A DNA stretch of 64,000 nucleotides from Candidatus Aenigmatarchaeota archaeon (GTDB lineage Archaea; Aenigmatarchaeota; Aenigmatarchaeia; CG10238-14; SCSR01). Every line of letters starts with the position of its first letter. Positions within the stretch are counted from its first letter, which is position 1. The translations under genes and the position numbers were made by a program. The stretch spans positions 160,001 through 224,000 of the forward strand of contig JAWBWS010000001.1 in the NCBI GenBank assembly GCA_038999725.1, read 5' to 3'. Below, one piece after another: positions 1 to 64,000 of this stretch. Below the pieces are notes generated by a model. It saw only the letters and a program-made list of their open reading frames with translations. It was not told the origin of the DNA and made no database searches.

Positions 1-156
1 AAGAAAAACAGTACCACCTGCTTCTGTAACTTTTGGTTTGTTTGGTTTATGTACATCTATTCCGAAAATTCCTTTTTTCTTAGCCAGAGGTATCCAATAT
101 TTGAGAAAAATAAATGTTAATGAAAAAGACAATATAAACAAGGCTATATTTAACAT
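1..156 (-). CDS. Partial (N-terminus) MraY/GPT-family UDP-GlcNAc:dolichol-phosphate GlcNAc-1-P transferase (AglH-like)
   Basis: Manual translation MLNIALFILSFSLTFIFLKYWIPLAKKKGIFGIDVHKPNKPKVTEAGGTVFL: TM helix plus GxDxHKPxKPxVxExGG motif; runs off the window edge; not in the ORF track. Confidence 0.8.
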   Translation of the reverse strand, partial: MLNIALFILSFSLTFIFLKYWIPLAKKKGIFGIDVHKPNKPKVTEAGGTVFL

Positions 157-209
157 AACTAATAGAAAATGTCTTTTAATTTTATAAATAGCTTTTCAAA
201 ATAGATAAC

Positions 210-1367
210 ATGAAGAAAAAAATAATGATAGTATTGGGAACAAGATCGGAAATAATAAAATTTTCTTCAATAATTAGAGAATTAAAAAGAAGGAAAATTT
301 TTGATGTCAAAATTTTACATACAGGACAACATGAAACAAAAGATTTGATGAAATTATTAGATTTGCCTGAACCAGACATATACTTGGGAGAGTCATTAAG
401 GAAAAAATGGGCAAGAAAGGGAAAAATGTATTCAATTTTACTGGCAGTATTTTGGCTTATGAAAACTTTTTTAGGAATAAGAAGAACCATTATCAAGGAA
501 AAACCCGATGCTATTTTCTATCAAGGAAATTGTATGAGTGTTCCTATAACAGTGTTTGCAGCAAAGAGTGTTTCAAAAAAAATAATTTTAATTCATAGAG
601 AATCGGGAATAAGAACTCATAATATTTTTGAACCATTTCTAGGAGAATTGAGCGAAATAATTGGAGACAGGTTTGCCGACATATTATTTACACCAAGTAA
701 AGTTGCTGAAAATAATTTAAAAAAAGAAAAAATTAGAGGATTGATCTTTAATGTTGGGGATCCGCATGTTGAAATCATTGATTATGTATTGAAAAGGTTA
801 AAATTAGCTGAAGGGTATAAAAAAGAAAAATATATTAAAGGGTATAAAAAAGAAAAATATATTATTGTTAATGTTATACGCTTTGAGAATATAAACAACA
901 AAAATAAAATGAAGAACCTGGTTGAAATATTGATAAAATCCCCTTTTAAAGTCATATTTCCTATGAATCCCAACACTAAAGATAAACTAAAGCGATTTGG
1001 ATTTTGGGGTGAACTAGAAAAACATCCTCACATCGTTTTGTGTGACCCTTATAATTATATAGATTTTTTGTATTTGATAAAAAATAGTGAAGCTGTTTTA
1101 ACCGATAGTGGAGGTGTTCAACAAGAGGCTTTTATTTTGAAAGTACCTTGTATATTTCTTGGAAAAATAAATGTTTGGAAAGAATTTGAAAATATTGGAG
1201 TTGTTAGATCTACAGAATTTGATGTAAAAAAGACTTTAAAATTGCTTCAGGAAATAAAAAATAAAGGATACTTTTATAAAAAAGTAAAGAAAGCTAAATA
1301 TCCTCTAGGTGATGGTAAAGCAACAAAAAAAATAGTTGATATTTTAGAAAAAAAGTTAGGGGTATAG
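210..1367 (+). CDS. wecB: UDP-N-acetylglucosamine 2-epimerase family (WecB/WlbD-like)
   Basis: GTRSEIIK, HTGQH and TDSGGVQQEA motifs; C-terminal GDGKA. Confidence 0.85.
   Translation: MKKKIMIVLGTRSEIIKFSSIIRELKRRKIFDVKILHTGQHETKDLMKLLDLPEPDIYLGESLRKKWARKGKMYSILLAVFWLMKTFLGIRRTIIKEKPDAIFYQGNCMSVPITVFAAKSVSKKIILIHRESGIRTHNIFEPFLGELSEIIGDRFADILFTPSKVAENNLKKEKIRGLIFNVGDPHVEIIDYVLKRLKLAEGYKKEKYIKGYKKEKYIIVNVIRFENINNKNKMKNLVEILIKSPFKVIFPMNPNTKDKLKRFGFWGELEKHPHIVLCDPYNYIDFLYLIKNSEAVLTDSGGVQQEAFILKVPCIFLGKINVWKEFENIGVVRSTEFDVKKTLKLLQEIKNKGYFYKKVKKAKYPLGDGKATKKIVDILEKKLGV
811..864 (+). repeat. Perfect 27-bp tandem duplication inside wecB
   Basis: AAGGGTATAAAAAAGAAAAATATATTA x2, encoding GYKKEKYIK GYKKEKYII. 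Confidence 0.95.
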
Positions 1368-1373
1368 CTATTC

Positions 1374-3230
1374 ATGTGTGGTATAGCTGGTTATTTCGGA
1401 ATCGAAAATAAATTACTACTTAAAAAAATGCTCAAAATTTTAAAACATCGTGGTCCTGATGATTGTGGAGTATTCTTTGATAAAAATATAGCTCTTGGTA
1501 ATAGAAGGCTTTCCATTATAGATATAAAACTTGGTAAGCAACCAATCCATAATGAAAAAAAAGATATTTGGATAGTATTTAATGGAGAAATTTACAACTT
1601 CCTTGAGTTAAGAGAAGAGCTGATAAAACTCGGTCACAATTTCTATACAAAAAGTGATACAGAAACAATTGTTCATGCTTATGAAGAATGGGGTGTAAAG
1701 TGCTTAGAAAAATTAAATGGAATGTTTGCCTTTGCTATTTGGGATAAGAGAAAAAGGATATTATTTTTAGCTAGAGATAGATTTGGTATAAAACCGCTTT
1801 ATTACTATTTGGATGGGAAAAAATTCATTTTTGCTTCTGAAATAAAAGCAATTCTGCAAGATAAATCTATTCAAATAATGCCAAATGAAAAATCAATTTA
1901 TAAGTTTTTAGTTTACGGTTTTAATGACGATGAAGAAGAAACTTTTTTTGAAGGTATTAAAAGATTGTTGCCTGCACACTATATGGTTGTTAAAAAGAAT
2001 GATATAAAAATAAAAAGGTATTGGAAGTTAAAAATAGGTAAAAGATTGAAGAAGTTCAAAAATGAAGATGAAATAGCAGAACAACTTTACAATCTTTTAG
2101 AAGATAGTATAAAAAAACATTTGATAAGTGAAGTTCCTGTTGGGACTTGTTTGAGTGGTGGTATAGATTCTTCTCTGATAGTTTGTGTTATCAATAAACT
2201 TTTGAAAAAGAATGGCAATCTTACCAAAGTTATTGGTGAAATGCAAAAAACTTTTTCAGCAGTTTATGATGATAAAAAAATTGATGAAAGAAAATATATT
2301 GAAGAAATAATAAAATTCACGGGGGTAGAAAAAAACTACACTTTTCCTTCTTCTAAAAAATTGTGGAAAGATTTGAAAAAAATTGTTTATTTCCAGGACG
2401 AGCCTTTTTTAGGACCAAGCATATATGCTCAATGGGAAGTCATGAAATTAGCAAGTAAAAAAGTTAAAGTCTTGCTTGATGGCCAAGGTGGGGATGAAAT
2501 TTTTGCTGGTTATATACCTTACTATGGAATTTACTTCAGAAACTTGTTAAAAGAAAAGAAATATTTTCAACTTTTGAAAGAGTTCTTGCTAAGCTTGGAT
2601 TTAACTCTACCTTTTGTTTTTAAATATTTTTCACAGAAAAGGGTTGAAAGTGAAATAAAAAAAATGCTTGATGAAAATTTTGTAAAAAAATATGAAAAGA
2701 AAGTTAAAAATAAGTGGATTGGTAATGATTTAGCTAAATTTTTGCAGTTAGAAATAACCAAAACCAGCCTTCCAAGACTTTTAAGGTATGAAGATAGAAA
2801 TTCTTCAGCATTTTCAATAGAAGCTAGGGTGCCTTTTCTTGATCATAGGATTGTTGAGTTTGTTTTTTCTTTACCTATTTCGATGAGAATAAAAAATGGT
2901 TGGACAAAATATATTTTAAGAAAAGCTGTAAAGGGGATAGTGCCTGAAAAAATTAGATGGAGAAGAAGTAAAATAGGATTTGCTGTGCCTGAAAAAAAGT
3001 GGTTGATAGAATTAAAAGACAAGATAACGAAAATTTTTCTTTCAAAAGAATTTGAAAGTAGAAAATATTTTAATCAAGAAGAAATTGTCAGAAAATTTAA
3101 ATATTTTTGTGAAGGAAAACTTAATGAAGAACATGCTAGAATTTTTTGGAGGATTTTAGTTTTGGAATTTTGGTTTAGAGTTTTTCTTAATAGAAAGGGG
3201 AATGAAATTGCTAATATTAAATATATGTGA
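1374..3230 (+). CDS. asnB: Asparagine synthase (glutamine-hydrolysing)-like amidotransferase, probably glycan-modifying
   Basis: N-terminal MCGIAG, HRGPD, NGEIYN, LSGGIDSS and EARVPFLD motifs; located in a sugar cluster. Confidence 0.9.
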   Translation: MCGIAGYFGIENKLLLKKMLKILKHRGPDDCGVFFDKNIALGNRRLSIIDIKLGKQPIHNEKKDIWIVFNGEIYNFLELREELIKLGHNFYTKSDTETIVHAYEEWGVKCLEKLNGMFAFAIWDKRKRILFLARDRFGIKPLYYYLDGKKFIFASEIKAILQDKSIQIMPNEKSIYKFLVYGFNDDEEETFFEGIKRLLPAHYMVVKKNDIKIKRYWKLKIGKRLKKFKNEDEIAEQLYNLLEDSIKKHLISEVPVGTCLSGGIDSSLIVCVINKLLKKNGNLTKVIGEMQKTFSAVYDDKKIDERKYIEEIIKFTGVEKNYTFPSSKKLWKDLKKIVYFQDEPFLGPSIYAQWEVMKLASKKVKVLLDGQGGDEIFAGYIPYYGIYFRNLLKEKKYFQLLKEFLLSLDLTLPFVFKYFSQKRVESEIKKMLDENFVKKYEKKVKNKWIGNDLAKFLQLEITKTSLPRLLRYEDRNSSAFSIEARVPFLDHRIVEFVFSLPISMRIKNGWTKYILRKAVKGIVPEKIRWRRSKIGFAVPEKKWLIELKDKITKIFLSKEFESRKYFNQEEIVRKFKYFCEGKLNEEHARIFWRILVLEFWFRVFLNRKGNEIANIKYM

Positions 3231-3349
3231 TTTAAAATGAGATTAATTTTAGATTTAGCCTAAAAAGTAGTAAAACAAATCATATTCGAGGAAAATAATA
3301 ACTCATGCTAATAAGTTATTATTTTAAAAAACATAATTAAGGTGATTAA

Positions 3350-4342
3350 ATAAAGATAATTCATTGTCCAACAGACGTATCAAAACAGGCATGGGTTTTA
3401 TCAAGAGCTCAAAGAAAACTTGGTTTCAATAGCGATGTGATGGTGTATAGATCTAACCAATACTATAATTTTAATTATGAATATAATTTCCACTTAGAAA
3501 ACTATCCAATACCAATAAAATATGTTGTTGGATTGTATAAATCCATTAAGTTTGTTCATAAAATGCTTAAAAAATATGATGTTTTTCATTTTCATACTAA
3601 AAGTATTTTACCTTTAAATTATGATGCAATCCTTGCGAAAGTAAATAAGAAAAAAATTATTTTTCATTTTCATGGTTGTGAAATAAGACTATTCTATCAT
3701 GGGCCATGTCGAATGTGTCTAAAAATAAATAAAAATTCTAAGATAAAATTAATTCAAAATGCTAATAAATTATCAGACAAAATAATTGTTTCGACACCAG
3801 ATTTACTAAAACAACTACCAAACTCTCTGTGGATAGAAAATTCTATAGATATCGAAGAATGGAAATATGAGAAAAAAATAAAAACAGATGATATAGTAAG
3901 AATCGTCCATTCACCAAGTGATAGAATCCTCAAAGGCACACAATATATAGAATATGCTGTCGACCAGCTTAAAAAATCAGGATATAAAGTAGAATTGATT
4001 TTATTAGAAAACATTCCAAATACAAAAGTAAGAGAATTTATAGAAAAAGCGGATATAGCTATTGACCAATTAAATGTTGGTTGGTATGGTGTTTTTGCTA
4101 TAGAATCTATGTGTATGGGCATTCCAACTTGTGTATATATAAGAAATGATTTAGAAGAATTTGCTAAAAAGCGTCCAATAATAAATGTTAATCCAAAAAA
4201 TTTACTAGAAATCTTAAGAATTCTAATTGAAGATGAGAAATTGAGGAAAAATATTGGTAAGAAAAGTAGAAAATTTGTTAGGTCCAATCATAACTCTATT
4301 AAAAATGCAAAAAAAATTATAAAATTATACGAAAGTTATTAA
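3350..4342 (+). CDS. Glycosyltransferase family 4 (GT-B)
   Basis: C-terminal GWYGVFAIESMCMGIP motif. The frame is open upstream of the called GTG (3437) to ATA at 3350, preceded by GGTGA, giving (M)KIIHCP. Confidence 0.8.
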   Translation: MKIIHCPTDVSKQAWVLSRAQRKLGFNSDVMVYRSNQYYNFNYEYNFHLENYPIPIKYVVGLYKSIKFVHKMLKKYDVFHFHTKSILPLNYDAILAKVNKKKIIFHFHGCEIRLFYHGPCRMCLKINKNSKIKLIQNANKLSDKIIVSTPDLLKQLPNSLWIENSIDIEEWKYEKKIKTDDIVRIVHSPSDRILKGTQYIEYAVDQLKKSGYKVELILLENIPNTKVREFIEKADIAIDQLNVGWYGVFAIESMCMGIPTCVYIRNDLEEFAKKRPIINVNPKNLLEILRILIEDEKLRKNIGKKSRKFVRSNHNSIKNAKKIIKLYESY

Positions 4343-4357
4343 AACTAAGGTAATATA

Positions 4358-5635
4358 ATGAAATTATCAATTTTCGGTCTAGGAAACATAGGCTTACCTT
4401 TGACCTGTATTTTTGCTTCTATAGGAAAAGTTATAGCTGCTGATATAGACAAGAAAAAAATTAACCAAATAAATAAGGGTGAATGTCCGTTAAAAAATGA
4501 AGAGTTTGTTCCAGAATTATTAAGGAAATACGTGAAGGAAAAGAAAATAGAAGCTACTACAGATTTAGAATATACGGCAAAAAACTCTGATGTTAAGGTA
4601 ATAATTGTTCCCTTAATTATAGACAAAAACAAAAAAATTGATTTTTCTAATATAGTTTCAGTTTCTGAAGTGATAGGAAAAAATTTGAAAAAAGGTGATT
4701 TAGTTATTGTTTCGACTACAATGCCAATTGGTGCAACAAGGAATGTTGTTAGTAAAATTTTGGAAGAAAAATCTGACCTTAAAGCTGGTGAAGATTTTTA
4801 TCTTGTCTATGCTCCTGAACAAGCTATGAATCCACATGTAATTAAAGATTTAACAGAAAATTACGAGCAGATAATTGGAGGTGTAAATCAAGAGTCTGCC
4901 GAAAAAGCTAAAGCTATTTATGAAAAAATAAATAAGAAAGGTGTAATTGTTGTTAGGAATTGTGAAACTGCTGAACTAATAAAGCTAGCTGGAGCCGGTA
5001 TTTATAGATATGTCAACATAGCTTTAGCAGCAGAAATTGCGAAAATTTGTGAAAATTTTGATATCGACTTCATTGAAGTTATGGAAAAAACCAATTTAAT
5101 TAAACATTATCACTTACACAAACCAACAATAGGTGTTGGTGGACATTGTGTTCCTGTTTATCCATATTTCGTTTTTAATAATTTCAAAGATCAGAAACTT
5201 CTTGAAGCTAGTATTAAAATAAATGAAAACCTTCCAAGACATTCAATCAATATAATTAAAAAATTTTTTGGCAGTTTGAAGGGGAAGAAGATAGGAGTTT
5301 TTGGCTTGAGTTATAGGGGAAATGTGAAAGAAGACAGATTTTCACCAACTTATGAAATAATAAAAATATTGAAAAGAGAAGGTGTAAAAGTATTTATTAA
5401 CGACCCATATTACACAAAAGAAGAATTAGAATTAAAAACAGGTGTGAAATATATTGGCGAAAATGAAATGAATAAACTAGATGGGATAATTATAGCTACT
5501 GACCACGAAAGATACAAGAGTTTAGATTTTCCTAAAAATTTGAAATTTGTGTTTGATGGTAAAAGTTTCTTAGACCCTGAAAAAATAAAGAAGAAAGGTA
5601 TAAAATATTTGGCTGTAGGGAGGTTATGCTTTTGA
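4358..5635 (+). CDS. Nucleotide-sugar 6-dehydrogenase (WbpA/WecC-like)
   Basis: GLGNIGLP Rossmann motif, GVGGHCVP catalytic Cys, GLSYRGNVKEDRFSP. Confidence 0.9.
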   Translation: MKLSIFGLGNIGLPLTCIFASIGKVIAADIDKKKINQINKGECPLKNEEFVPELLRKYVKEKKIEATTDLEYTAKNSDVKVIIVPLIIDKNKKIDFSNIVSVSEVIGKNLKKGDLVIVSTTMPIGATRNVVSKILEEKSDLKAGEDFYLVYAPEQAMNPHVIKDLTENYEQIIGGVNQESAEKAKAIYEKINKKGVIVVRNCETAELIKLAGAGIYRYVNIALAAEIAKICENFDIDFIEVMEKTNLIKHYHLHKPTIGVGGHCVPVYPYFVFNNFKDQKLLEASIKINENLPRHSINIIKKFFGSLKGKKIGVFGLSYRGNVKEDRFSPTYEIIKILKREGVKVFINDPYYTKEELELKTGVKYIGENEMNKLDGIIIATDHERYKSLDFPKNLKFVFDGKSFLDPEKIKKKGIKYLAVGRLCF

Positions 5636-6642
5636 GTGAACTTAAAGCTGGTGTGATTGGTTTAGGTAGCATGGGTCAACATCATGCTAGACATTATTTT
5701 AATTTTCAAGATGTAAATCTTATAGCTGTCTCTGATATTGATGATAATAAAGTAGAAATTGCAAAAAAATACAATTGCAAATTTTACAATAATTACAAAG
5801 AGATGCTTGAGAAAGAAAATTTAGATATCGTTTCTATAGCAGTTCCTACTTCTCTTCACAAGAAAGTGGCAGTTGATGTTTTAAATAAAGGAATTCACGT
5901 CCTGATTGAGAAACCAATTTCCTATGATTTAAGAAGTGCAAAAGAGATTTTAAAAGCTGCTAAAAAAAATAAAGTAAAGTTAATGGTAGGTCATATAGAA
6001 AGATTTAATCCAGTTATAAGAAAATTAAAAAAGTTAATTGAAGAGAAGGAGTTTGGTGAGATTTTATCAATAGAACTAAAAAGACTTTCAATATATCATC
6101 CTAGGATAAGAGATTGTGGTGTTATAATTGATTTGGGAATTCATGACATTGATTTAGTGAACTTTCTTTTGAATCAAAAATTAAAGAGTATTTATGTTAC
6201 TGCATTTCACAAATTCGTGCCAAATCCCGAATTTGAGGATTATGCAAATATAATTCTAAACTTTAAAAACAACACAATTGGAAAAATAGAAGTCAGTTGG
6301 ATTTCGCCAATAAAAATTAGAGAAATAACCTTAATTGGATCTAAAAATTGTTGTAAAGTTTACACACTCCAACAAAAAATTGAAATAACAGAAAGTTTCT
6401 TGGAAAAGAAGAACACTTTAACATGGGAAGACTATCAAGAATTTATTAAAAAGTTTGAACCAAAAGTGAAAATTCTACAAGAAGAAAATATAGAACCCTT
6501 GCAAATAGAACTTAGAAGTTTTGTAGATTCTGTAAAATTTGATAAACCTGTTCTTGTAACTGGTGAAGAAGCGCTAAAAGCTTTGGAAATTGCTACAAAA
6601 GCTATAGAATCTTATAAAACTGGAAAAGTTATTTTTGTGTGA
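5626..6642 (+). CDS. Gfo/Idh/MocA oxidoreductase (WbpB/WlbA-like sugar 3-dehydrogenase)
   Basis: [17 protein letters not shown] and DLGIHDID motifs. Confidence 0.88.
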
Positions 6643-7714
6643 AAAATTCTTTGATAGAATTCACAATCAAATCCAAATCCCTTTTTGTTAAACTTGGATG
6701 AACTGGTAAAGACAAAACCTCTTTTGAAAGTTTTTCTGCCACAGGTAAAGAATCTTTATATCCAAGCTGTTGATAAAACTTTTGTTTATGAATTGGTAAA
6801 GGATAGTAAACTGCAGTTTGAATTTCTCTTTTTTCCAAAAACTCTTTCAGTTCATCTCTTTTTTTAGTTTTTATGGTAAATTGATGAAAAACATGTTTAA
6901 CATTTTCTGCAATGAAGGGTGTTTCTACTTCTTCAATATTTTTCAGTTGCTCTATTAAGAACTTAGCATTCTCTATCCTTTTAGCATTTAGAATCTCTAG
7001 TTTATTAAACTGGGCAAGACCAATAGCAGCAGCTATATCAGTCATCCTGTAATTATAGCCTAAAGAATCAACAAAGTACCTTTGGTATTCTCCATGACTT
7101 CTTATTTTTCTACACTTCTCAGCTATTTTTTCATCATTTGTTACAACCATGCCGCCTTCCCCAGTTGTGATGTTTTTTGTAGGATAAAAGCTAAAAATAG
7201 CACAGTCACCAAAAGACCCTACTTTCTTACCATCAAACTCTGCACCAAGAGCTTGAGCAGCATCTTCAACCAAAATCAAATCATTATCTTCACAAATTTC
7301 AGTCAAACTTTTCACATCAGCAGGATGGCCATATAAATGAACAGGTAAAATTGCTTTCGTCTTATCTGTTATTTTTTCTTCAATTTTTGTTGGATCTATG
7401 TTGAAAGTCTTTTCATCTACATCTACAAATACAGGTCTGGCTCCACAATACAAAATTGAATTTGCCGTCGCAACAAAAGTGAAAGGTGTTGTTATGACTT
7501 CGTCCCCAGGTTTAATTCCAACTGCAAGTAAAGCTGTATGTAAAGCGGTTGTACCTGAAGATGTCGCCACAGCATACTTGACTCCAATATATTCTGCTAT
7601 CTTTTCTTCAAATTCTTTCACTTTTGGCCCTTGTGCAAGCATGCCAGATTTTAAAACTTCCTTCACTGCTTCAATCTCTTCTTCACTAATTATAGGGGAA
7701 GCTATTTTTATCAT
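6629..7714 (-). CDS. DegT/DnrJ/EryC1/StrS aminotransferase (WbpE/WlbC-like)
   Basis: [28 protein letters not shown] and GYNYRM motifs. Confidence 0.93.
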
Positions 7715-8301
7715 TTGAATTTCCTCTCTATTTCTCTAGCTGGATTGCCAACAACAACTGAATTTGGGGCAACATTTTTTGTCACAACTGCCCCTGCACC
7801 AACTACACTATTTTCACCAATTTCTATACCAGGAAGTATGATTGCCCCTGCCCCTATTCTAACACCTTTTCTTATGATTGGTCCCTTTAAGATTGGTCTT
7901 TCTTTACTAACTTGTGGGTTGATCATATACTTATCATTTGTTAAGATACAGTTTGGCCCAAGAAATACATCATCTTCTATAACAGTTTCTTTTGGTATAT
8001 AAACGCCTGTTTGAATTGAAACATTATTACCTATTCTTGTATTACCATCAATAACGGTAGCTGTTCCAACAACAACATTATCCCCTATAATTGTGTTTTC
8101 CCTTATCAAAACATTATGTCCTGTCCTGAACTTTTTCCCTATTTTTACATTTTTATATATAATTGTACCTCTCCTTATAATGGAACTATCTCCTATCTCT
8201 ACCTTTCCTTCAATCTCAGGTGGGAATTCTCCTATGCTCACGTTTTCTTGAATCTCAACAAATTCTCCAAGAAGAATATTCCCTTCAACCATTTCTCCCA
8301 C
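7711..8301 (-). CDS. Hexapeptide-repeat N-acetyltransferase (WbpD/WlbB-like)
   Basis: Left-handed beta-helix repeats, [18 protein letters not shown]. Confidence 0.88.
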
Positions 8302-8360
8302 TTCAAATTATTATAAATCTTTTAATTTATAAGTTAAACTTCAACAACTAAAAGATAAGC

Positions 8361-9344
8361 TTACCTAAAATCACTTATTAATTTCTTAAGAACATCAAAA
8401 CCATAAATTTGTGAGATGGTTATTGCTCCAATAGAATTTTCACAAAAATGAACAAGAGTTCTATAAATCAAAACTGCTGAAGTTGCTTGAGGTATTGGAA
8501 CTCCTAAAGAAGATAAGAGGAAGACTAGTATAGCCTCTATTGAACCCAAGCCACCTGGTATAAAAGTCAAGCTTCCTAAAAGAACAGAAATTAAAGGTAA
8601 TGTGAAAAAAACTAAAGGTAATTTTATTCCAACGGCCTTGATTGAAAACAAAAATATCAAACATTCAAGAATCCAAATTAAAAAAGTTAACAAAAATATT
8701 CTTGAAAGCATTTGTGAATTCTTAAGCTGAGTGAAACCTATAGAAAAATTTCTTACAACTTCTGATAAATCTTTACTGAATTTCTTTATAATTGGAAGCT
8801 TTATTGTTATTCTTAAAAAAAGTAACATGAATTTTTTACTATTCAAAGCAAATAGAGTTAAAATTGAAATAGAGAAGAAAAATACCATTCCAAAAAAAGC
8901 TAAAGTGATAATATGGGATGGAAGAAACTTTGCAATTGCTTGAAGGGCTGTTAAGGAGAACAAAATATAGACAAAAACATCTAGAGCTCTCTCCGTCAAT
9001 ACAAGAGGAACCGTTCTTGAAGCATGTATTTTAAATTTGAGCTTCAAGAAATAACCCCTCAAGAACTCAAAAGCTTTGAATGGAACCAAATTACCAATAA
9101 ACATCGCTGAATTGAAACTATAGAAAGCATGGGAATAAGGAATTTTGATATTCACAGACTTGAGAAAGTAAAGCCACCTCAAAGATTTAAGAAAAACAGA
9201 AAAAAAGAAGCAAAGGGTTGCTAAAATAAGAAAGGTCAAATCTGATCTTAAAATGATGTGAACAACCTCATTTATACCTGAAAAATAAACTATCAAGACT
9301 AAAATAATTGCCCCAATAAAAAAACTCAAAAACTTCAACTTCAT
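8361..9344 (-). CDS. Lysylphosphatidylglycerol-synthase TM / flippase-like membrane protein
   Basis: Multi-TM; SLRW, ERALD, PGGLGSIEA and LIYR motifs. Confidence 0.8.
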   Translation of the reverse strand: MKLKFLSFFIGAIILVLIVYFSGINEVVHIILRSDLTFLILATLCFFFSVFLKSLRWLYFLKSVNIKIPYSHAFYSFNSAMFIGNLVPFKAFEFLRGYFLKLKFKIHASRTVPLVLTERALDVFVYILFSLTALQAIAKFLPSHIITLAFFGMVFFFSISILTLFALNSKKFMLLFLRITIKLPIIKKFSKDLSEVVRNFSIGFTQLKNSQMLSRIFLLTFLIWILECLIFLFSIKAVGIKLPLVFFTLPLISVLLGSLTFIPGGLGSIEAILVFLLSSLGVPIPQATSAVLIYRTLVHFCENSIGAITISQIYGFDVLKKLISDFR

Positions 9345-9360
9345 AAAAATTAATTTGACT

Positions 9361-10014
9361 TTAAAAATTTAAACCAAACTTTAACTCAAAAATAAATCTC
9401 AAAGTTCTTATACCCTCTTTTAAAGTTCCCTTCGACTTTCCCAACTTCCTTTTTTCAAAAACTATTGGTACCTCTGTTGTTTTTAAATCAATTTTTTTTG
9501 CCTTATACAAAATTTCAGTATTAATTTTAAATCCTTTTGGATTGAGTTTAATTTTTTTGTAGACACTTCTTCTCACAGCAGAGAAACCAGACATACTATC
9601 TTTTATTTTTAAACCAAGAACCAAGGAAGTAATCAAACAAAAAATTCTGCTGATTAAAACTCTATAAAACTTATCTTTTGTTTTTCCTCCTTTCGTGTAC
9701 CTTGAACCAATAACTATATCATAATCTTTAGTTTTTTCTATAAGCTTAGATAAATCTTCTGGTCTATGGCTTCCATCACCATCCATGAGAACAATCACAT
9801 CCCCTTTAGCAAACTCTACACCCTCCAAAACAGCTTTACCTAGACCGTCAGATTTCTGCCTAATAAGCTTTGCTCCCTTAACTTTTGGAGCAACATCACT
9901 CTTATCAACCACGATTATTTCCTTACTTAAAGTGGATAAAGCTCTATGAATTCTCCCAACAAGTTTTTGAATGTAAGGCTCATTTTTTGTTGGAATTACT
10001 ATTGAAACTCTCAT
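9361..10014 (-). CDS. GT2 dolichol-phosphate mannosyltransferase-like glycosyltransferase
   Basis: SIVIPTKNE, MDGDGSH, IGSRY and DSMSGF motifs. Confidence 0.88.
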   Translation of the reverse strand: MRVSIVIPTKNEPYIQKLVGRIHRALSTLSKEIIVVDKSDVAPKVKGAKLIRQKSDGLGKAVLEGVEFAKGDVIVLMDGDGSHRPEDLSKLIEKTKDYDIVIGSRYTKGGKTKDKFYRVLISRIFCLITSLVLGLKIKDSMSGFSAVRRSVYKKIKLNPKGFKINTEILYKAKKIDLKTTEVPIVFEKRKLGKSKGTLKEGIRTLRFIFELKFGLNF

Positions 10015-10026
10015 GAATATTATTCT

Positions 10027-12729
10027 TTAATTAAAAGCAAAAAACTTTGATTTTATTTCTCCGAAGTAAAAGTTAACCTCTCCGCCACAAACCGTACATT
10101 TACCAACTAGCGGAACCCTTCTGTAGCTTGTGTTGCACTTGAGACAAACTACTCCTTCTACACTAGTGAGTGAAACACTTTCACTTTTCTTATGATTGTC
10201 TATGGCTTCTCCCAATACCATTTGCTTGCCGAGACCAATCAATTTAGTCCTAGGTATACCAATTGCTTCAAAAACTCTTTCTAATGGTGGTAAAATCTGA
10301 CTTTCAATGTAATAACGTGAATCTATTTTCAAACCATGTTTTTTAACATATTCTGGGTCTTCCGCCCTTTCGGAAACCATTTGTGCCCCTTTAACTATAA
10401 CAAACCCTACCCTATCACCAATCGAAGGAATTGTCGTCTCTCCTCTTTTTTTCATCCTCTTCACTAACTCAATGTGTGGTTGAACTCCTTTATATTGGTC
10501 AGGCCTCTTTGAAATTCCTTTTATTATAACAAGTTTTTCCAATGGGATTTGTCCATTCTGTAGTTTTTGTATCACATCTTTGAAATAAGTGAAAGCTTTT
10601 GCTGGATTTTGTTCCCTGAGTAAAATGTTCAGAACAGCCTCTTGTGTCTCGCTGACCAAATCACACCAATCTCTTCTCACAGTTTCTATTCCCTTCATCA
10701 CAATCTCATCTTTATATTGAGAATCAATCTTTTCAAAACTCCACCCAGCATATCTTTTTTTTGTTAGAATTAAAAGTGTTCTAAAAACATTCTCGACTTT
10801 GACTTTTAACTTCCCTTCAAATTTTTCATTTAGAAAATCTGCTATTTGATTGCCAATCTCTATTGCTTTATCTATGTCTCCTGTATCTGTTTTAACCATC
10901 ACAGAATCTGTGTCTCCATAAATCACTCTATACCTTGTGTTACTTTCAACAAGCTTTTTGGTTTCTTGAATGTAATATCTCCCACAACTTGTGATTGCGT
11001 TTGCTATATCCAAAACATAAAGTCTTCCAAGTAAAAATCCTGTATAGCCATAAGAGGCGTTTGCTATTCTTTTAAGTCCCTCTTGGTATGCATCTAAAGC
11101 CCTTTTTCTCACGGGATCTTTTTCAACTTTCATTTGAGCTTTAATCATATTTCTTTCTTTTATCAATCTTTCAAGAGTTTGGGGAATTATCCCTTTTCTA
11201 ATACTTGGTGGAATGAAAGAAGTACCAAATGGTGTTGTTATTGCTTCTACCCCTTCCTTTTTCTCAATCAATAAAGTTGTTGGGCAGATGTTGTAAGAAA
11301 TGAAAATTGAAGGGTACATGCTTGCAAAATCTAAATAAATGACACATGTTGTATGTAAACCAACTTCAGGATCAAGAACGAAAGCTCCTTTAAACCCTTT
11401 CACATCTCTCTCTGCTTTTCTTCTTGCAATCTCCTTTTCAGATGGTTTACAAGGTAGAACAAATCCATTTTTGTCGAACTCCCTTAAAAGTAGATTTTCG
11501 ACTTTTCCAGCTTCTCCGGTATCCAAAGAATCTTGTAATAACAAACCAGAAACTTTGGAAATTCCTATGTATTTGTCTAGAAAGTGTTTTTCTAAAAGTA
11601 ATCTCAAAACAAGCTCAGAATCTCTTCTCGCATAATCTATAAATCTTTTCATCTGCTCTTCATTACCATTCCAAGCAATTGGCATATCTGTGTGAGAAAA
11701 TTCAATTTTTTCTTCACCTAAAAGATATTTTGAGACCTCTCCCAAGCTAAATCTTTTTAGACCTGTGAAAAAACCTCTTCCAGCCATATCTTTTATTATC
11801 CAATATGGGTCTACTATTACCCTTCCAAAAACGGAATTTTTATATCTATTTTCCCCCAACTTTTTCGAAACAAGTGATTTTTCAACACATCTTCCTATAC
11901 TCCTTCTCAATTTATTAATTCTCAATCTCTCGTTGATGTATGGTATGTCAAAATCATTAATGTTATATCCAACTATTATATCAGGATCGAATTTATCAAT
12001 TATTTCTAAAAACTTTTCAAGCATCTCTTTTTCATTCTTAAAAGTTAAAACATCCTTACCTAGTCTTTTGAAATTATTTTTTGCTACTAGAATGAGTGTG
12101 TTACTACCATCAAAAGCCGGGAAAAAAGCCATACTTATTATAGCTATTTGGTTTTCCTCTGGATTTATTATCCCTTCAGAAACTACTTCTATATCCAAGG
12201 CCATATACCTTAGGGGGGCATTCTCTATTTTCTCCACAGGCTCGATTTTTTCCATTTTAATTGATTGATCCACTTTTATACTTTGTGTATGTATTGGTGA
12301 ACCATATACTTTATACCACGACATGCCAAAAAGTGAAAAATCTGCCATAAATCTGTATTTGAAGAGTATGTCTGCCTCAAAAATATCTTCAATAAAGTCC
12401 TTCTTCCTCAAATGCTCCCTTAATGTAACTGTCTTAGATGGATCTTTAAGCACAACTTTCAACATTTCTTTTTTCTTTTCTTGAAAACCTATCGGTAAAT
12501 TTCTCTCTACAATTTCTATGTTTTTTATCTCATTAGTGAAATTCTTCTTAAGTTCATCAATAACTTTTTCTTCCATTCCTTCTTTTGGTAAAATATAAAA
12601 ATATGGATAAAAGCCGTCATAAAAAGCACAAATTGTTCTTCCGTCTTCTGCCTTCCCTAAAAGTCTTATAACAGGACGATTCTCGAGAAGAATGTAATCA
12701 ACATCTAAAAGTTGAAACTCCAATTCCAT
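10027..12729 (-). CDS. polB: Family B DNA polymerase with C-terminal DP2-like C4 Zn finger
   Basis: Exo I/II/III (DIE, YNINDFD, YARRD) and polymerase motifs (DFASMYPS, KRIANASYG, YGDTDS) intact; C-terminal CLKCNTSYRRVPLVGKCTVCGG. Confidence 0.95.
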   Translation of the reverse strand: MELEFQLLDVDYILLENRPVIRLLGKAEDGRTICAFYDGFYPYFYILPKEGMEEKVIDELKKNFTNEIKNIEIVERNLPIGFQEKKKEMLKVVLKDPSKTVTLREHLRKKDFIEDIFEADILFKYRFMADFSLFGMSWYKVYGSPIHTQSIKVDQSIKMEKIEPVEKIENAPLRYMALDIEVVSEGIINPEENQIAIISMAFFPAFDGSNTLILVAKNNFKRLGKDVLTFKNEKEMLEKFLEIIDKFDPDIIVGYNINDFDIPYINERLRINKLRRSIGRCVEKSLVSKKLGENRYKNSVFGRVIVDPYWIIKDMAGRGFFTGLKRFSLGEVSKYLLGEEKIEFSHTDMPIAWNGNEEQMKRFIDYARRDSELVLRLLLEKHFLDKYIGISKVSGLLLQDSLDTGEAGKVENLLLREFDKNGFVLPCKPSEKEIARRKAERDVKGFKGAFVLDPEVGLHTTCVIYLDFASMYPSIFISYNICPTTLLIEKKEGVEAITTPFGTSFIPPSIRKGIIPQTLERLIKERNMIKAQMKVEKDPVRKRALDAYQEGLKRIANASYGYTGFLLGRLYVLDIANAITSCGRYYIQETKKLVESNTRYRVIYGDTDSVMVKTDTGDIDKAIEIGNQIADFLNEKFEGKLKVKVENVFRTLLILTKKRYAGWSFEKIDSQYKDEIVMKGIETVRRDWCDLVSETQEAVLNILLREQNPAKAFTYFKDVIQKLQNGQIPLEKLVIIKGISKRPDQYKGVQPHIELVKRMKKRGETTIPSIGDRVGFVIVKGAQMVSERAEDPEYVKKHGLKIDSRYYIESQILPPLERVFEAIGIPRTKLIGLGKQMVLGEAIDNHKKSESVSLTSVEGVVCLKCNTSYRRVPLVGKCTVCGGEVNFYFGEIKSKFFAFN

Positions 12730-12737
12730 GTTTTATT

Positions 12738-13886
12738 TTATATCAAATCAATTTTTAAATTTTCTCGTGTTTTAAGATTTACAATCCAAAATATTCTTTC
12801 AGATGAACCAGAAGAAATTATTGTTGTTCCTTTATAGTTGATTAAACCTGAAGTACCGAAATCAAAGGATAAGAAAATATCTGGAACTGGTTCTATCAAA
12901 AAACAATCTTCTTCTAAAACTCTTTCAATTGTAAAAATTGGGTTGAGATGCCTTTTCTTGAGTAAGTTTAACATTATTTCTTCTGTTCTCTCTCCCAAAA
13001 TATTTTTATAGGGAGAAAACATTTTTCCATCACAAAGAAGTAAATTTACCTTACCATTGATTAAGAGAAAGGCTGGTGGTGAAAAAGAAGTTACATCTTC
13101 GAGTTCTAGTTTTTCTTTAGTTATGAGAATTAACTTTGTGTTGATTGGTAATTTCTCTTTCAACTCTTCTATTTGTTTTTTCTCATAAGATTCTACAAAT
13201 AAAAAAATCAATTTTTTGTAATTAATTTTTGAAATTTCTTCCAAAATCTTTTTTTCATATTCTTTTATCCACTTCCCTAAAATGAAGAAACAGTAAACAT
13301 CTTCCTCTAAATTAGCGACTTTTCTCCTCAAAGGTACATCTGGCCACAAAACATTTGTAACTTCAATCTTATCATTTGTTTTTTCACAAACAAGCCCCAC
13401 AACTTCATCTTGAACAATTTGCCCAAAAAAGTTGTTTTTAAAGAAAACTGAAATTTCACCAGTGAAATCCTCTACAACAGCAGATTTGTTTTCTTTATTA
13501 ATATCTCTCACCATCACTATCAGAGAAAACTTTTTTGTTTTCTCTGTTATCTTGTTTATAGAAATCAAATTAACTATATCCATCCTGTAAGAAAAGAATG
13601 ATTTGATTTTCTCATATCTCTCTAATAAAATTCTTGAAATATCATCAACTGAAAAATTTTTTACATTCAAGGCTTTTTTCTTAATTTCTTTGATTTCAAC
13701 TTCTTCCAAAATAGATTTAATTAAATCTATTTTGACCACAGGAGGAACTTCCATTTTAACAATTTTTTCAAGAAAGATTTTAACTTGTTCAGGATTTCTT
13801 GAAAAATAATCCAAACTATCTTGATCAATCATCAAACCTCTCTTTAAAAAAATATCCACAATTTTTTCTTTTTCCATAGAAACCAA
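12738..13886 (-). CDS. Inactivated PolD small subunit (DP1)-like / B-subunit-like protein
   Basis: DP1-like OB fold (VEDFTGEI, DEVVG, WPDVP) and LLKKRHLNP, VPDIF, YKGTTIISSG segments; metal-binding DxH and GHxH motifs replaced. Confidence 0.8.
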   Translation of the reverse strand: MVSMEKEKIVDIFLKRGLMIDQDSLDYFSRNPEQVKIFLEKIVKMEVPPVVKIDLIKSILEEVEIKEIKKKALNVKNFSVDDISRILLERYEKIKSFFSYRMDIVNLISINKITEKTKKFSLIVMVRDINKENKSAVVEDFTGEISVFFKNNFFGQIVQDEVVGLVCEKTNDKIEVTNVLWPDVPLRRKVANLEEDVYCFFILGKWIKEYEKKILEEISKINYKKLIFLFVESYEKKQIEELKEKLPINTKLILITKEKLELEDVTSFSPPAFLLINGKVNLLLCDGKMFSPYKNILGERTEEIMLNLLKKRHLNPIFTIERVLEEDCFLIEPVPDIFLSFDFGTSGLINYKGTTIISSGSSERIFWIVNLKTRENLKIDLI

Positions 13887-13894
13887 AGAAAATA

Positions 13895-14152
13895 TTATCT
13901 TTTTAATATATAAACAAGAATTCCTACCTTCTCTTTATCTTTTGAATGGGGTAAGGCTTTAACAATAACTTGATTATTTTTAACCAATTCATCTAAATAT
14001 TTTTGAATCGTGTTCCAACTTAAATTCTTGTTAAACTTTTTTGAGATAAGCATCTTTATTGAAGAGGTGGTTAAAGGTGTTTGAGTATTTGAGAGAACAT
14101 CTAAAATTAAAAATTTTACTTGCTCTCTCAGACTTCTTCTTCCTCTTTTCAT
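13895..14152 (-). CDS. Small winged-helix protein
   Basis: wHTH pattern with LSWNTIQKYL; paralog of 14805..15032. Confidence 0.7.
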   Translation of the reverse strand: MKRGRRSLREQVKFLILDVLSNTQTPLTTSSIKMLISKKFNKNLSWNTIQKYLDELVKNNQVIVKALPHSKDKEKVGILVYILKR

Positions 14153-14175
14153 AATTGAAAGATATTTATTTGAAA

Positions 14176-14808
14176 TTAAAAGGTAATAATTGATTTTTCT
14201 GTTCTAACAAATGGCACAGGACTTGTGTTTGATATCGCCTTTTTAAGATAACCACGCTTCTCTAAATTTTTTAACCTATGATAAAATGTTTGATATCTAA
14301 GACCGAAGATGTGGGCATCTAATAGAAAAATAGGTTTTTCTCTTGCATACTCTAAAATCTTCAAATCTATTTCATCCAAAGGTCTTGAATCATTGTTTTT
14401 TCGTTTAAATGATTTTTTTATAAGTGAAGTTGGATTGTAATAATAAAAGACTTTATTTTCAGCATCTTTAATAATGGTAACTTGTTTTTCATCAATCAGA
14501 ATGATACCTAGTTTCTTTCTTAAATTCTCCAGTTCAGGGTTAATTGTCAACATGTTAATAAATGTGTTAAGAAATATAGGAGGTGCACATAAAAAAACAT
14601 GGGAAAAGTCGGTAAAATAACTGATAATCTCCCCAAGTGTATTTTTTACATCTGATTCATCACCTTTTACTTCCACACAGTACCAAAAATTTCCTTTTTT
14701 AAATACAAAATCTGGTTTACAATGAGGGAATTCCCTTTCTGTAAAAAATTCTATTTTATTTTCCTGTAGATATTTTAGAAAAATAGATTTTGCTTCTTCC
14801 TCATTCAT
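14176..14808 (-). CDS. PD-(D/E)XK nuclease-fold protein with C-terminal wHTH
   Basis: E...PDFV...VEVKG motif; C-terminal LDEIDLKIL...FYHRLKNLEKRGYL. Confidence 0.7.
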   Translation of the reverse strand: MNEEEAKSIFLKYLQENKIEFFTEREFPHCKPDFVFKKGNFWYCVEVKGDESDVKNTLGEIISYFTDFSHVFLCAPPIFLNTFINMLTINPELENLRKKLGIILIDEKQVTIIKDAENKVFYYYNPTSLIKKSFKRKNNDSRPLDEIDLKILEYAREKPIFLLDAHIFGLRYQTFYHRLKNLEKRGYLKKAISNTSPVPFVRTEKSIITF

Positions 14809-15032
14809 TTTTTCAACCTGTAAGTAGTAGTTTTACCAACACGTATTTCCTCTACTTTTTGTGCATCTCTTAAGGCTATTAAATATTTTTGAATAGTATG
14901 CCATGAAAGGCCTGGTCTTTCGAGCTTTTTTGCAACAGTTTTCCTTATAAATTCTGAAGTGTGAGGTAAATTATCATCCAAACAACTCAATATCACAAGC
15001 TCAAAAAATTTTCCATAAGGTCTTCTTGACAT
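14805..15032 (-). CDS. Small winged-helix protein
   Basis: LSWHTIQKYL helix followed by a beta-wing (VGKTTTYRL). Confidence 0.7.
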   Translation of the reverse strand: MSRRPYGKFFELVILSCLDDNLPHTSEFIRKTVAKKLERPGLSWHTIQKYLIALRDAQKVEEIRVGKTTTYRLKK

Positions 15033-15066
15033 ATCTTTATTTATTGAATTTATTCTTTATAAATAT

Positions 15067-15245
15067 TGCAGTTAACAGACCATAATTGCGAAGAAATTGA
15101 ATTAATTTAAATATAGTGCGAACATTTGAAATAACATGCGATGATTTTACTTTTCATGCGAAGAGTAAATTGATAGTTAAACTGGACAATTATTGCAAAA
15201 AATTAATTTCACTTTGTGTTAGAGACAGAAATATTAGTGCGAACA
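15067..15245. promoter_or_regulatory. Phased TGCGA(A) direct-repeat array upstream of the polB cassette
   Basis: TGCGA at 15087, 15117, 15137, 15157 and 15238; TGCA at 15067 and 15194; TAGTGCGAACA exact at 15114 and 15235. Confidence 0.55.
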
Positions 15246-15335
15246 ATTTAACTACTATCAGAATCTTTCAATATTTTTTATTAGTAGCGGAAAAATATCG
15301 TCTATAATATACCATTTCTAATATCTTCTGAACTT

Positions 15336-15689
15336 TCATAAAAATAATTCCTTAACTTTTAAAAGAAGTTCCCTAATCCCTTCGACATCCCTTACAGGCA
15401 TATAGATTCTTGGATAAGTTTCAACTTTCTCAATAAGATTTAGTTTGGCAAGGGTATCTAACCTTTTTCTTAAGGTTTCTAGGTTTATTTGCACCCCTTC
15501 ACTTCTCAATTCAGAAAAAAGCTGTTGAACATAATAACAAGTGGTATCATTCGGAAACTTTTTGTTATTAAAATAGAATTTTTGTAAAATCCTTATCATA
15601 ACAACATCAAAATTAAGAAATATTGAAGAAAGTTTCTTTTTTGTATTCACATCTTCCTGTATAGGAATGTTAACAATTGAGGCGTTCAT
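15336..15689 (-). CDS. Winged-helix DNA-binding protein
   Basis: INLETLRKRLDTLAKLNLIEKVETYPRIY wHTH pattern. Confidence 0.65.
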   Translation of the reverse strand: MNASIVNIPIQEDVNTKKKLSSIFLNFDVVMIRILQKFYFNNKKFPNDTTCYYVQQLFSELRSEGVQINLETLRKRLDTLAKLNLIEKVETYPRIYMPVRDVEGIRELLLKVKELFL

Positions 15690-15742
15690 TTTTTCCCATT
15701 TAGTTGTTTTATTTTTATAATTTAATATAACTGTTAAACTTT

Positions 15743-16417
15743 TTAAACTAAATTAATAATTCTTGCTTCAACTTTTTTATTTTTAATTGTAGCAAAGCCA
15801 CAATATCCTTCCGGAAACCTACCAGCATTGATTAATTTTGTTCCATTTATTTCATCAATGCCTCTTGCTTCATGTATATGAGCACTTATCGCTAAAACAG
15901 GTTTAAATTTTTCAATAACTTCTCTTACTGCTTCTGATCCAACATGGGCACCAGTATGAACAACATCAACTCTTGTTCTTGCTGGAGGTACATGGGTAAC
16001 CTGAACTTTAACTTCACTTTCTTTAATCATTTCAAATGCTTTTTCTAATCCTTTTCTTATTTCATCTTCAGATGGCTCTAGAGGGGTGCCAAAAGGTGTT
16101 CTAGCCCCTCCAAAACCGTAAAAACCAATATTATCAATAATTTTTCCTTTTCCATGAAGACTTATTCCTTCTTTTTCCAAGATTTCTATTATATCTCTAT
16201 CCCAATTTCCAGGCAAAGCTAAGATGGGTTTGTTTAAAGTTTTAAGTTCTTCAATAATCACTTTCGAGATATCTAGAGAAGAAAATCCTTTTGGTGGCAC
16301 ATCTAGAAAGTCCCCTGGAAACACGATAACATCAAAATTAAACATGTTAACTTTATCAATATATTCCATTAAATTTTCTACATCATTATGGATGTCGCTT
16401 ATTATCAAGATATCCAT
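15743..16417 (-). CDS. Calcineurin-like metallophosphoesterase
   Basis: SDIH, GDF, PGNWD, THVPP and AHIHE motifs. Confidence 0.9.
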   Translation of the reverse strand: MDILIISDIHNDVENLMEYIDKVNMFNFDVIVFPGDFLDVPPKGFSSLDISKVIIEELKTLNKPILALPGNWDRDIIEILEKEGISLHGKGKIIDNIGFYGFGGARTPFGTPLEPSEDEIRKGLEKAFEMIKESEVKVQVTHVPPARTRVDVVHTGAHVGSEAVREVIEKFKPVLAISAHIHEARGIDEINGTKLINAGRFPEGYCGFATIKNKKVEARIINLV

Positions 16418-16462
16418 CTTATCATCTAATGATTTTTAATCAACAGATTTTAAATATCTAAT

Positions 16463-16798
16463 ATGTTCTCCTCCAGAAAAAAAGGATATAGGATTGAAAG
16501 AAAGATAAGACTCCTTTTTGAAAAATATGGTTGGAAAGTCATAAGAGCTGGGGCAAGTTTGGGTGAGGCAGATTTGATTTGTATTAAAAATAGAAAATGT
16601 ATTTTACTCCAAATTAAATCAACTAGGAAGAAAGCTCTATATTTTTACGGTGATTTAATTAAAAACATAGAAGGGTTTCCATTCTTCTTGGTTGTAGATT
16701 TTGGTTATGGGAATATAAGAATATTGAGACCAAGAAAGAAGGTGTTAACAAATAGTGGAATTGCGCTTAAAGATTTTTTGGAAAACAATAAAATTTAA
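16463..16798 (+). CDS. hjc: Holliday junction resolvase Hjc-like nuclease
   Basis: KGYRIER...GWKVIRAGAS...ADLI...QIKST. Confidence 0.75.
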   Translation: MFSSRKKGYRIERKIRLLFEKYGWKVIRAGASLGEADLICIKNRKCILLQIKSTRKKALYFYGDLIKNIEGFPFFLVVDFGYGNIRILRPRKKVLTNSGIALKDFLENNKI

Positions 16799-16825
16799 AG
16801 AAACATATTATAAGTAGGTGGTAAT

Positions 16826-17374
16826 TTGCCAGTATATGTAAGAGATATAATGGTCAAAAATATAGTGACTATTGATCAAGAAAAAACAGTTAAACAAGCA
16901 GGAGAATTGATGAAAAAAACAAGAAAAGGTTGCCTTATAGTAACAAAAAATGGTAAGCCCGTGGGTATACTTTCTGATAGCGATGTAATAAAGAGGGTTG
17001 TTGCAAAAAACTTTTTGCCAAGTAAAATTAAAGTTAAACAAGTTATGAGTTCACCTTTAATAACAATTAGTCCAGATGATGACATTTTATCAGCTGTGAG
17101 GAAAATGAAAAGGAATAATATCCATAGGTTGCCAGTAGTTCTCAATGGAAAATTGGTTGGTATAATTTCACTTTCAGATATAGCTAAAACATCACCAGAG
17201 ATGTTAGATCTTCTTGAATATAGATTAAAAATGAAATCTTATGAACCAGAGATAAGAGAAAAAATAACTTCAGGAATTTGTGAATCATGCGGCAATTACA
17301 GTGATAATTTACAAAATGTGAATGGTCAATGGTTGTGTGAAGATTGTAAGGAAGATCTTGAACATGAGTATTGA
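16826..17374 (+). CDS. CBS-pair protein with C-terminal Zn ribbon
   Basis: Two CBS domains; CESCG...LCEDC; TTG start after GGTGGT. Confidence 0.88.
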   Translation: MPVYVRDIMVKNIVTIDQEKTVKQAGELMKKTRKGCLIVTKNGKPVGILSDSDVIKRVVAKNFLPSKIKVKQVMSSPLITISPDDDILSAVRKMKRNNIHRLPVVLNGKLVGIISLSDIAKTSPEMLDLLEYRLKMKSYEPEIREKITSGICESCGNYSDNLQNVNGQWLCEDCKEDLEHEY

Positions 17375-18158
17375 TTTAAGTCTTGCAGGTTTAGATAGAA
17401 AACAAAAAATAATCCACTTCTCAGAACTCAACCCAACATTTTGTTTCGAGGGAGAAAGGATTATAGAGGTTGTGGATAAAATAATAGAAAAAGGGCATAG
17501 AAGGCTCCCCATTCTAACAAAAGACAAAAAATTGGTTGGTATAATAACAACAATGGACATCCTTGGAGCCTTTTTGCGCAAACAAAATTTTCAAGACCCA
17601 ATATCAACTATAATGAATAGAGAAGTCATATTTTGTGATGCGGATGAAACTCTTGGTAATGTTTTGTTAAAATTTAAGTTTTCAAGAAGAGGAGGATTCC
17701 CGATTACAAAAAACGGTAAACTTGTTGGGATGATATCGGAGAGAGATATTGTTAGAAGGTTTTCTTCTGTAAATTTTGGAATTAAAGTTGAAGAGGTGAT
17801 GACAAGAAAACCTTTTTTTCTCAGCCCAACCACTTCAATTTTAGATGCGATCAAAAGTATGGTTAATACCCATTACAGAAGATTGCCATTGGTCGAGGAC
17901 AAAAAATTGGTTGGTATATTTACATCAGCGGATGCCATTTCGTATTTAAGAAAAAATAATTTCAGTTTCTCAAATTTATTATTACCGCTTATACCAACAT
18001 TCGAAAAAAATGTGTATTACATAGAAAAGGAAAAAGATTTATCAGAAGCGATTAAAGAAATGGTGAAAAGAGATGTGGGAGGTCTTCCTGTTGTTAGTGA
18101 AGACAATACCTTAGAAGGTATAATAACCGAAAGAGATATATTAGAGGAAATTGTCTAA
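17364..18158 (+). CDS. Four-CBS-domain protein
   Basis: Repeated RRLP..LVGI CBS motifs; likely ATG at 17364 overlapping the upstream stop. Confidence 0.85.
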   Translation: MSIDLSLAGLDRKQKIIHFSELNPTFCFEGERIIEVVDKIIEKGHRRLPILTKDKKLVGIITTMDILGAFLRKQNFQDPISTIMNREVIFCDADETLGNVLLKFKFSRRGGFPITKNGKLVGMISERDIVRRFSSVNFGIKVEEVMTRKPFFLSPTTSILDAIKSMVNTHYRRLPLVEDKKLVGIFTSADAISYLRKNNFSFSNLLLPLIPTFEKNVYYIEKEKDLSEAIKEMVKRDVGGLPVVSEDNTLEGIITERDILEEIV

Positions 18159-18164
18159 ATAATT

Positions 18165-18605
18165 ATGCTTTCTCCCCAATTTTTAGAGATAGTAGAAGAA
18201 GCAAGGAAAGAACAACCTATTGTAATAGTTGAAGGAGCAAGAGATGGGCTTGTTTTAAAAATGCTTGGTTTTACAAATGTTATAGAAATTTCAGGGAAAC
18301 CAATAGAGGAAATTTTGGAAAAAATTATTTCGAAACCTTCATCAGAGGTAGTAATACTTACCGATTTCGATAAGGAGGGGGAAAGATTAGCTTCAGAGCT
18401 CATAACTCTTCTTTCTCACTATAAAATTAATATAAATCACTTCATAAGAAGGAAATTCAAATCAATTAAAATTCAAAAAATTGAGGAGTTAAACTCTTTC
18501 ATAAAATTAATGGAGGATTATCAAAATGGGAAAATTAGCTCAATCTACTATAAAATATTTAATAGAAGCAGAATTTTCGACAGAAGGAATAGTAGAAAAA
18601 CCTGA
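18165..18605 (+). CDS. Small Toprim-domain protein (RNase M5-like)
   Basis: IVEGARD and ILTDFDKEGE Toprim motifs. Confidence 0.8.
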   Translation: MLSPQFLEIVEEARKEQPIVIVEGARDGLVLKMLGFTNVIEISGKPIEEILEKIISKPSSEVVILTDFDKEGERLASELITLLSHYKININHFIRRKFKSIKIQKIEELNSFIKLMEDYQNGKISSIYYKIFNRSRIFDRRNSRKT

Positions 18606-19407
18606 TGTGATAGGAGCTATATTTGGTCAAACAGAAGGTTTATTAGGTCAAGATTTGGATCTAAGGGAGCTCCAAAGGACGGGTAGAATTGGAAGAATAG
18701 AGGTAGAAATTTCAAACGAGAATGGAAAAACATTTGGGAAGATTTTCCTACCATCAAGTCTAGACAGCTCTGAAACTGCTCTCATAGCAGCTTCTTTGGA
18801 AACAATAGAAAGAATAGGGCCTTGTATGGCAACGGTTAAGGTAATTTCTGTTAGGGATGTAAGGGCGATGAAAAGGGAATTCATGTTGAACAGGGCAAAA
18901 GATATTCTTGGAAAATTGATGACAGAAGAAATACCACCAACCTCAACTCTCACAGAAATTATTAGAGAAGAGGTTAAGAAGTCCCAAATAAAGGATTATT
19001 TCAATCTTCCAGCAGGTCCAGATGTTGAAAGTTCTGATGAAATAATCATAGTGGAAGGCAGGGCGGATGTTTTAAATCTTCTTAAAAATGGGATTAAAAA
19101 TGTGATTGCAATAGAGGGTGCAAAGGTACCCCAACCAATAATTGACCTAATGAAAGAAAAAATAACTACATTGTTTGTCGATGGTGATAGAGGAGGGGAT
19201 TTGATAATCAAGGAAATTCTACAGGTTGGTGGAGTGGATTATATAGCAAGAGCACCTGAAGGAAAAGAGGTTGAAGAATTAACAAAAAAAGAGATATTTA
19301 AAGCTTTAAGGGAGAAGATACCCACTAGTCAATACAAACTTGAGCTGAAAACAAAAGAATTAAAAGATTTTATTCCAAAGAAGGATTCTCAAGAGAGTTC
19401 AGCTTGA
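18526..19407 (+). CDS. dnaG: Archaeal DnaG (short form)
   Basis: VEKPDVIGAIFGQTEGLLG, VEGRADV, DGDRGG and GKEVEEL motifs. Confidence 0.93.
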   Translation: MGKLAQSTIKYLIEAEFSTEGIVEKPDVIGAIFGQTEGLLGQDLDLRELQRTGRIGRIEVEISNENGKTFGKIFLPSSLDSSETALIAASLETIERIGPCMATVKVISVRDVRAMKREFMLNRAKDILGKLMTEEIPPTSTLTEIIREEVKKSQIKDYFNLPAGPDVESSDEIIIVEGRADVLNLLKNGIKNVIAIEGAKVPQPIIDLMKEKITTLFVDGDRGGDLIIKEILQVGGVDYIARAPEGKEVEELTKKEIFKALREKIPTSQYKLELKTKELKDFIPKKDSQESSA

Positions 19408-19925
19408 TGAAGCACTGAATAAACAGGACCAGTTTTCTTTAGTTCACTCTTTATCAATTGAATAGCATCAATAGTAAATTTACCATGGTTTTTATTTTCT
19501 TCAAACATCAATCTTCTTAGTTCATTCTTGTTTTTTACTTTTTTCACTCTACACAAGGTGATGTGAGGCGGTTTTGAATCACCTTCTATATTCTTATTCA
19601 CATCTTCAAAAATTAACTTTAAGTTACCAGTTTTATCAAAAACATCAAGTGCAATCACTCTAATATAACTCTCATTTGGTATTGCTTTCAATTTTCCAAT
19701 CTCAACTTCAAATTTCTTGAATTTTTTACTGATGATATTTATTTTTTCAGAGATTTCTTTAATCTGGTTTTCTTCGATTTCTCCAAGGAAAGAGAAACTT
19801 AAGTGTAAATTTTCCCTTTCAACCATTTTACCTACAATAGGCCATTCTTTCATCTGATTTTGTAATTTTACAATTTCATCTTTTGTATCTTCAGGAAGCA
19901 AGTAACCTATGAAGCATCTCACCAT
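19389..19925 (-). CDS. thpR: RNA 2',3'-cyclic phosphodiesterase (2H family)
   Basis: Two Hx(S/T) motifs (HLSF, HITL); SEL..GPVY. Confidence 0.9.
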   Translation of the reverse strand: MVRCFIGYLLPEDTKDEIVKLQNQMKEWPIVGKMVERENLHLSFSFLGEIEENQIKEISEKINIISKKFKKFEVEIGKLKAIPNESYIRVIALDVFDKTGNLKLIFEDVNKNIEGDSKPPHITLCRVKKVKNKNELRRLMFEENKNHGKFTIDAIQLIKSELKKTGPVYSVLHQAELS

Positions 19926-19979
19926 ATTCTTTTTAAGGTTAAATAAAGGTTTAAATTTAATGAAGTATATTTTAATTTT

Positions 19980-20243
19980 ATGTCAGAGACAAAAGTTAAA
20001 GCAGCTGAGGTTATAGGTAAGACGATAATAAGTGAAGAAACGGGTAGGAAATTTGGTTTGGTAAACAACATAGATTTTGTTACAGAAAGTGGTGAATTGC
20101 TGAATATCATAGTCGAACAACCAACAAAACATTTAACCGATCTCAATCCAAAGACTGACGATAAGGGAAGGGTTCTGATTCCATTCAGTGCCGTCAAATC
20201 TGTTGGAGATTTTGTAATAGTTAGTGAAAGCGAATTAGTTTAG
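19980..20243 (+). CDS. PRC-barrel protein (CdpB-like)
   Basis: IGKTII...G.V...IPFSAVKSVGDFVIV. Confidence 0.85.
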   Translation: MSETKVKAAEVIGKTIISEETGRKFGLVNNIDFVTESGELLNIIVEQPTKHLTDLNPKTDDKGRVLIPFSAVKSVGDFVIVSESELV

Positions 20244-20255
20244 TTTGGAAAACTT

Positions 20256-21266
20256 TTAATTCCCCTTCCATTTAAACCATTTTATATCATCTATTCTCCA
20301 TTTTGGTTTTATTATATCATTAAACTCAGGTTTCCATCCTGCTTTATAAGCCAGTAAACCAGTCCAGGCTGTCATAACTCCATTATCTCCACTATATTCA
20401 GCAGGTACTACAAACATCTTTGCCATTCTTTCTACACACATTTTCTTCATCATATCTTGTAGTCTTTTGTTTGCTGCTACCCCACCAACCAACAAAACCT
20501 CATTTTTTTCTGTATGGGCTAAAGCTCTTTCTGTAACTTCGGTTAACATGGCAAAACAAGTCTCTTGTAGAGAATAAGCAATATCTTCTTTAGCAACACC
20601 TCTTTTAAACAAATTGATAGCAGCAGTAGCTATCCCACTATAACTTACATCCATCCCCTTAACCACATAAGGTAGCTCAACATATTTTCCATTTTTTGCT
20701 AATTTTTCTATTTCAGGACCTCCTGGCATTGGTAAATTCATTTCTCTTGCAACAACATCCAAACAATTACCAATTGGTATGTCTTCTGTTTCACCAAAGA
20801 TTCTGTAGACAGAATCAACAAAAGCTATTATTTGGGTGTTACCTCCAGACAAATAAACAAAGATAGGGTCTTCGGCTCTTGTTGTCAGAAGACCAATTTC
20901 AAGATGTGAAAGTTGATGGCAAACAGGAATTAAAGGTTTGTTGTTTTTTCTAGAAAGTTCTCTAGCAAAATTGGCGCCTACCAATAAACAAGGTGGCAAG
21001 CCAGCACCAGCAGTATAAGCTACTATATCTATATCTTCAATCTTCAAGTTAGCTTTTTCAAATGCTTTTTTTAAAACCATTTGAGAAACTTTTTCATGAT
21101 GCAACTTTGCTTCATTTGGTACAATACCCTTCCCTAATGATGGCGTGTAAATGCTTTTTTCGTCTGCTAAAATTTCTCCCCTCTCGTTTACAATCCCTAT
21201 CCCAAATGTATGAGCACTCGACTCAATTCCAAGGCAAATTAACCCTTCTTTTGTCATTTCACTCAA
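20256..21266 (-). CDS. kae1: KEOPS subunit Kae1 (t6A synthase)
   Basis: GIESSAHT, HxxxH, SGGNTQ, VGGVAAN and DNGVM motifs. Confidence 0.95.
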   Translation of the reverse strand: MSEMTKEGLICLGIESSAHTFGIGIVNERGEILADEKSIYTPSLGKGIVPNEAKLHHEKVSQMVLKKAFEKANLKIEDIDIVAYTAGAGLPPCLLVGANFARELSRKNNKPLIPVCHQLSHLEIGLLTTRAEDPIFVYLSGGNTQIIAFVDSVYRIFGETEDIPIGNCLDVVAREMNLPMPGGPEIEKLAKNGKYVELPYVVKGMDVSYSGIATAAINLFKRGVAKEDIAYSLQETCFAMLTEVTERALAHTEKNEVLLVGGVAANKRLQDMMKKMCVERMAKMFVVPAEYSGDNGVMTAWTGLLAYKAGWKPEFNDIIKPKWRIDDIKWFKWKGN

Positions 21267-21299
21267 TTATTTAAAATTCTATAAAATTTAAAGAAATCT

Positions 21300-23486
21300 A
21301 TGAGGGTTGAAGAGCTTTCAAAGTATAACATACCTAAATATTTCATACAAAAGTTTAAAGAAGAAAAAATCTTAGAACTCTTCCCACCACAAGAAGAGGT
21401 TGTGAAGAAAAGATTATTTCAAGATAAGAGTTTGGTTATATCTCTTCCAACAGCTGGGGGTAAGACGTTCATAGCAGCTTTAGCTATAATCAACAAACTC
21501 TCTTCTTCTAGAAGCAAAGCGATTTATACAGTTCCACTTATTGCTCTTGCGAATGAAAAGTATGAGTATTTTAAAAAACTTTTTGATGGGAAATGGAAAG
21601 TTGCAATTTCTGTTGGCGATTTAGATTCAAGCGATCCATGGCTTGCTGATTATGATTTAATTGTCTGTACAAATGAAAAACTTGACTCTTTGATAAGACA
21701 TGGAGCGAGCTGGATTAGAGAAATTGGATTAATAATTGTTGATGAGATTCACCTTTTAAATGACCCTGAGAGAGGGCCGACTTTAGAAATCTTGTTAACT
21801 CAATTGAGAGAAATCGTACCAAAAGCACAAATCATTGCTTTGTCTGCAACGATAAATAATGCCAAAGAACTTGCTGAATGGTTAGGCGCGCATCTACTCA
21901 AAAGTGATTTTAGACCAATTAAACTTTACGAGGGGGTTTATTACAATTCAAAAATTTTCTTTTATGGTAAGAAGGGGTATGAACTTAGCAATCTGGAGCC
22001 AGAGGCGGCTATAACAGAAAATGTTTTACAACTAAAAAAACAGGCTCTATTTTTTGTTTCAACAAGAAGAAAGGCAGAAAGTTTAGCGGAGAGTTTGACC
22101 AAGATAACTAGGTTATACTTGAAAAAAGAGGAGGAGAAAAACCTTCACAGCTTGGCTGAAGAAATCTTAAGCGTTTTAGAGGTGCCAACACAACAATGTA
22201 AAAAACTTGCTTCTTGTATTAAAGATGGAGTAGCATTCCATCATGCTGGTTTATTGGGAAAACAAAAAAGGTTAATAGAAGAAAAATTTAGACAAGGATT
22301 AATCAAAATAATAGTAGCAACCCCAACACTTGCCTTTGGTGTGAATTTACCAGCTTTTCGTGTAATAGTGAGAGATGTAAAAAGATATTATTCGGGTATA
22401 GGTGCAGTTTACATTCCAGTTCTCGAATACAAACAATTTATAGGCAGGGCAGGAAGACCGGCTTATGATGAATTTGGCGAGTCTGTACTGATAGCAAGAA
22501 CAGAAGAGGAGGCTCAGGATTTTGTAGATCATTTTATCATGGGTCAACCAGAAGATATTAAATCTAAACTTTCTCAAGAACCAACTTTGAGGATGCATAC
22601 TTTAGCTTTAATTGCGAGTGATTTTTGTAAATCAGAGCATTCTTTAAAAGAATTTTTCTCAAAAACTTTTTATGCTTATCAATTCGGTGATATTTCATCT
22701 GTAGAAGACAAGATTAGTAATATTTTAGAGCAGCTTATAAGTTGGGGGTTTGTTGTTTCAAAGAAAGGAAAAATTTCTGCTACAAGAATAGGTAAGAGGG
22801 TTTCTCAACTTTACATAGATCCTCTAACTGCTCATCAATTCATAGAAGCTTTAGCAAAAACAAAGGAGAAAAAAATTCATCCTTTTGGGTTGTTACAATT
22901 GATTTCAAACACAATTGAGATGAGACCCTTACTTTCCGTGAGGATAGGAGAATTTTCTGAACTTGAAGATATTTTGGCGAAAAGAGAAGAGGAACTTTTA
23001 CAAGAAATTCCAGACGAATCTGGAATTGAATTTGACGATTTCTTAAAAAGTCTGAAAACTGCTTTAATGTTTGAAGCTTGGATAAAAGAAGCAACTGAAG
23101 ATCAAATTTTAACTGAATTTAGAGTTGCTCCTGGCGAATTTTATGGGAGAAGGGAGATTGCAGATTGGCTTATTTATTCTCTTCAAGAGCTCGCTTTATT
23201 GCTTGGCTACAAAAATATTTTGAAAGATATAAGAAAGCTTAGGATAAGACTTGAGTATGGTGTAAGTGAAGAGCTAATTCCTTTGGTTAGATTAAGACAA
23301 GTGGGGAGAATAAGAGCTAGAAAACTGTTTAATTCTGGCATAAGAACTTTAAGGGATTTGAGAAAGGTTCCTCTAGAAAGGCTTTCTTTAATTGTTGGAG
23401 CAGGTGTGGCAAGATTAATCAAAGACCAACTGGAAGGGAAAGAAGAAAGGAAAATTGAAAAACAAACAACTTTGGAGAAATATTGA
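21300..23486 (+). CDS. hel308: Hel308/Hjm Ski2-like DNA helicase
   Basis: PTAGGKT, DEIH, SAT, FHHAGL, GRAGRP, RIRARKLF; C-terminal PIP-like QTTLEKY. Confidence 0.93.
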   Translation: MRVEELSKYNIPKYFIQKFKEEKILELFPPQEEVVKKRLFQDKSLVISLPTAGGKTFIAALAIINKLSSSRSKAIYTVPLIALANEKYEYFKKLFDGKWKVAISVGDLDSSDPWLADYDLIVCTNEKLDSLIRHGASWIREIGLIIVDEIHLLNDPERGPTLEILLTQLREIVPKAQIIALSATINNAKELAEWLGAHLLKSDFRPIKLYEGVYYNSKIFFYGKKGYELSNLEPEAAITENVLQLKKQALFFVSTRRKAESLAESLTKITRLYLKKEEEKNLHSLAEEILSVLEVPTQQCKKLASCIKDGVAFHHAGLLGKQKRLIEEKFRQGLIKIIVATPTLAFGVNLPAFRVIVRDVKRYYSGIGAVYIPVLEYKQFIGRAGRPAYDEFGESVLIARTEEEAQDFVDHFIMGQPEDIKSKLSQEPTLRMHTLALIASDFCKSEHSLKEFFSKTFYAYQFGDISSVEDKISNILEQLISWGFVVSKKGKISATRIGKRVSQLYIDPLTAHQFIEALAKTKEKKIHPFGLLQLISNTIEMRPLLSVRIGEFSELEDILAKREEELLQEIPDESGIEFDDFLKSLKTALMFEAWIKEATEDQILTEFRVAPGEFYGRREIADWLIYSLQELALLLGYKNILKDIRKLRIRLEYGVSEELIPLVRLRQVGRIRARKLFNSGIRTLRDLRKVPLERLSLIVGAGVARLIKDQLEGKEERKIEKQTTLEKY

Positions 23487-23527
23487 GAGCATAAGTTTTT
23501 GGTTTTTAAAATTTACGTTTATATTAG

Positions 23528-24319
23528 CTAAAACATTTTTGCGAATTTTCCAGTTTTTCTCGAGTGGTCAAATCCAAATTTATAAGTTAAAACACCGATG
23601 AGAAGATAAAGAAAAGAGATGAGGACGGAAGAAAAAATTTCCTGAAAGTATGGTCTTTTTAACAAAAGATTTTTTAATCCCTCAAAAAAATTACCATAAG
23701 GCATCATTCTTGCTAAAACTTGTATATGGTAAGGTAAGATTTCAAGCGGTGATAAGGGGAAAGAAAGAAGAATAAAGAACTGGAGACTTGCCCAACTAAT
23801 CCAGGCATAATCTCTACCAAGGATGAAGTATAGACCTGCAATAAAAATTGCTATCGTTACGGATAAAAATGTTGTTAAAAAAATGAAAGGTATTACTTCT
23901 GAAATTATTTGGGTCAAGTTTAAGAAGAATATATGAGTAATTAGCAACATAAGAGATAAGTTTATAGATGAAAGTAATAGACTAAAAATTATTCTTCCCA
24001 ACAAATATTCCCATTTTCCAATTCCTGTAATGAAAATATGATGGATTTCACTATGCCAAGCATCTTCATTGATACTCAAGTTTATTGTTGTTTGAACAAC
24101 ATAAGAGTAACTCCAAAAAACATTTATAAACAAAGCAATTTTCCCAGCTTCACTTGCGAACTCTCCAGTCCAAATAGCAAAAAGACCCCAAATTATTATA
24201 GAGGTTATTGGAAAATAGAAGAATTCAAGCCACCTCCACTTAGATTTAATAAAAATCAAATAATCTCTATAAACTAATGATTTTAATCTTGAAATTTTCA
24301 TTTTCCTAACCTTAACCAA
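23528..24319 (-). CDS. ABC-2 type transporter permease
   Basis: About six TM segments; adjacent to an ABC ATPase. Confidence 0.8.
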   Translation of the reverse strand: MVKVRKMKISRLKSLVYRDYLIFIKSKWRWLEFFYFPITSIIIWGLFAIWTGEFASEAGKIALFINVFWSYSYVVQTTINLSINEDAWHSEIHHIFITGIGKWEYLLGRIIFSLLLSSINLSLMLLITHIFFLNLTQIISEVIPFIFLTTFLSVTIAIFIAGLYFILGRDYAWISWASLQFFILLSFPLSPLEILPYHIQVLARMMPYGNFFEGLKNLLLKRPYFQEIFSSVLISFLYLLIGVLTYKFGFDHSRKTGKFAKMF

Positions 24320-24999
24320 TAGTTTTCCAAAGTTTTGTATTTTTTTAAAAGCTCAGATTTTTCTTCAATTTCTAAAATTTTTCCATCTTTTATAAAAGCT
24401 ATTTTGTTTGCAAGTCTTTCAACTTCTACCATATCATGACTTGCAAAAAATATAGTGGTTCCACTTCTGTTTAATTTTTGTAGGAGTGTATGAATTTCTC
24501 TTTTTGTTTTTGGATCGAGACCAAAAGTAGGTTCATCTAAAATCAAAACTTCAGGTTCGTTTAACAATGCTTTTGCAAGAGCAATTTTTGACAATTCTCC
24601 TGTAGAGAGTTTCCACATTTCTCTTTCTTTTAAGTAAGAAATTTTTAAAAGGTCTAGAACTTTTTCAATTTTTTGTTGTTCGATACCATAAAGGCCTGCA
24701 TAACAATTAAGAAAACTTTTAACCTTAAGATGTGAAGAAGGCTTCTCAACAGGAACATAATTGATGAGTTGAAGAATATCTTTATCTTTAAAAGGGTTTC
24801 TTCCAAGAATTCTTACCTTCCCTTTATCTGGGATGAGAATTGTCAGGATGATATTAATAAGGGTAGTTTTTCCAGAGCCATTTGGTCCAAGTAGGGCAAA
24901 GAACTCACCAAATCCTACTTCAAGGTTAATGTTTTTAAGCGAGAAAGTTTTCTCTTCTCTAAAAGTTTTATACAAACCTTTCACTTCTATGGCTTCCAT
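24298..24999 (-). CDS. ABC transporter ATP-binding protein
   Basis: GPNGSGKT, LSTGE, ILDEPT and SH motifs. Confidence 0.93.
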   Translation of the reverse strand: MEAIEVKGLYKTFREEKTFSLKNINLEVGFGEFFALLGPNGSGKTTLINIILTILIPDKGKVRILGRNPFKDKDILQLINYVPVEKPSSHLKVKSFLNCYAGLYGIEQQKIEKVLDLLKISYLKEREMWKLSTGELSKIALAKALLNEPEVLILDEPTFGLDPKTKREIHTLLQKLNRSGTTIFFASHDMVEVERLANKIAFIKDGKILEIEEKSELLKKYKTLENYWLRLGK

Positions 25000-25225
25000 A
25001 CTGTTTAATTATGAACTGAATAAATTAGAATATTATTGGTAGAAAATTGAATTAACTTTTTTAACTCTTTAAATTCACCAATAGAGACATTGGAGTATTT
25101 ACTAGAAACACTATCAAACATTTGAACATAGAGAAAATCACAACCAAGTTTATCAGTTATTGTAGTAAGATTGTCGAAAATTGGAAAAAAGCGGGTCAAA
25201 TTTCTTCAAAAACCAAGAAACACTT

Positions 25226-25681
25226 CTATACTTTAATTATTTTCTTTTCAATAGCATAGAAACAGTATGGATTGTTGTGAAATCTCTTTGTAATTGTATA
25301 TGACATAGAATTACATCCACCTTTACATTTAATCCTGTATTTACAATCTCTGCAATTTGGCCCAATTTTGGTTTCATCAAATTTTCTGTTGTATGCAAAA
25401 TTGTTTGGATTTTCACAAATATCTCTCAGACTCTCATTTCTTACATTCCCTTCTATAAACATGCGATTCCCCATCGATAAACAACCAACAATACCTCCAT
25501 CACTTGTTATTCCTATAGCCGTTATTCCTGCTGCACAACCTTTCCACTCACAACCTGGCAGGATTTTAGAATAATAGCCATAACAATGAGCACCGATAAC
25601 AGGTAAATCCTTAAATGGATTTTTAATTCTTTCTTTAGCTATGAATAATGCAGTGGCATAAAATTCTTCTTTTGATAACAT
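25226..25681 (-). pseudogene. Truncated radical SAM/SPASM gene (SPASM domain only)
   Basis: CAAG...GC...GNV...CxxCxxxxxCxGGC...PYC; no CxxxCxxC radical SAM domain; in-frame stop shortly upstream. Confidence 0.7.
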
Positions 25682-25790
25682 TTGTTTTCTTTTGAAATTC
25701 CTTGGCTATTTCTTTAATCTTACATCAATCCTGTAAATATGGTGAATCCTTTGTATACTTCTAGTAAGATAACTTTCTTGTACAATATTG

Positions 25791-25875
25791 TGGGGTTGCT
25801 GGGATTTGAACCCAGATTGCCAGCGCTCTCTCTATTACCCGAGGCTGGTGTCCTACCAAGTTAGACTACAACCCC
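25791..25875 (-). tRNA. tRNA-Pro(CGG) with 12-nt intron at 37/38 (25826-25837)
   Basis: Acceptor GGGGTTG/CAACCCC, anticodon arm CCAGC-CT-CGG-G|intron|C-GCTGG, T-loop TTCAAAT. Confidence 0.92.
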
Positions 25876-25891
25876 TTAATTAGGAATTGGT

Positions 25892-26485
25892 TTATTGTTT
25901 TATTTCTAAAGTTATTTTCACTTTAGTTTGTGGATTCTTCAATTTTTCAATCAAGGTTTGTTTAAGCTCGTTAGCAGATTTTTCAGAGAAAATAGCAACA
26001 GTTTTCCCATCAACAAAAGAATCTTTTCTTATAACAACTTCTTCTTTGCTTGTAAGCTTAAGGGCAGGCGAACCATAAGCAGAAAAAATTTCTTCTTCAC
26101 CATCGACCTCAATTTTTATTTCAACCCTTCTAGCACTTTTGATAGCAGTCTTAAAATCATCACTCAAATCCTTACAAGCCTTATCTGCTTTAACAACAAT
26201 TGTTGCATCATCAACTTCTAGACTCTTTGTTATTCTTATTATAGAGTTGTCAATAGCCTTAATTTCTGGATGACCATAACCAAAAATTTCTTCTTTTATA
26301 GGTTTTAATTCCATCAAAAGTTTCCAACCACTTTCTGTTGGAATGTAAGCCCCACCAGCTGTGTAGTGGATCATTCCTTTACTTTCTAAAATTTCAAGAA
26401 CATCTTTAACCATCTCAGGAGTAATAACTGGTGATGGCTCTGGAGCGATTTCAGGTGGCCCTTGCATTTTTCTCATTTCCTTCAT
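25892..26485 (-). CDS. DUF371-like protein with N-terminal extension
   Basis: GYGHPEIKA, ADKAC, VIRKDSFVDGKT and SANEL motifs. Confidence 0.7.
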   Translation of the reverse strand: MKEMRKMQGPPEIAPEPSPVITPEMVKDVLEILESKGMIHYTAGGAYIPTESGWKLLMELKPIKEEIFGYGHPEIKAIDNSIIRITKSLEVDDATIVVKADKACKDLSDDFKTAIKSARRVEIKIEVDGEEEIFSAYGSPALKLTSKEEVVIRKDSFVDGKTVAIFSEKSANELKQTLIEKLKNPQTKVKITLEIKQ

Positions 26486-27240
26486 TTTATTTTCCTCGCA
26501 AAAGTTATGAAGCCTGTATGCATTACTCCCATAGTCTTTGGTCTCGTCGTCCTTTCAGTTTGCCACTCCCTTACTATATTTTCTACAGTCTTAATATAAG
26601 AAAAGTTTAACTCCCTTATTTTTTTTGTTGCAGCAATCATTTCTTCTACTGTTGGTGAATAAACGGCAAGCCAACCACCAACCTTTAGAGCTTTGTAAGC
26701 ATGTTTTACAATCTTTTCAGGATTTTTTATGTCAACAGTCACAAGATCAACATTTTTCTCAGAAATTCCTTTACTCGCATCTTTGTTTTTAATCCTAATG
26801 AATTTGGAGAGACCAAAAGATTCGACATTTTTCTTTGCTATTTTTACCATTCTCTCATCTTTCTCATAACTCACAATTTTGCCAGGTTTTATATAATTTG
26901 CTAAAAAGATTGCTAAAAAGCCTGAACCTGTTCCCACATCGACTACAAAGCTTCCTGGTTCAATGCCCGTGAGAGCTAAAATTGAGGCAGCATCTTTTGG
27001 CATTATTATTTGTGGACCTCTTTCAGCCTTTTTCTCTAAGAAATCAATCAGGTTTGGTTTAACTATTCTGAATTCTTTCTTAAGGTGGGTTTCTATTTTA
27101 TCACCAATTTTTTTCTTCAAAATTTCATTCAAATCAAAGATTCCGTCTTTTGTTGAAAACCTTCCTTTCCCAACTTCTACTAAATAAGAAGAATTTTTCG
27201 ACAAAAGCAAAACCAACTCTCCTTCTTTCAAGAAAATCAC
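26482..27240 (-). CDS. trmI: tRNA (adenine-57/58-N1)-methyltransferase
   Basis: PQIIMPKD, VGTGSG, YSP and HTGFITFARK motifs. Confidence 0.92.
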   Translation of the reverse strand: MIFLKEGELVLLLSKNSSYLVEVGKGRFSTKDGIFDLNEILKKKIGDKIETHLKKEFRIVKPNLIDFLEKKAERGPQIIMPKDAASILALTGIEPGSFVVDVGTGSGFLAIFLANYIKPGKIVSYEKDERMVKIAKKNVESFGLSKFIRIKNKDASKGISEKNVDLVTVDIKNPEKIVKHAYKALKVGGWLAVYSPTVEEMIAATKKIRELNFSYIKTVENIVREWQTERTTRPKTMGVMHTGFITFARKIK

Positions 27241-27266
27241 TAATTAATTAATTATGAATTTAAGAT

Positions 27267-28220
27267 TTAACCCAATTCTTTCTCCAACTCCCTAAGTGCC
27301 AAAATTCTCTTGAAGGTTAACGGGTGGGTTCTGAATATTTCCAAAACCCTTATTAAGGGATTTCTCCTTTCCCATTCCATTGCTTTTTCTAATTCTTTTT
27401 CATCTAAATTCATGTCAGAATATTCGGAACGAAATCTTTTCACCTCACTTACAGATATTACTGGGTCTGCTATATAAAATGCTCTAACAGAAGAATTTTG
27501 AATTTTTTCTGAAGATATGCTTAAACCATAAGTTATCTTTGCTAGTGCACTAGCCAGCAATTTTGGTCTTGTGTTTATTCCAGAAAATCTATCAGCGTAA
27601 TATTCTCTAAGTCTAGAGAGAGCAAGCACGAGTAAATTTGAAATTAGATAAACAAAATAAGCTATAACACCAATCAAGATAGCGGCCCTAAAACTTCTCT
27701 CCCTATCTTCAGAAGGGGCTAAGAGCAAAAATCTAGCAACAAAATAAGCTACTATTGGTATAGCTGAGACCAATGTCATCACAACCATGTCCTTATGCTT
27801 GATGTGGCCAATTTCATGTGCTATGACAGCTCCTACCTCTTCTCGGTTCAAATTGTTCAATAAACCTTGAGTTAAGGTTAAGGTAGCAGAACTAGGGGTC
27901 CTTCCAAATACAAATGCATTTGGTGCACCAACTCTTGCCAAAGCGATTTTAGGCATTGGTACTTTGTTCTTCTTACACAATTCCTCCACAGTTTTCCAAA
28001 CCCATGGATACTCTTCCTTCTCCAAGAGTCTCATGTTGGTGGTCCACCAAATTATTTTTGGCGCAATCAACCATTGGAGAAAAACGAGGAATATTGCTAC
28101 AGCTACTATCAGATATCCAGAAATACCAAAGAGATAACCTATCATCGCCAACAAACCAAATAGAAGACCAAATAATAAAAACACGGTTAAACCCATTGTT
28201 AGCCAAAGTTTTAAAATCAT
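27267..28220 (-). CDS. htpX: Zinc metalloprotease HtpX (M48)
   Basis: PNAF, HEIGH, SRLREYYAD and THP motifs. Confidence 0.93.
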   Translation of the reverse strand: MILKLWLTMGLTVFLLFGLLFGLLAMIGYLFGISGYLIVAVAIFLVFLQWLIAPKIIWWTTNMRLLEKEEYPWVWKTVEELCKKNKVPMPKIALARVGAPNAFVFGRTPSSATLTLTQGLLNNLNREEVGAVIAHEIGHIKHKDMVVMTLVSAIPIVAYFVARFLLLAPSEDRERSFRAAILIGVIAYFVYLISNLLVLALSRLREYYADRFSGINTRPKLLASALAKITYGLSISSEKIQNSSVRAFYIADPVISVSEVKRFRSEYSDMNLDEKELEKAMEWERRNPLIRVLEIFRTHPLTFKRILALRELEKELG

Positions 28221-28221
28221 T

Positions 28222-28449
28222 CTACCACCTTTTGATTAAAATTAGAATTGTCAACATAACTATAAAAATTGTTATACTCAAAGCAAAAACTCTCTTACTA
28301 CTCCAAGCTCCAAATGGTATTGGTCCTATCAAACCAAAAAATCCCCACTCACTCTCTATTTCTTTCGAGCCCAAAATTGCACCTAGGAAAATTAAAATAA
28401 ACCCAACAAATATCACCAAAATTCCAATATAAATCAAGTTCTCTTGCAT
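28222..28449 (-). CDS. Small membrane protein (DUF131/TIGR00304-like)
   Basis: Two TM helices flanking GLIGPIPF. Confidence 0.75.
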   Translation of the reverse strand: MQENLIYIGILVIFVGFILIFLGAILGSKEIESEWGFFGLIGPIPFGAWSSKRVFALSITIFIVMLTILILIKRW

Positions 28450-28484
28450 CTATTTATTTAATTCTTACCGATAAATAAAAAACT

Positions 28485-29558
28485 ATGCGTGCTTACCTGG
28501 TTACAACCTTCATAGGAGTTTTTGGTATCAGCGAAGATGGAAAAATAATTCATTTTGAACCTTTTCCTAAAGATTCAGAAAAAATAGCAGAGAAGCTTAT
28601 GGCCTCAGAGAAAGAAATTATAGAGGAAGAAGAAAAAGTACAGGATTTGTTAAAGAGGAAAGGATTTGAGGAAATTATCTTTTCGATTGAGAAGCCAGGT
28701 GTTACATATCAAAAAGAAAATGAAGCGGAAATGTTCATCAGAGAAAACCTGCGAAATTTAGCTTTGAAATACAAGTTTGTTAAAGATCAAGTGGAATTTA
28801 ACCAACTTCTGAGTAAAGTTGGCATAGAAATTACAAAATCCAAGATTAAGAAAGCAATAGAAAAGGATAGTTTTGTCATCCAAATTGCAAGGGTGATAGA
28901 GGATATAGATAAAACGACAAACACACTAATCGAAAGGTTAAGAGAGCTTTATAGTTTACATTTTCCAGAAATGGGTAAAATGGTGCAAGATCATAAGAAA
29001 TACGCTAATATAATTGAAAAATATGGGTCAAAAGAAAGAATAGAAGATCCAGAGCTAAAAGAAATTGCCAAGAGAAGCATGGGAGTCGAGTTTAGAGAGG
29101 ATGAAATAAAAGCCGCTCAATTGCTTGCAACTGAGGTTTTAAATCTTTATAAGTTAAAGGATGCTCTATCAAAACAATTGGAAAAAATTTTGAAAGAAAT
29201 TGCACCGAATTTTACAGAACTAGCAGGTCCCATGCTTTCTGCCAAGCTTATTGCTAAAGCTGGTGGTCTTGAGAAGTTGGCTAAAATGCCGTCAAGTGCC
29301 ATTCAACTTATGGGTGCGGAAAAAAGTCTTTTCAGATTTTTACATGGTAAAGGTAAATCACCGAGGTTTGGAATTATTTTTAATCACCCCTTGGTTTTAA
29401 GTGCACCAGAGAAACTCAAAGGCAAAGTGGCAAGAATAGTTGCCTCAAAACTCTCTATTGCAGCGAAGCTTGATTTTTATTCAAAAGAATACAGAGGAGA
29501 TAAGATGAAGAGGGAAATGGAAGATAAGGTTAAAAAAGCCTTATCTTCTAAATCTTAA
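28485..29558 (+). CDS. nop5: Box C/D sRNP protein Nop5
   Basis: ERLRELYSLHFPE, APN, PSSAIQLMGAEKSLF and GKVAR motifs. Confidence 0.95.
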   Translation: MRAYLVTTFIGVFGISEDGKIIHFEPFPKDSEKIAEKLMASEKEIIEEEEKVQDLLKRKGFEEIIFSIEKPGVTYQKENEAEMFIRENLRNLALKYKFVKDQVEFNQLLSKVGIEITKSKIKKAIEKDSFVIQIARVIEDIDKTTNTLIERLRELYSLHFPEMGKMVQDHKKYANIIEKYGSKERIEDPELKEIAKRSMGVEFREDEIKAAQLLATEVLNLYKLKDALSKQLEKILKEIAPNFTELAGPMLSAKLIAKAGGLEKLAKMPSSAIQLMGAEKSLFRFLHGKGKSPRFGIIFNHPLVLSAPEKLKGKVARIVASKLSIAAKLDFYSKEYRGDKMKREMEDKVKKALSSKS

Positions 29559-29780
29559 TCTTTTTTCAATCAAAAAATAAACAAAAACTCCAAAAACTCC
29601 AAGAATTAAACAAATTGCTAACCAAACTAACTTGTATTTTGTATTTTTTTTGGATTTAAAAATGTCTATCATAGCTGGTAAAAAGGCCACTACGCTTACA
29701 ATTCCATAAATTTGCAACAGTACAAACAACAAATTTATCAGATATTCAAATTCAACCATATAAATATATTCTTCTTCCAA
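29541..29780 (-). CDS. Small membrane protein (PLDc N-terminal-like)
   Basis: AMIDIFKS...KLVWLAICLILGVFGVFVYFL; start may be the ATG at 29759. Confidence 0.65.
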   Translation of the reverse strand: MEEEYIYMVEFEYLINLLFVLLQIYGIVSVVAFLPAMIDIFKSKKNTKYKLVWLAICLILGVFGVFVYFLIEKRLRFRR

Positions 29781-29915
29781 AAACTTTAAAATAAGTAGGT
29801 ATAAAAGTTAAAGAGTTGTTTTAAGTCTTAGATAAATATAATCATACATGTGTGAGATTGATTGTATGGAAGAAAAATCCGAAATTGATTTGATGAAGCA
29901 TTAAAGTGATAAATA

Positions 29916-30587
29916 ATGCAAGTTAAACCACATAAGTTTGATGGCATTTATAGAATTAATAACAAAATAGCTACAATAAACCTCACGCCTGGTAGAAGTG
30001 TTTATGGTGAGAGGTTAATTAAGATTAATAATGTAGAATATAGAGAATGGGTCCCATTCCGTTCAAAACTTTGTGCAGCTGTAATGAAAAAAATCAAGTT
30101 TTTTCCATTTAAAAAGGGTTCAAAAGTTCTTTATTTGGGAGCTGGCTCAGGAACCACAATTAGCCACATAAGCGATATTATTGGGAGAGATGGCATCATT
30201 TATGCTGTTGAGATCTCAGAGCATCCATTACGTGATTTAGTTGGTTTGGCAGAGCTTAGACAAAATATAGTTCCAATACTTGCGGATGCAAGATTGGTAG
30301 AAACATATGAAAACATGATAATGGAAAAAGTTGACGTAATTTATGAAGATGTTGCTGATCCTGACCAAATAAAAATTCTAATAAGAAATGCTGAGAAGTT
30401 CTTAAAAACAGATGGATTTTTAGAAATAGCCATCAAATCTCAAAGCATCAGTTCAACAAAACCTCCAAAAGAAGTTTATGAGGAATGTTTGAAAGAGTTG
30501 GGGGAACACTTTGAAATTTTGGATAAAGTAGAGTTGGAGCCTTATGAAAAGTTCCATTTGTTCGTTGTATTGAAATCCAAGAAATAA
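29916..30587 (+). CDS. flpA: Fibrillarin rRNA/tRNA 2'-O-methyltransferase
   Basis: VYGE, YREWVPFRSKL, VLYLGAGSGTTISH and NIVPILADA motifs. Confidence 0.96.
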   Translation: MQVKPHKFDGIYRINNKIATINLTPGRSVYGERLIKINNVEYREWVPFRSKLCAAVMKKIKFFPFKKGSKVLYLGAGSGTTISHISDIIGRDGIIYAVEISEHPLRDLVGLAELRQNIVPILADARLVETYENMIMEKVDVIYEDVADPDQIKILIRNAEKFLKTDGFLEIAIKSQSISSTKPPKEVYEECLKELGEHFEILDKVELEPYEKFHLFVVLKSKK

Positions 30588-30615
30588 ATTCTTGAACTTA
30601 AAATTTTGTTAAAAA

Positions 30616-31158
30616 CTATTTATGAGAAAATTCTTGGGTTTTCCCCGGCAGTCTTAAATAATGTTTCAGTTTCTTGAAAATCTTCTCCAAAGCTTCAAGA
30701 TCATCTAAACAATGATTGATTATTTCTTTTTTTGCTTTCTCATCACCACGAATTGCTTTTAAATAAAGTTTAAGCATATCCTTTCCACAAACTTCTTCAT
30801 CTTTTGAAATTCCGAGATATTTTGATATTTCTTGCAAACTGTTCTTGCTAAACAATAGCTTATTCTTACAAAATTCCCAAAGATCTAGAGACGGTATTCC
30901 CACTATCTTACTCAAGTCTTGCCCATTGATTATGGCTCTTGTGATTATAAAAGGTATGTCAAACTTGGAGCCATACCACGTTATTATCAAATTACAATCT
31001 TCAAGCTCTTTTGCAAGCCAGTTTAAAACTCTTCTCTCATCTTCTAAATTTTCAATAAACTTAACTTCTTTCTTCCCTTCTTTTATCATACCTATGGCAA
31101 TAATCTGTCCCATATCAGCTTTGGTGCTCGTGGTTTCTATATCTAAAAACACTTCCAC
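30616..31158 (-). CDS. RNase H-like (YprB / DEDD exonuclease-like) protein
   Basis: FLDIETT, TWYGSKFDIPF and HCLDD motifs. Confidence 0.82.
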   Translation of the reverse strand: MEVFLDIETTSTKADMGQIIAIGMIKEGKKEVKFIENLEDERRVLNWLAKELEDCNLIITWYGSKFDIPFIITRAIINGQDLSKIVGIPSLDLWEFCKNKLLFSKNSLQEISKYLGISKDEEVCGKDMLKLYLKAIRGDEKAKKEIINHCLDDLEALEKIFKKLKHYLRLPGKTQEFSHK

Positions 31159-31210
31159 TCAATCACCAAACTAAAATTGTTATTAAAAAATAAAAAAAAG
31201 AGGGGGAGCT

Positions 31211-31324
31211 TCAAATAGTCTTCAAGAACCCCCAAACCCTACCACCAGAAATAACATTTGTCCTAACTTTTTTTATTCCCCTGTCCATTAAAAATGAAAT
31301 TTGGATTCTTGCTACTTCTTCCAT
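31211..31324 (-). CDS. Putative 37-aa small protein
   Basis: MEEVARIQISFLMDRGIKKVRTNVISGGRVWGFLKTI, preceded by AGGTGAGGGG that overlaps the upstream stop. Confidence 0.5.
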   Translation of the reverse strand: MEEVARIQISFLMDRGIKKVRTNVISGGRVWGFLKTI

Positions 31325-31332
31325 CCCCTCAC

Positions 31333-31566
31333 CTAATGATGAAAACCAAGTTTGTGATAGAGCTCCAAATCAAACTCATGTAGGTTTTTTTGCATTTCAA
31401 TTTTTTTCACAGCTTTTTCGAGAAAGCTTCCAAAACAATCCTTGCAAAATATTCTCCTCTCACCAAAACCATCAATAAACTTAAATATTCTCCCCGAATT
31501 ACACCTTAGACATCTCATTCTCTCTTTTGATATTTTTGAAAAGAATGGTATAGGTATCTTTCCCAA
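31333..31566 (-). CDS. Hypothetical Zn-ribbon protein
   Basis: CLRC...CKDC. Confidence 0.6.
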   Translation of the reverse strand: MGKIPIPFFSKISKERMRCLRCNSGRIFKFIDGFGERRIFCKDCFGSFLEKAVKKIEMQKNLHEFDLELYHKLGFHH

Positions 31567-31650
31567 CCAAACTTCCGAAATTTCCGATGGAAGATATGGA
31601 TAATAAAAATCAATCCTTATCCACAGAAAATAAGACTTAATTTACCTTTT

Positions 31651-32673
31651 TTAGCTATAAATGGTTTTTAATTTTTCCAGAATCATTATTTTAATTTCTT
31701 CTTTACTTCCTACCTTTATTTTTCCGGCTCCAGCAGCTTCGTGCCCCCCACCAATTCCCAACTTCTTGAACAACTCACCCACATTAATTTTTTTGTTTCC
31801 ACTTCTTCCATGAATTTTAATATTTTTTCCAATTCTCTCAAAAATGAAGATCACATTTTCTGGATTTTCCATTGCCAATTTTGTGGCAAGTGTAGAACAT
31901 ATTCCCCTGTACTTAGAATCAATTTCAGAGATGAGAATTTTATCATGAACCTCAAGATTTCTTTTAAACTCTCTTTCACACTTCTTAACTTCTATCTCGA
32001 ATTTTTTTGAAGCAGAGACAATTTTCTCATTTTTCCTAAACTCTTCTAAATTTTTTGATTTCATGAGAATTTTCAAAGTCTTTTCTGGACCTAAAATAGA
32101 GATAGAGCTATTTAAAAAAACAGCAGCATTACCAAACTTGTTTTTCCAGATATTTTTTTTGTCTTCAATTTTCACCAAATCTTTACAATCATCAATTCCT
32201 AAATCTCCAATCGTCCCAACAATGGCAACCCATTTTTTTTCTTCAATCAACCCCGAAAACATTTTATAAACAACATAACTTGTTGGCTGATAAATCTTCG
32301 GTTTTTCCAATCTTGGGTTTATCAAGATAACTTTTTCAGAGTTTAAATCTTTCCCCGGATGATGATCAATTATCAACATATCTTTTCCCATGCTTACCAA
32401 ATGTTTTTCTATTAAATCTATCGGCACATCAACGGTGATTATTTTTTCAAATTTTTCAAGTTTGGTTTTCAACTTTTCTATGTGAGCAAAGCCTGTTGGT
32501 GTGTTATCAACTTTCTTCTCCAGTTTTTCAAGGACAGAGAGAAGAAGTGCTGCCGAACATAAACCATCGACATCGGCATCATAAATCAAAATAACCTTTT
32601 CCCCTTCCTGAATATTTTTGATGAAGTTCATACCTCTTTTAAAAAGTTCCTCAAGCTTTTTCAGTATCTTCAC
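31651..32673 (-). CDS. DHH/DHHA1 phosphoesterase (RecJ-like)
   Basis: DADVDG, TVD, IDHH and GGGHEAAGA motifs. Confidence 0.88.
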   Translation of the reverse strand: MKILKKLEELFKRGMNFIKNIQEGEKVILIYDADVDGLCSAALLLSVLEKLEKKVDNTPTGFAHIEKLKTKLEKFEKIITVDVPIDLIEKHLVSMGKDMLIIDHHPGKDLNSEKVILINPRLEKPKIYQPTSYVVYKMFSGLIEEKKWVAIVGTIGDLGIDDCKDLVKIEDKKNIWKNKFGNAAVFLNSSISILGPEKTLKILMKSKNLEEFRKNEKIVSASKKFEIEVKKCEREFKRNLEVHDKILISEIDSKYRGICSTLATKLAMENPENVIFIFERIGKNIKIHGRSGNKKINVGELFKKLGIGGGHEAAGAGKIKVGSKEEIKIMILEKLKTIYS

Positions 32674-33277
32674 CTCTGAGTTTTTTTATGGTTTCTTCAT
32701 CAAGAAGAAGCAATTGAATAGGCTGTTCTTTTGGAGTAGAAAGATGAAATTCCACCATTGAAATAAGGGTATCAACATGATGTAAAATTAAAGCTTCAAA
32801 ATTTCTTGGAGGCGTTGGTCCAGCTTCACCAAAATGTGAGGCTACTATATGTATAACACCCTCTGGGAAGCCTCTATGGTAAAGCTCTGCCACAGCAAGT
32901 GTAGAGTGGTCAAGCAAAATTCCCGTATGCTTTATTTCTCCATTTTCAAGCTTCCACTCAAAAACTTTCATTATATCATGCAATAAAGCCCCAGCTATTA
33001 GGTAATCGATATTTATAGGTATACCATAATTTTTTTCCAAATCTTCTGCAATTTTGATACAAAGTTCGGTTACAGAAGCAATGTGCCTCAACAAATCTGC
33101 TCTTTCTACAGTTCCTTGGCCTGGAACTGTAAAAGGAGTTCTTACATTTTCAATTTTTTCTTTCGGGTATTTTTTAAATTCCTTGTGGGAGAGTGTTAGA
33201 TCTTTCAAAAATTCTATTACCTTTTTTTTCAATTCTTCATCCTTTATTTTTTCTGCAAGTTCAATTAAACTTCTCAT
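32651..33277 (-). CDS. HD-domain phosphohydrolase
   Basis: LLRH, LLHDIMK, SH.G and HHVD motifs. Confidence 0.85.
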   Translation of the reverse strand: MRSLIELAEKIKDEELKKKVIEFLKDLTLSHKEFKKYPKEKIENVRTPFTVPGQGTVERADLLRHIASVTELCIKIAEDLEKNYGIPINIDYLIAGALLHDIMKVFEWKLENGEIKHTGILLDHSTLAVAELYHRGFPEGVIHIVASHFGEAGPTPPRNFEALILHHVDTLISMVEFHLSTPKEQPIQLLLLDEETIKKLRGEDTEKA

Positions 33278-33293
33278 TTGACTCCTTCTTCAT

Positions 33294-33575
33294 TTATCCA
33301 AACAGTGCACTTAAGCCAGCTGCTGCTTCTTCCTCTTTCCTTTCCTTTTCTTCTTCCTCTTTCCTTTCCTTTTCTATGATGGTGGGAGTAGCTACAGGCA
33401 TCGCAGCTTGTTGGATTGCTTCATCTATATTCACTCCTTCCAAACTAGCAATCAAAGCTTTAACTTTTGCTTCATCTACACTTACACCAGCAGCTTCCAA
33501 CACCTTCTTTACATTTTCTTCTGTTATTGGTTGCTTTGCTTTGTGAAGCAGCAAGACCGAATACACATATTCCAT
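33294..33575 (-). CDS. rpl12: Ribosomal stalk protein P1 (aL12)
   Basis: [11 protein letters not shown]...[13 protein letters not shown]; own SD GGGAGGTG at 33583-33590. Confidence 0.93.
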
Positions 33576-34340
33576 CAATTCACACCTCCCCATTCTTTCT
33601 ATGGCCTTTGCAGTATAAAAGGCTTTGGCCAACAGAATTTTAATTATCTCTTTGGTTGGATAGGAAATGTTGAGAGAGAGATTTATGGCACATTGATGTG
33701 CAGTAATGAGCTTCTCAGGAAATGTCTTTACAAGTTCTAAAGTTTCTCTTGGATAAATCTTCCCCCCTTCATAAAAGCAAACTACATTTAGGGATATAGA
33801 GATTGGCTTGATGTCAAGCTTCCTCAAGGCATTCGCAACCTCTTTCGATATTACTTCTCCCTTTTTCACAAGAGTAACGGTTTTTTTAATGGTAATTCTG
33901 CCTTCTTCCACTCCAGCAGGAATTCCCGCTTTTGTTAGTTCACCTATAACTGGACCTGCTAAAAGGCTTGTTGGTCCAGATGGAATGATTATATCATTTG
34001 GGGCAATTTCGGATTCTTTCGCGAAAGTCTCGAATTTGAGAGAAGTAAGCTTAGAATATGATTTGAAGGCGTCCCCCCTGATTAGAACTACCGCTACTTG
34101 ATTGGGAATAAATTTTTCCAATTCACCAATATTTTCCTTTTTGGCTTCTCTTATTGCAAAAAGGAGGGTACTCTTTTTAGTAGCTTTAATTATTCCAATA
34201 TCTCTTATAATTTTTCTTATTTCTTGTAATTCTTTGCTGGGAAACTTATGAAGATCAACTATTCCAATAACTGGAAACTCTTCTATCATCATCTTCAATT
34301 CTTTCACTTTTTTTATTTTTTCTTCTTTCACCATTTTCAT
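33294..34340 (-). CDS. rplP0: Ribosomal protein P0 (uL10) reading in frame into P1
   Basis: uL10 N-terminus and archaeal insertion (PSGPTSL...GIPA); no stop codon before the P1 ATG. Confidence 0.85.
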
Positions 34341-34954
34341 ACCTTAATTTCAACAGGTTTGCTCATCGTTAACTTTAGCAAAATTTTTTTGATATTTTGC
34401 ATACCTCTAGGCAATTTTGATCGAATAACATTCAATACACTTTCTATATTTTCAGCAACTTCTTCATCTTTCATGTTCTCCTTACCAACAGCACATTGAA
34501 TCACAGGAGCATCCTTTACCCTTACCCTCACAACCTTCTTATAATCTTCAATCAACCTTTTTATATCACCTGTGATTATTTTAGGTAGTTTTCCTTTCGG
34601 CCCCATATATTGACCAAAAACTTTCCCAACCAAAACCATCGCCTTTGGTTCAGCAAAGAAAAAATCCACATCCTTCACCAATTTTTTTGCCAATCTATTA
34701 TTTTTCGAATATTTTTCTATATCAGCAGTTGTAAGGATTTCACAATCAAGGTCTTTCAAAGAGTCTGAAAAAACGACAATTCTTGCATCTTCTCCTTTTC
34801 CATGTGGTAAAACAATGTCTTCTACAAATCTATTCTCTGGTTTTTTTGTGTCAAATTCTTTCAAGCAAATTACTAAATCAAATGTTTGAAGAAAATTTCT
34901 TTTTTTAGAACTCCTTCTCAATTCCTCAATTGCTTTTAAAATTTTTTCTCTCAT
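34337..34954 (-). CDS. rpl1: 50S ribosomal protein L1
   Basis: [18 protein letters not shown] and KLTMSKP motifs. Confidence 0.95.
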
Positions 34955-35003
34955 TTAATACCCTCCTGCCTAGGCAGTTGAGCGGGTTATTCATCATTTA
35001 TCT

Positions 35004-35516
35004 TTAAGATTTAAAAAGATTATCATACTTGCCTTCTTCTATTTCTTTTAAAATCTCCTTTGGTTTCTTACCTTCAACCGTTACAGGCATGCTCACAGCA
35101 GTGCCAAGGACAGTCTTCACAGCAGTTTTCAAGTCTTTTGCTTGCATGTCTCTCATCTTTATTTTTGCAATCTTCACACACTGTTCCAGAGTTAAATCCC
35201 CAATAAGAACATTTCCTTTCTTTTCACCTTCTGTTTGACTTGTACTCTTTTCTTCTTTTCCCACCACTCCTAATTCTTTTTTTATTAAACTCGAGACTGG
35301 AGGAATGCCTATCTCAATATTGTATTCTCTTGTTTTTTTATCAATAATCAATTTCACAGGAACTTGTAGTCCACTGTATTCTTTAGTTTTTTCGTTAATT
35401 TGTTTGAAAACTTCTCCAATGTTAAGTTTATAAGAGCTTAGTTTTGGAGCTGTTGTGGGCCCAGGCGAAGCCTTACCGCCTTCTACCAATATTTTTATGA
35501 CTTCTTTTTCTGACAT
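35004..35516 (-). CDS. rpl11: 50S ribosomal protein L11
   Basis: LVEGGKASPGP, VPVK, IPPVSSLIKKELG and GTAVSM motifs. Confidence 0.93.
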   Translation of the reverse strand: MSEKEVIKILVEGGKASPGPTTAPKLSSYKLNIGEVFKQINEKTKEYSGLQVPVKLIIDKKTREYNIEIGIPPVSSLIKKELGVVGKEEKSTSQTEGEKKGNVLIGDLTLEQCVKIAKIKMRDMQAKDLKTAVKTVLGTAVSMPVTVEGKKPKEILKEIEEGKYDNLFKS

Positions 35517-35517
35517 T

Positions 35518-35958
35518 TTATTTCCCAACTTTTTCTAACAGTTTTACAAATTCTACACTAACTGTTATCGGAATAGGTACAACAGCCTCTACAAGTTCAA
35601 TTGTAACTTCCCTTTTCACTTTATCATATCTTGTTACTTTCCCCCTTTCACCTTTAAAGGGTCCACCTATAATTTCAACAACATCTCCAATGTTTAATTC
35701 AACTTCTGCAGTTTTTGGTTGTAGGAATCTTTGAACTTCTTTCAATTCAATGGGTCTTTTAATTAAACCTCTAACATGGGGAATCATCTGAACGGCTATT
35801 TCAATATCTTTGAGGTCACCTTCGATGAAAATGTACCCTTTTATCTCTTCTGGGTGGAAGAGACTTTGAATATTTAATTTTTCTAGTTTGGCTTTGGCTG
35901 CTATAGCTTCCATTACAACATTCTCCCTTCCAACAACAGTCTTGACACTGTAAATCAT
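35518..35958 (-). CDS. spt5: Transcription elongation factor Spt5
   Basis: NGN domain (KGYIFIE) plus KOW (GDVVEIIGGPFKGE). Confidence 0.96.
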   Translation of the reverse strand: MIYSVKTVVGRENVVMEAIAAKAKLEKLNIQSLFHPEEIKGYIFIEGDLKDIEIAVQMIPHVRGLIKRPIELKEVQRFLQPKTAEVELNIGDVVEIIGGPFKGERGKVTRYDKVKREVTIELVEAVVPIPITVSVEFVKLLEKVGK

Positions 35959-35966
35959 TTTTTCGC

Positions 35967-36149
35967 CTATAGACCAAAAATTACTGAAAAAATATAAATA
36001 ATAAACCCTATTATTCCAAGGATAGCAATACCAGTCACACAGATTTTAAAGGTTTCCAAAAATTCACTCTTGCTTGGGGCTTTATTCAATTTTATCACTC
36101 GAATACAATCTTTTAATTTTTCTTTTATTTTTAACTTCATCTCTAGCAC
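35967..36149 (-). CDS. secE: Protein translocase SecE / Sec61-gamma
   Basis: RVIKL...PSKSEF...GIAILGIIGFII; ftsZ-secE-spt5 synteny. Confidence 0.9.
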   Translation of the reverse strand: MLEMKLKIKEKLKDCIRVIKLNKAPSKSEFLETFKICVTGIAILGIIGFIIYIFSVIFGL

Positions 36150-36155
36150 CAGAAA

Positions 36156-37244
36156 TCAATCCACAAAATCTATTCCCAATATTTTTTCTATATCCTTTCT
36201 CTCTTCCTTGCTCCATTTTTTTGTTGGTCCAAAAATTTGTGGCGACTTAACACCAGTTATTACAAGCATTGTCCTTAAAGTTTCTCCCAATTCTTTGGCT
36301 ATTTGTGCTCCCCAAATTATCTTTGCATCTGGTGAAAGTCTTGAAGAAACTGCCTCAACTATTTGTTGGGCTTCCCTTATAGTCACATCTGGTCCCCCAA
36401 CAACATTTATTAATGCACCATTCGCCCCATTTACATCAACTGTTATCAAAGGATTGCTCAAAGCTCTTTCAACAGCTTCAATCGCTCTATTCTCTGTGTC
36501 ACTTTCACCAACCCCAATCATTGCTAGACCACCATTCTTCATTATACTTCTCACATCAGCAAAGTCAAGGTTAACAAGACCGGGTTTGGTAACAAGTTCT
36601 GCAATTCCTTTAACAGCGTTGACCAATATTTCGTCACAGATTTTGAAAGCCGTGGCTAAAGAAACATCTGGAACAACTTCCAGAAGCCTATCATTCGGTA
36701 TAACAATCATAGTATCAACATGATCTTCCAAATTTTCTAAACCTTCTCTAGCATTTGCCATTCTTTGCTTACCTTCCATGCTAAAAGGCAAAGTGACGAC
36801 AGCAATCGATAGTATTCCTAATTTGTTTGCAATCTCAGCAATTACAGGCAAACTTCCTGTTCCAGTTCCACCACCAAGCCCACAAGTCAAGAAAACCATA
36901 TCGGCTCCTTGCAAAGCTTTTTTTATTTCTTCTTTACTCTCTCTTGCGGCCTCCATTCCAACCTTAGGATCTCCACCTGCCCCCAAACCTGAAGTGAGTT
37001 CTTTTCCAATTAAAATTTTTTTATCAGAATCAGTGTAGAGCAAATCTTGTGCATCTGTGTTTATCGCTATAGTCTCGGCACCAACTATACCGACTTGCAT
37101 CAGTCTTGTTATTGTGTTATTTCCTGCACCACCAGCACCAACAACTTTTATCTTGGTTTTTCTGCTTTCTAAGATTGTTCTCAGTTCTTCATCAATTTCT
37201 TTTGTTCTTTCAGAAGGTTTTTCAACAAACTGTCTTACCGCCAT
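36156..37244 (-). CDS. ftsZ: Cell division protein FtsZ
   Basis: GAGGAGNN, GLGGGTGTG and NLDFADV motifs. Confidence 0.98.
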   Translation of the reverse strand: MAVRQFVEKPSERTKEIDEELRTILESRKTKIKVVGAGGAGNNTITRLMQVGIVGAETIAINTDAQDLLYTDSDKKILIGKELTSGLGAGGDPKVGMEAARESKEEIKKALQGADMVFLTCGLGGGTGTGSLPVIAEIANKLGILSIAVVTLPFSMEGKQRMANAREGLENLEDHVDTMIVIPNDRLLEVVPDVSLATAFKICDEILVNAVKGIAELVTKPGLVNLDFADVRSIMKNGGLAMIGVGESDTENRAIEAVERALSNPLITVDVNGANGALINVVGGPDVTIREAQQIVEAVSSRLSPDAKIIWGAQIAKELGETLRTMLVITGVKSPQIFGPTKKWSKEERKDIEKILGIDFVD

Positions 37245-37284
37245 ATTGCTCTCTTTTAATTATTCAAATATTAAAAATAAATCC

Positions 37285-37947
37285 TTATTCACTTTTTTTC
37301 TTAAAAACAACAACAAACTTAACCACTTCTATTCCCTCAACCCATTTGATTATTTGTGAAGCTATGGCAGCTTTAACTCTACCCTCAATTTCACTTTTTG
37401 CTTCAATTTCAACTTCTTTTTCTCTTATTTTTATATCACAATCTTCAAGACCGGTGAAATAATCAACAATAGCTTTCACTTTTTCTATCTTATCTTCAAT
37501 TTTTTTCACAATTTCAACTTCATATTCCAGAGTTTTACCAGCTAAAGGGTGGTTGAAATCAACTTTAACTCTTCCCCCATCAACGCTTATTATCTTTCCT
37601 CTTAAATTGTTTACCATGACATAGGAACCTGGTAAAACATCCACATTTTGTTGTTTAAATATAATTTCAGGTATTAATTTTACAAGATTTTCACTTCTTT
37701 CACCAAAGGCCTTTTCGGGTGGAATTAAGAACTTTTTCTTTTCCCCCACATTCATCTCTTTTATCTTTTCATTCAGACCAATTATAACAAAACCAGCATC
37801 TACTATTATTGGTAAAGGCCCATATTTAATTTTCTCATTAAAAATCCCAGCCTCTCTTGCTACATTTTCTTTTGTTGTATCAAAAATTTCATTTGTCTCA
37901 CTTACTTTAGCAATGTACTCGATGCAAACAAAATCTCCAGATTTCAT
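37285..37947 (-). CDS. FKBP-type peptidyl-prolyl isomerase (SlyD-like, long archaeal type)
   Basis: FDTT, IPPEKAFG and DFNHPLAGKTL motifs. Confidence 0.92.
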   Translation of the reverse strand: MKSGDFVCIEYIAKVSETNEIFDTTKENVAREAGIFNEKIKYGPLPIIVDAGFVIIGLNEKIKEMNVGEKKKFLIPPEKAFGERSENLVKLIPEIIFKQQNVDVLPGSYVMVNNLRGKIISVDGGRVKVDFNHPLAGKTLEYEVEIVKKIEDKIEKVKAIVDYFTGLEDCDIKIREKEVEIEAKSEIEGRVKAAIASQIIKWVEGIEVVKFVVVFKKKSE

Positions 37948-38093
37948 TTTATCATCCTCTTTCCCTGACACAACTTACAGAAAGGTGTGCCTTCTATCAC
38001 ACAATTTGGGCAAACTAGAGATCCACAACCATGACATTTGAATAAAGCTATTGAGTACTTCTTACAAGCTTGGCATACACCACCAACTACCAA
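37944..38093 (-). CDS. Small Cys-rich Zn-finger protein
   Basis: Four CxxC pairs; TTG start at 38093 after AGGTGA. Confidence 0.7.
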   Translation of the reverse strand: MVVGGVCQACKKYSIALFKCHGCGSLVCPNCVIEGTPFCKLCQGKRMIK

Positions 38094-38337
38094 ACAATCA
38101 CCTTTGTAGAGATTTAGATTACAAATATAAATAAGTTGGTGTAGCAATATAGATAACAATCTTGTGAGAAGTAATGGTTAAACTTCCTCTAGCTAGGAGC
38201 ATTGATTTCACGTAATTTTGGATTTTCCATCAAATAAGAAGCTATATCAATTTCCATTTCAACACACAACTTCATTCTAATCTTAATTTGGCCTTTTAGA
38301 TAGGCCCCATTTTGCGGTGCACTACAATAAAACTAGG

Positions 38338-38502
38338 TGCAGGGGGTGGGATTCGAACCCACGAACGGACTAACCGATCAGGTAACTAATACTCTCATCA
38401 TCCATAACTCAGGGCTTAAGTCTGGAGAGCATCTTAAGCTCACGCGAATATTGTTTTAAACAATATTCTCTGACGCCTTTGACCAGACTTGGCTACCCCT
38501 GC
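38338..38502 (-). tRNA. tRNA-Leu(TAA) with two introns (30/31: 38440-38469; 37/38: 38384-38432)
   Basis: Acceptor GCAGGGG/CCCCTGC, D arm GCC..GGC, long variable arm CGG/CCG, T-loop TTCGAAT; removing both inserts gives TCAGG-CT-TAA-GA-CCTGA. Confidence 0.88.
38384..38432 (-). ncRNA. Putative intron-encoded box C/D guide RNA
   Basis: CTTAAGCC guide, CTGA (box D), 7-nt spacer, ATGATGA (box C), enclosed by a TGCTCTC/GAGAGTA stem. Confidence 0.6.
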
Positions 38503-38923
38503 AATTTGATTTAATTAAAGTTTTAGGGAATTTATTTTAAATTTCTTTACACTCTCCCCTTAATTATTAATTCAAAGAAATATTTGTTATATTTTTTTTG
38601 TTGAAGCCCCTTTTTTAAGCTTAGAATATCTAAAGAAGCAAATCACCTCCAAATACTTTTTGATTTTTCCCCAAATCTCTAAAGAGGACATCTCAATTTA
38701 TTCTAAAATAGAACCATCCAAGAAAGAAATACCAGGAGTAATAAAAATAGGTATTTTTGCAGCTTGCCTTCTCCCATATCTTGTAAATACATTTGATGAA
38801 TTTTTCAAATTTTCATTAAAGTTATAACATTCTTATCATTTTTTAATTAAATTTTAAAAATTTTTCAAAATAATTAACATTGGTATCTGTTTTCCCCAAC
38901 TTTCCAATATTTTCTAATTCCAA

Positions 38924-39541
38924 TTAATCTTTCTTCAGTTTGCTTAAGCTTTTCTGAAATTCCTTCATCTTCTTCTCCAAAATTTCAGCAGCAGACAAAA
39001 CTATTTCTTCAGGATTTAGACCAGAAACAGATTCAACATTAAATACAAACTTTTCGCCTTCATAATTATAACCAACAACTGCAGCCTGCCATTTTGCATG
39101 TTCCTTCCCCAAGCCAAGTTGAGCTATAGCCTCGAACTCGAGTCCTTCATCTTCAAAAAGTTCAACTACTGGAATTTTTTCAAAAACAGGTCTAACATCT
39201 TTGGCTTTACTCTTTAAATCTCCTGCATATACAATTTTTGGTCCTTTCTCTTTCAGAACAAGTTCAACCTGACATTCACTACACCCCTTACCACCACATT
39301 TACACTCACTAGGCAAATTATAGGCTCTTTTATCAAATGTCAGGGGAATTTGACCAAGCCTATTTGCCAAGATTTCATCAGGGAGAACCGAGTCATTTTT
39401 CTTAAAATCAACCCACTCTATCGCCATTGTTGGAACTTCACCAATCATTATTCTTCTCAAAGCATTCGCAAATCCTGGAGAAATTCCTTCAACAGAAAAG
39501 CTTATTTCCATACCCTCTTTTTTCAAAATTTTTACTTTCAT
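38924..39541 (-). CDS. rpoD: DNA-directed RNA polymerase subunit D (Rpo3)
   Basis: ANALRRIMIGEVPTMAI, DEILANRLGQIPL and GKEHAKW motifs. Confidence 0.96.
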   Translation of the reverse strand: MKVKILKKEGMEISFSVEGISPGFANALRRIMIGEVPTMAIEWVDFKKNDSVLPDEILANRLGQIPLTFDKRAYNLPSECKCGGKGCSECQVELVLKEKGPKIVYAGDLKSKAKDVRPVFEKIPVVELFEDEGLEFEAIAQLGLGKEHAKWQAAVVGYNYEGEKFVFNVESVSGLNPEEIVLSAAEILEKKMKEFQKSLSKLKKD

Positions 39542-39560
39542 TTTCCCACTTTTATAATTA

Positions 39561-39959
39561 TTAAACTCTCCTTCCTCTCCTTCCTCCTTTTGGTCTCATA
39601 TACCCTGTTATTATAGGCGTGACATCTTCAATCATCCCAATTTTTAAACCAGCTCTTGCTAAAGCTCTTATAGCTGGTTGTGCTCCTTGACCAGGAGCTC
39701 TTGATTTCACCCCTCCTGGTCCCCTTACTCTTATATGCACACCCACTATCCCCTTTGCCAAAGCAACTTCAGCAGCTTTCTTTGCCGCTAACATTGCAGG
39801 AAAGGGCATCCCACCTTCCCTATCTTTATCAGTCATCATTCCAGCCGAATATCTTGCTATCGTTTCCCCACCGGTCAAATCTGTAATATGAACAATTGTA
39901 TTGTTTGGGGTTGAAAGTATGTGAGCAATGCCCCATTTTTCCACTTTTTTTTCACCCAT
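39561..39959 (-). CDS. rps11: 30S ribosomal protein S11
   Basis: [29 protein letters not shown] and GGRRGRRV motifs. Confidence 0.96.
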
Positions 39960-39960
39960 T

Positions 39961-40410
39961 CTACCCAACCTCTATTTTATTTTCTTCATCTTTTGTTACC
40001 ATATAGCTTGGGTAAGTAATTTTTCTTCCATTGATTTTTACATGACCGTGTGTGATTAATTGTCTCGCGTGTTTAAGTGAGTTTGCCAAACCCATTCTAT
40101 AAATAATTGTTTGTAATCTTCTTTCAAGGATGTCCTCAACAGTCAAAGCAAGAACATCATCTAAGGCAGCACCTTCTTTCAAGATACCTATTTTTACCAA
40201 TTTTTCAATCAACATTTTTTCACTTTTTTCATCTTTTTTTGCAATTAAATCTCTTGCCATTCTTCTATATTTTCTCAGTACGGCTTCGGCTTTCCACAAT
40301 TCTCTTTTTCTTCTCAAACCAAAATTTTTCAATATTTCTTTTTCTTTTTCAATTCTTGTCTTATCCCAAGGCTTCCTCGGCTTTTCATATTTTTTTCTAG
40401 ATCTTTTCAT
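39961..40410 (-). CDS. rps4: 30S ribosomal protein S4
   Basis: [21 protein letters not shown] and ARQLITHGH motifs. Confidence 0.95.
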
Positions 40411-40414
40411 AAAA

Positions 40415-40972
40415 TCACTTCTTTTCACTCTTAGCTTTTTCTTGAGCAACTCTTACAGCTTTTTTGACAACCCCAACAACCCTTCCCTTCCTGAAAGAGC
40501 TTCTTGTTCTTTGTCCTCTAACAGGCAAGCCAAGCATATGTCTAACTCCCTTGTAAGTTTTGAGATTAATTTGTTTTTGAATGTCAAACTTTTGTGCTAT
40601 TTCTAAATCTGCTCCAACTAGATGCAAGTTTGCTCCAGTTTCAGGTTCTCTTCTTCTATTCAAAAACCAAGAAGGTATTCCATATTTCGTTGGTTCCTTA
40701 ATTACAGCTTCGATTTTTTCTATGTCTTTTTCGCTTAAATCACCAAGCTTAATGTTTGGATCAAATCCACTTGCCAAACAAACGGCCTTGCTCATGGCAT
40801 GGCTTATACCCTTTATCCCCAGAAGAGCATTCTTAAGGGATTTTTCTCCATCAAGATCGGTGTTCATAACTCTCACAACAACTTTAACCCTTTTTTCTTC
40901 TGGCTTCTTTTCAACCTTCTCCTTTTTGGGTTTTTCAACCTTCTCCTCTACTTTTACTTTTGTAACCCCCAT
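40415..40972 (-). CDS. rps13: 30S ribosomal protein S13
   Basis: [13 protein letters not shown] and [17 protein letters not shown] motifs. Confidence 0.96.
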
Positions 40973-41014
40973 AAACTCACTATAACAATTAATTCATCTT
41001 CTTAAATTTTTAAA

Positions 41015-41112
41015 TGGACCGGCCGGGATTCGAACCCGGAGCCTCTTCATAGCAGTTAAACTCATGCCTTTTCCACAATTAAGGAAGCGATCTACCATTG
41101 ATCTACCGGCCC
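41015..41112 (-). tRNA. tRNA-Ala(GGC) with two non-canonical introns (33/34: 41069-41080; 39/40: 41049-41062)
   Basis: Acceptor GGGCCGG/CCGGTCC with G3:U70; removing both inserts gives CTTCC-TT-GGC-AT-GGAAG; both inserts fit bulge-helix-bulge geometry. Confidence 0.88.
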
Positions 41113-41276
41113 ACTATTTTCTTTTTTTTAACCCATTTCACCTTTCTTGGGTTCCTTCCCATCATAAAATTTTTTTCACATTTTGAACTACAAAAATAAA
41201 ATATTTCACCACTCACCTTCACAAACATTTTTCCCCTACTTTCTACAAAATTTTCACCACAAAAAGAACACTTCAG
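41103..41276 (-). CDS. rpl24e: 50S ribosomal protein L24e
   Basis: Manual translation (L)KCSFCG...GKMFV...[10 protein letters not shown]...[11 protein letters not shown] start after AGGTGA; L7Ae-S28e-L24e synteny; not in the ORF track. Confidence 0.92.
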
Positions 41277-41281
41277 TCAAA

Positions 41282-41491
41282 TCACCTTTCCACCAACTTT
41301 GCCGCTGTTTCCATTTCAGTCTCTCTTAACATCAATATATCACCAACTCTCACAGGTCCTATTACATTTCTTGTCAATATCTTTCCCTTATCCGGACCTT
41401 CTAAAACTTTACACCTTACTTGCATAACACCACGGGCACCACTTCTTCCTAACAATTGCAGAACTTCAGCAGGATAAGACTTTTCAGTCAT
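41282..41491 (-). CDS. rps28e: 30S ribosomal protein S28e
   Basis: PAEV...GRSG...[18 protein letters not shown]. Confidence 0.96.
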
Positions 41492-41495
41492 TTTA

Positions 41496-41864
41496 TCACT
41501 TTTTAAGAGCTTCTATTTTTTCTATGATTTCTTTCAGAGCTTCTTTAGAATCTCCAGGTTCAACTATACAAGCAGCAGAACATGCAACATCTATCCCAAC
41601 AGCTCTTCCAAGTTCTTGTTTACTAGTAACATACCCATATGGGATTTTCTTTTCCTCGCAAAGAACAGGCAGATGCATTACTATCTCTTCCGGTTCTACA
41701 TCTTCCGCTATTGCAACAAACTTTGCAATTCCTCTTTCTACAGCTTTCGTTGTCTCATTCATACCCTTCTTAATCTTGCCACTATTCTTTGCTGTTTCAA
41801 TAGTTTGTAATATCCTTGTTTTCAAATCTTTCGGCAATTCAAACTTCACATAAGCTTTCCCCAC
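41496..41864 (-). CDS. rpl7ae: Ribosomal protein L7Ae (K-turn binding)
   Basis: [23 protein letters not shown] and LGRAVG motifs. Confidence 0.97.
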
Positions 41865-41886
41865 GCTCTCACCCTTACTTATATCT

Positions 41887-43551
41887 TTATTTGTGTGTGT
41901 AATATAAAGTTATATCTTTATATTTCTTTTCTATTCTTGCAAATCCAATCCTAGGCATTTGGATTATTTGATTTTCTTCAACTCTTTTTATTTCAGGCTC
42001 ACCTACAGCTTTAACAATTTTACCGTTTGGCATCACAATCTTTATTTTTAAATTTGGCTCAGAGCACCAATGAATCTTTGGCGTGTCTAGGGAAATCTCA
42101 CTGGACACAAATGTAGTTTTTGGACCAATTTTTACTGTCGCAAGGTACATCAACCCAACTTCCTTATTTTTGAATTTTTTGTAATCCTCTTTTTCAATCC
42201 AAATTTTTTTCCAATCTACCATGATTCTTTTATATCCTCTTTCAGGGAAATCGGGATGTAAATTTATTTTCACTTCTTTTATCTCAGGTGCATTTACCAC
42301 ATTCAATTTTATCGGATTCAGAACAACCATATACCTATTTGCTATTCGGTCGACAACTTTTCTATTCTCGGCTTCCAAAACATCCCACGTTACTACACCT
42401 TCAGCTTTTGATAAACCAGTTAATAAAATGAAATTTTTTATAGCCTCTGGAGCAAACCCCCTCTTTTTAAGGGCTATAAGTGTAGTAAGCCTTGGGTCGT
42501 CCCAACCAAGCAATTCCCCCTTTTTTATCATTTCACGAATTACCCTTCCCGATGTGGGCACACCTTTTAAATTAAGCCTACCAAATTCAATTGTTTTTGT
42601 GAGTTTAAAACCAAATAAATTTTGGATGTAAGTTTGTAACTCTTTTCTTATTTCAAATTCTTTGCTCCTTAGTCTATGTGTTACACCTTCCCAACCATCC
42701 ATCATTGCAGTCCCGAAATCGTAAGTGGGCCAAACACGATATTTCATTTCTGTTCTTGGGTGAGGGTGTTCAACAATCCTCATTATAGAAGGATCCCTCA
42801 TCGTGGTGTTTACATGCTTCATATCAATTTTAAGTCTTACAACAGCTTCACCCTCTCCAAACTCTTTTTTCATTTTTTTCCATAATTCAAGATTTTCACT
42901 CACATTTTGCATTCTATGTTTACATTCTTTTCCAGAAGCTCTATTTTTTCTCATAGTTTCGACTTTACACAAGCAAATATAAGCCTTGTTTTCAGAGATT
43001 AGCTTTTCGACCGCCTCATAAAAATTTTCCATATGGTCAGAAGAATAATCCAATTTATCCCATTCAATTCCAAGCCACTTCATCCCTTCAATTATAGCTT
43101 CATAATATTCTTCTTTAACCATTTTAGGGTTAGTATCTTCAAATCTTAAAATAAATCTTCCTCCATATTTCTTTGCATAGAGAAAGTTAAGGAAAGCAGC
43201 CTTTGCATGTCCAATATGTGGATATTTACTTGGCTCCGGTGGAAATGCTGTTACAACTCTACCGAATTCTGCATTAGGAAGTTCAGGCAATTCAAACTTC
43301 TTAGCTTCCTTTTTTTCAATTTTCACACCCAATTCTTCTAGCCTTTTCTTCTGTTCTTCTAGAGATAATGAATTAACCTCCTCTACAACTTTTTTAACCT
43401 CCTCTATCACTTCTCTTATATTACTTTTTGCTTCAGACCTCTCGGCTACAACCTTTTTAACAACTGCTTGAACATCTGCTTTACCGCCATGCTCAATTGC
43501 ATTTATCAAAGCATGTTTAAGCACTATTTCTTTCATATTTACCAATTTCAA
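41887..43551 (-). CDS. gltX: Glutamate--tRNA ligase
   Basis: [26 protein letters not shown] and GWDDPRL motifs. Confidence 0.95.
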
Positions 43552-43558
43552 TCAAAGA

Positions 43559-44407
43559 TTAATAAATCATCACAGACGCATATCCGACAACAGAGTCGAA
43601 TTCTCCAGTAATATCACCGGAAGTAGCATATTTAAGTAATTCTCCCTTTTTTGCTCCAAGTTCTTTTGCCGCAACTATAGTAGAAGCTATTCCACCAAAT
43701 CCACAAACACTCGCGTTTTTCTCTAAAATTTTTTCAAAGAATTTCTTTTCATTCAATTTTTCAATTTCTTCAATTAAACTCAAATCTATTCTTTTTGCTA
43801 CTTTTTGTGGAACATAGTGTGAAAAATCAGAGCTGGCAAGAATTATCCATTTCCCCTTCTCCTTCTTTATCACATTTGCAACAGCTTTTCCTACCGTTTT
43901 ACAATCTTCCAAAAAGACTTCATCTGCAAATTCATTTAAAATTGCAATTGGAACAAACTTAAAATCATTACCATACCTGTATTGTAAAAATGGAAGTTGA
44001 ACTTCTATCGAATGCTCATGTTGATGGGCCATGACATCATGTTCAACAATTTTACACTCTTTTAAAATTTTTTCAGCGATTTCATCATGAATGGCAACTT
44101 CACCAAGAGGAGTTTTCCACAAACCAATTTTCATCAAAGCAAATTTGGCTCCAATTCCAGTATGATTTGGTCCAAAAATGATATAGTTCGCTTTTTCTAT
44201 TCTTGAATAAATCCATGCTGCTATTGGTCCAGAATAAATATAACCTGCATGCGGTACAACTGCAGCAAGAAAATTTTGCTTTTTAAATCCTCTTGGCCCC
44301 AGTCTATGAGAGAAGGAATCAGAAATCTCTCTCTTCAAATTTGCAGCATCATAACTATAAAATGTTCCAGCTGCTGCAGGCTCTCTGATGGGTATCATGG
44401 TCATCAA
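43559..44407 (-). CDS. MEMO1 family protein (AmmeMemoRadiSam protein B)
   Basis: PHAGYIYSG, GPNH, EHSIEVQLPFLQ, SSDFSHY and VVGY motifs. Confidence 0.92.
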   Translation of the reverse strand: MMTMIPIREPAAAGTFYSYDAANLKREISDSFSHRLGPRGFKKQNFLAAVVPHAGYIYSGPIAAWIYSRIEKANYIIFGPNHTGIGAKFALMKIGLWKTPLGEVAIHDEIAEKILKECKIVEHDVMAHQHEHSIEVQLPFLQYRYGNDFKFVPIAILNEFADEVFLEDCKTVGKAVANVIKKEKGKWIILASSDFSHYVPQKVAKRIDLSLIEEIEKLNEKKFFEKILEKNASVCGFGGIASTIVAAKELGAKKGELLKYATSGDITGEFDSVVGYASVMIY

Positions 44408-44520
44408 ATTATTGGTTTTACTGCTTAATTAACTTTTCATCTTCATAAGTTTTGGAAAAATTGTTTTTAGAAATTTGTTTTAAAGCATAAATATTAGAAA
44501 AAAATATATTTTTTCAGAGT

Positions 44521-44823
44521 GTGAAACACATTATGAAGGAAAAATCACTTTTCATGTTGTTTTTGAGGCAAAAACCAGTCAAACTTCTGACTAGCTTAAG
44601 AAATGAACCAAAGTATGCTACTGTTTTATCAAAGGAAGTCGATCTCACTTATTCTCATACGGTCAAGCTTCTAGATCAATTCAAAAATTTTGGTCTTGTA
44701 GATTTCGAAAAAAAAGGAAGGATTAAGATAGTCAAGCTAACAGAATCAGGAGCAGATGTCGCAAAAGCTTTTGATGTAGTTCTGGGCAAGCTCTCTAAGA
44801 TAAGATCAGTGGAGAAAAAATAA
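44521..44823 (+). CDS. Winged-helix transcriptional regulator
   Basis: YATVLSKEVDLTYSHTVKLL...KKGRIKIVKLTESG. Confidence 0.8.
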   Translation: MKHIMKEKSLFMLFLRQKPVKLLTSLRNEPKYATVLSKEVDLTYSHTVKLLDQFKNFGLVDFEKKGRIKIVKLTESGADVAKAFDVVLGKLSKIRSVEKK

Positions 44824-44826
44824 AAA

Positions 44827-45660
44827 TCACAATTCATCCAAAGGGCTTTTAATTTTCTTCAACTCCTCTCTTGAAATGTGAGTATAGATTTGAGTGGTAT
44901 TAAGGGAGGAGTGCCCCAACAATTCTTGTATCTTTCTTATATTTTCTCCAGCTTCAAGCAAGTGGGTAGCAAAGGAGTGTCTAAATGTATGTGGACTAAT
45001 TTTTTTATTTATATTGGCTTTTTTAATAGCACTCGCAACAATTTTTTGTATAGTTCTAGGGGAAATCTTTCCCTTTCTACCCTTAAAAACATACTCTTCA
45101 AGGCTTCTACCCTCAAGAAAACCTTTAATTTTTTCAACCACTCTTTCAGAAAGGATGAACATCCTATCTTTCTCCCCCTTCCCCGTTCTTACCCATCCAA
45201 TTCTCTCTTCCAATTCCAAATCCCCAACTCTTAAATTGATTAGTTCGCTTAATCTTAATCCAGAAGAATAGAGCATCATCACAATCAACTTATGCTTTTC
45301 ATTTTCAATTGAATCAATTATTTTTTTTACCTCTTCTCTTGTTAAAACTGTGGGGAGTTTCTTCGGAACTTTCGGAGATTTGAAGTTAACAATACCTTTT
45401 TTGAGGACTTCATCATAAAAAAACTTTAGCGCAGCTTTTATCAAAACTATGGACTTAGGGGAGACACCTTCCTCCATTTTTTTCGCAATAAAAGCTTTTA
45501 TGTCATCCTCATTTACATCTTCAGGATTCTTTTTTATAAATTCTAGAAATTTTTGGTTGTAGAATAAATACATCTTTAAAGTCCTCTCGGAAAACCCTCT
45601 AAGTTTAATTTCATTTTCTAGTTTTTGTAGAGCATCCATAATAAATTCATATGGAGTCAA
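44827..45660 (-). CDS. xerA: XerA-like tyrosine recombinase
   Basis: Catalytic set intact: GLRLSE, GKG.K, HTFRHSFATH, LGH...TTQIY. Confidence 0.9.
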   Translation of the reverse strand: MTPYEFIMDALQKLENEIKLRGFSERTLKMYLFYNQKFLEFIKKNPEDVNEDDIKAFIAKKMEEGVSPKSIVLIKAALKFFYDEVLKKGIVNFKSPKVPKKLPTVLTREEVKKIIDSIENEKHKLIVMMLYSSGLRLSELINLRVGDLELEERIGWVRTGKGEKDRMFILSERVVEKIKGFLEGRSLEEYVFKGRKGKISPRTIQKIVASAIKKANINKKISPHTFRHSFATHLLEAGENIRKIQELLGHSSLNTTQIYTHISREELKKIKSPLDEL

Positions 45661-45694
45661 AATATTTAATTTTCCTAAAAACTAAAATAGAAAA

Positions 45695-46900
45695 ATGAAC
45701 ATTTTAATCGAAAGGTTTAACTCCATACCATTATTTGAGCAAAAGACGGAGATAGTGGAGAGGAAGGGACTAGGTCACCCTGATTTCATTTGTGATTCTA
45801 TAGTTGATAGGATTTCTGTAGCTTTAAGTAAAGAATATCTCAAAAGATTTGGTCAAATTTTACATCACAATATAGATAAGGCTCTACTTGCAGCAGGAGA
45901 GGCAGAAAACAAGTTCGGCGGTGGTAAAATTCTTAAACCCATGAAGCTGATTATCGGTGACAGGGCAACCTATTTTGTTGGTGCCGAAGAAATTGATGTG
46001 AGCTCAATTGCGATAAAAACTGCAAAAAACTGGATAAAAGAAAATCTGAGATTCCTTGATGCCGAAAAACATGTAGAATATCAGGTAGAGTTGAAGCAAG
46101 TTTCTGCAGCTTTGGCTGAAATTTTCAAAAAGAAGGATGAAATCCTTGGTGCAAATGATACTTCTGCTGTCGTTGGTTATGCTCCTTTAACACCAACAGA
46201 AAGAATTGTTCTAGAAACTGAAAAATTCCTAAATTCAAAGGAATTCAAGAAAAGATATCCAGAGTCAGGAGAAGACATCAAAGTTATGGGTTTGAGAGTC
46301 AACAACAATCTAGATCTTACAATAGCCATGGCTTTTATCGATCGTTTCATCGACTCAGAAGACACTTACTTCAAAAGAAAGGAGGAAATTTTAGAGGAGA
46401 TTAAACAATTTCTAAAAGAAAAAACTGACTTTAATATAAAAGGAATTAAACTCAATACTCTAGACGAAAGAGGTAAGGGTGAAGCCGGTTTATTCTTAAC
46501 CACAACAGGTACTTGTGCCGAAGCTGCAGATTCAGGACAAGTTGGAAGGGGCAATAGGGTCAATGGAGTAATTTCTTTGAATAGACCAGCTGGAAATGAA
46601 GCCGGCCCAGGAAAAAATCCTGTAAGCCATGTAGGCAAAATCTACAACCTGCTTAGTCATGATATTGCAAACGAGATTTTTTCAAAAGTTAATGGGGTGA
46701 AAGAAGTTTATGTTTGGCTGTTAAGTGAGATAGGAAGGCCAATCAATGACCCAAAAATCGTGATAGTTCAATATATACCAGAAACTGAAAACAATCTTCA
46801 GAGAATACAGAAAGAAGCTGAAGAAATTGTTCAGAGCAGACTGGAGAACATTCAAAGCTTTTGTAAACTTTTGGCAGAGGGGAAGCTTAGCGTCTGTTAA
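45695..46900 (+). CDS. mat: Archaeal-type S-adenosylmethionine synthetase
   Basis: ERKGLGHPD, ANDTS, GEDIKVMG and GKNPVSHVGKIYN motifs. Confidence 0.96.
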   Translation: MNILIERFNSIPLFEQKTEIVERKGLGHPDFICDSIVDRISVALSKEYLKRFGQILHHNIDKALLAAGEAENKFGGGKILKPMKLIIGDRATYFVGAEEIDVSSIAIKTAKNWIKENLRFLDAEKHVEYQVELKQVSAALAEIFKKKDEILGANDTSAVVGYAPLTPTERIVLETEKFLNSKEFKKRYPESGEDIKVMGLRVNNNLDLTIAMAFIDRFIDSEDTYFKRKEEILEEIKQFLKEKTDFNIKGIKLNTLDERGKGEAGLFLTTTGTCAEAADSGQVGRGNRVNGVISLNRPAGNEAGPGKNPVSHVGKIYNLLSHDIANEIFSKVNGVKEVYVWLLSEIGRPINDPKIVIVQYIPETENNLQRIQKEAEEIVQSRLENIQSFCKLLAEGKLSVC

Positions 46901-46923
46901 AAATCAATTTTTTACTCTAAATT

Positions 46924-46951
46924 TATTCGTATAACGATTCTTATACGTAAA
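46924..46951. other. Putative dif site (Xer recombination site)
   Basis: TATTCGTATAA-CGATTC-TTATACGTAAA: 11-6-11 imperfect inverted repeat (9/11) with ATAA-N6-TTAT core, about 1.3 kb from xerA. Confidence 0.75.
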
Positions 46952-47187
46952 AAAGGTGTTTTTAAGTGTTAAATGCGCCACTTCTTTAAAAAGATTGAGT
47001 AATTTTTTGATTGAATTTTGAGTTTTAAAGGTTTTATTTATAAAAACAAATTAAAGAAGGAAAGAAAAACGAAGAAATCAATACAAAGAGAGGCAAAAAA
47101 CAGTTCTAATCAAATAGATTAAGTTTTTCAATCTATTTTTAATTAAGAATGCGCCAAAAATAGCAAAAAACAAAAAATTAGAGCTGT

Positions 47188-47249
47188 AAATTATAATTTA
47201 AACAAAAATAACCAGTTTTTTATTAAAAATCTTGTTTAAATTATAATTT
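47188..47249. repeat. Perfect 18-bp inverted repeat
   Basis: AAATTATAATTTAAACAA (47188-47205) and TTGTTTAAATTATAATTT (47232-47249). Confidence 0.85.
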
Positions 47250-47670
47250 CAAGTAAAAAGCAAAACTAAATTTGGTCTAAATAAAATGCGCCAAATAATT
47301 TAAATAAACTGAGCAATTTGTTTAAAGTGAGAGTATGAAAAGTAAAATATACTTTATTTTAGATATTTTTTAAAATATATTAATGTGTATACAGATGATA
47401 AATGAAATATATTTTGAAAAAGATGTTATAAAAAAGATGTCATAAAAAATATATATAAACAGAGAAATTTTTTTCAAAAGAAAATGTGAGAGTTTACCTT
47501 TTTCTATCTATAGTGAAATATATTTTAGAAAAAATATATTTTTTAACAAGCTTTACAAAAGAATCGTTTCTGTTAGAAAAAGTGAGAGTTGGTTGGGAAA
47601 AGGTTTCTTCGTTAAAAGTGAGAAAAGCTTAAAAGTAAGAGTTAAATATTCTGAAAAACAATATAAATTT

Positions 47671-48357
47671 ATGTGGATTTTTGATCGTTTATTCAACATC
47701 TTTAGAAAAAAAGCGCCGCTTCAATCAGAATCAATCAATCACTCAATCAATCACTCAATCAATCACTCAATCAATCACTCAAAAGAAAGTTCGTCTATTG
47801 AATTACAGAAAGAATCTTTACAACTTGGTTTAGCAGCTGGTTATACGGGAAGATTGCTTAAGGAAATAGAATCCTCTTTAGTTCGTATAGAATCACAAAT
47901 GAGTTCTAAGGAATGGTTTATTGCCCAATTTGGTGATATAAAAAAGGTAGTTGAGCTTTTGGAGTCCATAAGAGATATATTAAAAACCCATGATGAACTT
48001 ACTATGAGACATTTTGAGATGATAGAAGACGCCCTTTTCTCCCTTCAAGGTGTTGCAAGGAAGGCACCAGAGCCAATAAGAAGAGAAATACTTACCCACA
48101 TCAATTATATAGAATCTCACCTACCACTTACCCCCAAAATGAAGCAGCTGGAGGAGATAGTAAGGGAGATGGGTGAAATAAGCTATACAGACCTTGCAAA
48201 TAGACTGGGAATAACAGAATCTGCACTTAGAGGATTTTTAACCCAATGTATAAGAAGGGGGGTAAAAATCCAAAGATTTGAAAAAATGGGTAAAGGTTGG
48301 GTAAGATTCATTGAAAAGTCCGCCCAAATCAATCAATCACTCACTCAATCAGGCTGA
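47671..48357 (+). CDS. Helical protein with C-terminal wHTH
   Basis: C-terminal EISYTDLANRLGITESALRGFL; ATG at 47671 judged more likely than TTG at 47593. Confidence 0.7.
   Translation: MWIFDRLFNIFRKKAPLQSESINHSINHSINHSINHSKESSSIELQKESLQLGLAAGYTGRLLKEIESSLVRIESQMSSKEWFIAQFGDIKKVVELLESIRDILKTHDELTMRHFEMIEDALFSLQGVARKAPEPIRREILTHINYIESHLPLTPKMKQLEEIVREMGEISYTDLANRLGITESALRGFLTQCIRRGVKIQRFEKMGKGWVRFIEKSAQINQSLTQSG
47731..47782 (+). repeat. 12-bp tandem repeat (TCAATCAATCAC)x4
   Basis: Four perfect units plus TCAA; another copy at 48329-48340. Confidence 0.95.
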
Positions 48358-48596
48358 TTTACCTCTTTTTGCTAGATTTGTCATTTCCATTCCAAGGAGC
48401 ATGGCAAATAGGGCAAAAACTTATTTGTTCATCTATACCCAACCTTATCAAAGAATGGCAATTTTCACAAGGTACATTTACCTTATACGAATATTGATTG
48501 ACTATCTTGCCCAAATCGACACCGATATTTTAATATATAGTTTTCAAACTATTTAAAGCCAATACTCAGGCCTATCCTTCATAAAGTAGGTTAGAA

Positions 48597-48884
48597 TTAC
48601 TTAATGTTTTCCAGTTTTTCCCTCACAGCCAAGTACCTGAAAATACCATTTATATCCGTTCCCGGTTTAAGTCTAACCATTTTAATATTGAAAGGTTCCA
48701 TGGTTTGTATCTCAAGAAACATCTGAAGATGATTTTCAATAAGACGAGATACGGTTTTATGATGCAATTCCGTTCTTCTACTGATTTCTCTATACCAAAG
48801 CCAGCCTTCTTCTGCCTCCTTAAGGCAATTAATGATTTTAACTATGTTTTTAGCCAAATCTCTTCTCATAATACCTTTCCCCAA
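48597..48884 (-). CDS. Small HTH protein
   Basis: LWYREISRRTELHHKTVSRLI. Confidence 0.7.
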   Translation of the reverse strand: MGKGIMRRDLAKNIVKIINCLKEAEEGWLWYREISRRTELHHKTVSRLIENHLQMFLEIQTMEPFNIKMVRLKPGTDINGIFRYLAVREKLENIK

Positions 48885-49020
48885 AGTTATATAGGAACAC
48901 CTGGCGCACTTTCATAAATTAGTTTTGTTTTTCCTATTTAAATGGATTAAATCTCAAATCTCAAATTTCAGATTCATCTTCTCTTTTTCCACACCCACCA
49001 ATATAATTGTGTTCTTAACT

Positions 49021-49212
49021 TCATTTTTTTCTTTTTACCATTGGAAGAGAGGTTTTTGGGTTTTCAAAAACTTCGAACCCTTCTGGTAAATCTATTGCTC
49101 CCGATGGGTTTTTGGAAAAGAAAAACAGTATTGCACCCCCCTTACCCTCTCTACAATGAAGGTAATAAATCTGGCCCTTGCTATTGGTAAAGCTGAAGCC
49201 CATTGTTATCAC
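49021..49212 (-). CDS. Small hypothetical protein
   Basis: NSKGQIYYLH...FFFSK...DLPEGFEVFENPKTSLPMVK; directly downstream of map on the same strand. Confidence 0.65.
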   Translation of the reverse strand: MITMGFSFTNSKGQIYYLHCREGKGGAILFFFSKNPSGAIDLPEGFEVFENPKTSLPMVKRKK

Positions 49213-49216
49213 TTCA

Positions 49217-50080
49217 TTATTTAACTATAATGGTTTCTTCAGTTTGGGCTACAGGAGCTCCACTTTCCTCTTTCAAAACAGGGTAAGCCTCTATAGCACC
49301 AACATCAACCAATTGTTTTAAAGCCAACTCAAGCTTAGCTCCTGTTGCTATGTCCCTTAACCATCTCTTGGCAAAAGGCATGCCCATAAACACATTTTTT
49401 GCTCTTTCTAAAATTTTCCTGGCTTCCCAAAGTCTTACAGGTCTTTCTTTTTTATATTTGTATATTAGTGTTTGACCCGTCTCTTTGACAAAGCCTGTAC
49501 CATTTGTCGTAAAAACCTCGATTGCTATTACCTGACCTTCTTTGATTTGGTATTGAATGTTGTTTTTACTGTTCGGTATTGTTGGCTCAGCATGTTGTAT
49601 GAATCTTTCAAGACCATGACCCGAAAGATTGTAAATTGGATTCAAATCAAATTCTCCTATAACGTTTTCTATTATTTCTGAAATTTCACAAACTTTTATT
49701 CCAGGCCTGACAGCTTCTAGAGCATTTTCCAAAGCTTTTTTAGAAGCTTCTATCAATACATTGTTTTCATTCCCCACAACTACGGAGAAAGCCCTATCCC
49801 AAATGTAGCCATCAACATGAACACCAAAATCAACTTTAACCAAATCTCCTTCTTTCAGAATGGTGGGATCATCCAAATCTGGAGTATAATGAGCGGCATT
49901 TTCATTTATTGAGATGTTTACAGGAAAAGCAAGCCCTCCTCCCAGTTTTTTTATTTCTTCTTCAATCTTTTCAGCAATTTCAATAATTTTTGCATTTTCC
50001 ACAATTAACTTTCTTGAAAATTCCAAAACATTGTCAGAAACTTTCTTTGATTTCTCATATTTTTTCAAAATATCGTCCAT
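49217..50080 (-). CDS. map: Methionine aminopeptidase type II
   Basis: AFPVNIS, AAHYTP, KVDFGVHVDG, NLSGH and AIEVF motifs. Confidence 0.95.
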   Translation of the reverse strand: MDDILKKYEKSKKVSDNVLEFSRKLIVENAKIIEIAEKIEEEIKKLGGGLAFPVNISINENAAHYTPDLDDPTILKEGDLVKVDFGVHVDGYIWDRAFSVVVGNENNVLIEASKKALENALEAVRPGIKVCEISEIIENVIGEFDLNPIYNLSGHGLERFIQHAEPTIPNSKNNIQYQIKEGQVIAIEVFTTNGTGFVKETGQTLIYKYKKERPVRLWEARKILERAKNVFMGMPFAKRWLRDIATGAKLELALKQLVDVGAIEAYPVLKEESGAPVAQTEETIIVK

Positions 50081-50141
50081 AATCTCATATTTTATCTCAG
50101 AAAGGATAAATTGTTTGAGTCAAAATTCGGAGTTAAAATTT

Positions 50142-50414
50142 TTAATCCTTGATTTTTAGAAAAGATTTGATTTCTTTCTTAAATGCTACTGGCAACAAAC
50201 GAGCAATTTTTACCGCAAAACACTTTTTTCTGACTCTTATGCTGCTTTTTTCAATTTTGAACGATATTAAACCTTTTTTGTGAAGATTTGAAAGAACATT
50301 CCTTACATTTCCACCAGACATATTAAGCTTTTTAGAAATTTCATAGGTGTTTAAACCAGGATTGCTACAAATTAACTGGTAAACCTTATATTCAGCTTCT
50401 CCACGTTTTCGCAT
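50142..50414 (-). CDS. Winged-helix protein
   Basis: NPGLNTYEISKKLNMSGGNVRNVLSNLHKKGLI. Confidence 0.78.
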   Translation of the reverse strand: MRKRGEAEYKVYQLICSNPGLNTYEISKKLNMSGGNVRNVLSNLHKKGLISFKIEKSSIRVRKKCFAVKIARLLPVAFKKEIKSFLKIKD

Positions 50415-50505
50415 TACTACTCTCCAATTTAAAGATTTGAATCAGTATATAAAAACTTTTCTACCAAGAAAAAAATTTATACTATTTGCAGCACATGTTG
50501 TAAAT

Positions 50506-50766
50506 ATGGTTAGAATACTCACAGAATTGGAGAAGACGATATTGCTTTCTGCCTTGATTTTAACTAAAGGTAATCCTAAAAAATCATTTAAAGAAGAAGA
50601 AATAGTCCTCAAGTTTCCAATGAGACAGAGAAAGACTGTGAGAAGATTTATTAAAAAATTGGTTAATGAGAGATACCTAGTTGAATCAGGGAAAAATTAT
50701 AAACTTTCAGAAGAGGGATTAAATGTTGCCTCTAAACTTCTATATGAAGGAGGAACATTTGTTTGA
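50506..50766 (+). CDS. Small winged-helix-like protein
   Basis: LTELEKTIL...VRRFIKKLVNERYL...YKLSEEG; ATG at 50506. Confidence 0.6.
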   Translation: MVRILTELEKTILLSALILTKGNPKKSFKEEEIVLKFPMRQRKTVRRFIKKLVNERYLVESGKNYKLSEEGLNVASKLLYEGGTFV

Positions 50767-50775
50767 GGAATTGAG

Positions 50776-51807
50776 ATGAAAGAAAGACTCAAAAAAGCAC
50801 TTTTTTGGCAGAAAGAAAAGGTTGGGAATTCTTTTGGAATTAGATGCAACCTTTGCGCCAGAAGATGCTTTATTACAGAAGGAAACAGGGGATTTTGCAT
50901 GACAAGAAAGAATATTAAAAATAAACTTTTTGTTTTAAATTACGGAAAGGTTGTGGCTATTAATGTAGACCCAATAGAAAAAAAGCCACTTTATCATTTT
51001 TACCCCGGATCTTTTGCCTTGTCTTATTCTTGTGCTGGGTGTAATTGGGCATGTCAGTATTGTTGTAATTTTGATATCAGCCACATTAACTCACCAGAAG
51101 CTATTGGAAACAATTTCGAACCAGAGCAAATAGTTGAAATGGCTGAAAGAGAAAATATTAAAATAATTAGTCACACTTATACTGAGCCAACTATTTTCTT
51201 TGAATTTGCTTATGAAGTTGCTAAAATTGCCCATAAAAGGGGAATGAAGAATACTTTTGTTACAAATGGTTACATAACCGATGAGCCTTTGAGAAGGATT
51301 TCAAGATTTTTAGATGCGGCCACTGTTGATTTTAAAGCTTCTGGAGATGAAAATTTCCTGAAGAGATATGCTTCTGTACCCTCGATAAAGCCGGTTTTTG
51401 AGACTTTAAAACTTATGAAAGAACTAAGGATTCACATGGAAATAACAAATCTTATAGTTCCGAAAATTGGAGAGGGAAAAGAGAAATTTAGGTATCTTGT
51501 GAATTGGATTTTAGAAAATCTAGGTCCTTACACACCACTTCATATAATAAGATTTTTTCCAAGCCATAGGATGACTAACTTAGAACCAACACCAATTCAA
51601 ACGCTTGAAAATCTAGCTAAAGAGGCAAGAGAAACTGGGTTGAAATATGTTTATGTTGGCAATGTTCCTGGGCATGAATGGGAAAACACACATTGTCTGA
51701 ATTGTGGGAATTTGTTAATTGAAAGATTCGGATTTGAAGTGAGATTAAACTTAAAAGATGGTAAATGTCCAAAGTGTGGTAAAAAGCCTAAGGGATTTAT
51801 ATTATGA
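50776..51807 (+). CDS. AmmeMemoRadiSam system radical SAM enzyme
   Basis: CNLCARRC, DPIEKKPLYHFYPG, CNWACQYC, YTEP and YVYVGNV motifs. Confidence 0.93.
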   Translation: MKERLKKALFWQKEKVGNSFGIRCNLCARRCFITEGNRGFCMTRKNIKNKLFVLNYGKVVAINVDPIEKKPLYHFYPGSFALSYSCAGCNWACQYCCNFDISHINSPEAIGNNFEPEQIVEMAERENIKIISHTYTEPTIFFEFAYEVAKIAHKRGMKNTFVTNGYITDEPLRRISRFLDAATVDFKASGDENFLKRYASVPSIKPVFETLKLMKELRIHMEITNLIVPKIGEGKEKFRYLVNWILENLGPYTPLHIIRFFPSHRMTNLEPTPIQTLENLAKEARETGLKYVYVGNVPGHEWENTHCLNCGNLLIERFGFEVRLNLKDGKCPKCGKKPKGFIL

Positions 51808-51818
51808 GATTGAAATAA

Positions 51819-52121
51819 ATGATTATTATGGTGACAAAAAGTCAAGTGTTGGGAGTTTTAAAAAAATGTTTTGATCCAGAGATACCAATCAATGTGGTTG
51901 ATTTAGGTTTAATTTATGATGTGAAAGTTAAAGAGGGGGATGTTAAAATTAAAATGGGTCTGACATCACCAGGATGTCCTATGCAATCCTTTATTGTTGA
52001 AGATATAAGAAGTAAGATTTCTAAAATAAAAGGTGTGAAAAAGGTTGATATTGAGATTAGTTCGGAATCATGGTCTCCTGATAGGATATCAAAAAAAGCT
52101 AAAAAGAAATTGGGGTGGTGA
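51819..52121 (+). CDS. DUF59/SufT-like metal-sulfur cluster assembly factor
   Basis: DPEIPINVVDLGLIY, TSPGCP and WSPDRIS motifs. Confidence 0.92.
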   Translation: MIIMVTKSQVLGVLKKCFDPEIPINVVDLGLIYDVKVKEGDVKIKMGLTSPGCPMQSFIVEDIRSKISKIKGVKKVDIEISSESWSPDRISKKAKKKLGW

Positions 52122-52122
52122 G

Positions 52123-52362
52123 ATGGTTTATAAAATTGTGCATGAAAAAAATGCGTGTGTAGGATGTGGCGCATGTGTAGCCGCTTGTGAAAAATTTTGG
52201 AGTTTGAAAGAAGGGAAGTCGAGTTTAAAGGGTGCCAAGAAAGTTGGTTTGAAGTTCGAGCTTGAAGTTGATAAGCTAGATTGCATCAAAGATGCTGCGG
52301 AAGTTTGTCCCGTGAATTGTATACACATAATTGACTTGAAATCAGGCAAAAAGATTATTTAG
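52123..52362 (+). CDS. Ferredoxin
   Basis: CVGCGACVAAC...CPVNCI; ATG at 52123 after GGTG. Confidence 0.88.
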   Translation: MVYKIVHEKNACVGCGACVAACEKFWSLKEGKSSLKGAKKVGLKFELEVDKLDCIKDAAEVCPVNCIHIIDLKSGKKII

Positions 52363-53107
52363 ACTTTGGTTTGGATTTTTTGAATTTTACAAAAATCCAG
52401 GCTACGATTAATATCAAACCGAAAATAAGGAAGATCTTGAAGACCGAGTTAAGCTGATTAAAGATCAAGTTTAATGCATCTTCACTTATTGGCGTTTCTT
52501 TTAAAATTCTTTCTAAAACAAATCTTTTGAAGTATGGTAAGAAAAAGTAAAATATTCCTATGGAAAGAAATTCAAAGCCAAAAGTTCTTGCTCTGCCTGA
52601 CCAAGTTTCTATTGATAGAAAGAGTAAGACACCGAATATTATTGTCAATATGAAGATGGGGAGAATGATACTATTGAAAAATTTATGAGCTTTTAAACTG
52701 AAGAAAACCAGAATATCTTCACCAGATCTTATTTCTCTTACACACTCAGGTATTTCACATTCATAATCTTTAAAGTATAGTTGATCAAAAAACTTCTTTG
52801 CTATTAGATCGACCATGTAAGTTGAGTTTGTATTTGCAATTTCAGAACATTTCAAGCTGATGTTGTTTGGTAGCTGAACAGATTCATTTACACCAAGGCT
52901 ACAATATACTGTTATTTTTTTGTAAATTTCTTCAATTTCTTGGGTTTTATTCTTTAACACAGTTTCTTTAAAGAGGATGGTGTAAAGATTTTTTGCATTA
53001 TTATAGTTAGTGAGATTGTAAAAGAAGAATGTTAAGATTGATAAGAATAAAAAAAGTGAGAAAAGGGAGAATGTTACAGTTTTTGCTATATTTCTTATTA
53101 GTCCCAT
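52355..53107 (-). CDS. Hypothetical membrane protein
   Basis: About four hydrophobic segments and a Cys-containing extracellular-type loop. Confidence 0.65.
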   Translation of the reverse strand: MGLIRNIAKTVTFSLFSLFLFLSILTFFFYNLTNYNNAKNLYTILFKETVLKNKTQEIEEIYKKITVYCSLGVNESVQLPNNISLKCSEIANTNSTYMVDLIAKKFFDQLYFKDYECEIPECVREIRSGEDILVFFSLKAHKFFNSIILPIFILTIIFGVLLFLSIETWSGRARTFGFEFLSIGIFYFFLPYFKRFVLERILKETPISEDALNLIFNQLNSVFKIFLIFGLILIVAWIFVKFKKSKPKSK

Positions 53108-55591
53108 TTATTCATCCTTTTTAAAAAAGCTTAATATTTTTTTCTGTTTCTTTTCATTTAAAATTTCCTCTTTTGTTATTCCAAGAGCTTTTAAGACACG
53201 CATGCTAGCAGGAAGAATTTGATGATGAGTGTAATATTCAGGATCATACTCACCAGGTTTGACATCTTCAACAGGTTCGGCTCTATCTGAAATTGAGCCA
53301 GATCCCTTTACTATCACAAAACCTATAATACTTCCCTCACCTACAAGCTTTCCTCTAGCTCTTGCTTTCTGTGCTGCTTTTACATGAGGCCCGATTTGCT
53401 CATATTGACTTAATGGGCGAGTAATTTGCTCAAAGATTGTTAATTCTTCTAACGGAATTTTTCCCTCTTTAATTTTTTTGATAGTTTCTCTCACAAGCTG
53501 GATAGCTTTGTCAGGATTTTTGTCTCTCAAAATCGTGATTAATACATCTCTTTGAATTTTCTTACTCAATTCACACCAATCTCTCCTTACTGCTTCATAT
53601 CCTCTTATTTCAATGTTGCCATTGTAATCTAGAAGTGCATATCTTTTTTTAGCTCCAACCTCACCTTTTTCTCTTGCAACAAATATTCCACCTTCGTACA
53701 AATCTCTGAATTCCAACTCTATTATACCCGGCAGCTTATTATTGACTTTTTCTACAAATTTTCTACCCACCTCAATCAATTTTTCTCTCGATTTTTCCGG
53801 ATATTTTGCCATTAGCGAATCTGTATCACCGTAAATTATTTCTAGACCAAATTTTTTGGCTTCATCAATCACAGTTGTAATATACTTTCTACCCCATGCA
53901 GCTGTTGCAGCACCACATTCCCTTTTATACCATTTTGCACCTACAAAACCAAAATACCCATAAGAGGCATTTGCAATTATCTTTAAAGCATATTGAAGAT
54001 TGTCCAACTTCTTCCATTCTTCACTGTTTTTTTCAAGTTTTTTCATCATCTTTTTGATTTCCAACCTTTTTTTAATCAGCTCTTCCAAATGTTTTGGTAT
54101 GAACCCTTTGTTTTTTATACAAAAATGCCATTTGGTCTCCGGTACTGCATTTTTTTCTTTACATTCTTCATGATTGCAGTTTAGAGTTTCTGGGGAAATG
54201 TTATGAGAAACTATTATCGTTGGATACAAACTTCTAAAATCAAAAACCAAGATGTCTGAATGAATTCCTTTTTTTGGCTCAATCACTATTGCCCCCTTGT
54301 AAGCTGGGGACATTTTCCTCTTCTCTATTTCTTCTGTTTTTGGTCTGTTTGGTATAATCACATCATCAAGAAAAGCCCTTCTCATGTAAAAAGCTTCTAC
54401 AAGCTGGGAATAGGTGTTTCTACATACATCAAACGGTAAAAGGCCCGTCAACCTACTAATAGCAAAAATTTGTGGTAATATCAGCTCAGAAAGTTTGAAA
54501 GTTAATATGGAATCATGTAAGCTGTATTCAGCTAGTCTTTCTAAACCCTTTTTCTTAGTCCAAATTTCAACCATTTCCTTGTATTCCATCTCTTTTTTAC
54601 CTATTCCAAGTAACTCTTCTGCAACCTCATTTAAAGTTAAAACCTCACTTTTCAAGCTTGTTGATAGGATGTGATCAATAAAATTGAATAGGTCTATGTG
54701 TACTCTACCTTTAATTTTGGTTGAGCTTACTCTCCCCCTTCTAACTAAATGTATTGGAGAATTATCTCTCCCAAGTTTTAAGGGAACTTTCAGTTCTTCT
54801 GCCCTTTCTTTAAGTTTAGGAAAATCAAAATTGTCACCATTATAAGTGCATATGAAATCAGGATCCTCCTTTTCCACAATTTCCAAAAACCTTTCTATTA
54901 TTTCTCTCTCTTCTTTGAGAGATTCTACATAATCTGGTTGGTTTTCCCAACACTCGGAAGTTAAGACCTTTTTCATCCCTCTGCTTGAAACAAGACTTAA
55001 CATAATCAGTTTCGATTTTCCATTTTCCTCTACAAATTCTGTATCAAAAGCTAAAACATTTAGCTCAACATCTGTTGGTAAACTTTCTTGTTTTACTACT
55101 TTTATAGAGTTGGCTTTAATTATGTAATCCGCTTTATAGTTTTCTTTATTTTCTATTTTCTTCCCATCAACTTTAATCCAGTTCATAGGCTCAATTTGTT
55201 TGTCTATCAAGTAACGCTTGTAGAAAGGAATATCATACTCGTAAGTTTCTTCTACATCTTCCAATTCCTTCACAATATTTCTGATGTTTTGAATTTTCCT
55301 TGGATTGTCAATTACCAATTTTAAAATTTTTATCTTCTCGAGTTGTAATTTTTTTTCCGTTGTTATAACTTCAACTATCTTGATGTTTACATCTTTTGTA
55401 TTAACCTCTTCAATTTTTTTCTTAACCTCTTCAATTTTGTTTTTCTTAGGCAACACATAAAAGTATGGGTAAAAATCTTGGTCTAGAACCAAACAGTTTT
55501 TACCTTTAGAATCTTTACAATAAAGCCTAACAACAGGTTTTTCTTCCATTACAGTATAGTCGACATCTAAAAGAAACAAATTTTCTTCCAA
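53108..55591 (-). CDS. polB: Family B DNA polymerase (canonical PolB3-like)
   Basis: YEYDIPFYKRYLID, FDTE, YNGDNFD, DFRSLYPT, KIIANASYGY and YGDTDS motifs; C-terminal PIP box QKKILSFF. Confidence 0.96.
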   Translation of the reverse strand: MEENLFLLDVDYTVMEEKPVVRLYCKDSKGKNCLVLDQDFYPYFYVLPKKNKIEEVKKKIEEVNTKDVNIKIVEVITTEKKLQLEKIKILKLVIDNPRKIQNIRNIVKELEDVEETYEYDIPFYKRYLIDKQIEPMNWIKVDGKKIENKENYKADYIIKANSIKVVKQESLPTDVELNVLAFDTEFVEENGKSKLIMLSLVSSRGMKKVLTSECWENQPDYVESLKEEREIIERFLEIVEKEDPDFICTYNGDNFDFPKLKERAEELKVPLKLGRDNSPIHLVRRGRVSSTKIKGRVHIDLFNFIDHILSTSLKSEVLTLNEVAEELLGIGKKEMEYKEMVEIWTKKKGLERLAEYSLHDSILTFKLSELILPQIFAISRLTGLLPFDVCRNTYSQLVEAFYMRRAFLDDVIIPNRPKTEEIEKRKMSPAYKGAIVIEPKKGIHSDILVFDFRSLYPTIIVSHNISPETLNCNHEECKEKNAVPETKWHFCIKNKGFIPKHLEELIKKRLEIKKMMKKLEKNSEEWKKLDNLQYALKIIANASYGYFGFVGAKWYKRECGAATAAWGRKYITTVIDEAKKFGLEIIYGDTDSLMAKYPEKSREKLIEVGRKFVEKVNNKLPGIIELEFRDLYEGGIFVAREKGEVGAKKRYALLDYNGNIEIRGYEAVRRDWCELSKKIQRDVLITILRDKNPDKAIQLVRETIKKIKEGKIPLEELTIFEQITRPLSQYEQIGPHVKAAQKARARGKLVGEGSIIGFVIVKGSGSISDRAEPVEDVKPGEYDPEYYTHHQILPASMRVLKALGITKEEILNEKKQKKILSFFKKDE

Positions 55592-55680
55592 GATACCACT
55601 AATAATTATTTTTTAATTTAAAAGGATTTAGTGTGTATGAAAGCAAAATTATTTGTGTTTAATTGACATAAATTTTATAT

Positions 55681-56772
55681 GTGGTAAAAAAGTTTTTGAA
55701 AATACCAACACGACCAATTGAGGTTTGGCCAGATAAAAAGATAAGTGACTTAACAGAAGAAATGCTTTATACAGGCTATCAAGGAAGAAAGCTTGCCGAG
55801 ACAATTCAAGTTTGGTCTAAAATGCTCAAGAAGAAGAGAATTGTGATATGGTTTGGTCTTGCTGGCGCAATGGTACCTGCGGGGATGAGAAAAATTATAG
55901 CATACTTGATTCAAAGAAGAATGATTGATGTGATAGTATCTACAGGGGCCAATCTTTATCATGATTTGGTTGAAGCCCTAGGTATTAAACATTATGTTGG
56001 TACACACTCTGTAGATGACGAAAAACTGAGAAAAGAAAAAATCGACAGAATTTATGATGTTTTTGCAAGTGAAAAAAAATTCTATTGGGCCGATAGTTGG
56101 ATAGAAAGAGATTTTTCTAGGACCTTAAGAGACTATTATCTTTACTCTTCTCGTGAGATTCTTTATCTATTGGGTAAGAGATTAAATCAAGTTGCGAAAG
56201 ATAAAAATTCAATTCTAATAAATGCTTACAAGCAAAAACTTCCAATCTTTTGTCCAGCTTTTGGAGACAGCTCCATAGGCTTTTCAATGATGTTTGCTAA
56301 CAGAAGGAAAATCACAAGAAGGATTGATGATAAGAAGGTTGTATTAAGGAAGAAGAGAATAGTTTGGGATGGTTTGAAAGATGTTGATGAAAGTTCAAAA
56401 ATAACTGAAAAGGCAAAAACTACTGGTGTCATATATATTGGTGGAGGGGTGCCAAAAAACTTCATTCAACAAACTGCGGTGATTGCAAGCTATCAAACAA
56501 GACATGATAAAAGTCATAGCTTTGCAATACAAATTTCTACAGACTTGCCACAATGGGGAGGTCTTTCTGGATGCACTTTTGAAGAAGCCAAGAGCTGGGG
56601 GAAGATTGGATTTTCTGCAAAAATGGTTCAATGTTACACCGATGCAACAATAGCTTTACCAATTGTAGTGCATGCGTTAAGCGAGAAGTTTAAGAAACTG
56701 AAAAGAGAGGTTCCGATTTTTGAATGGAAAGGGAGTGAGTTAAAAATTAAATATGAAAAAATGAGGCTTTAA
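55681..56772 (+). CDS. dys: Deoxyhypusine synthase
   Basis: STGANLYHD, IDRIYD, GGGVPKNF and GGLSGCTFEEAKSWGK motifs. Confidence 0.92.
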   Translation: MVKKFLKIPTRPIEVWPDKKISDLTEEMLYTGYQGRKLAETIQVWSKMLKKKRIVIWFGLAGAMVPAGMRKIIAYLIQRRMIDVIVSTGANLYHDLVEALGIKHYVGTHSVDDEKLRKEKIDRIYDVFASEKKFYWADSWIERDFSRTLRDYYLYSSREILYLLGKRLNQVAKDKNSILINAYKQKLPIFCPAFGDSSIGFSMMFANRRKITRRIDDKKVVLRKKRIVWDGLKDVDESSKITEKAKTTGVIYIGGGVPKNFIQQTAVIASYQTRHDKSHSFAIQISTDLPQWGGLSGCTFEEAKSWGKIGFSAKMVQCYTDATIALPIVVHALSEKFKKLKREVPIFEWKGSELKIKYEKMRL

Positions 56773-56808
56773 TTGTTTGGAGAGGTATAGTGTTTCTAGA
56801 GCAAACTT

Positions 56809-58005
56809 TCACAACTTTGTTATCCCCAGCAAAAGAAATGTAGCAATAAAAGAAATAGCAGCTCCATAAATAAAAGCTACAGTTGGAGAGAGTATTGTCC
56901 ATAAACTTCCAACTACAAAACTCGAAATAAAATCTCCTATACCATCAATGCTATGAAGTACACCATATCCTGTTCCTCTTATGTTGGAGGGGAGAAGCTG
57001 CGCAGCATAAGCTTTTTCTAATGCAGTATATGTGGCTGCACTTATTCCAGATAAAACAAAAAGGAGGGTGAAGTAAAATAGGCTGGTAGTTGTATAAATA
57101 AATCCCAAAGACACGATACCAAACAAGAAAAAACCTAGAGATGCTAATAAAATCTTCTTTCCAATTCTATCACTTAAAGCCCCAACACCATAGTCTGCTA
57201 TAGCCTGAGCAATGTTTCTTATGGTATAGAAGAACACAGCCATGCTACCTGCAATTATAATTCCACTTACAGGTGTCAGCACCTCTTGTACTCTGAGTAA
57301 AAGCAAAGTTCGATTGAAATTCCCAATTCTAAAAATGAATATGACGAGAAGGAATAATCTAAAGCCTTTGGGCAAAGCTTTTATGTTTCCTATCAATCCT
57401 TTCATCCTTTTTCTATATCTTCTTCTTTCTTTCACACCAATTGTTATTGTAAGAATAGCCAATAAACCAGGAATAAACGATAAGAGGAAAATATTTCTAA
57501 AATTAAGTAGGGGTATTAAAAAGAATGCAATTAAAGGACCTATTATTGCTCCTAAAGTGTCCATTGCTCGATGAAAGCCAAAAGCATGTCCATAATATTT
57601 TTTATCAACAGAGTCAGACAATAAAGCATCTCTCGGAGGTTCCCTTATCCCTCTTCCCATCCAAGCCAAGACTCTGTAGATTAAGACTTCAAACCAATTT
57701 CTAACAAATGCTATAAGCCCGATAAAAATTCCAGTTAGAAAATAGCCTAATGTAACCAAGGGCTTTCTCTTTCTGAGTTTGTCACTTAACCAACCAGAGA
57801 ATGTTTTTACAAAGCTTGAAGAAGCGTCTGACAAGCCAGTAATCAAACCAAGCAACTGAGGCGCAGTTTCAACTCCTACTAATTCAGTTAAAAAAGAAGG
57901 CAAGGTGGCCGTGGCCATTTCATGGCTAGCATCACTGAATAAACTTGTGATCCCCATTACGACAACGTTTCTATTAAACCATTTTCTTTTTGGTATTTTT
58001 CTCAC
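56809..58005 (-). CDS. MFS transporter
   Basis: About 12 TM; GWLSDKLRKRK, PPRDALL and GFHRAMD motifs. Confidence 0.92.
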   Translation of the reverse strand: MRKIPKRKWFNRNVVVMGITSLFSDASHEMATATLPSFLTELVGVETAPQLLGLITGLSDASSSFVKTFSGWLSDKLRKRKPLVTLGYFLTGIFIGLIAFVRNWFEVLIYRVLAWMGRGIREPPRDALLSDSVDKKYYGHAFGFHRAMDTLGAIIGPLIAFFLIPLLNFRNIFLLSFIPGLLAILTITIGVKERRRYRKRMKGLIGNIKALPKGFRLFLLVIFIFRIGNFNRTLLLLRVQEVLTPVSGIIIAGSMAVFFYTIRNIAQAIADYGVGALSDRIGKKILLASLGFFLFGIVSLGFIYTTTSLFYFTLLFVLSGISAATYTALEKAYAAQLLPSNIRGTGYGVLHSIDGIGDFISSFVVGSLWTILSPTVAFIYGAAISFIATFLLLGITKL

Positions 58006-58095
58006 CTTCTATTAAATTCTTTTTATTAGGTTAAAGAAATAATCTCATACTATGGTTACACATCTTTCAACTGATTAAATCGTGTTGCTATAAAC

Positions 58096-58737
58096 TCATT
58101 TGAAGATAAAACCTGTTTCTTTAAACCAGAGCAATTTGTCCAATTCATCGAGTGGAATGTTAATTTGCTTTGAAAATTCTTTCATCTTATTTTCAATCTT
58201 AAGGTACTCTTTTTTAGTCAAACTTTTTGGAATTTCTTCAATAATACCAAGTTCTTTCAAGTTCTTTAAGATGTGAACATCTAGTATTGAAAGCTGATTT
58301 TCACTAAGACCAACGTTTCTCAAGAAGTGAGAAGCTTCTTTCATTCCCAGACCTTTTATATTCTTAACCAACCATTCCCTCAATTCTAAAGGATCTATGA
58401 AAGTTTGAAGAAATTCTTTAATCTGTATTTTTTTGTCTACCGTGAACTTTTTTCTAGCATCTATGATATAATTTGCTTTATTTTTGTTAAACCTTACTTT
58501 AAGAAATGGTCGAATTTGTTCAGCAGTACCTTTATATAATAAACCGTTCTCTACTAATTTGCTTATAGATTTCCAAGCATCTTTTGCTTTGGATTGAGGA
58601 GTGCAAATACAGAAAGCAAGTTCAGCAAAAATTCTTTCATTACTCTTACTCATCATTTGCTTGAATTCTAAGAGTTGTCTTTTAATTTCCTCCTTTTTTT
58701 CTTCATACAACTCTAATAATTCTTCAATTTTTTTCAT
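58096..58737 (-). CDS. ogg: 8-oxoguanine DNA glycosylase/AP lyase
   Basis: ELAFCICTPQ, IKGLGMKEASHFLRNVG and ILDVH motifs. Confidence 0.92.
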   Translation of the reverse strand: MKKIEELLELYEEKKEEIKRQLLEFKQMMSKSNERIFAELAFCICTPQSKAKDAWKSISKLVENGLLYKGTAEQIRPFLKVRFNKNKANYIIDARKKFTVDKKIQIKEFLQTFIDPLELREWLVKNIKGLGMKEASHFLRNVGLSENQLSILDVHILKNLKELGIIEEIPKSLTKKEYLKIENKMKEFSKQINIPLDELDKLLWFKETGFIFK

Positions 58738-58740
58738 ATG

Positions 58741-59646
58741 TTATTCCCCCCAAACAATCTTCTTTTCTTTATGTTCAACTTCAGGATATTTTTGGTATAA
58801 TTCTCTTCTCCTTGCTTCTAGCATATCTACAGGTTTACCTAAAAATTCAGCGGCTGTTAAAACATTAATGTTCAACTCTTCACTTGTTTTTAAAACTGTT
58901 GCTATTTTCTCTTTATATTTTAAATCTCTGAGCAAATGATGATCCAAAATTAAAACTTCTGGTGAAGCTTCTTCAATAATTTTTATTAAATTCTTTAGTG
59001 AGACTCGAAAATTTTCATGAGTATACCTATAGCCAAGCATATAGGTCATAGGGCCGTCAACAATTATAAAATTTGGTTTGTTTTCCAAGATGAATTCAAC
59101 TTGATCTTTAATTACAGGCCCTTCAACATCACTTGTGAAAATAAATTTTTCATTTCCCTCTTTTATTAGAACTTCAATAACCCAACCTAGCTTTTGGTTT
59201 GCACCATGAAAAACTGGTTCAGAAAAAACAATTTCAGTTTTACCAAATTTAAACTCTTCACCATCAGCATACTCTAAAACAACAGGAAAACCTTTAATTT
59301 TTTCAAGGAATAGAGATGCCCTTTGTTTTTGGCTGAAGTTTATTTTTTCAGTAGGATGTTTAACAAGAACAGTTTTTTTCTTGTAAATTTCCAAATTTTC
59401 CCATGGGTTGTGGTGATCATAATGGTAGTGTGTGATTATAAGAATTTCAGATTCCTTTGCAAACTCAACTATTTTTTTCCAATGTTCTTCCAATCTTTTC
59501 AACTCTATAGAATGTGGTTGAAGTCCATATCTTAGTGGTGCTAGAGAAACACCAGGGTCTATGAGAATTTTTTGGCTAGTTGTGGTAACTAAACAAGCCA
59601 TAGATCTTGTACCAAGACTTTCAAAAGCTATAGGTAAGATTTTCAT
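58741..59646 (-). CDS. Metallo-beta-lactamase-fold hydrolase (UPF0282-like)
   Basis: ESLGTRSMA, THYHYDHH, SDVEG and DHHLLRD motifs. Confidence 0.88.
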   Translation of the reverse strand: MKILPIAFESLGTRSMACLVTTTSQKILIDPGVSLAPLRYGLQPHSIELKRLEEHWKKIVEFAKESEILIITHYHYDHHNPWENLEIYKKKTVLVKHPTEKINFSQKQRASLFLEKIKGFPVVLEYADGEEFKFGKTEIVFSEPVFHGANQKLGWVIEVLIKEGNEKFIFTSDVEGPVIKDQVEFILENKPNFIIVDGPMTYMLGYRYTHENFRVSLKNLIKIIEEASPEVLILDHHLLRDLKYKEKIATVLKTSEELNINVLTAAEFLGKPVDMLEARRRELYQKYPEVEHKEKKIVWGE

Positions 59647-59647
59647 C

Positions 59648-61270
59648 CTATTCACTTAAACAAGCTTTGATCAAACCATCAAACAATGGAGCTGGTTTAA
59701 GTGGTCTTGATTTAAATTCAGGATGCGCTTGGGTGGCAACAAAATAAGGATGATCTTCAAGTTCAATGAATTCCACAAGTTTTCCATCAGGTGACATCCC
59801 AGAAAAAACAAGTCCATTTTTTTGCAAAATCTCATGGAATTCTGGATTAACTTCAAACCTATGTCTATGTCTTTCGCTTATTTCTTTTTGTTTGTTATAC
59901 AGCCTCCAAACAATTGTGCCCTCTTTAAGAATTGCTGAGTAAGAACCAAGTCTCATGGTTGCGCCATATTTCGATTCTTCTATTAGTTTCTTTTGTTCTG
60001 GCAAAATATCTACGACAGGATAAGGTGTGTTAGGATCAAATTCTGTAGAATTAGCATTTTTTAACCCACAAACATTCCTTGCAAATTCAACTACAGCCAA
60101 TTGTAAGCCTAAACATAATCCCAAGAAAGGAATTTTATTTTCCCTCGTATATTTTATCGCAGCTATTTTACCTTCTATTCCACTACTTCCAAAGCCACCA
60201 GGAATAATTACACCGTCAACAGAATTAAGAATTTTAATATTCTTTTCATCTTTCTCAAAAGATTTCGAATCTATCCAGAGAATCTCTGCCTTAACATTAT
60301 TTTGCCAAGCAGCATGTTTTGTTGCTTCAATAACTGAAATATAAGAGTCTTTGAGTGTAAATTCTCCAATGTCAAAATATTTTCCAATTATTCCAATCCT
60401 AACACTTTTTTTAACATTTTTTGTTTTATTTAGAAAATCTTCCCATTCTTTTGAATTTACACTTGTTTCTTGAATTCCAAATTTTTCCAAGATCCTTTTC
60501 CCAAGTTTTTGTTTTTCAAACACTATTGGAAGTTCATAAATGTTTTCTATGTCTGGATCAGAAATAACATCCTCTTTTTTCACATTACAAAACAAAGCAA
60601 TTTTTTCTTTTCTGATGTCATCTACAGGAAATTCAGATCTACAAATTATGAAGTCTGGCAAGATTCCAAGCTCTCGTAATTTTTGGACCGAATGTTGAGT
60701 GGGTTTAGTTTTTGGTTCACCCAAATGTTTCGGTACCGGTATATAACTCACATGAATGTAAATGCATTTTTCATTTTCCATTTTCATCTGTCTTGCCGCC
60801 TCTATGAAAATTTGGTTTTCATAATCTCCAACAGTTCCACCAATTTCAACAAGGACAAAATCTGCTCCAGATTTTTTTGCAATTTCTTTTATCCTTGTTT
60901 TAATTTCATCAGTTACATGGGGTATCATTTGTACAGTTTTTCCCAAAAATTTACCTTCCCTTTCTTTTTTTATAACACTCCAGAAAATTTGGCCAGAAGT
61001 TATGTTGTTTTCTTTTGAGACGTTTATATCCAAAAACCTTTCATAATGGCCTAAATCTTGATCAATTTCACCCCCATCTTCAGTTACCCAAACCTCTCCA
61101 TGTTCAGTTGGTCTCAGAGTTCCCGCATCATAATTTAAGTAACCATCAATTTTTATTACTGTAACTTTAAAACCGCGAAATTGGAGAAGCTTTCCTATAG
61201 AGGCAGTTGTTATGCCTTTGCCAAGACCGGAGAGTACACCACCAGTTATGAAAATATAATGGGTCTGCAT
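59648..61270 (-). CDS. pyrG: CTP synthase
   Basis: GGVLSGLGKG, KTKPTQ, PGGFG, GLCLG, ERHRHR and QAHPE motifs. Confidence 0.98.
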   Translation of the reverse strand: MQTHYIFITGGVLSGLGKGITTASIGKLLQFRGFKVTVIKIDGYLNYDAGTLRPTEHGEVWVTEDGGEIDQDLGHYERFLDINVSKENNITSGQIFWSVIKKEREGKFLGKTVQMIPHVTDEIKTRIKEIAKKSGADFVLVEIGGTVGDYENQIFIEAARQMKMENEKCIYIHVSYIPVPKHLGEPKTKPTQHSVQKLRELGILPDFIICRSEFPVDDIRKEKIALFCNVKKEDVISDPDIENIYELPIVFEKQKLGKRILEKFGIQETSVNSKEWEDFLNKTKNVKKSVRIGIIGKYFDIGEFTLKDSYISVIEATKHAAWQNNVKAEILWIDSKSFEKDEKNIKILNSVDGVIIPGGFGSSGIEGKIAAIKYTRENKIPFLGLCLGLQLAVVEFARNVCGLKNANSTEFDPNTPYPVVDILPEQKKLIEESKYGATMRLGSYSAILKEGTIVWRLYNKQKEISERHRHRFEVNPEFHEILQKNGLVFSGMSPDGKLVEFIELEDHPYFVATQAHPEFKSRPLKPAPLFDGLIKACLSE

Positions 61271-61300
61271 AAATTATTGTGTTATTTTTGAAATTTAAAA

Positions 61301-61621
61301 CTAATCCTGCAACTTTATTTCTATGTGTACACCTTGAGGGATGTTAATTCTCATTATTTGCCTCAAAGCTCTTTCATCTGCTTGTACATCTACAACACGC
61401 TTGTGAATTCTAAGTTCCCATTTATCATAAGTGGCATTTCCATGGCCACACCCATCACCACAAGGGGTTTTGAGTGTTACAACTCTCATTCTTTTTGTTG
61501 GTAAAGGAATAGGACCTTTAGTTAAAACACCAAACTTTTTTGCAATTTCCTTTATTTCATGGCAAATTCTATCTAATTCTTCTGGATTTTTTCCAGACAG
61601 CTTTATTCTTGCAACTTGCAT
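61301..61621 (-). CDS. rps10: 30S ribosomal protein S10
   Basis: GPIPLPTK and WELRIHKR motifs; follows EF-1alpha. Confidence 0.96.
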   Translation of the reverse strand: MQVARIKLSGKNPEELDRICHEIKEIAKKFGVLTKGPIPLPTKRMRVVTLKTPCGDGCGHGNATYDKWELRIHKRVVDVQADERALRQIMRINIPQGVHIEIKLQD

Positions 61622-61782
61622 AACATCACTTAACTTTTCTTTATTTTGGTTTAATTATATTTAAATTCTTTTCCATTGTTGGAATAAGAAATCTACAAGA
61701 AAAGATGGTACAACAGCAAATAAAAACTATAATTTTAGATTCGTGGAAAAGAGAGAAAAAAAGAATGGGATTCAAAATTTAA

Positions 61783-63060
61783 CTATTTCGCTTTAACTAC
61801 ATCCAAGCAAATTCCTGCAGCTACAGTCATTCCCATATCTCTTATGGCAAATCTCGCCAATTCAGGAAAATCTGCTTGCCTTTCTATAACCATTGGCTTT
61901 GTTGGAACAACCCTAATCTTTGCAGCATCTCCAGTCTTAATGAAGTCTGGGTGCTCCTGAACCACCGCCCCAGTTCTTGGATCAATCTTTGCAATTATCT
62001 CTTCTATTCTACAAGCAACACTAGCAGTGTGACAATGGAATACAGGTGTATAACCAGGACTTATCACACTAGGATGTTGCAAAACAATTATTTGAGCAAT
62101 AAACTCCTTTGCAACAGTTGGTGGATTGTCAGGATGTCCAGCAACATCTCCTCTTCTCAACTGCTCTTTTGCTATACCACGAACATTAAAACCAATATTG
62201 TCTCCAGGCTTGGCTTCCGGAATCTGTTTGTGGAAAATTTCTATTGATTTAACTTCACCTTTGACCCCTGCTGGTTCAAATACAAGGGTATCATTGACTC
62301 TAAGTATACCAGTTTCAACTCTACCTACAGGAACGGTACCAACTCCAGAGATTGAATACACATCCTGAATTGGTATTCTCAACGGCTTGTTTATAGGTTT
62401 TTCCGGCTCTTTTATTACTGCATCCAATGTCTCAACAAGTGTTCCACCTTTGTACCAAGGCATGTTGTCAGATTTCTTGACAATATTGTCTCCATAATAA
62501 GCTGAAACAGGAACAAATGGAATTTCTTCTACTTTGAAGCCAATTGTCTTGAAAAGCTTTATAGCTTCTTCTTTAACTTCATTAAATCTTTTTTCATCGT
62601 AATTCACAGTGTCCATCTTGTTTACTGCTACAATTATTTGATTAACTCCAAGAACCTTTAACAGCCAAGCATGTTCTTTTGTTTGTTCTTGTATACCTTC
62701 TCCAGTTTTCCCTGAAATAACGAATATTGCAGCATCTGCTTGGCTTGCTCCAGTTATCATGTTCTTAACGAAATCTCTATGCCCAGGACAGTCTATAATG
62801 GTGAAGAACCATTTCTGAGTTTCAAAGGGTCTGTGCATAATATCAATTGTAAGGCCCCTTTCTCTCTCCTCTTTTACAGTATCCATGATAAAGGCAAATT
62901 CAAAAGTTTCCTTCTTAAGTTCAGTCGCAAGTTCTTTCAACTTTCTCAATTCTTCTTCTCTTATAGCTCCACTATCATAAAGCAATCTGCCTATCAAAGT
63001 GGATTTCCCTGCATCTACATGACCAGCTGTCATTAGGTTAATATTTGGCTTCGCGGGCAT
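61783..63060 (-). CDS. tuf: Translation elongation factor EF-1alpha
   Basis: [27 protein letters not shown] and FAIRDMG motifs. Confidence 0.98.
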
Positions 63061-63105
63061 TTCACATCCCTTCTAATCTTATTTATCGTCGATATTTAAA
63101 TATAT

Positions 63106-64000
63106 TTATGTCTCTGGTTTTGGTACATGTTCAGGAAGACCTTTCCTCTTCCTTATTGCAAGAATAACATCATCTCTAAGGTCTGAGGGAAGCTTTTCGA
63201 AAACTGTTTCAACCAAGCTGTAGAAACCACGGCCAGATGTTGCAGATTTTAAGCTTGCGTCAAAACCAAACATGTCACTCACGGGCATCTTTGCTAGAAC
63301 AATGCTTGCTCCCCTTTCTTCCCTCATATCAAGTATTTGTCCTCTTCTATTTTCAACCTCTCTTATTACTTCACCAAACAAATCTGATGGTACGTCTATT
63401 CTTATTACTTGTTTTGGTTCAAGCAAAGCTGGCTCTGCACGAAGGATACCTTCCATTATGGCATGCCTAACTGCGGGGATTATCTGTCCAGGACCACGGT
63501 GAACAGGGTCTTCGTGCAGCTCAGCATCAACAAGCTTTACCTTTATTTTTGTGCAAGGTTCTTTTGCCAAGGGGCCTTCATCCATCACATTTCTAAAAGC
63601 CTCTTTAACCATCTCTATTACTTCATTCATGAACTGAATTCCCTTTGTCATATCGATGAGAACATTTTTATTGTGAATGACAATTATGTTCTTTGCTTCA
63701 TCGTAATCCATCCCAAATTTTGAAATCTTTTTAAACATTTCTGTATGTTTGCCTCTAAGTTCTTCTTGGCTTGGGATTTCTCCATCAAGCATAGCCCTAT
63801 AAACACCATCTTCTAAGGGTTCGACAACTATGAAAAATCTATTGTGTTTATTTGGAGATTTGCCCTCAATTTGAGGAGAAGTTTTAAAAACAGTTTCTCG
63901 GTAAACAACTATGGGCTTACTCATCTCTACATCAATTCCCATTTCTTTCAATTTATTCTCAACTTTTGCTTCCAAATGGAGCTCACCAAGACCAGAAACA
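63106..64000 (-). CDS. fusA: Elongation factor EF-2, C-terminal part (5' end outside the window)
   Basis: GLGELHLE, VYRET, SPNKHN and HEDPVHRG motifs. Confidence 0.96.
   Translation of the reverse strand, partial: VSGLGELHLEAKVENKLKEMGIDVEMSKPIVVYRETVFKTSPQIEGKSPNKHNRFFIVVEPLEDGVYRAMLDGEIPSQEELRGKHTEMFKKISKFGMDYDEAKNIIVIHNKNVLIDMTKGIQFMNEVIEMVKEAFRNVMDEGPLAKEPCTKIKVKLVDAELHEDPVHRGPGQIIPAVRHAIMEGILRAEPALLEPKQVIRIDVPSDLFGEVIREVENRRGQILDMREERGASIVLAKMPVSDMFGFDASLKSATSGRGFYSLVETVFEKLPSDLRDDVILAIRKRKGLPEHVPKPET

Follow-up and report, generated by a model that had tools for sequence, protein, structure and literature searches.

A conserved dp1-polB gene pair encodes a predicted two-subunit DNA polymerase that probably replaced PolD in an Aenigmatarchaeota-type genome

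The window analyzed here, a stretch of 64,000 nt from a Candidatus Aenigmatarchaeota genome, carries two adjacent genes on its minus strand: a dp1-like gene for an inactivated, B-subunit-like DP1 (12738..13886) and, downstream of it, polB (10027..12729), which encodes an intact family-B polymerase of 900 aa. Both ORFs had been called at these positions in an earlier note made from the sequence alone, and the 8 bp that it gave between them corresponds to the spacer aataaaac (12730..12737, minus strand), which forms the operon junction from the dp1 stop codon TAA to the polB start codon ATG. Read from a TTG, the dp1-like ORF is 382 aa long; translation probably begins at the ATG at 13877 instead, a start that gives 379 aa and is shared by homologs and by P0001, a database copy of 379 aa that is 100% identical to the window protein. 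The DP1 landmarks listed by the earlier note (VEDFTG, DEVVG, WPDVP, LLKKRHLNP, VPDIF, and YKGTTIISSG) are all present in the translation, as is the tail that it quoted for an intact PolB, CLKCNTSYRRVPLVGKCTVCGG. The locus offers a contiguous example of the arrangement, with two intact genes 8 nt apart in a genome of ~730 kb.

The PolB core is matched by Pfam exo1 (PF03104) at residues 115-314 (1.1e-33) and by DNA_pol_B (PF00136) at residues 401-823 (1e-117), so that the exonuclease and polymerase domains of a complete family-B polymerase, as found in the B6-aenigma1 group, are both in place. Exo I-III and motifs A-C are legible in the window translation. Among solved structures, the catalytic subunit of human Pol delta scores best (385 bits), followed by Thermococcales PolB (332 bits). 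By these matches, the enzyme is probably a Pol-delta-like polymerase of the published B6-aenigma1 kind.

The C-terminal end of PolB has a different relationship. Residues 858-900 (10030..10158, minus strand) correspond to Zn-finger III of DP2 plus ~15 following residues, and three NCBIfam DP2 models fall on residues 858-887 (NF011302, 3e-7; NF003103, 3.2e-6; TIGR00354, 1.6e-5). A profile of 24 complete, unmasked, and nonduplicate tails finds the solved DP2 Zn-III at 1.3e-9 (6knb_B residues 1127-1156) and 2.8e-8, with the next matches at 0.008 or above and unrelated, and hhalign places the same 24 tails on five DP2 C-termini of the same phylum over 45 contiguous columns (probability 98.4%, E 5.9e-15). 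The C4 zinc finger (C862, C865, C878, and C881) and the YRRVP docking loop span 10087..10146 on the minus strand; in the tail alignment, the four Cys, along with one Gly, show no variation in 24/24 tails, and R41 and P43 almost none. Together, these matches show that the last ~45 residues of PolB are a contiguous piece of DP2, made up of Zn-finger III and the stretch that directly follows it. The search of the tail profile against PDB gave no Pol alpha, Pol epsilon, or other eukaryotic CTD at E <= 10.

The small subunit is likewise related to PolD. NCBIfam DP1 model NF003118 matches the 382-aa protein at 2.2e-28, with a score (99.5 bits) far below the equivalog cut-off of 445 bits, and the family profile matches solved DP1 at 4e-35 versus ~0.1 for Pol31/POLD2. 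An AF2 model of the protein (pLDDT 87.7) has P. abyssi DP1 as its top Foldseek match (E 1.2e-20, TM 0.67) and also matches POLD2, POLE2, and POLA2 structurally (E 1e-17 to 1e-13). The kinship with DP1 and B-subunits proposed earlier is thus borne out by both profile and structure, and the matches of both genes lie well outside what chance would give. All three parts of canonical DP1 are present on the minus strand. The DP1N-like N-terminal helical domain (~residues 1-65, 13692..13886) is conserved in the alignment, has four helices in the model (6-15, 22-30, 33-42, and 53-60), and contains the start of the NF003118 match at residue 4, which is model position 3. The OB fold (~residues 115-182, 13341..13544) aligns with the OB region of solved DP1 and is modeled as beta strands at 119-180. 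The phosphoesterase-like domain (~residues 195-382, 12741..13304), of calcineurin-like fold, is shortened compared with canonical DP1 and retains conserved LLKKRHLNP, VPDIF, NYKGTT, and NLKTRE. Over 28 DP1-like sequences, 17 columns are invariant, mostly in the OB fold, where E139, D140, and D160 are among them, and in the C-terminal half. Pfam PF04042 (DNA_pol_E_B) does not reach the window protein at E <= 1; a precomputed match to it exists for 19 of the 120 relatives listed. The small subunit is, then, a DP1 of reduced length in which N-terminal helical domain, OB fold, and phosphoesterase fold all persist.

What this DP1 has not kept is its nuclease site. None of the nine canonical metal and catalytic residues remains (0/9), so that the five phosphoesterase motifs of the Mre11-like proofreading site are absent, whereas canonical DP1s of the same phylum, four from the PolD-retaining family f11 and one from contig C64 of genome G090, have all nine (G-EYEKDDG in the window versus DHDDNHHHH). 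The earlier note had read FFILG and FLSFDF where metal-binding motifs are expected; both strings occur there, and alignment with solved DP1 6hms, in which 'LISDIH' becomes 'FILGKW' and 'MGHVH' becomes 'SFDFG', confirms the positions, as do the canonical DP1s of the phylum. The motif-III His is missing from 120/120 database members of the family. In P. abyssi DP1, this residue is presumably H451. A variant at H451 is called 'proof-reading deficient' in the title of PDB entry 6hmf.

Erosion of the complete metal site looks to have been repeated and independent among DP1-like lineages, and some lineages retain 6/9 of the metal-site residues while still paired with a PolB bearing the zinc finger (PolB-ZnF). 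It is conceivable, though less likely than not, that the dp1-polB operons form a natural time series for the change from a proofreading nuclease to a B-subunit. In this reading, an early shared loss of the motif-III Asn-His pair and loop shortening affected every short DP1, after which the rest of the metal site persisted for long in some lineages and was completely eroded several times independently, with the window clade at one of the end points. Should the 6/9 forms still bind metal, or retain some function as nuclease or structural element, they would represent surviving intermediates of the transition that eukaryotic B-subunits passed through.

With its catalytic residues gone, the dp1-like gene could be a decaying relic without function, PolB working alone and the adjacency being historical. 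Its shortened phosphoesterase domain fits such decay, and so does its rate of change, with a dN ~2.3-3 times that of PolB. However, the window copy is an intact ORF, the fold is modeled with confidence, and the 17 invariant columns persist across the family. Among 34 related loci, polB lies directly downstream of dp1 on the same strand in 31, in line with the co-occurrence in relatives that the earlier note had called for; a DP1-like ORF followed by PolB is called in 30, with gaps of 1-82 nt where both ORFs are called and a 49-nt overlap in one locus (L039). In two loci (L033 and L038), the DP1-like gene is divergent and is not followed by PolB. Over five pairs for each protein, dN/dS is 0.14-0.26 for DP1 and 0.05-0.08 for PolB, values that are approximate because dS is near saturation (1.2-2.0). 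These ratios indicate that the dead DP1 subunit is under purifying selection. Added to this is published binding between the two proteins in relatives, reported in PMC12680538, and we consider the relic explanation very improbable.

The genes upstream of dp1-polB also form a conserved cluster. This cluster includes an intact YfcE-like phosphoesterase, strongly conserved in 26/34 loci, which may have a functional link with the polymerase.

How the two proteins would fit together is suggested by PolD. According to PMC6355029, the KxRRxP loop of Zn-III fits an electronegative groove between the OB and phosphoesterase (PDE) domains of DP1, a Zn-III peptide of 20 residues has nanomolar affinity for DP1, and a helical bundle (alpha1', alpha3') adds to the DP1-DP2 interface. 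In the pair described here, the zinc finger would insert its basic RRxP loop into an acidic groove formed where the OB and phosphoesterase domains of the DP1 derivative meet, much as Zn-III docks in PolD and the CysB/Zn-2 module docks in Pol alpha and Pol epsilon. The DP1 derivative would then serve as a noncatalytic adaptor resembling eukaryotic B-subunits, and proofreading would fall to the PolB exonuclease. The N-terminal domain of the DP1 derivative probably links the polymerase to GINS/CMG, by analogy with Thermococcus only, where DP1N binds Gins51C (PMC9023282); genes for GINS and PCNA are present in the genome.

The window tail lacks alpha1' and alpha3', and with this part of the interface missing, the zinc finger might instead serve mainly in DNA or PCNA binding, leaving the DP1 derivative as a separate protein, for example a GINS-binding factor. 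Yet the docking loop is retained as YRRVP, in P. horikoshii, Zn-III by itself suffices for tight DP1 binding (PMC6355029), the operon coupling is tight, and the two-hybrid interaction in Aenigmatarchaeota is described in PMC12680538 as specific to the CTD-bearing PolB. We therefore give a nondocking tail little chance. The heterodimer of PolB-CTD and B-subunit put forward by the earlier note is supported by the DP1 matches, the adjacency of the genes, and the binding published for relatives; by sequence, the tail leads to DP2 Zn-III and the small subunit to DP1, so that both parts are PolD derived and not of eukaryote type.

The same note expected a separate canonical DP1/DP2 elsewhere in the genome, and none was found. 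In the host genome (729,769 bp, ~93% complete), the DP2 model PF03833 has 0 matches, an absence that is provisional with ~7% unassembled; PF04042 also has 0 matches there, and TIGR00354 finds the PolB tail alone plus one weak match at E 0.012. The host is thus an Aenigmatarchaeota genome with no DP2 found at 93% completeness, as expected of B6-aenigma1 hosts, and the gene downstream of dp1 is polB instead of dp2, the canonical partner. As the genome shows no canonical DP1/DP2, the pair appears to replace PolD rather than to be added to it. Within the phylum, DP2 was found in 8/151 sampled genomes, seven of which are all the sampled members of one family (7/7, f11), and a 3-kb contig of G090, which belongs to the same family as the window genome, carries canonical dp1 and dp2 as a pair, with dp1 upstream of the catalytic gene. 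The PolD-retaining family represents the ancestral state.

A second intact PolB of 827 aa (53108..55591), with the canonical C-terminal PIP box QKKILSFF, lies in the same window. The complex might therefore form without being the main replicase, the canonical PolB carrying out bulk synthesis and the pair being specialized for initiation, one strand, or repair. A canonical PIP box is not recognizable in the PolB-ZnF tail, and a division of labor between two polymerases is reported for many archaea in PMC13136892. However, PolD, whose place the pair takes, is reported in PMC4065339 and PMC7101311 to be the essential replicase of those archaea in which this was tested, and PolB-ZnF is the more constrained member of the pair. 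Moreover, family f11 carries one canonical PolB besides its DP2, which makes canonical PolB the constant partner and puts PolB-ZnF/DP1 in the PolD slot. A specialized role is unlikely on this evidence, if less so than the two alternatives above, and we conclude with considerable confidence that a predicted two-subunit polymerase from the co-transcribed dp1-polB pair has replaced PolD in this Aenigmatarchaeota-type genome.

The PolB-CTD:B-subunit arrangement is not new, having been published and bench-tested in relatives. Kazlauskas et al. (2020, NAR, PMC7544198) reported that Aenigmarchaeota have lost DP2, that their DP1 is inactivated, and that they carry the B6-aenigma1 PolB; the window locus differs from the pair described there in nothing essential. 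In 2025, AF3 and yeast two-hybrid work showed that Aenigmatarchaeota DP1 binds PolB-DP2CTD and not canonical PolBs; that paper (PMC12680538) describes the Aenigmatarchaeota CTD as degenerate, of reduced length, and with a different fold, and reassigns the former 'B6-aenigma2' sequences to Baldrarchaeia contamination. An operon or adjacency of dp1 and polB is not mentioned in the main text or stored supplement text of PMC7544198, and in the main text of PMC12680538, mentions of operons, neighbors, and gene clusters concern other genes. Our additions are modest: the tight dp1-to-polB operon with its upstream cluster, the counts of active-site decay, and the PolD-retaining family. The window is one more clean example and not a discovery, the point having been published in 2020 and followed by bench tests in 2025; operon conservation, the graded and apparently repeated decay, the PolD-retaining sister family, and the exact extent of the DP2 fragment could aid the design of structural constructs and the dating of the inactivation.

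Compared with PolD of P. abyssi (6hms, 6t8h, and 8ppt) and T. kodakarensis (6knb), the pair has the same N-terminal, OB, and phosphoesterase folds and the same Zn-III module, but a Klenow-type PolB stands in place of the two-barrel DP2 catalytic core, the Mre11-like nuclease site of DP1 is lost, and the tail has none of the helical bundle, iPIP, linker, and cPIP found at the DP2 C-terminus. In Baldrarchaeia, which we compare by the description in PMC12680538, DP2 is likewise absent, DP1 is kept, and PolB3 is fused to a DP2-derived CTD with a two-hybrid interaction; their CTD is full-length, DP2-like, and similar to eukaryotic ones, in contrast to the shorter 'degenerate' CTD of Aenigmatarchaeota. 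The eukaryotic CTD has two Cys motifs, CysA and CysB, on a three-helix bundle, whereas the ~45-residue tail here has one C4 motif. The archaeal pair is not known to have accessory subunits. Eukaryotic Pol alpha, delta, and epsilon with POLA2, POLD2, and POLE2 (4y97, 5vbn, and 6tny) nevertheless follow the logic predicted for the archaeal pair, in which a PolB catalytic core holds an inactive DP1-derived subunit through a C-terminal Cys module, and the OB fold and inactive phosphoesterase that mark such a subunit are both seen in the window protein. Proofreading by the PolB exonuclease would be shared as well, and no solved structure is closer to the PolB core than human Pol delta. An archaeal polymerase whose PolB core sits on an inactivated DP1 by way of a DP2-derived zinc module would share its architecture with Pol alpha, delta, and epsilon, and so bears on the origin of the eukaryotic replicases.

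The window encodes, on the reverse strand, a DP1-like small subunit and a family-B DNA polymerase (PolB) with a zinc-finger tail, whose reading frames lie 8 nt apart (TAA aataaaac ATG) and contain in translation all the sequence strings quoted in the earlier note. The DP1-like ORF (12738..13886, minus strand) has 382 amino acids counted from TTG at 13886; since MEKEK opens both its homologs and the database copy of the protein (P0001, 379 aa), the true start is probably the ATG at 13877, giving 379 aa. That ATG lies only 17 nt past the stop of a winged-helix gene, so the operon may reach further upstream. The PolB ORF (10027..12729, minus strand, 900 aa) matches Pfam DNA_pol_B at 1e-117 (residues 401-823) and has an exonuclease domain with a Pfam match at 1.1e-33 (residues 115-314), and the classical motifs Exo I-III and A-C can be read in its translation; judged from its sequence, the large protein is a complete family-B polymerase. 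Among its relatives, some genes are enlarged or interrupted: one encodes 1304 aa (L037:6852-10766), and the terminal stretch of a contig-cut ORF (L027:672-2864) resembles a LAGLIDADG-type intein (GFFEGDG). Among solved structures, the window PolB scores highest against the catalytic subunit of human Pol delta (5.7e-114, 385 bits), ahead of Thermococcales PolB (~332 bits), Pol alpha (~261) and Pol zeta (~208), and its putative placement in the B6 group rests on the literature together with this Pol delta match.

The tail of this PolB is related to the C-terminal zinc finger (Zn-III) of DP2, the partner of DP1 in the archaeal polymerase PolD, as proposed from the sequence alone. Three NCBIfam DP2 models match PolB residues 858-887 (3e-7, 3.2e-6, and 1.6e-5) with the region that is their C-terminal zinc finger. 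A profile was built from 24 tails, that of the window PolB and those of 23 relatives, with an exact duplicate, a masked tail, and six PolBs truncated at contig ends left out. Four Cys and one Gly are invariant in it and one Arg and one Pro nearly so, and it matches solved DP2 Zn-III in 6knb_B (residues 1127-1156, 1.3e-9) and in 6hms_B and 6t8h_B (2.8e-8), and after DP2 only unrelated zinc ribbons (E >= 0.008). A likeness of the last ~45 aa to the Pol alpha and Pol epsilon C-terminal domains, with which the earlier note had suggested a comparison, did not emerge, as no such domain was matched at E <= 10 when the 24-tail profile was compared with solved structures. Aligned by hhalign with five DP2 C-termini from the DP2-retaining family of the same phylum, the 24 tails match over 45 contiguous columns (probability 98.4 %, E 5.9e-15), indicating that the tail comprises Zn-III plus ~15 residues after it; it ends short of the helical region, internal PIP, linker, and C-terminal PIP of DP2. 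This contiguous alignment, which pairs GEIKSKFF with DP2 EGTISKYL, led us to reject a remnant of the C-terminal PIP box (given for P. abyssi DP2 in PMC7101311) at the PolB terminus (KSKFFAFN), an idea that came from a three-sequence MAFFT alignment with DP2 KKAKQFSLSSF and needed a 39-residue deletion.

The small subunit is related to DP1, as the earlier note had it, by both profile and structure comparison, and its predicted fold also matches the eukaryotic B-subunits. Pfam gives no match at gathering level, and the NCBIfam DP1 models match at 2.2e-28, 2.1e-23, and 3.2e-6, all far under their equivalog cut-offs. Solved DP1 is matched at 7.9e-8 by the single sequence and at 4e-35 by a 28-sequence family profile, which reaches eukaryotic Pol31/POLD2 at an E of about 0.1 only. 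The confident AlphaFold2 model built on the 28-sequence alignment (pLDDT 87.7, pTM 0.79) consists of an N-terminal domain of four helices, an OB barrel, and an alpha/beta sandwich, and its top Foldseek match is P. abyssi DP1 (1.2e-20, TM 0.67), followed by human POLD2 (2.4e-17), Dpb2/POLE2 (down to 1.1e-13), and POLA2 (3.6e-13). Compared with canonical DP1s, the window protein and its short relatives are shorter by ~20 residues behind each of motifs II and III and by ~13 near the C-terminus.

The active site of the DP1 derivative has decayed completely, and the predicted loss of its metal-binding motifs stands. LISDIH and MGHVH of the solved P. abyssi DP1 pair with FILGKW and SFDFG of the window protein, which keeps 0 of 9 canonical metal and catalytic residues, while all nine (DxH, GDxxD, GNHD, H, and GHxH) are present in the canonical DP1 references, four from the PolD-retaining family of the same phylum and one from contig G090:C64, a contig of another genome in the window's own family. 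Decay is graded among the 120 database relatives listed of 189 matches: 38 keep six or seven of the nine residues (commonest pattern DHDSEIHHH) and 43 keep none or one, with the motif-III His kept in none of these 120, the motif-III Asn in seven, and the second Asp of motif II in three. We take H451 of P. abyssi DP1, the residue altered in a variant that the title of PDB entry 6hmf calls "proof-reading deficient", to be the motif-III histidine. In a tree of 30 DP1s (FastTree LG+gamma, 392 columns, rooted on canonical DP1s, leaving out four sequences under 300 aa and three exact duplicates), the short DP1s form one clade in which lineages keeping six of nine residues are paraphyletic and fully eroded groups are nested among them. 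The window clade (support 1.0) falls within a 0.93 clade holding such six-of-nine sisters, L016 (0/9) is sister to L014 (5/9) with support 0.94, and two more eroded clades have support of 0.94-0.95. This pattern suggests a single early common loss, in which motif III was lost and the loops were shortened, and then at least three to four independent complete erosions, a lead from a quick, long-branch tree.

Published work on PolD offers a precedent for how the two proteins may fit together. There, a basic Zn-III loop (KxRRxP, R1131/R1132) sits in an electronegative groove where the OB and PDE domains of DP1 meet, and a Zn-III peptide of 20 residues has nanomolar affinity for DP1 (PMC6355029). 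Given this precedent, the YRRVP retained between the two Cys pairs of the window PolB tail, and, in the short-DP1 family, the invariant acidic OB residues E139, D140, and D160 and conserved C-terminal PDE motifs, the zinc finger would dock PolB on the DP1 derivative. The latter would then be a non-catalytic adaptor, with proofreading left to the PolB exonuclease. A link from the dead subunit to CMG is also plausible, since Thermococcus DP1N interacts with Gins51C (PMC9023282), the window protein still has its N-terminal domain, and its genome encodes GINS and PCNA.

That the two genes co-occur in relatives, another expectation of the earlier note, proved to be the rule. Species-representative genomes scanned with an 11-sequence alignment gave 318 pattern matches, 34 of them confirmed as related loci; in 31 of these the next gene downstream, in the same orientation, is a PolB ORF. 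Wherever both ORFs were called, 1-82 nt separate the two, apart from a masked record in which they seem to overlap by 49 nt. Of the three loci that depart from this gene order, two, L033:6001-6945 and L038:5102-6034, are very divergent DP1-like genes (310-314 aa, 25-29 % identity) that lead not into a PolB but into ORFs of 226 and 398 aa, respectively; the third, L035, comes from a Thermoplasmata record, in which a canonical-type DP1 is cut short at the contig edge. Over five pairs, approximate dN/dS values, with dS of 1.2-2.0 near saturation, span 0.14-0.26 in the DP1 derivative and 0.05-0.08 in PolB. By this sequence measure, the dead subunit is constrained despite a dN ~2.3-3 times that of PolB.

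Further genes recur upstream of dp1-polB and in the same orientation, as counted by phmmer at E <= 1e-4 over the 34 loci. They are a YfcE-like metallophosphoesterase (15743..16417, minus strand; intact, 224 aa, Pfam Metallophos 3.6e-16; 26 of 34 loci), an ORF of 117 aa that matches no known family (15336..15689, minus strand; 19 of 34), and the 85-aa winged-helix protein (13895..14152, minus strand; 17 of 34), which has a 75-aa paralog at 14805..15032. This cluster was not found beside the canonical dp1 of f11, the PolD-retaining family. Elsewhere in the window, Rfam places three tRNA genes, all on the minus strand, at 25791..25875 (85 nt, 58.9 bits), 38338..38502 (165 nt, 38.9 bits), and 41015..41112 (98 nt, 53.2 bits), whereas ARAGORN found none in the whole window; the three are probably intron-containing or of unusual architecture.

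A separate canonical PolD, which the earlier note had expected elsewhere in the genome (729,769 bp, nine contigs, 93 % complete), was not found with DP1, DP2, and DNA_pol_E_B models. The DP2 N-terminal domain and DNA_pol_E_B models have no match, the full DP2 model matches only the PolB tail and one weak candidate (E 0.012), and the sole match of the DP1 model is the window gene. Both PolBs of the genome lie in the window, the second (53108..55591, minus strand, 827 aa) having a canonical C-terminal PIP box, QKKILSFF, and no Cys tail. The polymerase set found is one PIP-bearing PolB and one PolB with a predicted DP1-docking tail.

Across the phylum, DP2 is present in 8 of 151 sampled genomes, this one counted: all seven genomes of family f11 and one of the 31 in the window's own family. 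In the four f11 genomes examined, the DP1s are of canonical size with 9/9 residues, and the single PolB (~770 aa) has no Cys tail and closes with a PIP-like QxxLxxF; canonical DP1 and DP2 with one such PolB is the arrangement expected for the ancestral state. The eighth DP2 sits on a 3-kb contig (G090:C64, loci L041/L050) with a canonical 9/9 dp1 directly upstream, and the same genome also carries the dp1-like and PolB-zinc finger system (contigs C11 and C30; L045, L053). The 3-kb contig reflects binning contamination or else an unusual genome in which both systems coexist. Replacement of dp2 in situ, downstream of dp1, was considered and rejected: f11 dp1 and dp2 are on separate contigs, with membrane-protein genes flanking dp1, and the ancestral gene order thus lends no support to it. 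The dp1-dp2 order was seen only on the possibly foreign G090:C64.

The caution that novelty needed checking was right, since the system has been published. Kazlauskas et al. 2020 (PMC7544198) described B6-aenigma1, with one motif closest to DP2 Zn-III, and B6-aenigma2, noted that DP2 is missing from most Aenigmarchaeota, defined an inactive DP1 group (Aenigma_GB_GCA_002789635-like), and proposed replacement of DP2 by a B6-aenigma1-type PolB and a tie to the eukaryotic replicases. Literature from 2020 onward on Aenigmatarchaeota DNA polymerase and DP1 yielded only PMC12680538 (2025), which reassigned B6-aenigma2 as Baldrarchaeia contamination and termed the Aenigmatarchaeota CTD degenerate. Gene adjacency, graded decay, and the upstream cluster were not found in the text of PMC7544198 and part of its supplement; in the main text of PMC12680538, mentions of operons, neighbours, and gene clusters concern other genes, and its supplements and FigShare material may bear on the matter. 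The hope of a new operon-level partner is borne out only marginally: partner and binding are published, and the adjacency statistics appear to be the sole unreported part. Our results confirm the observation behind the reading of the pair as a PolB-CTD:B-subunit-type complex and support its interpretation, in line with PMC12680538, where AF3 and yeast two-hybrid have DP1 binding PolB-DP2CTD, and not canonical PolBs, in both Aenigmatarchaeota and Baldrarchaeia. The system is already known, and the window is one more clean instance of it.

Follow-up and report, generated by a model that had tools for sequence, protein, structure and literature searches.

A locus of small winged-helix genes in the place of Orc1-1 suggests a new mode of replication initiation in one branch of Aenigmatarchaeota

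Introduction

Iteron plasmid origins with Rep initiators carry direct repeats that are spaced by about two helical turns and lie upstream of a wHTH gene, with one box placed over the promoter. The core consensus of the ORB is GTGGAAAC. In MmcB/imuABC systems, a protein with a PD-(D/E)XK fold is encoded next to a DNA polymerase.

In archaea, Orc1-1 together with oriC1 is regarded as the ancestral and broadly conserved initiation system, according to the available part of the discussion in PMC3607249. WhiP of Sulfolobus is needed for oriC3, which does not depend on Orc1 (PMC3607249), and is thought to derive from a mobile element (PMC3607249; PMC4010727; both from the accessible text). For Aenigmatarchaeota, a B6 PolB with an inactive DP1 was described as a replacement of PolD in the sections available of Kazlauskas et al. 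(PMC7544198), and the two-hybrid data (Y2H) presented in the accessible portion of PMC12680538 show binding of DP1 to the CTD-bearing PolB and not to other PolBs. A literature search, with most subscription papers outside its reach, returned nothing on origins of Aenigmatarchaeota or on a loss of Orc1-1 in this phylum. The phylum is not mentioned in the accessible part of the Ori-Finder-Arch preprint (10.64898/2026.08.15.744077), and a preprint on Nanobdellota (10.64898/2026.05.13.725050) deals, in the text available, with another phylum.

Here, a stretch of 64,000 nucleotides from a Candidatus Aenigmatarchaeota archaeon, referred to as the window, was analyzed (GenBank assembly GCA_038999725.1, contig JAWBWS010000001.1, positions 160,001 to 224,000 of the forward strand). 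The window is part of the contig designated C1, and the assembly comprises 730 kb at 93% completeness. The PolB/DP1 replicase of this locus is already known; new are the wHTH genes and a changed spacer upstream of it, in the place of Orc1-1, which suggest that one Aenigmatarchaeota branch starts DNA replication by a route not yet described.

Organization of the locus

An earlier note on this DNA had described a tightly packed co-directional gene run from 15032 down to 10027, with two paralogous wHTH genes flanking a nuclease and a third wHTH gene further upstream. This structural description was borne out: all ORF coordinates were confirmed (Table 1), the gaps of -4, 23, 8 and 8 bp were re-measured, and the run is real and extends further into two glycosylation genes (gaps of 12 and 16 bp). 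H1 and H2 are paralogs (39% over 59 aa, E 1e-8) with the common motif LSW[HN]TIQKYL, which is confined to these two among the ORFs of the genome. The nuclease carries a PD...EVK motif and has a predicted PD-(D/E)XK domain followed by its own C-terminal wHTH, and the predicted fold of H3 is likewise a wHTH. The note had overlooked the non-coding spacer between H3 and H1. The source names of the protein relatives are Aenigm(at)archaeota. Furthermore, positions 12766 to 17000 are matched without differences by one Logan contig, and this DNA possibly stems from the same run; a form skipping the nuclease alone was not found among the Logan contigs searched. A Holliday junction resolvase gene adjoins the locus, and a second PolB gene is located at 53108-55591 of the window.

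Table 1. Features of the proposed origin locus (positions in the window)
Feature	Position	Strand	Characteristics
Metallophosphoesterase	15743..16417	-	Pfam Metallophos; conserved gene marking the upstream side of the origin locus, with Orc1-1 as well as with wHTH genes
H3, 117-aa wHTH, family without name, subtype B	15336..15689	-	Predicted wHTH fold
Spacer, 303 bp, AT-rich (25% GC), proposed oriC and promoter	15033..15335	-	Boxes, strand-asymmetry break, synteny
H1, 75-aa wHTH, SWHT recognition helix	14805..15032	-	Candidate protein for binding the boxes of the spacer (this genus)
NUC, 210 aa, PD-(D/E)XK nuclease with C-terminal wHTH	14176..14808	-	Motif and predicted fold
H2, 85-aa wHTH, N-terminal MKRGR(P), SWNT helix	13895..14152	-	In the Orc1-1 slot directly before DP1
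DP1i, 382 aa, degenerate DP1 / B subunit of the replicase	12738..13886	-	Partial NCBIfam DP1 matches far below cut-off
PolB, 900 aa, DP2-like C-terminal zinc finger, B6-aenigma1 type	10027..12729	-	Pfam DNA_pol_B and motifs

PolB and DP1i as the replicase

The exonuclease and polymerase motifs of PolB are intact, and its C-terminal CxxC..CxxC motif at residue 862 is common to the 36 full-length PolBs compared (one partly masked). DP2 could not be found in this genome (93% complete). In the phylum, DP2 is present in 13 of 300 genomes, 12 of which belong to one family, and in all four genomes of this family that were tested the PolB match was weak, so that DP2 and PolB show a complementary distribution. 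The region 10027-13886 fits the B6-aenigma1 PolB with inactive DP1 in every feature tested (zinc motif on an active PolB, absence of DP2, a degenerate DP1 that is kept, and an Aenigmatarchaeota host). PolB with its inactive DP1 partner is the replicase already described for Aenigmatarchaeota, where it took the place of PolD. The earlier note had inferred an accessory cassette instead of the housekeeping replicase, which is not supported in view of the intact PolB motifs, the missing DP2 and the published PolB/DP1 replicase. The upstream wHTH genes, the origin and the loss of Orc1-1 are absent from the accounts given in the accessible parts of PMC7544198 and PMC12680538.

Conserved neighborhood and loss of Orc1-1

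Besides the window, a gene of the H2 family is located directly 5′ of DP1i-PolB in 38 loci, comprising 27 of the 31 loci of a first set, in which the remaining four are additional copies at other sites, and 11 of the 20 of a second set. The usual derived order is phosphoesterase, H3, a spacer of 180-480 bp, H2, DP1i and PolB, with the metallophosphoesterase preceding H3 in most derived loci; one genome (G229) has the H2-family gene before DP1 but no spacer (L045). H1 is found next to H2 in five loci (L001-L004 and L038), and several loci carry an H1-like gene alone. Among the 39 loci with an H2-family gene before DP1-PolB, the H1-NUC-H2 triple is unique to the window. The gene-neighborhood check proposed in the earlier note thus gave a divided answer: the wHTH genes are conserved beside the zinc-finger PolB, whereas the wHTH-nuclease-wHTH triple is not a conserved unit. 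Its idea of a mobile replication module is partly supported, as the wHTH genes behave like a portable one.

In genomes without H2 at this position, 18 of 20 PolB upstream regions show the order Cdc6, DP1i, PolB. The order in the sister families is phosphoesterase, canonical oriC, Orc1-1, DP1 and PolB, and in the same-order ancestral loci (families f4 and f7) the metallophosphoesterase precedes the spacer in 11 of 11 cases. Orc1-1 was searched in 300 genomes with E<=1e-90, a cut-off that separates the second Cdc6 paralog (best 1e-49), and was detected in none of the 79 genomes of five families (f1, f2, f3, f5 and f6) vs. 201 of the 221 others. The H2 family is present in 73 of these 79 genomes, and outside of them H2-like matches, mostly weak, were obtained in 19 of 221; for H3, the counts are 69 of 79 and 4 of 221. 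The 79 genomes form one clade on the DP1 tree (FastTree, support 0.954), and the loss of Orc1-1 is therefore counted as one event and the genomes as not independent. Four genomes of family f14 have kept Orc1-1 and contain an adjacent H2-like/H3 pair elsewhere, which means that such a pair can exist without replacing Orc1-1. In all three fetched loci, the f14 pair has its own 21-bp repeats upstream, and both the helix (HFDT) and the box differ.

The orc1/cdc6 gene that adjoins a canonical origin is absent from the locus, the sole Cdc6 found being located on another contig (C2). This second Cdc6 is shorter and divergent, is usually part of an unrelated operon and also occurs in Orc1-1-bearing genomes. 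Its Walker A and B motifs are present in this genome and in 24 of the 24 clade genomes checked, and the sensor motifs are retained as well. In the accessible part of PMC12680538, Supplementary Table 1 lists Cdc6-1 in eight of nine Aenigmatarchaeota and only Cdc6-2 in the ninth, which appears to be the same pattern at the level of gene labels. The C-terminal winged helix of MCM is kept in both groups (5 proteins).

Repeated boxes in the spacer

A first unguided motif search yielded mostly A/T-tract patterns and Sigma-70 promoter scans remained at chance level; the boxes were defined by k-mer enrichment and inspection. The spacer of the window holds five co-oriented TCGCA motifs, compared to 0.13 expected, and this is the sole cluster of at least four in the genome. 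On the minus strand, the hexamers of the box AAATGTT(C/T)GCAC start at 15243, 15199, 15162, 15142, 15122 and 15092 with a core period of 20 bp, and an inverted box at 15072 abuts the TATA-like element TTTATAAA, 31 nt before the H1 start. Six of the seven boxes thus have the same orientation here; in most relatives, the boxes are convergent. This box type is found in this genus and in the genomes G212 and G020, and the box consensus of the derived spacers is TTTTTATGAACTTTC.

In total, 21 ancestral spacers (with Orc1-1) and 32 derived spacers (with wHTH genes) were compared. In the ancestral spacers, a central TATAAC-N3-GTTATA is flanked by inverted ORBs that carry G-strings. Using an ORB pattern that was written after the ancestral spacers had been seen, ORB and G-string were detected in 15/21 ancestral vs. 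1/32 derived spacers, with none in the spacer of the window. The central palindrome (<=1 mismatch) occurs in 20/21 ancestral and 13/32 derived spacers, with a mean of 1.07 in shuffles, and is absent from the window (3 mismatches). Its location corresponds to that of the Sulfolobus ucm in the available text of PMC12141716, and the ucm sequence given in the accessible part of the Ori-Finder-Arch preprint (10.64898/2026.08.15.744077) differs from it.

Repeats at a lag of 20-22 were found in 19 of 28 spacers, a set of kin that are not independent and from which five had been left out (one duplicate, four with inserts); elsewhere in this genome, 20 of 117 intergenic stretches have such repeats. The TTATGA motif points inward: the left half contains 21 of the 25 forward copies and the right half 22 of the 26 reverse ones. 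In four loci (L022, L024, L047 and L048) H3 has moved away and the array has stayed with H2-DP1i-PolB. With a box matrix trained without the test genomes, the array was the top window in 400 kb both for G219 (7 boxes), which belongs to the same genus as two training spacers, and for G018 (3 boxes), and nothing comparable was detected by the same matrix in an Orc1-1 control genome. With a matrix from five relatives, the only multi-site cluster in the genome studied here is this spacer. In 24 of 30 spacers, the distance between an inverted box and the first start codon is <=65 nt. Furthermore, the same 6 of 28 spacers carry TGTTYGCA-type boxes and an SWHT instead of an SWNT helix in the first gene, a co-occurrence that reflects few independent events.

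Strand asymmetry

The plain cumulative GC3/TA3 skew of the genome's own contigs was uninformative. A four-component scan (1000 permutations), which looks for the point where strand-signed asymmetry of synonymous codons switches, was devised after the plain skew and was then applied unchanged to the genomes G112 and G131. For contig C1, the best break was located at 175.0 kb (window position ~15003), with the spacer at 175.0-175.3 kb; the best breaks of G219 and G112 were found at 233.7 kb (locus at 235.7) and 215.9 kb (locus at 214.0), respectively, each of the three with 0/1000 permutations. The break thus lies within 2 kb of the spacer in three of four long contigs, including this one. In the fourth, that of G018, it is located at 263 kb, 44 kb from the locus (219), which is inside the support interval. 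For the Orc1-1 control G131, the break at 688.9 kb is about 1 kb away from the ORB-bearing oriC, but was exceeded in 151/1000 permutations. The control G106 has its break at a distance of 141 kb, and its support interval just reaches the locus.

Genes on the plus and minus strands shift oppositely, and in this contig, G106, G219 and G018 they do so even when small basic proteins are removed; this speaks against an expression artifact. Scans with plus-only or minus-only genes locate the break poorly. The T/A shift in this contig has the same sign as in G131, and the skew component that carries the signal differs among genomes. No break reached significance in the contigs C2, which carries the second Cdc6, and C3. 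In general, a skew break can also mark a terminus or a rearrangement. An AT-rich intergenic site, repeated boxes and a switch in strand asymmetry, as known from canonical origins, are all present at the spacer, which is very probably a replication origin.

The small winged-helix proteins

For H1, H2 and H3, no named match could be obtained in Pfam, NCBIfam, PHROGs, a PDB sequence search or the ESM Atlas. Among the hits of these searches, none was described as WhiP or Cdt1, and an AAA+ domain is absent according to Pfam and NCBIfam. The three are single-domain proteins and not tandem winged helices, with profile hits among cluster representatives of mostly 57-136 aa. The AF2 model of H3 shows a wHTH with flanking helices (pLDDT 74.5), for which fold matches to ArsR, PadR and Orc1/ORC winged helices tie (e.g., 2qby_A with Z 10.7 and rmsd 2.4 over 97 residues). 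In profile comparisons, H2 reaches 93.7% against the winged helix of the second Cdc6 paralog, where the wHTH of NUC also reaches 75.8%, and the latter weakly resembles H3 (81.6%); the comparison of H1/H2 with H3 is not significant (6.5%). A derivation of H2 and H3 from a leftover winged helix of Orc1-1 is unsupported (<1% in the profile comparison). H2 starts with MKRGRP, a sequence reminiscent of an AT-hook that might fit the T-tract in the box.

The H3 proteins of 11 loci form a clade (1.000), which is mirrored by an H1-type clade (0.937) of the same 11 loci and two inverted copies, and H1 groups with H3 subtype B across the trees. On the PolB tree, the subtype-B set amounts to 5 changes, at least 2 of which are forced by well-supported branches (quick tree; L003 and L018 left out). 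This pattern may be due to cassette exchange or to an old duplication with differential loss, both of which fit. The H1 and H3 subtype found here have a common history apart from PolB and H2 is the resident copy; an H3-spacer-H1 subtype with such a separate history would explain the presence of two paralogs. In viral contigs, no relative of H3 or of the nuclease was found. One viral contig contains an H2-like gene behind a long AT-rich stretch, and the neighbor of this gene looks like H3 by eye, although not significantly (0.6%).

The nuclease

The D33/E46/K48 motif region of NUC is conserved in 5 aligned members, and the PD...(D/E)xK motif is placed on a restriction-endonuclease core fold, with an Hjc match at E 0.0017. 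The best fold match is 3dnx (Z 10.5, rmsd 7.8 over 124), which we take to be a structure of the MmcB family; it ties with PaqCI and XisH (Z 9.6 and 9.5), and an MmcB Pfam match at E<=0.1 was found in none of 5 NUC members. Full-length relatives are present in 8 of 117 genomes of the order, six of them seen in this slot and a seventh there by coordinates, and NUC is absent between H1 and H2 in L001, L002 and L038. The nuclease is a patchy, dispensable passenger of the slot.

Proposed mechanism and alternative explanations

By analogy, a WhiP-like displacement of Orc1 in situ would be the best reading of this locus. The spacer would be the origin inherited from an ancestral oriC1-orc1-1-DP1-polB locus, at which Orc1-1 was lost in the clade ancestor and small winged-helix proteins took over in place. 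An H2-family wHTH, in this genus H1 as the cognate copy with H2 as the resident one, would bind the boxes two helical turns apart, and H3 would be its partner, either as a co-initiator or in helicase loading. Together they may mark the origin and bring in MCM, directly as WhiP or by recruiting the second Cdc6. The box beside the TATA element would allow the same protein to regulate its own operon with DP1 and PolB. From synteny, presence and absence of the genes, repeat architecture and strand asymmetry we infer DNA binding, origin firing, the MCM-loading route and autoregulation, and the combined reading (the spacer as oriC, phased boxes bound by the H2-family protein, assistance by H3, MCM loaded directly or via Cdc6, and autoregulation through the promoter-proximal box) is considered probable. 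A more far-reaching version is possible, if doubtful. According to it, the whole DPANN clade would initiate at the ancestral main origin without an AAA+ initiator, the H2-family wHTH and H3 (about 10-14 kDa) would bind the iteron-like array and load MCM directly, and initiator and origin would be swapped among lineages as a cassette at the same slot, with box and helix changing together and the nuclease assisting.

Alternatively, the second Cdc6 might recognize and fire the spacer origin, H1, H2 and H3 being transcription factors of the DP1-PolB operon. The ATPase and sensor motifs kept in this paralog are in line with such a role, the inverted box close to the first start codon is operator-like, and the reversed B-type box (GTGCAAAC) is one letter away from the ORB core. 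However, the paralog is also found in Orc1-1-bearing genomes and, here and in most loci seen, is embedded in an unrelated operon and has no spacer upstream. Box variant and H1 helix go together, albeit in few independent events, and phased repeats also precede the H2-like/H3 pair of f14, where helix and box have both changed. This explanation is regarded as rather unlikely.

It is less probable still that the origin died with Orc1-1 and that replication became recombination-dependent without a fixed origin, which would leave the spacer as an operator only and the skew as a relic. Origin-free growth is known from Haloferax (accessible text of PMC4010727) and the central palindrome was lost in 19/32 derived spacers, including this one, yet it was kept in the other 13, with convergent boxes around an AT-rich core. 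The adjoining resolvase gene would also suit recombination-dependent replication, but it was a neighbor of the locus before Orc1-1 was lost. Moreover, synonymous-site asymmetry switches at the spacer in three lineages with deeply diverged PolBs, and the two controls with Orc1-1 show a weaker switch.

A repair or mutagenesis cassette induced by damage, comparable to imuABC/MmcB and apart from the replicase, which the earlier note had suggested and for which the top fold match of the nuclease and a second PolB that could replicate instead might be cited, is largely refuted and hardly credible, given that DP2 is missing, DP1 binds the CTD-bearing PolB only (PMC12680538, accessible part), the nuclease is rare and its fold match tied, the polymerase found here is the replicase and not an error-prone accessory enzyme under a damage regulon, and the genome has no second cluster according to the box matrix, so that no regulon is seen.

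If the preferred reading of an origin taken over by the H2-family protein and H3 is true, it would be the second, independent Orc1-free initiation after WhiP and, in the literature found, the first at a main origin, in a lineage that has also exchanged PolD for a eukaryote-like PolB/B-subunit replicase. A minimal system of two small proteins, 300 bp of DNA and MCM would help to ask which tasks fall to a helicase loader when no AAA+ initiator is present, and the natural variants of box and helix would lend themselves to specificity tests. Such a class of origins would be invisible to ORB- and Cdc6-based predictors.

Comparison with known systems

The nuclease resembles MmcB/imuABC in its PD-(D/E)XK fold and in adjoining a DNA polymerase, and differs by the extra wHTH domain, the lack of a Pfam MmcB match, its patchy presence and a polymerase that is the replicase. 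Like iteron origins, the locus has repeats about two helical turns apart upstream of a wHTH gene and a box over the promoter; unlike them, it is chromosomal, lies beside the replicase operon and has its two winged-helix domains in separate chains.

Compared to canonical oriC1-orc1-1 loci (ORB/DUE/ORB; f4, f7 and outgroups), position and neighbors are the same, as are the inward boxes, the AT-rich core and the skew switch, and 13/32 relatives share the same central palindrome. By contrast, ORB and G-string as well as an adjacent Orc1 are missing, and the sequence and spacing of the boxes are new.

The WhiP-oriC3 system of Sulfolobus, as described in the accessible parts of PMC3607249 and PMC4010727, is similar in that a non-AAA+ winged-helix gene lies beside a chromosomal origin, which in the case of WhiP works without Orc1. 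WhiP, however, has tandem winged helices in one chain and serves an extra origin beside Orc1-1/oriC1, whereas here separate single-domain proteins of 75-117 aa have taken the position of Orc1-1 at oriC1 itself, no Orc1-1 is left, and the phasing of the boxes is 20-22 bp.

Genes around the proposed origin and additional replication genes

A conserved block made up of Hjc, two CBS proteins, a Toprim protein and DnaG flanks the proposed origin on one side, and in the genus of the window the PolB run is extended by a glycosyltransferase and an LPG-synthase-like gene. A second PolB, with 33% identity to the replicase PolB, has an intact YGDTDS motif and lacks the C-terminal zinc motif. A DP2 match was found in one genome (G111:C64:998-1843) of family f1, within the clade lacking Orc1-1, and genome G010 has two loci reading H3-H2-DP1-PolB (L006, L021); both cases may be binning contamination. 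The MCM of G037:C7 (L106/L107) is interrupted, probably by an intein, inside a frame of 1039 aa.

Relatives of the module at other positions

Three congeners without the PD-(D/E)XK nuclease in the slot before DP1 carry a tandem pair of its distant relatives at other loci. Among the small wHTH genes (H1-H3), an inverted H1-type gene is inserted directly after H3, before the spacer and H2, in genus g3. In G229, no spacer precedes DP1-PolB, and the H2-family gene there overlaps the neighbouring gene upstream; the origin must be at another site or lost. Many f1 genomes encode a distinct clade of H2-family paralogues at unrelated loci (L028-L031, L044), which have the helix LNT/LNV in place of WNT and no repeat array.

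Genomes of f14, a family outside the clade lacking Orc1-1, retain Orc1-1 and also encode an H2-like gene with H3 after it; 21-bp phased repeats TTCTCC(G/A)AATTCCAA lie upstream of the pair. This pair with its repeats may be an additional origin, or the module may have come from it. An IMG/VR viral contig (L168) contains an AT-rich stretch of 550 bp and an H2-like gene with LSWNTIQKYL, overlapped by a 103-aa ORF that looks H3-like by eye, a similarity that is not significant.

Features and their positions
Feature	Location	Strand	Length
Hjc, two CBS proteins, Toprim protein, DnaG	window 16463-19407	+	
Glycosyltransferase, LPG-synthase-like gene	window 8361-10014	-	
Second PolB	window 53108-55591	-	827 aa
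Tandem distant nuclease relatives	G002:C14:1443-2563; G005:C7:27569-28722; G006:C24:126-1279		
Inverted H1-type gene, g3	L010:8754-9017; L041:7627-7890		
H2-family gene, G229	L045:7047-7277		
H2-like/H3 pair with upstream repeats, f14	L032:7479-8251; L033:327-1209; L034:2122-2894		
H2-like gene region, viral contig	L168:3400-4514		
Palindrome loci, Orc1-1-bearing genomes	L052-L071, L076, L078, L198		

Central palindrome of the origins

Halfway between the ORBs, a TATAAC-N3-GTTATA palindrome is present in 20 of 21 ancestral origins, phylum-wide among Orc1-1-bearing genomes, and it was kept after the loss of Orc1-1 in 13 of 32 spacers. It is possibly an analogue of the Sulfolobus ucm.

Follow-up and report, generated by a model that had tools for sequence, protein, structure and literature searches.

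A probable single-K-loop box C/D guide for the wobble nucleotide in the second intron of an archaeal tRNA-Leu(UAA) gene

The second intron of the tRNA-Leu(UAA) gene in the analysed stretch of DNA (64 kb, hereafter the window) is probably a natural half-mer box C/D guide with a single K-loop, serving 2'-O-methylation of nucleotide 34, here U34 of its own tRNA. The original prediction of a minimal single-guide C/D element directed at the host's own U34 agrees with what we found in relatives, where boxes and spacing are conserved, the antisense tracks the anticodon and the register falls on nucleotide 34, a pattern seen in eight tRNA species and in over 100 genomes; methylation would be the expected outcome of this arrangement. 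Because the second box motif is missing, we class the element as a variant box C/D guide (half-mer, intron-borne, self-targeting at N34).

Anatomy of the tRNA-Leu(UAA) gene and its introns

The cloverleaf scores above the Rfam threshold of the tRNA covariance model (Table 1), which identifies the gene as a tRNA gene. ARAGORN in default mode called no tRNA anywhere within the window, and with the intron option, run over the whole genome, it assigned several anticodons wrongly, so that genes were parsed by hand. The parse yields two introns; introns at the position of the first are also present in orthologues. The span from 38384 to 38439, to which the original prediction refers, comprises the micro-exon G31-G37 together with intron 2.

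Table 1 Features of the tRNA-Leu(UAA) gene, other module-bearing tRNA genes of the genome, and protein genes of the window.
Feature	Coordinates	Strand	Basis
tRNA-Leu(UAA) gene, 165 nt, two introns	38338..38502	minus	Rfam RF00005, 38.9 bits (cut-off 29); sequence; orthologues
Exon, nt 1-30	38502-38470	minus	hand parse of sequence
Intron 1, 30-nt hairpin between nt 30 and 31, without box motif	38469-38440	minus	parsed so that 27-31 (TCAGG) pairs with 39-43 (CCTGA)
Micro-exon G31-G37 (anticodon UAA = nt 34-36), antisense target	38439-38433	minus	sequence; register analysis on relatives
Intron 2, 49 nt, canonical 37/38 position	38432-38384	minus	sequence; bulge-helix-bulge conformer worked out on fold
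Putative guide (antisense) CTTAAGCC, complementary to nt 30-37	38420-38413	minus	fifth base from D' pairs with U34
Box D', CTGA	38412-38409	minus	sequence, pattern coordinates
7-nt loop closing the K-loop	38408-38402	minus	pattern coordinates
Box C', ATGATGA	38401-38395	minus	sequence, pattern coordinates
Intron tail: 3' strands of h' helix and central 4-bp helix, plus 3' bulge	38394-38384	minus	fold, manual reading
3' exon	38383-38338	minus	hand parse of sequence
tRNA-Met(CAU) with module	C4:61186-61291	+	own genome
tRNA-Lys(UUU) with module	C5:707-818	+	own genome
tRNA-Arg(UCU) with module	C2:124413-124522	-	own genome
tRNA-Trp(CCA) with module	C1:95336-95439	+	own genome
tRNA-Leu(CAA) with module	C1:78988-79105	+	own genome
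tRNA-Glu(UUC) with module	C7:276-382	-	own genome
tRNA-Gln(UUG) with module, D' variant CGGA	C1:67026-67137	-	own genome
Nop5 gene	28485..29558	+	Pfam PF01798 4.3e-61, PF21572
Fibrillarin gene (methyltransferase)	29916..30587	+	Pfam PF01269 1.7e-83
L7Ae gene (K-turn/K-loop binding protein)	41496..41864	-	Pfam PF01248 1.6e-30
SAM synthetase gene	45695-46900		window
Family-B DNA polymerase genes, two	10027-12729, 53108-55591	-	window
LigT-like 2',3'-phosphoesterase gene	19389-19925	-	window
Kae1/TsaD gene	20256-21266	-	window
GCD14/Trm61-like tRNA methyltransferase gene	26482-27240	-	window
Tyrosine-recombinase gene	44827-45660	-	window

On re-reading, the minus-strand intron sequence with its perfect CTGA and ATGATGA is exactly as first written. 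The claim of an antisense to G30-G37, with the fifth base from the D box on U34, stands as regards the register and has to be restricted as regards its length: because intron 1 splits G30 from G31, the contiguous guide duplex in the primary transcript is 7 bp (G31-G37), and it reaches 8 bp (nt 30-37) only once intron 1 has been removed. The CAGA that had been set apart in the upstream part of the intron is not conserved in orthologues and sits apically above the h' helix of the splicing motif.

The two boxes, 7 nt apart, conform to a K-loop (RUGAUGA and CUGA with tandem sheared G.A pairs), the pairing being read from the sequence alone. The antisense lies directly upstream of D' and pairs the target with its fifth base, in a duplex that is short, at 7-8 bp. 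Archaeal C/D RNAs normally show this succession of guide, D', short loop and C' at their internal K-loop, and in relatives the D'-C' spacer measures 0-7 nt, as in internal C'/D' K-loops. Since D', loop and C' already constitute a K-loop arrangement, circularisation is not required to join the boxes, and the description of the intron as a circularly permuted C/D RNA is unneeded.

A bipartite architecture, with a terminal C/D in addition to the internal C'/D', was not found: neither this intron nor the family has a second box pair at spacings of about 12 nt. Two candidates for additional motifs were rejected. The CCTGA found in the 3' exon belongs to the anticodon stem, where relatives have CCTGC or another sequence; a second K-turn, made from the last GA of C' and the upstream CAGA, would call for a bulge of 4 nt, would have to share with the K-loop a box that both need, and relies on a CAGA that is not conserved. 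Even at a permissive threshold, no curated Rfam C/D family matched above its cut-off; the best, snoPyro_CD, scored 13.3 bits, the cut-off being 45 (E = 4.8).

The box pair by itself is within chance and not significant. In the 64-kb window the pattern CTGA-N2-9-RTGATGA was met twice, where 0.6 occurrences are expected, and at least two were seen in 14 of 100 shuffles. What lies beyond chance is the location of the boxes inside a tRNA intron beside an in-register antisense, together with the conservation of this arrangement.

Intron 2 also folds, with its anticodon arm, into a nearly canonical bulge-helix-bulge, i.e. two 3-nt bulges with a 4-bp helix between them (manual reading on the predicted fold). 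Its parts are the anticodon stem, the bulge UU|A38, a central helix with one mismatch (C32-G, U33-A, U34xU, A35-U), the bulge A36 G37|A, and a 5-bp outer helix, in which the 5' end of the intron pairs with the bases just after C' and on top of which the guide module sits. In this predicted fold the central helix takes up the intron tail, not the antisense. Because both use nt 32-35, the guide duplex and the central splicing helix are mutually exclusive; the same exclusion of guide duplex and bulge-helix-bulge is described for pre-tRNA-Trp (PMC2584109).

Conservation, register and co-variation of the module

Sixty relatives were searched with a BLAST-type method, which yielded 30 loci, and the whole tRNA-Leu gene could be extracted from 22 of them. 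Comparison of the relatives' Leu introns, proposed as a check together with the original prediction, found boxes, guide and spacing conserved, with a clear module in 15 of the 18 Leu(UAA) and Leu(CAA) genes and a degenerate one in the other three; all four Leu(UAG) genes are without it. In a clear module the antisense is followed, after one free base, by (C/T)TGA or CAGA; a short loop leads on to (T)GATGA, and a brief tail, in most cases ending in AGAA, precedes the 3' splice site. The antisense changes with the anticodon, reading CTTAAGC for UAA and (C)TTGAGC for CAA. In the four same-genus orthologues antisense, boxes and spacing are kept, and loop, tail and 5' spacer differ from those of the window.

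The distribution of the module was assessed with a T-arm-anchored pattern that carries no antisense requirement. Within the organism's own order, the module was present in 114 of 117 genomes and in 46 of 46 genera (427 matches vs. 10 for the reversed-pattern control); in the phylum sample, every row of which belongs to the same class, it was present in 203 of 370 genomes, and in 89 of 253 outside the order. The genomes counted here are related, and hence are not independent observations. A scan of one genome per species gave at least 117 loci, at least 38 of them tRNA-Leu genes with a module. Among the matches listed, the module-bearing tRNA-Leu records are named Candidatus Aenigmatarchaeota archaeon (9), Nanoarchaeota archaeon (2) and Candidatus Parvarchaeota archaeon (1), and otherwise uncultured archaeon.

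In the genome of the window (729,769 bases in 9 contigs, 93% complete), the T-arm-anchored pattern gave 7 matches, or 8 with D' relaxed, none of them outside tRNA introns. A listing of the tRNA genes shows the module in eight of them including Leu(UAA), with D'+5 on nucleotide 34 in all of them by constant spacing, and these eight comprise the tRNAs for purine-ending codons of split boxes together with tRNA-Trp and tRNA-Met. The module-bearing introns measure 23-49 nt. Each of the eight host tRNAs (8/8) has a single antisense and a single D'/C' K-loop, with no second guide for U39 and no full set of C, D', C' and D. By hand reading, about 20 further intron-bearing tRNA genes of the genome are without the module, which therefore is not a general requirement for splicing.

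Three of the tRNA genes without the module may be listed individually. Two lie in the window (25791-25875 and 41015-41112, both on the minus strand); they have introns with no K-loop module, and Rfam finds both whereas ARAGORN in default mode finds neither. The third (C2:174920-175015, plus strand), known from hand reading only, has the anticodon loop CTTATA, the apparent anticodon UAU (Ile) and an intron without a module.

For the analysis of the register, we combined the loci of the orthologue, order and phylum-sample scans with sixty more regions and with the genome's seven remaining tRNA genes that have the module. Loci were picked without regard to the antisense, and nucleotide 34 was placed by means of U33 and of the acceptor and anticodon stems. 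Among the 144 module matches, 99 were non-redundant and could be resolved as tRNAs having a single canonical intron; the rest mostly had extra introns, C33 or imperfect stems. With D'+5 on nucleotide 34, 84 of the 99 modules pair at 6/7 or better (guide positions 2-8 vs. nt 31-37), compared with only 0-2 of 99 in each of ten shifted registers. The remaining 15 score below 6/7: nine introns of tRNA-Trp, which belong with the 84 to the 93 modules that fit, pair at 5/7, and six do not fit (CGU 3, GCA 2, and CUA 1, the CUA case being probably misparsed). By anticodon, the register-fitting modules are distributed as CCA 24, CAA 18, UUG 14, CAU 10, UAA 10, UCU 6, UUC 5, UUU 5 and UCC 1. In four tRNA-Leu(CAA) genes, the module is located in an intron 5' of nt 31, i.e. 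on the opposite side of the target, and the register on C34 is unchanged.

Several introns show other arrangements. Intron 1 of the window shares the position 5' of nt 31 but carries no boxes. Five longer introns, among them two of tRNA-Arg(CCU) and one of tRNA-Thr(CGU), have a long hairpin capped by a D'/C' K-loop, and their 5-bp antisense would place D'+5 on U36, not on nucleotide 34. Two introns of tRNA-Cys(GCA) have a K-loop preceded by bases (TGGTCT) that match the anticodon loop in no tested register.

The precision of the register bears on an alternative reading, in which the K-loop recruits L7Ae and the antisense masks the anticodon, so that the intron is a device for precursor folding, quality control or the timing of splicing and no methylation takes place. 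A K-loop alone suffices for archaeal L7Ae binding, and since the antisense and splicing conformers exclude each other, a bound protein could control when splicing occurs. The lack of a second box motif, moreover, is more in keeping with an RNP that has no catalytic role than with a canonical methyltransferase RNP (PMC1635284). Masking, however, has no need of an exact register, yet one is kept (84/99 vs. 0-2/99 when shifted), even with the intron on the opposite flank of its target. Further, the module is confined to tRNA species in which ribose methylation of N34 or wobble restriction is known elsewhere, whereas some 20 other intron-bearing tRNAs of this genome manage without it. Masking without methylation is thus an unlikely explanation.

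The antisense co-varies with its host. Across the 93 modules, nt 34-36 pair with the guide in 279 of 279 cases, whereas shuffled anticodons gave a mean of 160 pairs and reached 279 in none of 10000 trials. The pair between nt 34 and guide position 5 is C-G in 52 modules and U-A in 41, and nt 31 likewise co-varies with guide position 2. Five genes for tRNA-Glu(UUC) have C at the normally invariant position 33, with a matching G in the intron antisense. Among the boxes of the same 93 modules, D' is TTGA in 58, CTGA in 30, ATGA in 3, CAGA in 1 and CGGA in 1; C' ends in GATGA in 93/93, as the search pattern demanded, and AAGATGA is the commonest 7-mer (58/93). The GA dinucleotides of both boxes were fixed by the pattern, so their constancy is no test; on the established geometry of C/D K-turns, the first D' base (C/U) can pair with the constant G of C', and the second (U/A/G) with its constant U.

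The match of the antisense to the host anticodon identifies the host tRNA as the target. This speaks against the possibility that the excised intron acts mainly on other RNAs, or that the K-loop guide brings a different activity to nucleotide 34, such as a base-modifying enzyme. Specialised C/D snoRNPs do guide RNA base acetylation in yeast, according to a title cited in PMC7994747, and excised archaeal introns can persist as circles (PMC7994747). The N+5 geometry, however, is the hallmark of fibrillarin placement, fibrillarin and Nop5 are both encoded here, and no candidate alternative enzyme was identified; we give such other functions little credence. Finally, chance resemblance or a by-product of the bulge-helix-bulge structure is highly improbable: the box pair is at chance level in the window and archaeal introns must pair with the anticodon loop for the splicing motif, but the splicing helix uses the intron tail instead of the antisense, boxes, spacing and register are conserved over 46 genera with few control matches, and the antisense co-varies with the anticodon.

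Machinery, proposed mechanism and wobble chemistry

Pfam matches place nop5, fibrillarin and L7Ae in the window, as had been claimed from the outset (Table 1). Nop5 aligns end to end with the Sulfolobus Nop5 chains 3id5/3pla, and the alignment runs through the stretch that links the N-terminal and Nop domains, which is the coiled coil in Sulfolobus; on the strength of this alignment, it is plausible that a Nop5 dimer could bridge two half-mers. Half-mer RNAs have reportedly been crystallised with Sulfolobus Nop5, fibrillarin and L7Ae in the structures of the 3id5 family. The 357-nt gap between nop5 and the fibrillarin gene is mostly filled, on the opposite strand, by a hydrophobic ORF of 79 aa (29541-29780, minus strand).

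For the preferred reading, a methylation guide, we infer binding, methylation, the order of events and action in cis or in trans as follows. L7Ae would bind the K-loop formed by CUGA and AUGAUGA through the tandem G.A pairs, a U.U pair and a G-C pair, and Nop5-fibrillarin would dock onto the L7Ae-bound K-loop. The antisense of 7-8 nt would pair with nt 30/31-37 of the anticodon arm, either in the same precursor or, after excision of the intron, in another tRNA. Because guide position 2 pairs with nt 31, a member of the last anticodon-stem pair, the anticodon stem would have to breathe or the guide would have to act in trans. Fibrillarin would then methylate the 2'-OH of the nucleotide opposite the fifth guide base from D', i.e. 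U34. Refolding of the precursor to the bulge-helix-bulge, in which nt 32-35 pair with the intron tail, would exclude the guide duplex, and the intron would be cut out and the exons joined. What the cell would gain is probably a stiffened wobble nucleotide, one that avoids misreading codons with a final pyrimidine.

Pattern scans for canonical two-motif C/D sRNAs in the genome (regular expressions, not exhaustive) gave 0 matches with two full patterns, and a loose C...D pattern matched 14 times, compared with 10-15 times in shuffles. The sequencing runs listed for this DNA comprised six DNA runs from two studies and no RNA run.

U34-type modules, with a guide of the form ...AAG, were found in 112 of 370 genomes of the sample, with zero control matches, and Elp3 (PF16199) in 158 of the 370. 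Elp3 was not detected in the genome of the window, and 1 of the 7 genomes of its genus has it. Within the order, U34-type modules are present in 56 of 61 genomes without an Elp3 match vs. 26 of 56 with Elp3 (a hand tally on related genomes). In one family, U34-type modules occur in 0 of 23 genomes and Elp3 in 22 of 23, and only C34-type modules are present. The anticorrelation between U34-type modules and Elp3 is a trend and not an exclusion, driven largely by this family and confounded by relatedness. A clean either/or replacement between the two is ruled out by their co-occurrence in 26 genomes.

Taken jointly, the observations admit a broader reading, which we put forward tentatively, as possible rather than probable. 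A class of DPANN archaea, with records named Candidatus Aenigmatarchaeota, would use natural single-K-loop half-mer guides in tRNA introns for systematic ribose methylation of the wobble nucleotide in all tRNAs for purine-ending split-box codons (Leu UUR, Gln, Lys, Glu, Arg AGR) as well as in tRNA-Trp and tRNA-Met; since the pattern scans met no canonical C/D sRNA in this genome, such introns may supply most of the guide RNAs in these tiny cells, with the U34 guides partly replacing lost Elp3-type wobble chemistry.

Comparison with known guides and methyltransferases

In the literature that we searched ('C/D' being unsearchable as a term, and supplements outside the scope), no description was found of intron guides beyond Trp, nor of any in DPANN or Aenigmatarchaeota, nor of a natural conserved half-mer C/D guide. 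PMC4090602 terms the tRNA-Trp intron a 'unique example', and reviews of 2014, 2021 and 2024 speak of it as the single tRNA intron that encodes its own modification guide; the present findings would extend this to eight tRNA species and hundreds of genomes and offer a plausible reason to exist for many DPANN tRNA introns. If U34 of the Lys, Glu, Gln, Arg and Leu tRNAs is indeed methylated by intron guides, this would be a new RNA-programmed wobble restriction in minimal-genome organisms. The half-mers also provide a natural test of a long-standing question on C/D RNPs, namely whether a single box motif is able to place fibrillarin precisely, in a system small enough for in vitro reconstitution from three proteins and a precursor of about 135-165 nt.

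Protein-only N34 methyltransferases, bacterial TrmL and eukaryotic Trm7-Trm734, resemble the proposed guides in making the same product on overlapping substrates and differ in having no guide RNA. TrmL acts on tRNA-Leu CAA/UAA. As substrates of N34 ribose methyltransferases, PMC6847430 names tRNA-Leu, Trp and Phe. PMC7668247 reports Um34 and s2Um34 for the Gln(UUG) and Leu(UAG) tRNAs of Sulfolobus, and Cm34 in the Trp and Met tRNAs.

Engineered hemi or half-mer box C/D RNPs have, like the introns studied here, one K-turn-type motif and one guide, and they assemble and methylate; unlike these introns, they are laboratory constructs (PMC1635284). According to Hardin and Batey, such single-motif RNPs are active but lose site specificity, and the two-motif architecture is absolutely conserved in natural complexes (PMC1635284).

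Free-standing C/D sRNAs for N34, such as sR47, have the same targets and follow the same N+5 rule (PMC5558902, PMC7994747). The sR47 RNP methylates C34 of tRNA-Leu(CAA) in vitro (PMC5558902), and in Pyrococcus four C/D sRNAs are predicted to target N34 in tRNA-Leu(CAA), Leu(UAA), Met and Trp (PMC7994747), only the Trp guide being intronic (PMC7994747; PMC11408192). Whereas these free-standing genes have both C/D and C'/D' motifs, the element described here has a single motif inside the intron of its own target.

The euryarchaeal pre-tRNA-Trp intron (Haloferax volcanii; Pyrococcus sR50) has a guide in the 37/38 intron, an antisense to its own anticodon loop and N+5 on nucleotide 34, just as found here (PMC11408192, PMC7994747, PMC4090602, PMC2584109). 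The two also share mutually exclusive guide and bulge-helix-bulge conformers and the presumed machinery of L7Ae, Nop5 and fibrillarin. However, the pre-tRNA-Trp intron is a full two-motif, two-guide RNA of about 100 nt (C, D', C', D) that also targets U39, whereas the introns of this DPANN lineage combine one antisense and one D'/C' K-loop in 23-49 nt and occur in eight tRNA species, including the U34 tRNAs for Leu (UAA), Lys, Glu, Gln and Arg (UCU); even the tRNA-Trp intron of this genome carries the same minimal module.
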